This document shows positions 1 through 35,053 of a DNA stretch of 35,053 bases, one piece after another (position 1 is the stretch's first letter; each line of letters opens with the position of its first letter). Made by a program: the position numbers and the translations under genes. Under the pieces are notes generated by a model. The model was not told where the DNA came from and did no database searches. It saw only the letters and a program-made list of their open reading frames with translations. The DNA is from Anaerolineae bacterium (GTDB lineage: Bacteria > Chloroflexota > Anaerolineae > JACIWR01): NCBI GenBank assembly GCA_014360845.1, contig JACIWR010000004.1:1-35053 (forward strand). The letters run 5' to 3'.

Positions 1-3000
1 AGAGGGTTTGCTCGAGCTCTTTAATGAAATATCTCCTATCGAGAGCTTCAACGGGGTGCTCTCGCTGCACTTCCCGGCGTACCATGACCCGGTCAGCAGA
101 CAACTGGGGTTGACTTATCGCTTTGAGGAGCCCAAGTATGGGGCGCTGGAGTGTCTGGACCGCGACATGACCTATGCCGCTCCTCTGTACGTTGAAGTGG
201 ACCTGCACAACCGGGAGACCGATGAGCACATCCGCTCGGAGATATTCCTGGGAGATTTCCCGTTGATGACGGAGAATGGCACCTTCATCATCAACGGGAC
301 AGAGCGGGTGGTGGTCAGTCAGCTCATCCGCTCTCCTGGCGTCTACTTCGACGCTGAAGAGGATCGCACCACGGGACGTCTGCTCAGCCAGGCCAAGCTG
401 ATCCCAGACCGGGGCGCCTGGATGGAGTTCGAGACCCGTAAGAGCGATTATCTCACCCTGAAGTTCAACCGCAAACGCACTATCCCGGTCACCATCCTGC
501 TGCGGGCTCTTGCCGCGGTGGATGACGGGTTGGACAGCGATGTGCTGACCGAGGGCAGCGATGAGGAGTTGCTCGCCCTTTTCGCCGAGTCCGATACTCA
601 TCCTGACCATCAGTACATTGTGGGGACAATGCGCCAGGAGCCCGAATGGGAGCTCAAAGGGGATCGCACCATAGCTGAAGAGGCCCTGCTGGAGTTCTAC
701 AAGCGCATGCGACCCGGTGATCCGCCCACCCTGGACAACGCCAGAGATTACCTGGTCTCCCAGATTTTTGACCAACACCGTTACGACCTGGGGCGGGTTG
801 GCCGTTACAAACTCAATCGTCGTCTGGGACTGGATATACCCTCTCAACACCGAACCCTGACCAAGATGGACCTGGTCAAAGTGGTGGAGAGGATGATCCG
901 GGTGAATAACGGTCTGGAGGACCCGGATGACATTGACCACCTGGGCAACCGGCGGGTGAAGACGGTGGGGGAGCTCATTCAGAACAAGCTGCGCATCGGA
1001 TTGCGGCGCATGGAGCGCGTGGTGCGCGAGAGAATGAGCATTCGCGACACTGAGGAGATAACCCCCATTTCGTTGATCAACATTCGACCGGTTGTGGCTG
1101 CCGTGCGCGAATTCTTCGGCTCCAGCCAGTTGTCCCAGTTTATGGATCAGACCAACCCCCTGACTGAGCTTACCCACAAGCGCACTCTCAGCGCGTTGGG
1201 ACCGGGTGGTCTGCGCCGCGAGCGGGCCGGTTTTGATGTGCGAGACGTGCACCACTCCCACTACGGGCGCATCTGCCCCATCGAGACCCCTGAGGGTCCC
1301 AACATCGGGTTGATCGGGCGTTTGGCCAGCTATGCGCGGGTGAATGAATACGGTTTCATCGAAACGCCTTATCGCAAGGTGATACGCACGGTGCCCAACG
1401 AGGCCGATAAGTTGGTCGGGCACATCCTTCGCGAGCAGATTGTGGACCCGGAAAGCGGTGAGGTGGTGGCCGAGGCGGGTACCGAGGTGACTCCCGAACT
1501 GGCCGAGCGAATTGCTGCCTTGCCCTCGGTGGACGAGGTCAAGGTTCGTCCCATGGTGACCAATGAGATAGTTTATCTGACGGCGGACACGGAAGACCAG
1601 TTCACCATTGCCCAGGCCAACGCCAAGCTCGACGACAAGGGTCATTTCATTGACGATCGTATTTCCGTGCGGCGCAGCCAGCGCTTCCTGTTCGAAGCGC
1701 CGGAGAAAATTGATTACATGGACGTTTCCCCCAAGCAGGTGGTGGGAATATCCGCTTCGCTGATCCCGTTCCTGGAGCATGATGACGCGAACCGCGCCCT
1801 GATGGGTTCTAACATGCAGCGTCAGGCAGTGCCACTTCTCACTCCGGAGGAGCCTATCGTGGTCACGGGCATGGAGCCCAGCGCAGCGCTGGCCTCGGGA
1901 CAGGTGGTCATCGCTCAGGAGGACGGGGAGGTGGTGAGTGTCACTGGCGAGCGCATAATTGTCGCTGGCGAGAATGGGTTGCGCACCTACAAGTTGCGCA
2001 GGTTCAATCGCTCTAACCAGTCTACCTGCATTGATCAGCACCCCATCGTCAGTAAGGGGCAAAAGGTCAAAAAAGGTGACGTGTTGGCGGATTCCTCGTC
2101 CACCGACCACGGGGTGCTGGCCCTGGGGCAGAATGTGCTGGTGGCCTTCATGTCGTGGGAGGGCAACAACTACGAGGATGCCATCATCATCAGCGAAAGC
2201 CTGGTGCGAGAGGACAAGTTCACCTCCATCCACATAGAGAAGCACGAGGTGAAGGCGCGCGAGACCAAGCTCGGTCCGGAGGAAATCACTCGCGATATTC
2301 CCAACGTCGGTGAAGAGGCGCTGAAAGACCTGGACGAAAACGGCATCGTGCGCATTGGGGCCGAGGTGGGACCCAGCGACATCCTGGTCGGCAAAATCAC
2401 GCCCAAAGGCGAGAAAGAGCTGACCCCGGAGGAGAAGTTGCTGCGGGCCATTTTCGGTGAAAAAGCTCGCGAGGTTAAGGACTCCTCCCTGCGCATGCCC
2501 CATGGTGAGCGGGGCAAGGTGGTAGATGTAAGGATCTTCGACCGCGAGGAGCACCGGGATTTGCAAACGGGGGTCAATCAACTGGTGCGGGTGAGTGTGG
2601 CCCAGCAACGCAAGATCACCGAAGGGGATAAGATGGCCGGGCGCCACGGGAACAAAGGCGTCATCTCCAAGGTGGTACCTATCGAGGATATGCCGTTCTT
2701 GCCCGATGGCACGCCGGTAGAGATCATTCTGAACCCCTTGGGTGTGCCGGGCCGCATGAACATCGGTCAGATTTTGGAGACGCACCTGGGTTGGGCTGCC
2801 GACAGGTTGGGCTTCCGGGCGGTGAGCCCCGTCTTCGATGGTGCTGATGAGCAGGAAATCGAGGCCGAATTGGCCCGGGCGTGGATGATTGATGAGGCCT
2901 GGGCGGAGATAACCTCTCGCGCCTGGGAGTGGATCAAGCAACAGGGCATGGATACCGACTACTTTGATGATGATGACGATGCGCGTCTGTATTACATTGC

Positions 3001-3820
3001 GCACTGGTTTGATGAACTCGGCTGTGACTATGACGAGGAGCAGTTGGCCTATGATCGGGTCTATGCCCGGCGTGCGGTGTTACGAGAGTGGTTGAAGGAG
3101 CTGGGATACGATCCCGATAGCATTCTGATTTTTGAAGACGATCACCGCAGCGTCGCTGAGCGAGAGGCGAGCGATGCTCTGGCCATAGACGTTTGTCTGC
3201 GGCTGTGGTTGACCAAGCACGGGGAAGAAGTATCACCGGAACTGTCGGGTGAGGAGCTGCGAACCTACGCCGAGGAGGTGAGCCGGCGGATCGGGTGGCC
3301 TGTGCCCACTACTGGCAAGATAGTGCTGTACGATGGCAAGACCGGTGAGCCTTTTGACCAGCCGGTGACAGTGGGTGTGATCCACATGATGAAGTTGGCG
3401 CACCTGGTGGAGGACAAGGTGCACGCTCGCTCTACCGGGCCGTACTCCCTGGTCACTCAGCAGCCGCTGGGTGGTAAGGCTCAGTTCGGTGGTCAGCGTT
3501 TTGGAGAGATGGAGGTTTGGGCCCTGGAGGCTTATGGCGCGGCCTATACCTTGCAGGAGATGCTGACCGTCAAATCTGATGATGTGACGGGCCGCGTGAA
3601 GACCTATGAGGCTATAGTCAAGGGTGAAGAAGTGACGGAACCTGGCTTGCCAGCCTCGTTCCGCGTGCTGGTCAAAGAGTTGCAAAGCCTGGGGTTGGCT
3701 GTGGAGGCTTTGGGCGACAATGGCGAGATCATCGAGTTTGGCAAGGATGAGGAGAAGGAGAAGCTTCCACAGCTAGGCTCTGGTCTGGGATTGCTGGGCT
3801 TCGAAGGGGATACGGAATAG
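1..3820 (+). CDS. rpoB: DNA-directed RNA polymerase beta subunit (5'-truncated at window edge)
   Basis: Motifs [63 protein letters not shown]; frame open to the window start. Confidence 0.99.
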
Positions 3821-3823
3821 GAT

Positions 3824-3852
3824 TTGACTTTTGGAAAATTCTATGGTAGAAT
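3824..3852 (+). promoter_or_regulatory. sigma70-type promoter for the str/S10/spc/alpha superoperon
   Basis: TTGACT (3824-3829), 17-nt spacer, extended -10 TGn-TAGAAT (3844-3852), right after the rpoB stop. Confidence 0.8.
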
Positions 3853-3901
3853 CTTCCTTCGTTGCCTAGCAGGTAAGCCTTTTAGAGCGCGTTAGGTTTG
3901 C

Positions 3902-3937
3902 ATGAGGCCATCGCGGCTCTTCTCACGATGGCCTCAT
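3902..3937 (+). promoter_or_regulatory. Perfect 12-bp stem-loop in the rpsL 5' leader
   Basis: ATGAGGCCATCG (3902-3913) / CGATGGCCTCAT (3926-3937). Confidence 0.5.
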
Positions 3938-3990
3938 TCAGTGAACAGTGGAAGTTCGAGCGATTTACTAGTTTCAGGGGAGGAAGGAAT

Positions 3991-4422
<432 letters not shown>

Positions 4423-4477
4423 CTGGATTCTTGTCGGCGGTAATCGCCGCTCAATCGGAGGATCTGAGGAGTAAGGT

Positions 4478-4948
4478 ATGCCGAGACGTTATCGTCCTCC
4501 CAAGCGGGAGGTAGAACCGGATATCAAATACAATAGCGTGGTGGTGGCCAAGTTCATTAATCGCCTGATGAAGGGTGGTAAGAAAAGTACGGCGGCGCGT
4601 ATTTTGTACGATGCCTTCGATCTCATTGAAAAGCGCATGAGCCGTAATCCGTTGGAGGTTTTTGAGCAAGCCATCAAGAATGCAACTCCAATCCTGGAAG
4701 TGAAGCCTCGGCGCGTGGGTGGTGCAACTTACCAGGTGCCGGTTGAGGTGCCGCCTCACAGGCAATTGGCCCTGGCCATGCGCTGGCTGATACAATCTGC
4801 ACGAAATCGCCCTGGCAAGTCCATGGCCGAGAAGTTAGCTGCTGAGCTAATGGATGCGGCCCAGGGGGTCGGGGCGACGATCAAGAAGCGGGAAGATACC
4901 CACAAAATGGCTGAAGCGAACAAGGCTTTCGCCCATTACCGCTGGTAA
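4478..4948 (+). CDS. rpsG: 30S ribosomal protein S7
   Basis: [33 protein letters not shown]. Confidence 0.99.
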
Positions 4949-5049
4949 GTCCCCTCTCTTCCAGGTTATTGGGTTTGCTGGGTGGTTAGCGCAGGCTCCT
5001 TGAGACTAACTGCCGAATCACTCGATTTCCTGGCTACGGAGCCATTCAG

Positions 5050-7125
<2,076 letters not shown>

Positions 7126-7275
7126 TTACTTCGCTTCTTTCGCCCCCTGTGGGGCGTGAGAGATAAAAACAGGGAAAAAGGAGATTTTGAGGTGGTAGCC
7201 CGCTCCCCGCCGTGGTCTACGAGGGGAGAAGGGGCCTCTCCAGAAATTCGGTAATTGAGGGAAAGGAGAATTTAA

Positions 7276-8502
7276 ATGGCTAAGCAAAAGTTTGAGCGAA
7301 CAAAGCCTCATGTGAACGTGGGAACCATCGGACACATTGACCACGGCAAGACAACCTTGACAGCCGCCATCACCAAGGTATTGGCCTTGAAGGGCTTGGC
7401 ATCGTACAAGAGCTACGATGAGGTGGCCAAAGCGGACGCCAAGACCTTCCGTCGTGATGCGACGAAAATCTTGACGGTGGCCATTTCCCACGTGGAGTAC
7501 GAGACGGAGAAACGTCACTACGCTCACGTGGACTGCCCCGGACACCGCGACTACATCAAGAACATGATCACCGGTGCAGCCCAGATGGATGGGGCTATCC
7601 TGGTGGTGGATGCCTCTGAGGGGCCTATGCCTCAGACGCGCGAGCACGTGCTGCTGGCCCGCCAGGTGGAAGTGCCGAGCATGGTCATATTCTTGAACAA
7701 ATGCGACCTGATGGAGGATGAGGACTCCGAGGAGTTGCTGGAGCTGGTGGAACTGGAGCTGCGAGAGTTGCTGGACGAGTACGAGTTCCCCGGCGATGAG
7801 GTCCCGGTGGTGCGGGGTAGCGCGCTGCGGGCTCTCCAGAGCGACAGCACCGATCCGGATGCTCCCGAGTATCAGTGTATCTGGGAGCTGATGCACGCCA
7901 TAGACGATTACATCCCGACGCCGGTGCGTGAGGAGGATAAGCCCTTCCTGATGCCTATCGAGGACGTGTTCAGCATCAAGGGGCGTGGCACGGTGGTCAC
8001 CGGGCGAATCGAGCGCGGCACCATCAAGGTGGGCGACGAGGTGGAGATCGTCGGTCTGCGTGACCAGATCAAGAAGACGGTGTGCACCGGGGTGGAGATG
8101 TTCCACAAGACCCTGGATAAGGGCATTGCCGGCGACAATGTGGGCTGCCTGCTGCGCGGCATTGATCGCGACGAGGTGGAGCGCGGTATGGTGCTGGCCA
8201 AGCCGGGTAGCATCAAGCCTCACACCAAGTTCATGAGTGAGGTCTACGTCCTGCGCAAGGATGAAGGTGGTCGGCACAAGCCCTTCTTCCCCGGCTATCG
8301 TCCTCAGTTCTACATCCGCACCATGGACGTGACGGGCGAGATCACTTTGCCCGAGGGCGTGGAAATGGTCATGCCTGGGGACAACGTGAACTTGCAGGTG
8401 GAGTTGATTGTGCCGGTGGCCCTGGAGGTAGGGTCGCGCTTCGCTATTCGTGAGGGTGGTCTGACCGTTGGCGCGGGTGTGATCACCAAGATACTGGAAT
8501 AG
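7276..8502 (+). CDS. tuf: Elongation factor Tu
   Basis: [42 protein letters not shown]. Confidence 0.99.
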
Positions 8503-8583
8503 TACAACGTACCTGGCGGGGCAGGGTGCGTCACTTTGTGCCGTACCTTGCCCCGAAGTGTGATGTGGGATGAGAGAGGGGCT

Positions 8584-8892
8584 ATGGCCAAGCAGAAGAT
8601 CAGGATTCGACTGAAAGCTTACGATCATCGGGTTCTAGACCAGTCAGCGCGACGCATCGTGGAGACGGCGGAGCGCACGGGAGCACAGGTGGTGGGACCG
8701 GTTCCCTTGCCCACCAAGATCGAGCGCTTTACCGTGCAGCGCTCCCCTTTCGTGGACAAGGACTCCCAGGAACATTTCGAGATTCGCACTCATAAGCGAC
8801 TCATTGATGTCATTGATCCTGGGTCCAAGACCATTGATTCGCTGATGCGTCTTAATCTGCCGGCTGGGGTGGATATCGAAATCAAAATGTAA
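8584..8892 (+). CDS. rpsJ: 30S ribosomal protein S10
   Basis: [33 protein letters not shown]; ATG after GAGAGGG. Confidence 0.98.
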
Positions 8893-8965
8893 GCCCTGGT
8901 GAGGCCCCTGATCTGGTTTCTGCGACGGTCTCTCGCAAGAACTTGTCGGGGACTCAGAAGGAGAG

Positions 8966-9003
8966 GGAACTCGAAGGAACTCGAGGGCTCTTGGGGGAAC
9001 TCG
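8966..9003 (+). repeat. Three GGAACTCG copies in 10-nt phase in the rpsJ-rplC spacer
   Basis: GGAACTCG at 8966, 8976 and 8996. Confidence 0.7.
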
Positions 9004-9018
9004 CCTGTGGGAGGGAAG

Positions 9019-9651
9019 ATGAAGGGTATTTTAGGCAAGAAAGTGGGCATGACGCAGATCTTTGACGAGAGTGGAGAGGTTATCCCGGTAACGGTCATCG
9101 AGGCTGGGCCCTGCTTTGTGGTGCAGAAGCGGACGGTGGAACGGGATGGCTATAGCGCGATCCAGTTGGGTTTCGAGGAGGTGAAGCCCAAGCGTCTCAC
9201 CAAAGGTCAGCTCGGCCATCTGCGTAAGAGAAATTTACCCCCTCTGCGCTACCTGCGCGAAGTTCGTGTCTCCGATCCAGAGGAGTACGAAGAGGGACAG
9301 AAGATTACGGTTGGCATATTCGATGTGGGCGAACGGGTGGATGTGGTAGGCACTTCCAAGGGGCGCGGTTTCGCGGGTACTATCAAGCGTCACGGGTTCA
9401 AACGCCAACCCAAGACCCACGGCCAGTCCGACCGCGAGCGTGCGCCGGGTTCCATTGGTTCTACGACCACGCCGGGGCGCGTGTTCAAAGGGAAGCGCAT
9501 GGCCGGACACATGGGGAACGCACGGGTCACGGCGCAGAACTTGCAGGTGGTGCTGGTGGATCCGGAGCGCAATCTGTTGGCCGTTAAGGGGACGGTGCCG
9601 GGAGCACGCAACGGGTTGCTGATTATCAAAGAGGCGAGGAAGCAAGGGTAA
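9019..9651 (+). CDS. rplC: 50S ribosomal protein L3
   Basis: MKGILGKKVGMTQIF, SKGRGFAG, PGRVFKGKRMAGHMG; ATG after GGAGGG. Confidence 0.98.
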   Translation: MKGILGKKVGMTQIFDESGEVIPVTVIEAGPCFVVQKRTVERDGYSAIQLGFEEVKPKRLTKGQLGHLRKRNLPPLRYLREVRVSDPEEYEEGQKITVGIFDVGERVDVVGTSKGRGFAGTIKRHGFKRQPKTHGQSDRERAPGSIGSTTTPGRVFKGKRMAGHMGNARVTAQNLQVVLVDPERNLLAVKGTVPGARNGLLIIKEARKQG

Positions 9652-9674
9652 TCCTCGCTAACTGTGAGGAGGTA

Positions 9675-9701
9675 ATGCGCACAGCACATTTTATCCCGTG
9701 A
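9675..9701 (+). other. 8-codon mini-ORF (MRTAHFIP*) with strong SD, in frame with the downstream protease
   Basis: GAGGAGGT then ATG 9675; TGA 9699-9701 directly followed by in-frame ATG 9702; translation not demonstrated. Confidence 0.4.
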
Positions 9702-9731
9702 ATGTGCGTGACTCTCGAAGAAGGGTTTGAG

Positions 9732-12503
9732 ATGTGCGGGAATACCAGGCAGTTGCTCAAGGTCGGGGTGTTGACCTGCGCGGTGATGGCTTTGCTCGCG
9801 TTGGCGTGGAACAACTCATGGGCTGAGCCACAGAGCCGGTGTGAACTTTCGCCGCTGTTTCAGTCGCCGCTGCCTACGCCTACCGCTCCTGCCCTCTCTA
9901 ACGCGCAGATGGCGATACAACACGTCTCGCGCACCAGGAATATATCGGCCGATCAACTATCGGTTGCTGATGAATCAACGATCGAATTCCCATTGACCGG
10001 GAAAGTGCTCCATCGGGAGCTGGTACTGGATACGAAGGGCAAAGGCCAGTTGATTTACGAGGTGATGATCGAGGGGCAGACTGGAGCGATAGCCAAGGGA
10101 AACAAACTGGATGAATTGCTGGTAGAGGAAGCCCAGGCATATCGAGCCAGGTACGAGCGTCTGGTTCTGGAATTGGCGGCTCACGGGAAGAAAACAGCCA
10201 TCGAGAATTTGCAAGTTGTCAACGACATGGTGGTCCATTATCCTTTGACCGACCGAATGTGCTGGTGGGTGAGAGTGCTGGACAGCAAAAGCCTGCTGAC
10301 CCAGGACGTGACCATTGATCTGTACGGCAAACGAGTGGACGTGAAAGCACTGGAGAAGGCGGAGTTCGAGGCACGGCGGGCCAAGTATGGCAGGTTGGAA
10401 CCAGAGTTGTACTATCTCTTGCAAACCAGGAAAGATAAAGACCTGGTGAAAGTGCTGCTGTGGGTCAAGGGGGTGGACTACGCAGGGGTAGATGCACAGT
10501 TGGTACAGAAGTACCCGCAACTTAAGGGCTTCAGGGTAATAGGCGGGCGCGTCTGCGACGAGAGAGGCGCGCCGGCGAAACTGGACAGGGAACTATCGAG
10601 GAAAGTGTTAGCCGATTACAACGATTTGTTGGACAAGGCTCATCTGGCAGCGGCACAACCCATCATTGATCTCCTGCGGGCCAGGGGCTACGAAGCCAAA
10701 GCGCTTGAGTTTATCCCCGCTGTGGTGGCCGAATTGTCCAGGAAGGCTGTGCTCGAGCTGAACGAGGCCCCGTTGGAGAACCTGGGCGCTATCTACTGGG
10801 GTGAGATGGAAATTCACCCTCAACTGGACTCGGCTGCACCGACGGTGCGTGCTACCACTGTCTGGGGACGCGGGTACACGGGCGAAGGTGTTACTATAGC
10901 CGTCGCCGAAGGCGGTGTGATTAATCCCGGCATTACCCACGGTGCTTTGCAAGGAAAGATCATAGCCGTAAATACGGCCGAGGCCACGGATTGGCACGCG
11001 GCGGCTGTGGCTGGCGTGTTGGCTGGTGACCATCCAGACTATCCACAATATCGGGGTATTGCATACGGCAGTGATTCGCTCGTCAGCGCCAGGGTAACCG
11101 GAGGCACAATAGACTATCTGGCAGATGGTCTGGAATGGGCCGTAGATCAGGGGGCATACGCCATCAATTGCAGCTTCACCACCGAAGGTAGTCGTTACAT
11201 GCAGCCGGAGGACAGAGCTCTCGACTATGTGGCCCGCTATCGTTACCCGACGATAGTGGTGGGCGCGGGCAACGATGTGGCCCAGGTCTGGCATGTTTCC
11301 AGTCCAGCCAAGGGCTACAACATTCTCACGGTGGGCGGGTTCGATGATCATAACGACTCTTCCTGGTCAGATGATGTTATGTGGGATGATTCGTGCTATG
11401 TGGATCCCTACATTGATGGCACGAGCGGATCAGGCGACAGAGAGAAGCCCGATGTGGTTGCTGTGGGAGCAAGTGTGACAACGGCCTATACTCCTTGGGG
11501 CGATGATGGGTTTCGTGCTCTAAGCGGTACCAGCCTCGCCGCTCCCCAGGTGACCGGCCTGGTCGCTCTGATTATGGACAGAAAGCCTGATTTAGGTATC
11601 TGGCCAGAGACTATCCGGGCCATCGTCATGGCTTCGGCCATCAACAATATCGAGGGTGATAGCAAACTGAGCGATCAAGATGGTGCCGGGGGCATAGACA
11701 TCTCCCTGGCCGATACGATCACGGCCAATTGGCAATGGGCCACCAGGAACATCGTGTACCCTGATGATTACGAGGATGATTGGTTGAAGGAAACCTTTAC
11801 CTTTTCTGCGACTGCTGGAGATAGAGTGCGAGTCGTTATTTGCTGGGATTCCAATCCCTCGTCCGATTTTCAGACTGAGGGCTCTGATGGCTTAGATACC
11901 GATTTGATTTTATATGTCCTGGATCCCGAACTTGTTGGGTACTCTGCCAGTCTGCACAACAGTTTCGAGATAGCGGAGTTTACCGCAACCAAGACCGGAC
12001 AATACACAATCCGTATACTCAGGGATCCAGCTACGTCTACCGAGACCTCTAACTACCTCGGCGTAGCCTGGGCCAAGGTCGCTTATAATGCCAGCTATCC
12101 CAGCCAAAGCACCCCTGGTGCCATGCTTACCGGCAGTACGAACAACTACGTAGACGTCACCGTCAAAAACACCGGCAGTCTGTACTGGCCGAGTGGGGGT
12201 GGCAATCCTGTGCGCCTGGGTTATCACTGGTATGACCAGAACTATAACCCCGTCAGTGGGTGGGCGGATTACAGGACCTATCTGCCCTACAGCATGGGTT
12301 ACGGACAGGAGGCCGGGTTGCACGCCCGCGTTGGCGCGCCATCCGGTGTGCCCGATGGGATTTACATCCTGCAATGGGATGTGGTGCGCGAGGGGATTAC
12401 TTGGTTCGCCGACCAGGGCGTGGAGACGCTGGACGTGCCCGTGCTGGTCGCCGATGAAATTCACAGCGTTTACTTACCCGTTGTGATGAAGAACTATCAG
12501 TAA
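9732..12503 (+). CDS. Secreted S8 (subtilisin-like) serine peptidase with long N-terminal pro-region, PPC-like and NBR1-Ig-like C-terminal domains (alternative start 9702)
   Basis: Signal-like N-terminus (LLKVGVLTCAVMALLALAW); GYTGEGVTIAVAEGG, WHAAAVAGV, GAGND, SPAKGYNILTVGG, KPDVVAVG, SGTSLAAPQVTG; VKNTG..W..VRLGYHW..LQWDVVREGITWF Ig-like module; ends VYLPVVMKN. Confidence 0.9.
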   Translation: MCGNTRQLLKVGVLTCAVMALLALAWNNSWAEPQSRCELSPLFQSPLPTPTAPALSNAQMAIQHVSRTRNISADQLSVADESTIEFPLTGKVLHRELVLDTKGKGQLIYEVMIEGQTGAIAKGNKLDELLVEEAQAYRARYERLVLELAAHGKKTAIENLQVVNDMVVHYPLTDRMCWWVRVLDSKSLLTQDVTIDLYGKRVDVKALEKAEFEARRAKYGRLEPELYYLLQTRKDKDLVKVLLWVKGVDYAGVDAQLVQKYPQLKGFRVIGGRVCDERGAPAKLDRELSRKVLADYNDLLDKAHLAAAQPIIDLLRARGYEAKALEFIPAVVAELSRKAVLELNEAPLENLGAIYWGEMEIHPQLDSAAPTVRATTVWGRGYTGEGVTIAVAEGGVINPGITHGALQGKIIAVNTAEATDWHAAAVAGVLAGDHPDYPQYRGIAYGSDSLVSARVTGGTIDYLADGLEWAVDQGAYAINCSFTTEGSRYMQPEDRALDYVARYRYPTIVVGAGNDVAQVWHVSSPAKGYNILTVGGFDDHNDSSWSDDVMWDDSCYVDPYIDGTSGSGDREKPDVVAVGASVTTAYTPWGDDGFRALSGTSLAAPQVTGLVALIMDRKPDLGIWPETIRAIVMASAINNIEGDSKLSDQDGAGGIDISLADTITANWQWATRNIVYPDDYEDDWLKETFTFSATAGDRVRVVICWDSNPSSDFQTEGSDGLDTDLILYVLDPELVGYSASLHNSFEIAEFTATKTGQYTIRILRDPATSTETSNYLGVAWAKVAYNASYPSQSTPGAMLTGSTNNYVDVTVKNTGSLYWPSGGGNPVRLGYHWYDQNYNPVSGWADYRTYLPYSMGYGQEAGLHARVGAPSGVPDGIYILQWDVVREGITWFADQGVETLDVPVLVADEIHSVYLPVVMKNYQ

Positions 12504-12515
12504 CCAGAGGTGATA

Positions 12516-13139
12516 ATGTTGCGAGTGACAGTTTACAACGCAGATGGTGAAGCAGTTGGCGAAGCCGAACTGCGCGAGGATATCTTCGGCATCGAGCCCA
12601 ACGTGGCAGTGATGCACCAGGCGCTGGTGCGGCAGTTGGCCAATGCCCGGCTGGGCACGCACAAGACCAAGTCGCGGGGCGAGGTGAGCGGCACCACGCG
12701 CAAGGTGTGGCGACAGAAGGGCACCGGTCGCGCGCGCCACAGCTCACGCAAGGTGAACTTGTGGCGAGGCGGTGGTGTCGCGCACGGACCGCGACCGCGC
12801 AGTTACCGGCAGAAGATGCCGCGCAAGATGCGGCGCCTGGCCCTGCGCTCCGCTCTCTCGGTGAAGGCCGCCGACGGGCAGATCGTCTGCCTGGACGAGT
12901 TGGAGTTGGGCGTGCCCAAAACACGAGAGATGATCAAGGTCTTGGAGAGGCTGGGCCTGGATGCCAGTGTGCTCATCCTGCTGCCGGAGCGCAACGAGAA
13001 CGTGGAGAAATCGGTGCGCAATATCCCAGACGTTTCCACTCTGCGGGCCAGCTATCTGAACGTCCGTGATCTCTTGAACTACGACTACCTCCTGATGCCC
13101 TTGGGGGCTTTGCGGGAGATTGAGCGCATTCTGGGATGA
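12516..13139 (+). CDS. rplD: 50S ribosomal protein L4
   Basis: GTHKTKSRGEVSG, RQKGTGRARH, GGGVAHGPRPR; ATG after GAGGTG. Confidence 0.98.
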   Translation: MLRVTVYNADGEAVGEAELREDIFGIEPNVAVMHQALVRQLANARLGTHKTKSRGEVSGTTRKVWRQKGTGRARHSSRKVNLWRGGGVAHGPRPRSYRQKMPRKMRRLALRSALSVKAADGQIVCLDELELGVPKTREMIKVLERLGLDASVLILLPERNENVEKSVRNIPDVSTLRASYLNVRDLLNYDYLLMPLGALREIERILG

Positions 13140-13155
13140 GGTGGGAGGACGAGCG

Positions 13156-13446
13156 ATGAATCCTTATGAGATTATCAAACGGCCGATTCTCACAGAGAAG
13201 AGCAGCTTTCAGGCGGATTATCTCGATCAGTACACCTTCGAGGTAGATCGCCGGGCCAACAAGCATCAGGTGAAGAAGGCCGTGGAAGAGATATTCGATG
13301 TGGACGTGGTTTCGGTCAACATCGTAAACGTCCCGGCGAAGATGGGGCGCTATGGCCGCCGGCGGGTGGTGCGCGTCCCGGCCTGGAAAAAGGCGATTGT
13401 CACCCTGGCGCCGGGGCAGAAGATCGAGATTTTTGAGGGTGTGTAA
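13156..13446 (+). CDS. rplW: 50S ribosomal protein L23
   Basis: IIKRPILTEKS, ANKHQVKKAVE, WKKAIVTL. Confidence 0.97.
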   Translation: MNPYEIIKRPILTEKSSFQADYLDQYTFEVDRRANKHQVKKAVEEIFDVDVVSVNIVNVPAKMGRYGRRRVVRVPAWKKAIVTLAPGQKIEIFEGV

Positions 13447-13581
13447 ATCTGAAAGTGGCAGGCGGCTAAGCCGCAAGCGTGGTGCGGGGATGGAATGCTC
13501 AGTATCGTCTGCCACGCCGGTGTCGGCTATCCCGGCTGGGGATAGGTGGGCGCCGGAAGCTTGCGAGATGAGGGAGTAGAG

Positions 13582-14415
13582 ATGGCAATCAAAGTGTACA
13601 AACCCACGTCGCCGGGGCGACGGGGCATGACAGCTTCCACATTCGAGGAGATAACGCGGACCGAGCCCGAGCGCTCTTTGCTGGCTCCGCTGCACAAGAA
13701 GGCCGGGCGCAATGTGCGGGGCAAGATCACCGTCCGCCATCGCGGCGGGGGACATAAGCGTCGTTACCGTCTCATTGACTTCAAACGGGATAAGGTGGGC
13801 GTGCCGGCCCGTGTGGCTTCGATTGAATACGATCCCAATCGTTCGGCGCGCATTGCCCTGCTGGTCTACGCCGATGGCGAAAAGCGTTACATCATCGCCC
13901 CTCTGGGCTTGATGGTGGGCGATACGGTGATGAGCGGGCCTGAGGCCGAGGTGCGTGTGGGTAACGCCCTGCCCATCGCCAATATCCCCACGGGTACGCT
14001 GATCCACAACATCGAGTTGCAGCCGGGTAAAGGCGGGCAATTGGTGCGGGCGGCCGGCACTTCCGCGCAGTTGATGGCCAAGGAGGGGAAGTACGCCCAT
14101 GTGCGTCTGCCCAGCGGCGAGGTGCGGCTCATTCATCAGTCGTGTATGGCCACCATTGGTCAGGTGGGCAACACCGATCACGGCAACATCAAGTTGGGTA
14201 AGGCAGGTCGCAAGCGGCATCTGGGTTGGCGACCGGCAGTGCGCGGCTCGGCCATGACCCCGCGCGATCACCCGCATGGTGGTGGAGAAGGGCGTGCACC
14301 TATTGGCATGCCCTCGCCCAAGTCGCCGTGGGGTAAGCCTACGTTGGGCAAGAAGACGCGGCGTAACAAATCCACCGATAAGTGGATAGTCCGCCGCCGG
14401 GGTAAGAAGCGATAG
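13582..14415 (+). CDS. rplB: 50S ribosomal protein L2
   Basis: [31 protein letters not shown]. Confidence 0.99.
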
Positions 14416-14478
14416 CGGCCAGGCCCTATGGTGGTTGGGCCATTAGGCAAATCGGGATTGGATACAGGAGGGTAGACG

Positions 14479-14766
14479 GTGTCGCGTTCACTGAAAAAGG
14501 GACCTTACGTAGATCCCAAGCTGTTGAAGAGAATTGAAGAGATGAACAAGCGCGGCGAGAAGCGAGTGATCAAGACTTGGTCCAGGGCATCCACGATTTT
14601 CCCGCAGATGGTGGGCCATACCATAGCCGTGCACGATGGCCGACGACATGTGCCCATCTACATCACTGAGAACATGGTGGGGCATCGGCTGGGTGAGTTC
14701 GCTCCGACGCGAACCTATCGTGGGCACGTGGTCAAAGAGAAGAAGACTCGCGCTCGACGGGCTTGA
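14479..14766 (+). CDS. rpsS: 30S ribosomal protein S19
   Basis: [25 protein letters not shown]. Confidence 0.99.
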
Positions 14767-14805
14767 TGAGTGGCGTGATAAGTCTGACGATAGTGGAGTG
14801 GGAAA

Positions 14806-15153
14806 ATGGCGTTTGAAGCAAGAGCAGTAGCTCGGTATGTGCGGATGTCTCCTCAGAAGGTGCGCCTTGTCGCCGATCGTGTGCGTGGTATGCGGGCGGT
14901 GGATGCTCTGACGGCCCTGCGATTCATGCCGCAGGCGGCGGCGCGTCCGATGTACAAAGTTATCAGGTCGGCCATTGCCAATGCCGAAGAGAACATCGGG
15001 CTGGACCCGGAGGATCTGTACATTGCGGAGTTGAAGGTTGATGGAGGGCCGATGATGAAGCGCTGGCGCGCTGGCGCTCGCGGTCGCTATAAGCCCATTC
15101 TCAAGCGGTCCTCCCATATCACCGTGGTATTGAGTGAGGAAGTGGAAGAGTAA
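14806..15153 (+). CDS. rplV: 50S ribosomal protein L22
   Basis: [28 protein letters not shown]. Confidence 0.98.
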
Positions 15154-15215
15154 GCTTTGCCCTGAGAACTCAGGCGCTGTGCTCTACCACCAGAACCCGA
15201 AAAGGAGGGGATTCA

Positions 15216-15890
15216 TTGGGCCGAAAGGTACACCCAACTGGGTTCCGATTGGGAATCATTAAAGACTGGGATGCTCGCTGGTATGCTGAGGGGGAGGAGT
15301 ACGCGAACCTCCTGCACGAGGACCTGGCCATTCGCCATCTGATTCGAGAGAGAATGGGGCGGGCGGGTATCTCGCGCATCGAGATTGAGCGTTTCCCCAA
15401 GCAGGTGAGCATTATTATCCACACCGCCAAGCCGGGGATTATCATTGGCCGGCGGGGAGCGATGGTCAAACAATTGCGTCAGGAGCTGGAGGAGTTGACC
15501 GGGAAGCGCATTCGCGTGGATGTGAGCGAGGTAGAGCAACCGGACCTGGACGCTTCTTTGGTCGCGGAGAACATTGCTCTTCAGCTCGAACATCGCATCT
15601 CCCACAGCCGGGCGATGAAGCGCGCCGTGCGTCAGGCGATGCGCCTGGGCGCTAAAGGGGTCAAAATCGCCTGTAAAGGACGCCTGGCCGGGGCCGAGAT
15701 GGCCCGCGCCGAGTGGGTGCGCGAGGGACGGGTGCCCTTGCACACTCTGCGAGCGGATATTGACTACGGTGAGGCGGAAGCGTTGACCACTTACGGGCGA
15801 ATCGGCGTCAAGGTGTGGATTTATAAAGGCGACGTTTTGCCGGAGAAATCTTCCGAGGAAGAGCCGGTGGTCGCCGAAGCCATGGCGTAG
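15216..15890 (+). CDS. rpsC: 30S ribosomal protein S3
   Basis: [27 protein letters not shown]; TTG start. Confidence 0.99.
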
Positions 15891-15964
15891 CGAGGCGGAT
15901 AGACAAAAAGGAGCGGCAGGTCTGGGCTGCTGTGCCGGCTTGCCGTTAGTGGAGGAATAGAACG

Positions 15965-16396
15965 ATGCTGATGCCAAAGAGGGTGAAATATCGCAAACAA
16001 CATCGAGGTCGGATGAAGGGGCGAGCTCGGCGCGGCGCTGAAATCACGTTTGGTGAGTACGGCCTGCAGGCGCTGGAGCCGTGCTGGATGACCAGCCGAC
16101 AGATCGAGGCGGCCCGCCGGGCCATTGTGCGGCACGTCAAGCGGCGCGGCAAGCTCTGGATTCGGGTCTTTCCCGACAAACCCGTCACCAAGAGGCCCGC
16201 GGAGACCCGTATGGGCAAGGGCAAGGGGCCTGTTGATCACTGGGTGGCCGTGGTCAAGCCGGGACGCATCATCTTCGAAATCTCCGGTGTAGAAGAGAGC
16301 ACAGCACGGGAGGCGATGCGTCTGGCGTCCCACAAGCTGCCCATCAAGACCCAGTTTGTGATGCGTCATGACTTGGCTGCAGGGAGTGAGGAATGA
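15965..16396 (+). CDS. rplP: 50S ribosomal protein L16
   Basis: [24 protein letters not shown]. Confidence 0.99.
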
Positions 16397-16614
16397 TGGA
16401 GGCTCGAGAGTTGCGGGAGATGACGACGGAAGAACTCTACGCCAAGTTAGAAGAATCTTATCAGCGATTGATGACCTACCGGTTTCAATTGTCCATCAAA
16501 CAGTTGCAAGATCACAATCTGGTGAGACGCACGAAGCGAGACATTGCTCGCATCAAAACTATCTTGCGAGAGCGCGAATTGGCGCAGATGGCAAAAGAGG
16601 AGAAGGCCGAATGA
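16393..16614 (+). CDS. rpmC: 50S ribosomal protein L29
   Basis: [24 protein letters not shown]; operon position. Confidence 0.96.
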
Positions 16615-16871
16615 GGGAACGGCGAAAGCGGCTGATCGGGCGCGTAGTGAGCAATAAAATGGATAAGACCGTTGTGGTCAAGGTGGAGCGGTTACAGCGA
16701 CATCGCCTCTACAAGAAAGTGATGCGCCGCAGCAAAAAATACAAGGCTCATGACGAGCATAACACGTGCAAAGTGGGTGATTTGGTGCGCATCGTGGAAT
16801 CACGTCCCTTAAGCCGCGAGAAGCGCTGGGTCGTCGAAGAGATTCTGGAAAGCGTAGAAGAAACGAGCTAG
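16611..16871 (+). CDS. rpsQ: 30S ribosomal protein S17
   Basis: [32 protein letters not shown]; ATGA overlap with rpmC. Confidence 0.97.
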
Positions 16872-16907
16872 ACGGCCACAGAATAACCAGCGTGGGAGGA
16901 CAAAGGG

Positions 16908-17279
16908 ATGATTCAGCAAGAAAGCAGATTACGAGTAGCCGATAACACCGGGGCTAAAGAGATCATGTGCATCCGTGTTCTGGGTGGCTCTAAACGACGT
17001 TACGGCCATGTGGGGGATGTGATCGTGGCCTCCGTGAAGCAGGCTACACCTACCAGTTCGCTCAAGAAAGGGGACATCGTGCGAGCGGTCATCGTGCGCA
17101 CGGCCAAGGAGTATGGCCGCAGCGACGGGTCCTATATCCGCTTTGACGATAACGCGGCGGTGATCCTCGACGGCACCAGCACCAATCCCAAAGGCACGCG
17201 CATCTTTGGGCCGGTGGCTCGTGAGCTGCGCGATAAAGGCTTTATGAAAATTATCTCGCTGGCGCCAGAGGTGCTGTAG
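16908..17279 (+). CDS. rplN: 50S ribosomal protein L14
   Basis: [29 protein letters not shown]. Confidence 0.99.
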
Positions 17280-17334
17280 CCAGCCGTGACACGGGGTCTA
17301 TTGGGACCTCAGCACGAGGGGGAGATAGGTTCTG

Positions 17335-17655
17335 ATGAAGATCAAGAAGGGTGATACAGTAGAAGTAATCACGGGTAATGACCGCGAGAAGAGAGGAACG
17401 GTGCAGCGGGTGATCCCCAAGCAAAACCGGGTGGTGGTCTCGGGGGTGAACTTGGTGAAGAAGCATCAACGCCCCAGACCCACAGGGGGACGAACCCAGA
17501 CTCAGCCTGGAATTATCGAATTTGAGGCACCGATTCACATATCCAACGTTATGTTGGTTTGCCCAACCTGCAAACAGCGAACCAGGGTGGGATATGAGAT
17601 GAGTGGCGGGACGAAAGTACGCATTTGCAAGCGTTGCCGGGCGACGATAGACTAA
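17335..17655 (+). CDS. rplX: 50S ribosomal protein L24
   Basis: KKGDTVEVITG KOW motif, EAPIHISNV. Confidence 0.98.
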   Translation: MKIKKGDTVEVITGNDREKRGTVQRVIPKQNRVVVSGVNLVKKHQRPRPTGGRTQTQPGIIEFEAPIHISNVMLVCPTCKQRTRVGYEMSGGTKVRICKRCRATID

Positions 17656-17688
17656 GCCACGCCTGGTCCCGCGAGTGGAGGATAGAAG

Positions 17689-18231
17689 ATGCCGAGGTTG
17701 AAGGAGCGATATAAAGAACAGGTTGTCCCGGCGATGATGGACGCCTTTGGCTACCGGAATGTGATGCAGGTCCCCCGTCTGGAGAAGATCGTGGTCAACA
17801 TAGGGTTAGGGGAAGCATTGCAGGACGCCAAGGCCCTGGATCACGCCGTGCAGGACATTGCTACCATCACCGGTCAGCGCCCGATCGTTACCCGGGCCAA
17901 GAAGTCCATCGCCGGCTTCAAGCTGCGAGAAGGGCGCGCCATCGGGGTCAAAGTGACCCTGCGGGGTGATCGGATGTGGGACTTTCTCGATCGGCTGTGT
18001 AACGTAGCGCTACCCAGAAAACGAGACTTTCGCGGCGTTTCGCCAAACTCTTTCGATGGCCGGGGCAATTATACTCTGGGGTTGGAAGAGCAGTTGGTGT
18101 GGCCGGAGATTGATTACGACTCCATTGACAAAGTGCGTGGGATGGAGATCACTATCGTGACCACCGCCAAGACCGACGAAGAGGGACGAGAGTTGTTGTC
18201 TCTGCTGGGCATGCCGTTTCGGAGAGGTTAA
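17689..18231 (+). CDS. rplE: 50S ribosomal protein L5
   Basis: [23 protein letters not shown]. Confidence 0.99.
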
Positions 18232-18249
18232 ACGCATTAAGGAGGAACA

Positions 18250-18432
18250 GTGGCTAAGAAGTGCATGATGTACCGTGAGCAGCGACGAAAGTACAAAGTG
18301 CGAGTGCGTAACAGGTGTCAGCGATGTGGTCGTCCCCGCGGATTCATTCGTCGTTTCAAACTGTGTCGTATCTGCTTCCGCGAGTTGGCTTCGGCGGGGA
18401 AGATCCCCGGCGTTGTGAAATCGAGTTGGTAG
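18250..18432 (+). CDS. rpsN: 30S ribosomal protein S14 (short zinc-binding type Z)
   Basis: [10 protein letters not shown]...LCRICFRE...PGVVKSSW, 60 aa. Confidence 0.97.
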
Positions 18433-18534
18433 CTGTGTAATGTCCACGCTGCCCCGCGCTAAGGCTGCGGTACGAGCGGCCTGGCCCCGCGGGACGCGCG
18501 GACGAACGGCGAAATCGGACGAGGAGAATGATTA

Positions 18535-18942
18535 ATGACTATGACCGATCCAATTGCTGACATGCTGACCCGCATCAGAAACGCCTCCCAGGCGGGGCAT
18601 AGCTATGTGGCCGTGCCCAGTTCCAAGACCAAGATAGCCATCGCGCGGATTCTGAAAGAAGAGGGCTACATTCAAGATTTCGCGGTGACGCGCGAGCGCC
18701 CGCAGCCGATGATCCGCATTTGGCTCAAGTACGTGGGGGATCGCCGGCAGCGACGCCCCATGATTACCGGTCTGAAGCGGGTGAGCAAGCCGGGCTGCCG
18801 GGTTTACGTGAAGAGGGACAGGATTCCCTGGGTGCTGAGTGGTATGGGTATTGCCATTCTGTCCACCTCCAAGGGAGTGATGACCGGGCAGCAGGCGCGC
18901 CGATTACGGGTAGGCGGCGAATTGCTGTGCTACGTCTGGTAA
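18535..18942 (+). CDS. rpsH: 30S ribosomal protein S8
   Basis: [23 protein letters not shown]. Confidence 0.99.
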
Positions 18943-18981
18943 TGGCGGTCGGCAAACAATAAGCAGGTGGGAGGTTTTCCA

Positions 18982-19533
18982 GTGTCACGAATTGGCAAGA
19001 TGCCTATTCCTATACCGCAAGGGGTACAAGTCAATATTGAGGGCAGTCGGGTGACGGTACGCGGTCCCAAAGGGGAGTTGACCCGCACTTTTCACCCGGA
19101 CATGAAGGTGACAGTGCAGGATGGTCAACTGGTGGTCACGCGCCCCACCGATCAGCGACATCACCGTGCCCTCCACGGATTGACCCGCGCCCTCCTGGCA
19201 AATATGGTGACCGGTGTGAGTCAGGGATTCCAGAAAGTGCTGCAGATTGAGGGGGTTGGATACCGGGCCGAATTGCAGGGGAACAACAAGCTGGTCCTCA
19301 GCTTGGGTTTCTCGCATCCGGTGGAATTTGTGGCCCCGGAAGGAATCACCTTTCAGGTAGAGCAGCGAGCCCGACTCATCACCGTAGAAGGTGTGGACAA
19401 GGAGTTGGTGGGCGAGGTAGCGGCGCGTCTTCGGCGCATTCGCCCCCCGGAACCGTACAAGGGCAAGGGGATACGCTATCAGGGCGAGTACATTCGCCGC
19501 AAAGCCGGTAAGGCCGGAAAGATCGGCGCGTAG
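18982..19533 (+). CDS. rplF: 50S ribosomal protein L6
   Basis: GTG start, [19 protein letters not shown]. Confidence 0.98.
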
Positions 19534-19621
19534 TGGCGGAAAGGCCCTGTTTGCTCGGAATATAAAATCCCACGTCGCGGTGACGATGTGGATAGACTGG
19601 TTTTGAGGGAAGGAAAGCGTG

Positions 19622-19984
19622 ATGAGTGAGAAAAGCAGACTGGCACGGGAACGTCGGCATCGGCGTGTGCGGAAGAAAATCAAGGGCACGAGTGAGCGCC
19701 CACGGCTGAATGTGTTCCGCAGCCTGAAACACATCTATGCCCAAATCATAGACGACGGCCAGGGACATACTCTGGTTTCTGCTTCCTCGTTGGACCCGGA
19801 GTTGCGAGAAAGGTTGCAGGGTCTGAGCAAAACCGAGCAGGCCAGGGTGGTCGGACAGGTGCTGGCTGAGCGAGCTCTGGCTCGTGGTGTCCGAAGAGTG
19901 GTATTCGATCGCGGTGGTTACCTGTATCATGGCCGGGTGAAAGCTCTGGCCGATGGGTCTCGTGAAGGCGGGTTGGAGTTTTAG
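19622..19984 (+). CDS. rplR: 50S ribosomal protein L18
   Basis: [26 protein letters not shown]. Confidence 0.98.
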
Positions 19985-20078
19985 CCTGGAGCGATCAGGT
20001 TTCTACGCTTGTTTCCCCCTAGTGAGGCGTCGGACACCACGTCCGACCAAGGCTGAGCAGCCAGTTTGAGGAGGACGA

Positions 20079-20603
20079 ATGGTAAGAGAAGAATTCGAGG
20101 AACGCGAGGAACTAGACGAGCGAGTAGTATACATTACCCGTGTGGCCAAAGTGATCAAAGGCGGTCGGCGGTTCGGATTCCGCGCTGTGGTGGTGGTGGG
20201 TGATAACCAGGGCAGCGTCGGCGTGGGCGTGGGCAAAGCACGGGCGGTGCCGGACGCCATCCGCAAGGGCGCTGAGCGAGCTCGCCGCAACATGAAGCGT
20301 ATCGCCATGGTGGGTACTACCATACCCCACGAGGTGATCTCCGAGTTCGGCGGGGCGAAGGTGCTGCTCAAACCCGCTTCGCCAGGTACCGGAGTGGTGG
20401 CCGGAGGTGGGGTGCGAGCGGTGGTCGAAGCAGCGGGCATCAAGGATATTCTGACCAAGTCTTTGGGTAGCTCTAACGTGCTGAACATAGTGCGGGCTAC
20501 CATGCGCGGCCTGGAACAGCTCAAAGATCCGGCGGAGGAAGCGAAGCTGCGAGGCAAGCCCATCCGTGAGGTTAGTCCTTTCTGGAGTCGTGGTAATGTC
20601 TAA
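20079..20603 (+). CDS. rpsE: 30S ribosomal protein S5
   Basis: [26 protein letters not shown]. Confidence 0.98.
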
Positions 20604-20805
20604 GGCAAAGAGCAAAGGCAAGCAGAAGAAACTGCGGATAACCTACGTCAAAAGTAGCATCGGATATTCTGCACGACAGAAGGCTACCATTCGAGCCCTG
20701 GGACTGCGCCGTCTGGGTGATGTGGTGGAACAGGATGATACACCTGTGATCCGCGGGATGATTCAGAAAGTGCAGCACCTGGTGCAGGCCGAGGAGATTG
20801 ATTAG
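20596..20805 (+). CDS. rpmD: 50S ribosomal protein L30
   Basis: [30 protein letters not shown]. Confidence 0.96.
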
Positions 20806-20840
20806 GTAGCTGGTCATTGTGCATTGTGGAGGGGATGTTG

Positions 20841-21320
20841 ATGAAGTTGCACGAGTTGCGTCCCCCGGAAGGGGCGAAAAAGAAGCGTAAGCGCGTGGGC
20901 AGAGGCATCTCGGCCGGCCAGGGGAAGACGGCCGGGCGCGGTACGAAAGGTCAGGGAGCTCGTGCCGGGGGAGGCAAAGGCCCTTATTTCGAAGGTGGAC
21001 AGTTGCCCCTGGTGCGGCGGCTGCCCTATAAGCGCGGCTTCACGAATATCTGGAAAGTGAATTACACACCGGTGAACTTGGACCGGCTGAGCGGGTTCCC
21101 GGCGGGCGCGGAGATCTCCCCGGAGACTTTGGCGGAGGCGGGAATCATCAAGCGCGCCGATGAGGCGGTGGTGATCCTGGGTCAGGGCGATGTGAATCAA
21201 CCCCTCACCGTCAAGGCCCATCGTTTCTCGGCCAGTGCTCGGGCTAAGATCGAAGCTGCCGGTGGTGCTGTTGAGGTATTGCCTGTCAGACGCAAATGGA
21301 TGCGGGTCAAGGAATCGTGA
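20841..21320 (+). CDS. rplO: 50S ribosomal protein L15
   Basis: [32 protein letters not shown]. Confidence 0.98.
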
Positions 21321-21375
21321 TGTTGTCTGGCCCTGAGGAGCGAGCTGTGGCTCGGATAGTGGTTGGAGGGAGGGG

Positions 21376-22674
21376 ATGATACAAGCGCTGCGTAACGCTT
21401 TCCGCCTGCCGGATTTGAGACGGCGGATGCTGATCACTGCTCTGATTCTGGTCATCTACCGGCTGGCGGCGCACGTACCGGTGCCAAACATCAAGGCTGA
21501 TCTTTTGGCCCAGGTGTTTGCTCAAAACCAGTTGCTCAACTTGCTGGATATGTTCTCCGGCGGTGCCATGTCCAACTTCTCGGTGATGGCCATGGGAGTG
21601 TATCCCTACATCACGGCCACCATTGTCATCCAGCTTCTGCAGCCCATCATCCCTGCCCTCGAGGAGTTGGCCAAAGAGGGGGAGGCAGGAAGGAACAAGC
21701 TTAACCAGTACACCTACTTGCTGACCATTCCCCTCTGTATGATGCAGGCTTTTGCTCTGGGAGTGCAGTTGCAGAGCCAGGGAGTGGTCACCAATTTCGG
21801 TCTGTCGGGCTCGGCTTTGCTGCCCACTTTGACCACTATCCTGACCATGACGGCGGGCACCATGTTCGCCATCTGGCTGGGCGAGCTGATCACCGAGCAG
21901 GGCATCGGGCAGGGACTTTCGATTATCATTCTGGGCGGCATCGTGGCCCGTATTCCCCAGCGAGTGGGGGCCATGCTGGCCACCGATGTGCGAGGTTTGA
22001 TCGCTTTCCTGATTATCACCGCGGTGACGGTGGCCGTCATCGTCATCGTTCAGGAAGGACAGCGCCGCATCCCGGTGCAATACGGCAAGCGAGTGCTGGC
22101 CATGCGCGGCAATCGCCTGCGCATCGCCGGCGGCCAGGGAACGCATATCCCCTTGCGGGTGAACTCGGCAGGGATGATTCCCCTGATCTTCGCCCAGTCC
22201 TTTATGATGTTGCCCGGTGTCATCTCTTACTATTTTCTCAATGCCGGGACTCCCTGGGTGAAGAGCACGGCGACGGCCATCTACAACCTGTTCAACGCCC
22301 AGAGCAACTTTTACTGGATTCTGTACTTTTTCCTGGTCGTAGGTTTTACCTACTTCTATACGGACATCATCTTTCAGCAGCAAGACCTGGCCGGGAATCT
22401 CAAGCGCCAGGGCGGGTTTATCCCTGGCATTCGACCGGGTAAGCGCACTGAGGATTACCTGAACAAAGTGCTGCGTCGCATTACCCTGGTGGGGGCTATC
22501 TTCCTGGGCGCGGTGGCCATCTTGCCCTGGCTGGCTCAGGGCGTAACCGAGACATCAACCATGCTTATCACCAGCTCGGGCTTGCTCATCGTAGTGGGTG
22601 TGGTATTAGACACCATGCGCCAGCTTGAGGCTCAGCTCCTCATGCGTCACTACGAGGGATTCATCAAGACATAG
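21376..22674 (+). CDS. secY: Preprotein translocase subunit SecY
   Basis: Multiple TM segments; PYITATIVIQLL, GQRRIPVQY, FIPGIRPG. Confidence 0.99.
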   Translation: MIQALRNAFRLPDLRRRMLITALILVIYRLAAHVPVPNIKADLLAQVFAQNQLLNLLDMFSGGAMSNFSVMAMGVYPYITATIVIQLLQPIIPALEELAKEGEAGRNKLNQYTYLLTIPLCMMQAFALGVQLQSQGVVTNFGLSGSALLPTLTTILTMTAGTMFAIWLGELITEQGIGQGLSIIILGGIVARIPQRVGAMLATDVRGLIAFLIITAVTVAVIVIVQEGQRRIPVQYGKRVLAMRGNRLRIAGGQGTHIPLRVNSAGMIPLIFAQSFMMLPGVISYYFLNAGTPWVKSTATAIYNLFNAQSNFYWILYFFLVVGFTYFYTDIIFQQQDLAGNLKRQGGFIPGIRPGKRTEDYLNKVLRRITLVGAIFLGAVAILPWLAQGVTETSTMLITSSGLLIVVGVVLDTMRQLEAQLLMRHYEGFIKT

Positions 22675-22703
22675 TATCGCAGCAGAGGAGCAGGTGCTCG
22701 GCA

Positions 22704-23387
22704 ATGGGAAGCGAAGCACAGTCTAAAGCCAAATTTATCGTCCTGCTGGGAGCGCCGGGGGCGGGTAAAGGCACGCAGGCCACTTATCTGGAAGAGGAGT
22801 TGGGCATTCCTCACGTTTCCAGCGGAGACCTTTTCCGCGAGAATCTGCGGGAAGAGACCGAGTTAGGGAAATTGGCCCGCACTTACATGGACCGGGGCGA
22901 GTTGGTGCCCGATGAGGTGACCATCGCCATGGTCAAGGAGCGGTTGGCGCGGCCCGATTGCGCCGAGGGGGTCATCCTGGATGGATTCCCGCGCACCATC
23001 GCCCAGGCCCAGGCGCTGGACGGCATCCTGGCCGAGAAAGGGCACAAGATAGGAGTTGTGCCCTACATCAAAGTAGCCGATGAGGTGTTGCTGGCCCGTC
23101 TGGCCGGGCGGTGGACGTGTCGTCAATGTGGGGCCATTTATCATCAGCTTTTTAGCCCGCCTAAGGTGGCGGGGCGCTGCGATGAGTGCGGCGGAGAGCT
23201 GTATCAACGGGCGGACGATACGCCGGAGACTCAGCGCCGTCGCATCGAGGTATACTTTCAGCAGACCACGCCCCTGATCGAGCACTATCGGGAGCGGGGG
23301 CTGCTGGTGGAGATTGACGGGGAGCAACCCATAGAGCGTGTGCGTGCTGATCTGTTGGCTGCCATCCGGGCCAATGGCCGGAGCTGA
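22704..23387 (+). CDS. adk: Adenylate kinase (Zn-binding LID)
   Basis: GAPGAGKGTQA, LDGFPRT, CRQC...CDEC. Confidence 0.98.
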   Translation: MGSEAQSKAKFIVLLGAPGAGKGTQATYLEEELGIPHVSSGDLFRENLREETELGKLARTYMDRGELVPDEVTIAMVKERLARPDCAEGVILDGFPRTIAQAQALDGILAEKGHKIGVVPYIKVADEVLLARLAGRWTCRQCGAIYHQLFSPPKVAGRCDECGGELYQRADDTPETQRRRIEVYFQQTTPLIEHYRERGLLVEIDGEQPIERVRADLLAAIRANGRS

Positions 23388-23401
23388 GGGAAGGCTTATA
23401 G

Positions 23402-24148
23402 ATGATTACGTTGAAATCACCCTCTGAGCTGGCGCGCATGCGCGAAGCTGGCCGCATAGTCGCCATCGTTCTGGACCTTTTAAGGGAAAAAATCGCGCCA
23501 GGGGTCACCACTGGCGAGCTGGACATTCTGGCTGAGGAGACCATTCGCAAGTACGGAGCGGTGCCCTCTTTCAAGGGGTATCGCGGTTATCCGGCGGCGT
23601 TGTGTGTTTCCATCAACGAGGAAGTGGTGCACGGCATCCCCGGTGCGCGGGTGATTCAAGAGGGCGACATTGTCAGCGTAGATGTGGGCACGATTTACAA
23701 AGGGTTCCAGGGGGACGCGGCCATCACCGTGGCGGTGGGGGAGGTATCTCCTCAGGCACGTCGTCTACTGGAGGTCACCGCCGGCGCTTTGGAAGCCGGG
23801 ATCGCTCAGTGCGTGGCCGGCAATCGCCTGGGGGATATTTCGGCGGCCATTCAGAGTTACGCCGAGTCGCGGGGCTTCTCCGTGATCCGTGAGTACACCG
23901 GACACGGCATTGGGCAGCAGATGCACGAGGACCCGCAGGTGCCCAACTTCGGCGAGCCGGGGCGGGGCGTGATTCTCAAATCGGGGATGACTTTCGCTCT
24001 GGAGCCCATGGTGGCCATGGGCACATGGCACACCAGGGTCCTCGACGATGGCTGGACGGTGGTGACTTTGGATGGTCAGCTCTCGGCTCATTTTGAGCAC
24101 ACCATCGCTGTCACGGATGGACAGCCAGAGATATTGACTCGATTATAA
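23402..24148 (+). CDS. map: Methionine aminopeptidase type I
   Basis: SINEEVVHGIP, GHGIG..MHEDP, EPM, SAHFEHT. Confidence 0.98.
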   Translation: MITLKSPSELARMREAGRIVAIVLDLLREKIAPGVTTGELDILAEETIRKYGAVPSFKGYRGYPAALCVSINEEVVHGIPGARVIQEGDIVSVDVGTIYKGFQGDAAITVAVGEVSPQARRLLEVTAGALEAGIAQCVAGNRLGDISAAIQSYAESRGFSVIREYTGHGIGQQMHEDPQVPNFGEPGRGVILKSGMTFALEPMVAMGTWHTRVLDDGWTVVTLDGQLSAHFEHTIAVTDGQPEILTRL

Positions 24149-24181
24149 TTCATCGCGTGGTGAGACGGAGGTAAGGGGATA

Positions 24182-24295
24182 ATGAAAGTTTCAGCTTCGG
24201 TCAAGAGACGGTGTCCTAAATGCAAGATCATCCGGCGACGGGGCGTCGTGCGGGTTATCTGTGAGAATCCAAGGCATAAGCAGCGACAGGGATAG
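24182..24295 (+). CDS. rpmJ: 50S ribosomal protein L36 (not in ORF track)
   Basis: Manual translation [37 protein letters not shown]. Confidence 0.97.
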
Positions 24296-24344
24296 CGCTG
24301 CCTGGATGCATTCACTGTGTCCGTGGAGTGAGAGGAGGAATTAA

Positions 24345-24734
24345 ATGGCGCGAATTGCGGGCGTGGATTTGCCGCGCAACAAGCGAGTCGAAGTTGCTCT
24401 GACCTATATTTATGGCATCGGTCGGTCCACCAGCAAGGAGATTCTACAGACCGCCGGAGTGAACCCGGATACACGGGTGAAAGACCTGGCGGAGTCGGAG
24501 ATCAACCTGTTGCGGGAGATCATCGCCCGCAATTACAGGGTGGAGGGTGATCTGCGCCGTGAGGTGCAGATGAACATCAAACGCCTGATGGACATCGGTT
24601 GCTACCGCGGACTGCGGCACCGCATGAATCTGCCGGTACGCGGACAGCGCACGCGCACCAACGCGCGCACCAAGCGCGGTCCTCGGAAGACGGTCCCCGG
24701 GCGTGGCCGGCGCCGTGGAATGAAGAAGAAGTAG
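24345..24734 (+). CDS. rpsM: 30S ribosomal protein S13
   Basis: [27 protein letters not shown]. Confidence 0.99.
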
Positions 24735-24887
24735 TTAACGGAGCTTATCCGGTTCGTGGTGGGAAAGGCGTAGCGACGGGCAGCCCTGCCCCGACTCTCA
24801 CCTTTCACCCAGGGCGCAGTAGCGGTCGGTCGCTACGCTTAACACCACAAGCTATATTCAAGAAAGTTGTTGTTGGAGGAATAAAGT

Positions 24888-25292
24888 ATGGGGCGACCAG
24901 CGAGAAGAGGCAGTAGAAGGGGTAAAGTCCGGCGGCAAAAACGCAACGTGCCGTACGGTCACGCACACATTCAGGCGACGTTCAACAATACCATCGTGAC
25001 GCTGACCGATCCTCAGGGCAACGTGATCACCTGGGGAAGTGCAGGGACGGCGGGTTTCAAGGGCTCGCGGAAGAGCACTCCTTACGCGGCACGCCTGGCC
25101 GCTCAGCAGGCGGCTGAATCGGCTATGGAACAGGGGTTGCGGGAAGTGGATATTTTTGTCAAGGGCCCGGGGCCTGGTCGGGAGGCGGCGATTCGTGCCC
25201 TCCAGGCGGCGGGCTTGAAGATACGCTCCATTACCGATGTCACTCCCATTCCTCATAATGGGTGCCGCCCGCCCAAGAAGAGAAGGGTCTAG
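24888..25292 (+). CDS. rpsK: 30S ribosomal protein S11
   Basis: [28 protein letters not shown]. Confidence 0.99.
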
Positions 25293-25361
25293 CGCGGGCA
25301 AAGCTATAGCGGTCAACCAGGCCCGCTGATATGGCGTCCCTCGCTGAAATCAGGAGGTTCA

Positions 25362-26000
25362 ATGGCAAGGTATCTAGGTCCAGTTTGTAGATTGTGTAGA
25401 CGAGAAGGCGAGAAACTGTTTCTCAAAGGCGAGCGCTGCTTCAGCACCAAGTGCGCTATGGAACGGCGTCCTTATCCGCCGGGAGCCCGGGGACGGGAGA
25501 GCCAGTTCCGACGCCGGCGCGCTTCGGACTATGCTCTGCAGCTCCGCGAGAAGCAGAAAGTGCGCCGCATGTATGGCGTTTTGGAACGACAATTCCGCCG
25601 CTATTATAAAGAAGCCCTGCGACGGAAGGGGCTGACAGGGGAAAACTTACTGATCATCCTGGAGAGCCGGCTGGATAACATCGTCTATCGGCTGGGGTTT
25701 GCCAGCTCGCGGGCCCAGGCTCGCCAGTTGGTGCGACATGGTCATTTCTATGTCAATGGCCGACGGGCTACCATCCCCTCCATGCTGCTTAAGCCGGGTG
25801 ATGAGCTGTCGGTGCGTCCCCAGAGTCGGCAACGCAAATACTTCAAAGACTTGGCGCAGGTGTTGGACGAGAAGGACGTGCCTAACTGGTTAAGTCTCGA
25901 CCCTCTGAACATGACCGGGCGCGTGTTGAACTTGCCCACCCGCGAGGAAATCGCCCCTTCGATCCAAGAGCAACTGATTGTGGAGTATTACAGTCGCTAA
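25362..26000 (+). CDS. rpsD: 30S ribosomal protein S4 (Zn-ribbon form)
   Basis: [16 protein letters not shown]...C...[16 protein letters not shown]. Confidence 0.99.
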
Positions 26001-26297
26001 ACTTTGGCAAGCTCTTAGGCCCGCCAACTCCGTTGCGGGCCCCAAAGTTGCTAACTGAAGTCTGGCGCAATGGACAGAGTCTACAGGTGGTGAAGAGCGA
26101 AACATCTCGCTATCACCACCTGTGGACGAGAGAAATTATCCTTTAATGAACTAAAGAACGCCAGGGTCCGGTTACCAAGTCCCAACGGGGGCTTGTCAAA
26201 GATGCAAGGGAGTAGAATGCCTCGGGGTTTGGAACTTGATGAGATGGATGTGGTTTCCGTCTCCGGTTGCTGGACCCGAGGGGAGGGAGAGTAACCT

Positions 26298-27254
26298 GTG
26301 TCCAATATAGTTTTACCTAAGATTGAAACCGATGCCGTGACCCAGGGTTACGGACGATTTATCATTAGCCCGCTGGAGAGCGGATATGGCATCACATTGG
26401 GGAATGCTCTGCGGCGGGTTTTGCTGGCTTCGTTGCCGGGAGCTGCGGTGACTTCCATTCGCCTCAGTGACGTCTATCACGAGTTCTCGCCCATTCCAGG
26501 GGTCAAAGAGGACATGACGGCCCTGATTCTCAACATCAAGCAGCTCCGCCTGAAGATGTACACCGATGAGCCAACTTACATGCGCCTGGCAGTGCATGGG
26601 GAGGGCATTGTCACTGCGGGTGATATAGAGGCTCCCCCCTCGGTGGAGATCATGAACCCCGACTTGCACCTGCTGACGGTTGACTCCGACGACGTGGATT
26701 TGGAGATCGAATTCCAGGTGGAGAAAGGGCGGGGCTACTCCCCGGCCAGCGAAAGGGGACAGTCGCCCATCGGGGAGTTGCCGGTGGATGCGATCTTCAG
26801 CCCGGTGCGCAAGGCCAACTACACGGTGGAACGCACTCGTGTGGGCCAGATGACCAACTACGACCGGCTCATCATGGAGATATGGACCGATGGCACCATG
26901 CGTCCGCTGGATGCCCTGCGAGAGGCGGCGCGGATTCTGGTGCAGCACTTCTCCCTGGTGGCCGGTGTGGAAGAAGCGCCGCCGGAGGAAGAGGAAGTCG
27001 TGGAGGAGGGCATCCCCTCGCGGATTTATGACACTCCCATTGAGGAATTGGACCTCAGTGTGCGCGTGTATAACTGCTTGAAGCGGACGGGCATCACCAA
27101 GGTGGGCGAGGTGTTGGAGAAGCTGGCCGAGGGTGATGATGAGATGCTCACCATCCGCAACTTCGGCACCAAATCTCTGGTGGAGCTGAAGGAGAAGTTG
27201 GCGGCGAAGGGCTTTCTGGGAGTGGGCGTGACGAGCGAAGCAGCAGCGGACTAA
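26298..27254 (+). CDS. rpoA: RNA polymerase alpha subunit
   Basis: PLESGYGITLGNALRRVLL, VDAIFSPV, LSVRVYNCLKR. Confidence 0.99.
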   Translation: MSNIVLPKIETDAVTQGYGRFIISPLESGYGITLGNALRRVLLASLPGAAVTSIRLSDVYHEFSPIPGVKEDMTALILNIKQLRLKMYTDEPTYMRLAVHGEGIVTAGDIEAPPSVEIMNPDLHLLTVDSDDVDLEIEFQVEKGRGYSPASERGQSPIGELPVDAIFSPVRKANYTVERTRVGQMTNYDRLIMEIWTDGTMRPLDALREAARILVQHFSLVAGVEEAPPEEEEVVEEGIPSRIYDTPIEELDLSVRVYNCLKRTGITKVGEVLEKLAEGDDEMLTIRNFGTKSLVELKEKLAAKGFLGVGVTSEAAAD

Positions 27255-27312
27255 GAAGCTAGGATAGCTGTCGGATCAATACAAACAAGCGGAAGATGAG
27301 GAGAGTGGGATA

Positions 27313-27693
27313 ATGAGGCATCGTAAGGCTGGCCGCAAGCTGGGCCGCAACACTGGTCAGCGGCGAGCTCTATATAGAACAATGATCACTCAGTTGTTCC
27401 TCCATGAGCGGATTCAGACAACTGAGGCCAAAGCGAAAGCGATCCGGGGGCGGGCGGAGCGGCTGATCACCCTGGCCAAACGGGGTAACAACGCCGAGGA
27501 CCCGGCGCGTCGGGTGCATGCCCGGCGTCTGGCCGCCGCGCGCCTGAACGGCCCGGAGGTGGTGCGCAAGCTTTTCGATGAGATTGCCCCGCGCTATGCG
27601 GAACGGCCCGGTGGCTATACCCGCATTCTCAAACTGGGGCAACGGCAGGGCGATGGGGCCCGCATGGCCTTGATTGAGCTGGTTGAGGAGTGA
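27313..27693 (+). CDS. rplQ: 50S ribosomal protein L17
   Basis: [22 protein letters not shown]. Confidence 0.99.
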
Positions 27694-27697
27694 GAGG

Positions 27698-28489
27698 ATG
27701 TCCGAGAACGGAGGCCGGACGCCCGGAGCTGACGCTCAGCAGCCGGCATCTGGCATCCGTTACGTGAGGGCCACGGTCGAGTACGACGGCACGGATTACT
27801 GCGGTTTTCAGTGGCAGGCCGACCAGCCTACCGTACAGGGCGAACTGGAACGAGCTCTGGCGAAGGTCACTCAGGAGGACATCCGTATCACCGCTGCCGG
27901 GCGCACCGACGCCGGCGTCCATGCCCGCGGTCAGGTCATCGCTTTCCATACCGGCTGGCGACATCCTCTGAGCGAGCTGGAACGCGCTCTCAACGCCGTC
28001 CTGGCCGAGGATGTGGTCGTGTGGGAGCTGCAACCGGCGGAGGAGGAGTTTCACCCTCGTTTTAGCGCGCGCAGTCGGGAGTACCGCTACACCATTTTCA
28101 ACCAGCCCAGGCGCTCACCTTTGGCGCGGCGGTTCGCCTATCATTGGCCTCATGCCCTGGATGTGGAAGCCATGAGGCAGGCGGCGCATAAGCTCATCGG
28201 CACGCACGACTTCGCCACTTTCGGGCAGCCGCCGCAGGGGGAGAACACCGTGCGCCAGGTGCTGCGGGCTGAGTTTACTTGTGAGGGGCCTTTCATCCAC
28301 TTCGACATCGAGGCCAATGCTTTTTTGCAGCGCATGGTGCGCAGCATTGTGGGCACGCTGCTCCAGGTGGGGAGCGGCAAACTGTCGTCGGCGGATTTCG
28401 AGGAGATTCTGCGCGCGGCAGACCGGAGTCTGGCCGGACCCACAGCCCCGCCTCATGGTTTATGCCTGATGCGGGTGAATTACGAATGA
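27698..28489 (+). CDS. truA: tRNA pseudouridine(38-40) synthase
   Basis: YDGTDYCGFQ, AGRTDAGVHA, FLQRMVR, TAPPHGL. Confidence 0.97.
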   Translation: MSENGGRTPGADAQQPASGIRYVRATVEYDGTDYCGFQWQADQPTVQGELERALAKVTQEDIRITAAGRTDAGVHARGQVIAFHTGWRHPLSELERALNAVLAEDVVVWELQPAEEEFHPRFSARSREYRYTIFNQPRRSPLARRFAYHWPHALDVEAMRQAAHKLIGTHDFATFGQPPQGENTVRQVLRAEFTCEGPFIHFDIEANAFLQRMVRSIVGTLLQVGSGKLSSADFEEILRAADRSLAGPTAPPHGLCLMRVNYE

Positions 28490-28532
28490 CCTTGACAATC
28501 TGTAGTCTCCGTACCGGCGTGGACGCTTTTTC

Positions 28533-28598
28533 TCCACCGCAGGGTCGCAGAGTGATGGAAATTTATCCGCTTGTGTCCTCGGCGTCTCTGCGGAGGAA
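28533..28598. repeat. Degenerate REP-like inverted repeat in the truA-rplM spacer
   Basis: CCACCGCAGGGTCGCAGAG ... CTCGGCGTCTCTGCGGAGG form imperfect inverted arms. Confidence 0.45.
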
Positions 28599-28678
28599 AC
28601 TGAACCGCGTCTACGTCACACCCTGGTTAAGGGAGGCTACTGACAGTCTGAGTTGTAATTTCTCAAGGAGTTGAAGCC

Positions 28679-29107
28679 GTGAAGACGTATGCAGTGAGAG
28701 CGAGCGAAATTAAGCGTGAGTGGTTTGTAGTGGATGCCGAGGGCAAAACTCTGGGGCGTCTCGCTTCGGAGATTGCCAAAATCCTCAAGGGCAAGCACAA
28801 GCCCATCTACAGCCCCCACCTGGATGTGGGTGATTTCGTCATCGTGATTAATGCGGACAAGATTCATGTCACCGGGCGCAAGCGGGATCAGAAATTTTAC
28901 TATCGTCATTCAGGGTACCCTGGTGGCCTGAAGAAGATCAGCCTCAGGGATCAGTTGGCCAAGCATCCCACGCGCGTGTTGGAGGCAGCGGTGCGGGGAA
29001 TGTTGCCCAAGAACAGGCTGGGCAGACGCATGATCAAAAAGCTGAAAGTGTACGCCGGTCCTGAGCATCCCCATCAGGCCCAACAGCCCAAGAAATTGGT
29101 TCTGTAG
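28679..29107 (+). CDS. rplM: 50S ribosomal protein L13
   Basis: [28 protein letters not shown]. Confidence 0.99.
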
Positions 29108-29123
29108 AGAGGAGAGGGAGTAG

Positions 29124-29519
29124 ATGTCGAGTGTGTATTACGAAGGGGTAGGCAGAAGGAAGACTTCCACGGCCCGGGTGCGACTTTTCCCCGGGGGTAA
29201 GGGCAATATTCTTGTCAATGACAAGCCGGCGGAGGAGTATTTCTTCCGCAAGGAGGATTTGGCTCACTTCCTGGCCCCGTTAGAGGCGGTGGGCATGAGG
29301 GACGCCTTCGATGTCAGCGTACATGTGAAGGGCGGCGGCGTGTCCGGCCAAGCGGGGGCAGTGCGGATGGGTATTGCCCGTGCCCTGCTCAAGGCCAATC
29401 CCGACCTGCGTCCCGTGTTGCGAGCCGGTGGTTTCCTGACCCGTGACGCGCGCATGAAGGAGCGCAAGAAGCCCGGACTCAAGCGCGCGCGCAAGGCACC
29501 GACTTACACCAAGCGCTAA
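29124..29519 (+). CDS. rpsI: 30S ribosomal protein S9
   Basis: GRRKTSTARV, GGGVSGQAGA, ERKKPGLKRARKAP. Confidence 0.99.
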   Translation: MSSVYYEGVGRRKTSTARVRLFPGGKGNILVNDKPAEEYFFRKEDLAHFLAPLEAVGMRDAFDVSVHVKGGGVSGQAGAVRMGIARALLKANPDLRPVLRAGGFLTRDARMKERKKPGLKRARKAPTYTKR

Positions 29520-29545
29520 GTCCATACTTTGTTCGCATCAAATAC

Positions 29546-29586
29546 AGGCGCAGACCCGCTGATGCTGGCGGGTCTTGCGCCTTTTG
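29546..29586 (+). terminator. Probable intrinsic terminator after rpsI
   Basis: AGGCGCAGACCCGC / GCGGGTCTTGCGCCT stem (one bulge) followed by a short T run. Confidence 0.7.
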
Positions 29587-29590
29587 CATT

Positions 29591-29619
29591 CCAGCGCCGC
29601 CGGTTCACGGCGGCGCTGG
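29591..29619. repeat. Hairpin repeat, copy 1
   Basis: CCAGCGCCGCCG-GTTCA-CGGCGGCGCTGG perfect 12-bp stem; first 25 nt recur at 31076-31100. Confidence 0.75.
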
Positions 29620-29622
29620 GGG

Positions 29623-30114
29623 TCACATCATCTCGACGAGTAGATTGCTCGCCAGTCCTGCCAGGGGAGGTACCGCAAAAGTGACGATGTAACGGGTGAT
29701 CGCTACCTGGGGATCAATGAGCGCCGCTTCCAGGGGCAAGCGCGTCACTGACCATAGCGACCAGGCTGATAAAAAGCCCACTACTGCTCCTGTACTAGCC
29801 CCGGCGCGATATAACGCTCCTACCAGGGGAAAGACAGCATAGGGAGAGCCGGGCATCAATCCACCGACCACACAGGCTATCAAAACGCCCTTGATTCCGG
29901 CTTGAGTACCTAGCCAGCGGGAGATCACTTCCCCAGGGATGAGAACCTGGACTAGGCCCGCGATTAGAAATCCCAGCAGCAGTACGAGCAGATTGCGCCA
30001 CAGCATTCGTCCGGCGGCGATCATACCGGACACAGGCAAGTCGCGTCCTCGCCAGCATGCGATGGCGAACAGCCCTCCCGCAATGACTACGAAGATCAAC
30101 GTCGTCATATCCAT
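29623..30114 (-). CDS. Small permease (DUF318/ArsP-like half-permease)
   Basis: Hydrophobic; LIAGLVQVLIP..ISRWLG, GGLMPGSPYAVFPLV..L...GA; ATG 30114 after AGGAG (alternative 30141). Confidence 0.7.
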   Translation of the reverse strand: MDMTTLIFVVIAGGLFAIACWRGRDLPVSGMIAAGRMLWRNLLVLLLGFLIAGLVQVLIPGEVISRWLGTQAGIKGVLIACVVGGLMPGSPYAVFPLVGALYRAGASTGAVVGFLSAWSLWSVTRLPLEAALIDPQVAITRYIVTFAVPPLAGLASNLLVEMM

Positions 30115-30237
30115 GGATATGCGTCTCCTCTGTTGGCTCATTCTACATCCTCGTTGGGCTAGACGACCGGCCGGTCGCTCTCCTGCGCTCTTCGGCCCGG
30201 TAACGTCGTACTTGATGCGCGAGGCAGGCCTCCCGTA

Positions 30238-31008
30238 CTACATCGCAAGGCGCGGCGCGCGCCGTTTCCTCAGTAGACTCACCCCCAGCATCAGGACAGC
30301 TAATGCCGTCGTCACCCAGGCGGCTATGGATACCACTGGCGTGCCCGCGTGCTTGATGGCGATGCCCGCAAAGGCCCAGACGATGACCAGCACGTAGGCG
30401 ACATCCCCCCGGGTGAAGCTCACCGCTGAAGCGATGCCCACCCCCACGAGCAACATGATCACCGTCCACGCCTCAGGGCTTATACCCCAGCCGTTCCAGT
30501 TCAGATAATCCAGAACCGAGGTCACGTTGGCGACGGTGGCCACGGTAATCCAACCCAGGTAGATGCTGAAAGGCATGTGCACCAGCCACTTCTCCGCGGG
30601 GGAAACGTGGGCGCGTCCGATCTCCAGACGCAGGTAGATAGCGATCAGCAACAACAGCAGGGCGAACATGACCACCAGGGTCAGCAGAAAGAACTCGTAA
30701 TGCCACAGGAAAAGCCAGGCGATGTTGGCCACACAGCTCAGGGCGGCCAGGTAACCGGCACGGCGCAGGCGGGGATTCTCTCGCTGAGCAGGCAGCGCCT
30801 GGTAGACGGCGAAGACGATCAAGCCCACGTAGATCAGGCCCCAGATGGAGAACACATAACCGGCCGGCACGAAGTAGACCTGGAAACGGTCCGAGATTTC
30901 GCCGGTGGTTTGCCCGTTGAGGGGAAGCGCGTTCGCCAGGCCGTTGACCACCAGGGCCGCTATCACCGCCAACACATTGACCACCTGCCTTACAGTATCT
31001 CGTTTCAT
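30238..31008 (-). CDS. Tryptophan-rich sensory (TspO/MBR-like) membrane protein
   Basis: PAGYVFSIWGLIY, NIAWLFLW, PFSIYLGWITVATVAN, LVIVWAFAGI; many TM segments. Confidence 0.75.
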   Translation of the reverse strand: MKRDTVRQVVNVLAVIAALVVNGLANALPLNGQTTGEISDRFQVYFVPAGYVFSIWGLIYVGLIVFAVYQALPAQRENPRLRRAGYLAALSCVANIAWLFLWHYEFFLLTLVVMFALLLLLIAIYLRLEIGRAHVSPAEKWLVHMPFSIYLGWITVATVANVTSVLDYLNWNGWGISPEAWTVIMLLVGVGIASAVSFTRGDVAYVLVIVWAFAGIAIKHAGTPVVSIAAWVTTALAVLMLGVSLLRKRRAPRLAM

Positions 31009-31075
31009 TTTCTCAAACCTCCCTTAACTTCTGGCTGGGCTCCCCGCGGAGCTACCTGTCGGCAGCAGGATTTAC

Positions 31076-31100
31076 CCAGCGCCGCCGGTTTACGGCGGCG
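31076..31100. repeat. Hairpin repeat, copy 2
   Basis: CCAGCGCCGCCGGTTTACGGCGGCG, 24/25 identical to 29591-29615. Confidence 0.75.
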
Positions 31101-31106
31101 TAAACA

Positions 31107-33914
31107 TTATCTACGGGCGCGCCAGGAGGCCAGCCTTGCACTGAGCTTAGCCGAAGTGCTGGCCAGCAGGCGCTGCAAGTTCAGCTTCGGCGGGGCCGGC
31201 AGCTCCGATGCGGCCACGGGCGAGAGCTGTGCCAGGTCCTCGGCGATGGCCTGCATCACCTCAGGGGTGAACACGTCCGGCGCGAAGCTCGCCACCTGCT
31301 CCAGGGTAAACCCCAGGGCCATGCTCAACTGCGGCGCGTCCAGAAGGCCAGGAAGATGCTTGTTCAGAATGGCCCGCGCTTCCTCGTTGGCCAGCAGCAA
31401 CTGCAGGGTACTGTCCAGCCCCAGGCGGACGCCTCCCTTTTCGGGACCGCCGAAGCGACTGGTGGTCTTGAGGGTGAAGCGGGCCGAGGCGTGAATATCC
31501 CGTGACGAACTGCCGACCAGGACCTCGAATTCTCCAGCTTCGGCTACCCATTGTTGTGCCAGGTCGTCGTAATAGGCCAGGGATTCGCGGTTGAGCGTCA
31601 GGGTGACGGTCTTGGTCTCGCCCGGTTCCAGGAACACTTTGGCGAAGCCCTTCAATTCCTTTTCCGGGCGCATCAGTGAGGCTGCCACGTCGCGGACGTA
31701 AAGTTGCACCACCTCCTGCCCCGCCCGTGTCCCGGTGTTCTCCACCTCCACGGAGACCTGTAACTCCTCATCCGCGTCTATCTCGGAGGCGCTGAGACGC
31801 AGGTTGTGATAAGCAAAGGTGGTGTACGACAGGCCATAGCCGAAGGGGAACAGGGGCTCGATCTTCTTTTTGTCATAGTAGCGATAGCCGACGAAGATGC
31901 CCTCGCCGTAGTAGACCTTGCCGTTTTCGCCGGGATAGTTGATGTAGGCGGGATTGTCCTCCAGCCGTTTGGGGAAGGTCAGGGGCAGCCGGCCGGAGGG
32001 GTTCACGTCGCCGAAGAGGACATCAGCGATGGCATTGCCGCATTCCTGGCCGGGATACCAGGCCTGCACTACGGCGGCCACCTTGTCCAGCCAGTTCATG
32101 GTGATTGGCGAACCGGTGTTCAGCACCACGATGGTGTTCTTGTTGGCCGCCGCTACTTTTTCGATCAGTGCCACCTGATCTCCGACCAACTCCATGTCTG
32201 GCCGGTCGAAGCCCTCGCTCTCCCACTCGTCGCTCAGGCCGACGAAGACCAGGGCCACGTCCGAGGCGGCGGCCAGCGCTGCGGCGCGGTCTATGGCGTC
32301 CTCCGGCATAGGGGGTAGACAGCCCAGGCGAAGGCTGGCCAGCGGGGTGGTGCTTGGCTTGCTGTATTCCGCTCTCAGCTCGCAGGACTGCCCGGCGGCC
32401 ATGTCCAGGGTGAAGGTCAGTTCGGCGGGGCCGCTATCGGTGGAGCTGCTCCAGCGGTCAATGACTTGCCGGCCGTCAATGAAGAGTCGGCTCGGACCGG
32501 CGCTGCTCAAACCGAAGGTGTAGCGGCCCGTTTCCGGCGCGGTGAAGCGGCCCGTCAGCCGGGCGGAGAACTGGGCGGGATTGACCTCGGGGTCAAACTC
32601 GCCGAACCAGGTCTGCTCACTGGTTTCTACCACCGTAGTCTTGACGGGCGGGCCGGAACAATCGGGGCTGTTGAAGTATTCGAGGGTGAGACCCCTCTCC
32701 GCCTGAGCACCGGACGGGGTCAGCCAGGCCGGGTTGATGGGGGGCAGCAGTTTGTGATTGGTGCATCCCATTTCATAGCCTATCTCCACGGCGTCGCCTA
32801 CCTTGCTGAGGATGCCCTCGAAGGGAGTGATGGCGTAGTGAGGGTTCACCTGGGAGCTGCCCCCGCCCATGATGCGCGCCACCTTGGCGTTGGGGCCGAT
32901 AATGGCCAGGGACTTGATCCTCTCGATGTTCAGGGGCAGGATGCTGTCCTCGTTCTTGAGCAGCACCATCCCTTCTGCCGCGGCCTGGCGGGCCAGAGCG
33001 CGATGCTCCGGCTTGTCCACGGCCTGTTCTGGGCGGTCCTCTGGGTTCTCAAAAGCACCAGACTTGGCGATGATGCGCAACAGGCGGCGCACACTCCGGT
33101 CAATGGTCGCCTCGTCCACTTCCCCGGCGCGGAAAGCTTGTAGCAACTTCTCGCCGCGCCACACGGGTGGCCCTGGCATCTCCAGGTCGAGGCCAGCCTT
33201 CACCGCGGCGGCGGTGCTCTTGGTGCCGAACCAGTCGGACATGACTAGGCCCTCGAATCCCCACTCATTCCTCAAGATGTCGGTCAGGAGAGAGGGGTTC
33301 TCGCTGGCGTAGGTGCCGTTGACCTTGTTGTAAGAAGCCATCACCGCCCAGGCGTAGGCTTCTTGTACGGCGGCCTTGAAAGGCGGCAGGTATATCTCTC
33401 GCAGGGCGCGCTCCCGGACCTCGGAGCTGATGGTGGTGCGTTGGAACTCGGAATCGTTGCAGACGTAGTGTTTGACCGCGGTGCCCACGTTCTGACTTTG
33501 CACTCCCTTGATGTAGGCCACGGCCAGGCGAGCCGAGAGGTAGGGGTCTTCCGAAAAGCACTCGAAGTTGCGGCCGGCCAGGGGCGAGCGGTGGATGTTG
33601 ACCGTGGGGGCCAGGAGGATGTGTGCTCCTTTGGTCTTGGCCTCCTCGCCCAATGCCTGCCCGACCCGCTGCACCAGGTCGGTGTTCCAGGTGGCGGCCA
33701 GGGCCACGCTCACCGGGAAGCAGGCCGCCGTGGGTCCTCCAGCAGCGAAGCTGCTCCGTCCGCCCCGTGCCCCGTAGGGGCCATCGGTCACTTTGATGGC
33801 CGGAATGCCCAGCCGGGGAACGGGAGTGGTGTACCACATCGCCGATCCGGCCAGCATGGACACCTTTTCCTCGATGGTCATTTGACTGAGTAGTTCTTCG
33901 ATTTTGTCTTCCAT
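31107..33914 (-). CDS. GH3 beta-glucosidase with PA14 and fibronectin-III-like domains plus C-terminal helical extension; no signal peptide
   Basis: DGPYGARG, GRNFECFSEDP, KHYVCN, VMSDW nucleophile, ESEGFDR acid/base, YGEGIFVGYRYY, EVVQLYVRD, KELKGFAKV. Confidence 0.93.
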   Translation of the reverse strand: MEDKIEELLSQMTIEEKVSMLAGSAMWYTTPVPRLGIPAIKVTDGPYGARGGRSSFAAGGPTAACFPVSVALAATWNTDLVQRVGQALGEEAKTKGAHILLAPTVNIHRSPLAGRNFECFSEDPYLSARLAVAYIKGVQSQNVGTAVKHYVCNDSEFQRTTISSEVRERALREIYLPPFKAAVQEAYAWAVMASYNKVNGTYASENPSLLTDILRNEWGFEGLVMSDWFGTKSTAAAVKAGLDLEMPGPPVWRGEKLLQAFRAGEVDEATIDRSVRRLLRIIAKSGAFENPEDRPEQAVDKPEHRALARQAAAEGMVLLKNEDSILPLNIERIKSLAIIGPNAKVARIMGGGSSQVNPHYAITPFEGILSKVGDAVEIGYEMGCTNHKLLPPINPAWLTPSGAQAERGLTLEYFNSPDCSGPPVKTTVVETSEQTWFGEFDPEVNPAQFSARLTGRFTAPETGRYTFGLSSAGPSRLFIDGRQVIDRWSSSTDSGPAELTFTLDMAAGQSCELRAEYSKPSTTPLASLRLGCLPPMPEDAIDRAAALAAASDVALVFVGLSDEWESEGFDRPDMELVGDQVALIEKVAAANKNTIVVLNTGSPITMNWLDKVAAVVQAWYPGQECGNAIADVLFGDVNPSGRLPLTFPKRLEDNPAYINYPGENGKVYYGEGIFVGYRYYDKKKIEPLFPFGYGLSYTTFAYHNLRLSASEIDADEELQVSVEVENTGTRAGQEVVQLYVRDVAASLMRPEKELKGFAKVFLEPGETKTVTLTLNRESLAYYDDLAQQWVAEAGEFEVLVGSSSRDIHASARFTLKTTSRFGGPEKGGVRLGLDSTLQLLLANEEARAILNKHLPGLLDAPQLSMALGFTLEQVASFAPDVFTPEVMQAIAEDLAQLSPVAASELPAPPKLNLQRLLASTSAKLSARLASWRARR

Positions 33915-34098
33915 TCTCCCTCCATGTTATAGACCCTCCCGCGGGGACAAGAACCTGCGGGAGGGGAAATGTGAAAAAGGGGTTGGCTACATGTGGCGCA
34001 GGCTGGAAAGGAACGAGCTGGAAAGCCCGGCCTACGGCCTGCCCGGTTGCAGCCACGCAAATTCTGGCACCAGGTGGACAGGTGGCTTAAGAGTCAGC

Positions 34099-35053
34099 CT
34101 ATTCGCCGAGGCGCTGCTGCCATCGCGCCGTTCGTGATGCTCTGAAGATGGCCGAAAGCAGATAATAGACCACGATGACCAGCAGCAGGATAATGTAGAT
34201 GACGTCGGATGTGCTGGCCGGCTCGGTGAGACTCACCCCCCAGAAGATGCCGCCCAAGAGAATCACCAGAATACCGCTGAAGGCTGCATCGAACGCCGAG
34301 TCGAAGATACCGCCGGAAGCCAGGGCTGCGACGTAATCGCTGAAGGCGTAGCCCTGGAATAGGCCGTATATGGTCACGACCACCGCTACAATGCCCATGC
34401 CAATGGCAAGAGCTTGCTTACAACATCTGGCGCGGGCCAGTGCCCCTTCGATGAGTTCGGAGAGAACTAAACCGCCCATGAACGCCATCGCGATGAAGGG
34501 GGTCCAACTGAGAATAACGGCATAAATCGGCACTGCCCCAGACATCAGCGAGGCTAGCACAGTGGTGATCGCATAGTCCAGGACCCCGATCATTGTCCCT
34601 ATCGCGGCGGAACCGAGCACCACACTGCCTAAAGCCAGCAGTGTGTGCTGACAGCCGCCTTGCTGGACGGTTAGACCAAACCTGGTGCGAATGGCTTGCA
34701 AGCGGTCGTGGATTGCCTGATCGTTGTGGAATTGCAGGCTGGCTTCGAGGCAGCGCACAGCCCCTGCGGCATCTTGTTGCTGGAGCTTGTGTTCAGCAAG
34801 CGCCTGGAGCATCTCCGAGTTGAGATCGGCAGGTTGATCGCCACCACGCGCTAACTTGAACAACGCTATGGGGGTCCACAGCAATCCATAGGGAATGCCT
34901 ATCCAACCGAGGACTGCCGTTATCAGGCTGGCGAGGAGCAACCGGATTCGGCGGTGTTTCCGGCACCATATCCCGGCAAAGGCTCGCCGGAAGGTCACTA
35001 TGACCAAGCTGAAAACGTAAGGGTAGACGACAACACGTAAGGTCTCATCCTGG
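34099..35053 (-). CDS. Hypothetical multi-pass membrane protein (5'-truncated at window edge)
   Basis: Frame open to the edge (QDETLRVVVYPYVFSLVIVTF...); WCRKH possible half zinc site, TPR-like helix pair, several TM segments. Confidence 0.65.
   Translation of the reverse strand, partial: QDETLRVVVYPYVFSLVIVTFRRAFAGIWCRKHRRIRLLLASLITAVLGWIGIPYGLLWTPIALFKLARGGDQPADLNSEMLQALAEHKLQQQDAAGAVRCLEASLQFHNDQAIHDRLQAIRTRFGLTVQQGGCQHTLLALGSVVLGSAAIGTMIGVLDYAITTVLASLMSGAVPIYAVILSWTPFIAMAFMGGLVLSELIEGALARARCCKQALAIGMGIVAVVVTIYGLFQGYAFSDYVAALASGGIFDSAFDAAFSGILVILLGGIFWGVSLTEPASTSDVIYIILLLVIVVYYLLSAIFRASRTARWQQRLGE

Follow-up and report, generated by a model that had tools for sequence, protein, structure and literature searches.

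How did the gene for a secreted protease come to lie inside the S10 operon, among the most conserved of bacterial gene orders, and what has become of it there? The question is raised by a stretch of 35,053 nucleotides (the window) from an uncultured oil-reservoir bacterium of the class Anaerolineae, in which a gene encoding an S8 peptidase (subtilase) with a signal peptide stands between rplC and rplD and is oriented in the same direction as both. I consider here whether the arrangement is real, what the gene encodes, when it arrived, and whether it is transcribed with its ribosomal neighbors.

Anatomy of the Locus

The features of the locus are listed in Table 1. The coordinates of the stop codons of rplC (9649-9651) and the protease gene (12501-12503) and of the ATG of rplD (12516) were checked, giving a spacing of 80 nt on the rplC side and 12 nt on the rplD side, as against 25 to 126 nt for other gene pairs in the operon. 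The initial annotation described a signal-peptide-bearing S8 peptidase of about 920 amino acids, co-directional with the operon and ending 12 nt before rplD, and the open reading frame coordinates and Pfam matches agree with it in every particular. The longest frame, 9702-12503 on the plus strand, amounts to 933 amino acids, while Met11 (ATG 9732), the start common to all 11 aligned homologues, yields 923; the in-frame extension upstream of Met11 is probably leader rather than coding sequence. The frame of rplC (8899-9651) is also longer than the gene, with the L3 proteins of relatives beginning at about its residue 41 by tblastn. The gene is 90% identical in two sister species.

Pfam matches place the ribosomal genes on one strand in the canonical order rpsJ-rplC-rplD-rplW-rplB-rpsS-rplV-rpsC-rplP-rpsQ (rpmC was outside the search), followed by the spc and alpha genes, and the protease gene is the sole interruption. 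It is also the sole open reading frame between rplC and rplD, and the absence of a transposase or integrase, claimed initially, holds. Beyond short imperfect matches, the insert is flanked by no direct or inverted repeats that might explain how it was inserted, and the junction sequences and the N-terminal region of the protease are single-copy in the 4.36-Mb assembly. In lacking an integrase or transposase gene, flanking repeats and further copies in the genome, the insert shows none of the marks of a mobile element or genomic island. A search of the window against Rfam returned 0 matches at the gathering threshold.

Table 1. Features of the rplC-rplD region. Positions are those of the window.
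Feature	Position	Strand	Basis and remarks
rpsJ (ribosomal protein S10), at the head of the S10 operon	8536..8892	+	Pfam Ribosomal_S10, 6.6e-39
rplC (L3)	9019..9651	+	Pfam Ribosomal_L3; frame opens at 8899, homologues align from ATG 9019 (MKGILGK)
Relic of the 3' end of a PrcB-like lipoprotein gene	9652..9701	+	Alignment to the L044 PrcB_C gene; tblastn
In-frame upstream extension MCVTLEEGFE (probable leader)	9702..9731	+	Kept in L044; adjoins the stop of the relic
S8 pre-pro-peptidase gene, 923 codons	9732..12503	+	Pfam, homologue alignment, PDB alignments; dN/dS against the L044 orthologue
Sec-type signal peptide, 31 residues, ending ...NSWA before EP	9732..9824	+	Read by eye; hydrophobic N-termini aligned in 12/12 family members
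N-terminal pro-region: two helix + three-strand modules, then a subtilase-propeptide-like module	9825..10856	+	AlphaFold2, pLDDT 85.4, pTM 0.76
S8 catalytic domain	10887..11690	+	Pfam stretch 396-663; PDB alignments; codons verified
PPC (pre-peptidase C-terminal, beta-jelly-roll) domain	11793..12017	+	PF04151, 5.5e-7, residues 698-772; aligns with the Tk-SP C-domain
C-terminal domain of ~130 amino acids	12057..12470	+	Common to many other secreted proteins of the class
Conserved tail YLPVVMKNYQ and stop	12471..12503	+	Last 18-22 nt persist as relics in sister species
Spacer of 12 nt with the rplD Shine-Dalgarno sequence GAGGTGA	12504..12515	+	Near-identical in the window, L044, G001 and G002
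rplD (L4)	12516..13139	+	Pfam Ribosomal_L4; frame from 12510

Rarity and Reality of the Arrangement

L3 and L4 are listed together for 126 genomes of the class, and in every one of them the two genes share contig and strand, separated by a median of 37 nt. Only the source genome has a gap exceeding 500 nt (2867 nt), far more than chance would give in this class.

That genome is a metagenome-assembled genome (MAG) of 578 contigs with 2.77% contamination, so a chimeric or mis-joined assembly might be suspected. Both junctions are nonetheless real. Run X3, from a different sample of the same study, provided a contig of 231 nt over 9544-9774 and another of 181 nt over 12374-12554, which bridge the two junctions with 0 differences from the window; X3 is not fully independent, since its study is also that of the probable source sample. 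A diverged relative, represented by contigs L043 and L044 from other metagenomes, repeats the 3' junction, with a protease 87% identical to that of the window and rplD (86%) directly after it, then, in L044, rplW and rplB. (Both contigs begin inside a repeat of about 190 nt, so the rplC side is not covered.) Chimerism is also at odds with the lack of a second copy of the junction sequences in the genome and with the relics in sister genomes described below. Two identical 182-nt pieces of the protease were found in run X4, from another study. The arrangement is not an artefact of assembly, and the chance that it is one is negligible.

The Protease

The N-terminus of the protein (MCGNTRQLLKVGVLTCAVMALLALAWNNSWA, followed by EP) displays by eye the basic residues, hydrophobic core and small-x-small site of a signal peptide. 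Pfam found no family at E <= 1 in the N-terminal 340 residues of any of 12 family members. A fold search with the model of this region gave nothing at E <= 0.001, the best match, a weak one (E 0.011, prob 1.00), being to 3afg, the propeptide-bearing Tk-SP. Going by the order of secondary structure elements, the first two modules of the pro-region may be PepSY-like.

The catalytic domain matches PF00082 (Peptidase_S8) at 1.2e-29 (104 bits, cut-off 21.8) over profile positions 3-288 of 288, and 62 subtilase sequences in PDB match at E <= 0.001. The active site departs from the canonical Asp-His-Ser triad with oxyanion Asn: His432 (10995-10997), Asn524 (11271-11273) and Ser611 (11532-11534) are present, but Glu403 (10908-10910) occupies the position of the catalytic Asp, AVAEGGV being aligned on IIDTGV. 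Of the 82 loci of the family, 59 share this E-H-N-S pattern, so the protein is a homologous S8 member with a variant triad. A literature search for Glu-His-Ser or D32E subtilases found no report on subtilases. Near the other end of the protein, copies of the C-terminal domain, 36-47% identical, are found in other proteins of the same genome and its relatives, and the proteins sharing this domain carry PF16158.

The solved relative that best covers the protein is Tk-SP of Thermococcus kodakarensis (PDB 3afg and 9ues; query 374-774, E 5e-12 and 3.6e-12, respectively). 8jmw scores slightly better (2.5e-13) but in two partial stretches. Tk-SP has the same layout of N-propeptide, S8 domain and C-terminal beta-jelly-roll domain. 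The window protein differs from it in the far greater length of its pro-region (~340 amino acids), in an additional domain at the C-terminus and in the replacement of the catalytic Asp by Glu. The secretion of the window protein, its activity and any physiological benefit that it may bring are inferred.

A Lost Partner

An alignment-based scan of genome contigs revealed a protease family centred on Anaerolineae, unlike a scan of the same kind of contigs with the single protein, which found no relative. In L044 the protease is preceded by a PrcB_C gene (Pfam 2.7e-11 and 5.6e-11), and of the 59 family loci whose upstream sequence extends for 900 nt or more, 38 have a PrcB-like gene there, among them all 11 that are at least 41% identical. 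The window retains a trace of such a gene. The PrcB_C gene of L044 encodes 176 amino acids and ends ...EEVMRTAHFIP and stop; its final ~50 nt align to the stretch between rplC and the protease frame (tblastn 74% over 23 amino acids, E 1e-5), and within this stretch is a mini-frame, ATG 9676 to TGA 9701, that reads MRTAHFIP and stop. PF14343 (PrcB) was not found in the source assembly, which is 89.9% complete.

A parallel is the dentilisin locus of Treponema denticola, prcB-prcA-prtP, which, as described in PMC8167434, resembles L044 and the 38 family loci in having a PrcB_C lipoprotein gene directly before a subtilase gene. The protease of the window also makes a weak match to the PrtP model (NF033595, 22.3 bits), far below the cut-off of 300. 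No PrcA was seen, and L044 has no additional large lipoprotein gene between the PrcB-like gene and the protease. The window differs from the dentilisin locus in having no PrcB-like gene, and its host is an environmental member of Anaerolineae rather than a spirochete. With no adjacent PF14343 gene and with NF033595 below its cut-off, the window does not encode a dentilisin-type complex as such; L044 does have the PF14343 gene.

Age of the Insert

Two sister species, G001 and G002, lack the protease but retain its end. The rplC-rplD spacer of G001 is 113 nt, the last 34 of which match the protease tail and the rplD leader (33/34 identical, score 63, compared to a shuffle maximum of 27). That of G002 is 139 nt, with 31 matching columns (score 50, shuffle maximum 28-36). 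In each, 18-22 nt come from the last codons of the protease. The tail, ...YLP(L/V)VM(K/R)N, belongs to the protease in other members of the family as well, and the relics therefore derive from the protease gene rather than the other way round. No convincing PrcB-like relic emerged from local alignment of the two spacers beyond the protease tail. One candidate remnant of a PrcB-like gene, CCTCACTACGT, was a resemblance by eye only and was dropped.

A tree of rplD-rplW-rplB (2.1 kb) has the topology window,(G002,(L044,G001)), its nodes supported at 100% and 85%. The carriers, the window and L044, do not group together, and at least two losses are therefore implied; the relics in the two sister species put the protease cassette in the ancestor of the genus. 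On this comparison of sequences, the protease is an old passenger, inherited vertically and since deleted in sister species.

The initial annotation had considered the composition of the gene consistent with acquisition. Its hand counts of GC (27/60 and 26/60 in the protease, 42/60 in rplD) are reproducible, but the deficit is mild, and several ribosomal genes of the window are as low. The protease gene as a whole has a GC fraction of 0.556, compared to 0.602 for the genome (among long ORFs it stands at the 3rd percentile, and at the 12th for GC3), and its N-terminal region has no paralogue elsewhere in the genome, as might be expected of a recent horizontal acquisition by the source genome alone. 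The relics in the sister species contradict this, and the same gene occupies the same place in the L044 lineage, where the ribosomal genes share only 80% DNA identity with those of the window. Synonymous divergence between window and L044 is of the same order in the protease (dS 0.35) as in rplD (dS 0.54); members of the family come mostly from Anaerolineae/Chloroflexota MAGs, judging by record titles; and mobile-element genes and flanking repeats are absent. Recent acquisition is thus very improbable.

Selection on the Protease

A gene that has lost its partner and been lost from its sisters could itself be a decaying or non-catalytic remnant, on its way to deletion. The partner gene is down to a relic of about 50 nt, with PF14343 not found in the assembly; the cassette has disappeared at least twice within the genus; and PrtP of T. 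denticola needs PrcB, going undetected as a protein without it (PMC8167434). The protease nevertheless keeps an intact frame of 923 codons and is under purifying selection, with dN/dS of 0.18 against L044, close to the 0.16 of rplD. Nor has the window branch accelerated: compared to six outgroups, changes unique to the window number 10-25 and those unique to the relative 25-41. With 0.098 differences per site, the catalytic domain ranks with the most conserved parts of the protein. Glu403 is not a lesion, since Glu is the norm in the family, where His, Asn and Ser are kept with it. I consider decay improbable.

Transcription

The initial annotation saw no obvious promoter or U-tailed terminator at either junction. 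The same result came from a consensus scan of 7000-15000, a crude one not tuned to Chloroflexota, which found 3 promoter-like sites where shuffled sequences led to an expectation of 3.4, none of them at a junction, and 4 terminator-like sites, all on the minus strand. The gap of 12 nt leaves no room for a terminator of the protease gene or a promoter of rplD, and the protease is therefore most probably carried on the rpsJ-rplC-...-rplD message, a conclusion that draws on the spacing and on the lack of terminator-like sites.

Structure in the leader of the protease gene suggests another possibility. The region 9630-9760 folds at -46.6 kcal/mol (z = -3.45 relative to shuffles), including a 7-bp hairpin across the rplC stop, and this strongly structured leader of 80 nt could attenuate or insulate. 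Transcription of S10 might then be stopped or attenuated there, the protease expressed from a regulated promoter of its own, and rplD onward from a promoter in the 3' end of the protease gene. However, no U-run follows the leader hairpins, the scan found no terminator-like site on the plus strand, and the only promoter-like site on that strand within the gene (10216-10244) is far from rplD. Around the 3' junction, folding is no stronger than in shuffles (z 0.11). Insulation of this kind is rather unlikely, and with a gap of 12 nt, transcripts of rplD must in any case come through some or all of the protease gene. RNA run X10 matches only diverged relatives without the insert, with a contig match that ends at the rplC stop, and runs X4, X7 and X10 give no cover across most of the protease or the junctions.

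Discussion

The history that best accounts for the locus, to which I would assign a probability of about 0.7, begins with a cassette in which at least one PrcB-like lipoprotein gene stood ahead of an S8 subtilase gene. The cassette would have entered the rplC-rplD spacer in the ancestor of an Anaerolineae genus and been passed on vertically as a passenger of the S10 operon. In the lineage of the window, the lipoprotein genes would later have been deleted, leaving about 50 nt, while the protease remained intact under purifying selection. Two sister species lost all of the cassette and kept only the stretch with the ribosome-binding region of rplD. The surviving protease would most probably be transcribed with the rpsJ-rplC-...-rplD message, and its product would probably be exported by Sec as a pre-pro-enzyme, maturing outside the cell into a Glu-His-Ser subtilase that cuts proteins or peptides. 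The phrase in the initial annotation, cargo sheltering in an essential operon, is still a fair description, as both surviving deletions kept 30-34 nt before the start of rplD.

It is also possible, though I think it doubtful, that a secreted Glu-His-Ser subtilase has been transcribed with L3 and L4 for the life of the genus, and that extracellular protein scavenging has come in this way under the growth-rate and stringent control of S10. The position would at the same time protect the gene, because only deletions that spare the ribosome-binding region of rplD survive. If this were true, amino-acid supply and ribosome synthesis would be joined by a feed-forward link in a subsurface bacterium that ferments peptides.

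Non-ribosomal passengers are known from other ribosomal and transcriptional operons. Brandis 2021 (PMC8046335) describes secY-adk-map in spc, nrdHEF inside the rpoBC operon of Lactobacillaceae, and tusDCB and bfd-bfr between operons. As in those cases, a few unrelated co-directional genes entered the transcription-translation supercluster, were kept in some descendants and lost in others, and left no obvious scars of mobile elements. The insertions described there lie mostly between operons, however, whereas that of the window lies within the S10 operon proper and encodes a secreted hydrolase, not a cytoplasmic housekeeping function. A secreted protease in the rplC-rplD slot is unusual, yet it is no new kind of system.

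The locus offers a dated passenger in the S10 operon, with ancestral gain, long retention under selection, loss of a partner, and two independent clean excisions that spared the ribosome-binding site of the next gene. It also draws attention to a sizeable family, mostly from Anaerolineae, of PrcB-associated subtilases in which Glu-His-Ser usually takes the place of Asp-His-Ser in the active site. The case illustrates how conserved operons tolerate cargo and later shed it and, if co-transcription is true, would provide a natural example of an exoenzyme under ribosomal-protein control.

Location of the protease gene

A signal-peptide-bearing S8 peptidase gene had been placed co-directionally between rplC and rplD by the initial annotation, ending 12 nt before the rplD ATG, and the Pfam matches and the stop and start coordinates (see the table) confirm that placement. 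The window is one entire contig (C334) of a 578-contig metagenome-assembled genome (MAG; completeness 89.9%, contamination 2.77%). The protease is separated from rplC by 80 nt and from rplD by 12 nt, and the remaining gaps in the operon run from 25 to 126 nt. All 11 aligned homologues begin at Met11 of the open reading frame, which makes ATG 9732 the most likely start codon and gives a gene of 923 codons. In a consensus scan of positions 7000-15000, neither protease junction had a promoter-like site and the plus strand had no terminator-like site, in agreement with the earlier reading by eye. Within the first block of genes, rpsL follows rpoB directly with no rpoC between them; rpoC is therefore encoded at another site, or this lineage has a split rpoBC pair.

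Features of the protease locus in the window
Feature	Position	Strand	Remarks
rpoB, rpsL, rpsG, fusA, tuf, rpsJ, rplC		+	Gene order, block 1 (Pfam)
rpoB	2-3820	+	
rpsL	3898-4422	+	
rplC stop	9651	+	
Peptidase_S8/PPC protein		+	Interruption between rplC and rplD (Pfam)
Protease ORF	9702-12503	+	933 aa
Signal peptide		+	N-terminus of protease; read by eye
Pro-region		+	~340 residues after signal peptide; confident model, pLDDT 85.4, pTM 0.76
S8 domain		+	After pro-region
Glu403	10908-10910	+	At catalytic Asp position
PPC domain		+	After S8 domain (Pfam)
C-terminal domain		+	~130 residues, after PPC; found in numerous further secreted proteins of the class
Tail YLPVVMKNYQ	12471-12503	+	Closes the protein
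Protease stop	12503	+	
rplD ATG	12516	+	
rplD, rplW, rplB, rpsS, rplV, rpsC, rplP, rpsQ		+	Gene order, block 2 (Pfam)
rplN, rplX, rplE, rpsH, rplF, rplR, rpsE, rplO, secY, adk, map, rpoA		+	Gene order, block 3 (Pfam)

The possibility that the arrangement is a chimera of assembly is contradicted by data from other samples. Logan contigs of sequencing run X3, from a different sample but the same study as the window's probable source, cross both junctions with no differences (231 nt over 9544-9774 at the 5' junction and 181 nt over 12374-12554 at the 3' junction), each with more than 31 nt on either side. Run X4, from another study, provides two identical 182-nt pieces of the protease, and the junction sequences are single-copy in the assembly.

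Rarity of the insertion

The genes for L3 and L4 are adjacent in 29 of 29 loci of other relatives (about one per family of the class). A wider sample took in 201 genomes of the class, 126 of them with both L3 and L4 among the matches listed and the other 75 uncounted. In all 126 the two lie on one contig and strand, and the gap between matched stretches, again among the matches listed, has a median of 37 nt and is at most 100 nt in 114. These counts support the claim that rplC and rplD are nearly always adjacent; the window's genome has the only listed gap above 500 nt (2867 nt), followed by 423 nt in genome G027 and 266 nt in genome G193.

The gap in G027, a genome from another family of the class (L018, 1015-1242, minus strand of the locus), holds a co-directional 75-aa ORF, beginning MGKEIKIWYDSECDYIEVIFE, which seems to resemble small DUF2283/YuzE-type proteins and would give the slot a second passenger, unrelated to the first. 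Many MAG contigs of the class start 1.1-1.7 kb upstream of rplD, at or just past tuf, probably because duplicated tuf genes break assemblies.

A subtilase family with a variant triad

The model of the pro-region contains two helix plus three-strand modules and then a third one, which in a fold search came closest, though weakly, to the propeptide-bearing Tk-SP structure 3afg (E 0.011). Alignments to solved subtilases put Glu403 at the position of the catalytic Asp and show His432, Asn524 and Ser611 to be conserved. As read off tblastn alignments, in which distant rows are possibly misaligned, the active-site residues of 82 family loci are E-H-N-S in 59, D-H-N-S in 12 and other combinations in 11 (D-H-A-S 4, E-V-N-S 3, D-A-N-S 2, D-H-gap-S 1, D-T-N-S 1). 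Glu for Asp is thus the norm of the family and not a lesion. The PrcB-associated S8 family (the window and loci L043-L157) may represent an undescribed Glu-His-Ser subtilase subfamily; a limited literature search found no publication on a Glu-His-Ser subtilase.

The motif (V/T)YLP(L/V/I)(V/I)(M/L)(K/R)(N/G) is conserved at the end of the protein in the window and in homologues P0006-P0016, and in longer relatives motifs of this type stand between domains (e.g., RVYLPLVLRGD, ATYLPDVRGNY). The motif has the look of a signal for sorting or processing, of a kind typical for secreted proteins of Chloroflexota.

Among family loci (metagenomes and genomes) in which 900 nt or more upstream of the protease was available, 38 of 59 have a PrcB-like gene directly upstream on the same strand, as do 11 of 11 among loci at least 41% identical. 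Ribosomal neighbours occur, among the fetched family loci, only in L043 and L044, metagenome contigs of a diverged relative; the distant L144 has a match to EF-Tu. Judging from record titles, most of the 35 loci from genome collections belong to MAGs of Anaerolineae or other Chloroflexota, so the family is native to the group, and its distribution does not suggest a foreign donor. The low GC of the protease had been considered consistent with acquisition. The three hand counts behind that view were exact on recount and the deficit is real (0.556 vs. 0.602 for the genome; 3rd percentile of 732 long ORFs, 12th percentile for GC3), but rpsG, rpsJ, rplW and rpsS are as low, so base composition says little about origin.

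Gain and loss within the genus

The protease of L043 (4.5 kb) and L044 (8.6 kb) shares 87% identity with that of the window and is followed by a similar short spacer and rplD (86%), and in L044 by rplW and rplB as well. G001 and G002, two other species of the genus, have L3 and L4 89-91% identical to the window's and no protease there. Their rplC-rplD spacers (113 nt in G001, 139 nt in G002) are unusually long for the class and end in ...TGTGATGAAGAATTATCAGTAACCAGAGGTGATAA and ...GATGAAGCACTATCAGTACCAGAGGTGATAA, respectively, matching the last codons of the protease (V-M-K-N-Y-Q-stop) and the rplD leader. Local alignments of these ends score 63 (G001) and 50 (G002), compared to maxima of 27-36 in 200 shuffles. 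Because the tail YLP(L/V)VM(K/R)N is present in family members of unrelated contexts, the relics must derive from the protease gene.

A maximum likelihood tree built from 2.1 kb of sequence (rplD-rplW-rplB) and including three outgroups has the topology window,(G002,(L044,G001)), with support of 85% and 100%; the two carriers are thus not sisters. The simplest history is one insertion before the genus diversified, then at least two deletions. The protease (dS 0.35) and rplD (dS 0.54) show synonymous divergence of similar magnitude between the window and L044, as expected of joint vertical descent, and the gaps of the closest outgroup families (about 30-45 nt among the matches listed, e.g., G086, G026) place the insertion on the stem of the genus.

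G001 (L005, contig C67) and G002 (L002, contig C324) each retain a different PrcB-like plus S8 module at another site, 39-44% identical by whole-genome search and 35-39% by tblastn of fetched loci. The PrcB-like gene is upstream of the S8 gene in L005; in L002 the contig end is too near the protease match for one to show. No second such module or PrcB_C gene was found in the window's 89.9%-complete assembly, and this complementary distribution might explain the losses.

Loss of the PrcB-like partner

Two ORFs of lipoprotein type lie upstream of the protease in L044, both with a PrcB_C domain according to Pfam (2.7e-11 and 5.6e-11), and the contig opens with the 3' end of another PrcB-like copy. 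The genes are in tandem, and a stop or frameshift seems to divide one of them (119-424, 428-613). A direct repeat of about 190 nt (L044 1-190 vs. 1107-1300, and likewise in L043) runs from the end of the lipoprotein gene into the protease, taking in its first ~25 codons. Both contigs begin within it and therefore do not extend to the rplC side of that lineage. The contigs probably broke off because of this repeat, which may also mediate the deletions. A C8 homopolymer stands at the contig start.

Positions 9652-9701 of the window align to the last ~50 nt of the L044 lipoprotein gene, including the mini-frame MRTAHFIP and its stop, so the window's lineage lost its PrcB-like genes by deletion and retained the protease. 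PF14343 has no match anywhere in the 89.9%-complete assembly. Between the two carriers the protease has a dN/dS of 0.18, the window branch shows no acceleration relative to the L044 branch with any of six outgroups, and the catalytic domain is among the least-changed parts; selection thus maintains the gene even without the usual partner. In T. denticola, in contrast, no PrtP protein is detected when PrcB is missing, according to the accessible text of PMC8167434.

Expression

The 12 nt before rplD are taken up by its Shine-Dalgarno sequence and have no space for a terminator or promoter, so that transcription of rplD and later genes has to pass through at least the 3' end of the protease. Since no terminator-like element follows rplC, the economical reading is one continuous rpsJ-rplC-protease-rplD... 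message. Strong folding of the 80-nt leader (z -3.45), combined with a weak ribosome-binding site, may keep the protease translated at a much lower level than its neighbours. The growth-rate control proposed in the initial annotation is a hypothesis; the sole clear RNA run compared contains relatives without the insert. Both natural deletions retain 30-34 nt upstream of the rplD start, which fits selection on rplD translation limiting viable excisions, a concrete form of the sheltering proposed in the initial annotation.

Significance

The genes secY, adk and map are known passengers of the transcription-translation supercluster. Insertions into the supercluster have been catalogued (Brandis 2021, PMC8046335, in its accessible text). 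A limited literature search found no publication on a secreted protease in the S10 operon, and the gene described here is a well-supported further case of such passengers. Its main interest lies in a history of gain, decay and loss that can be traced, and in its membership of a PrcB-associated subtilase family with a variant triad.
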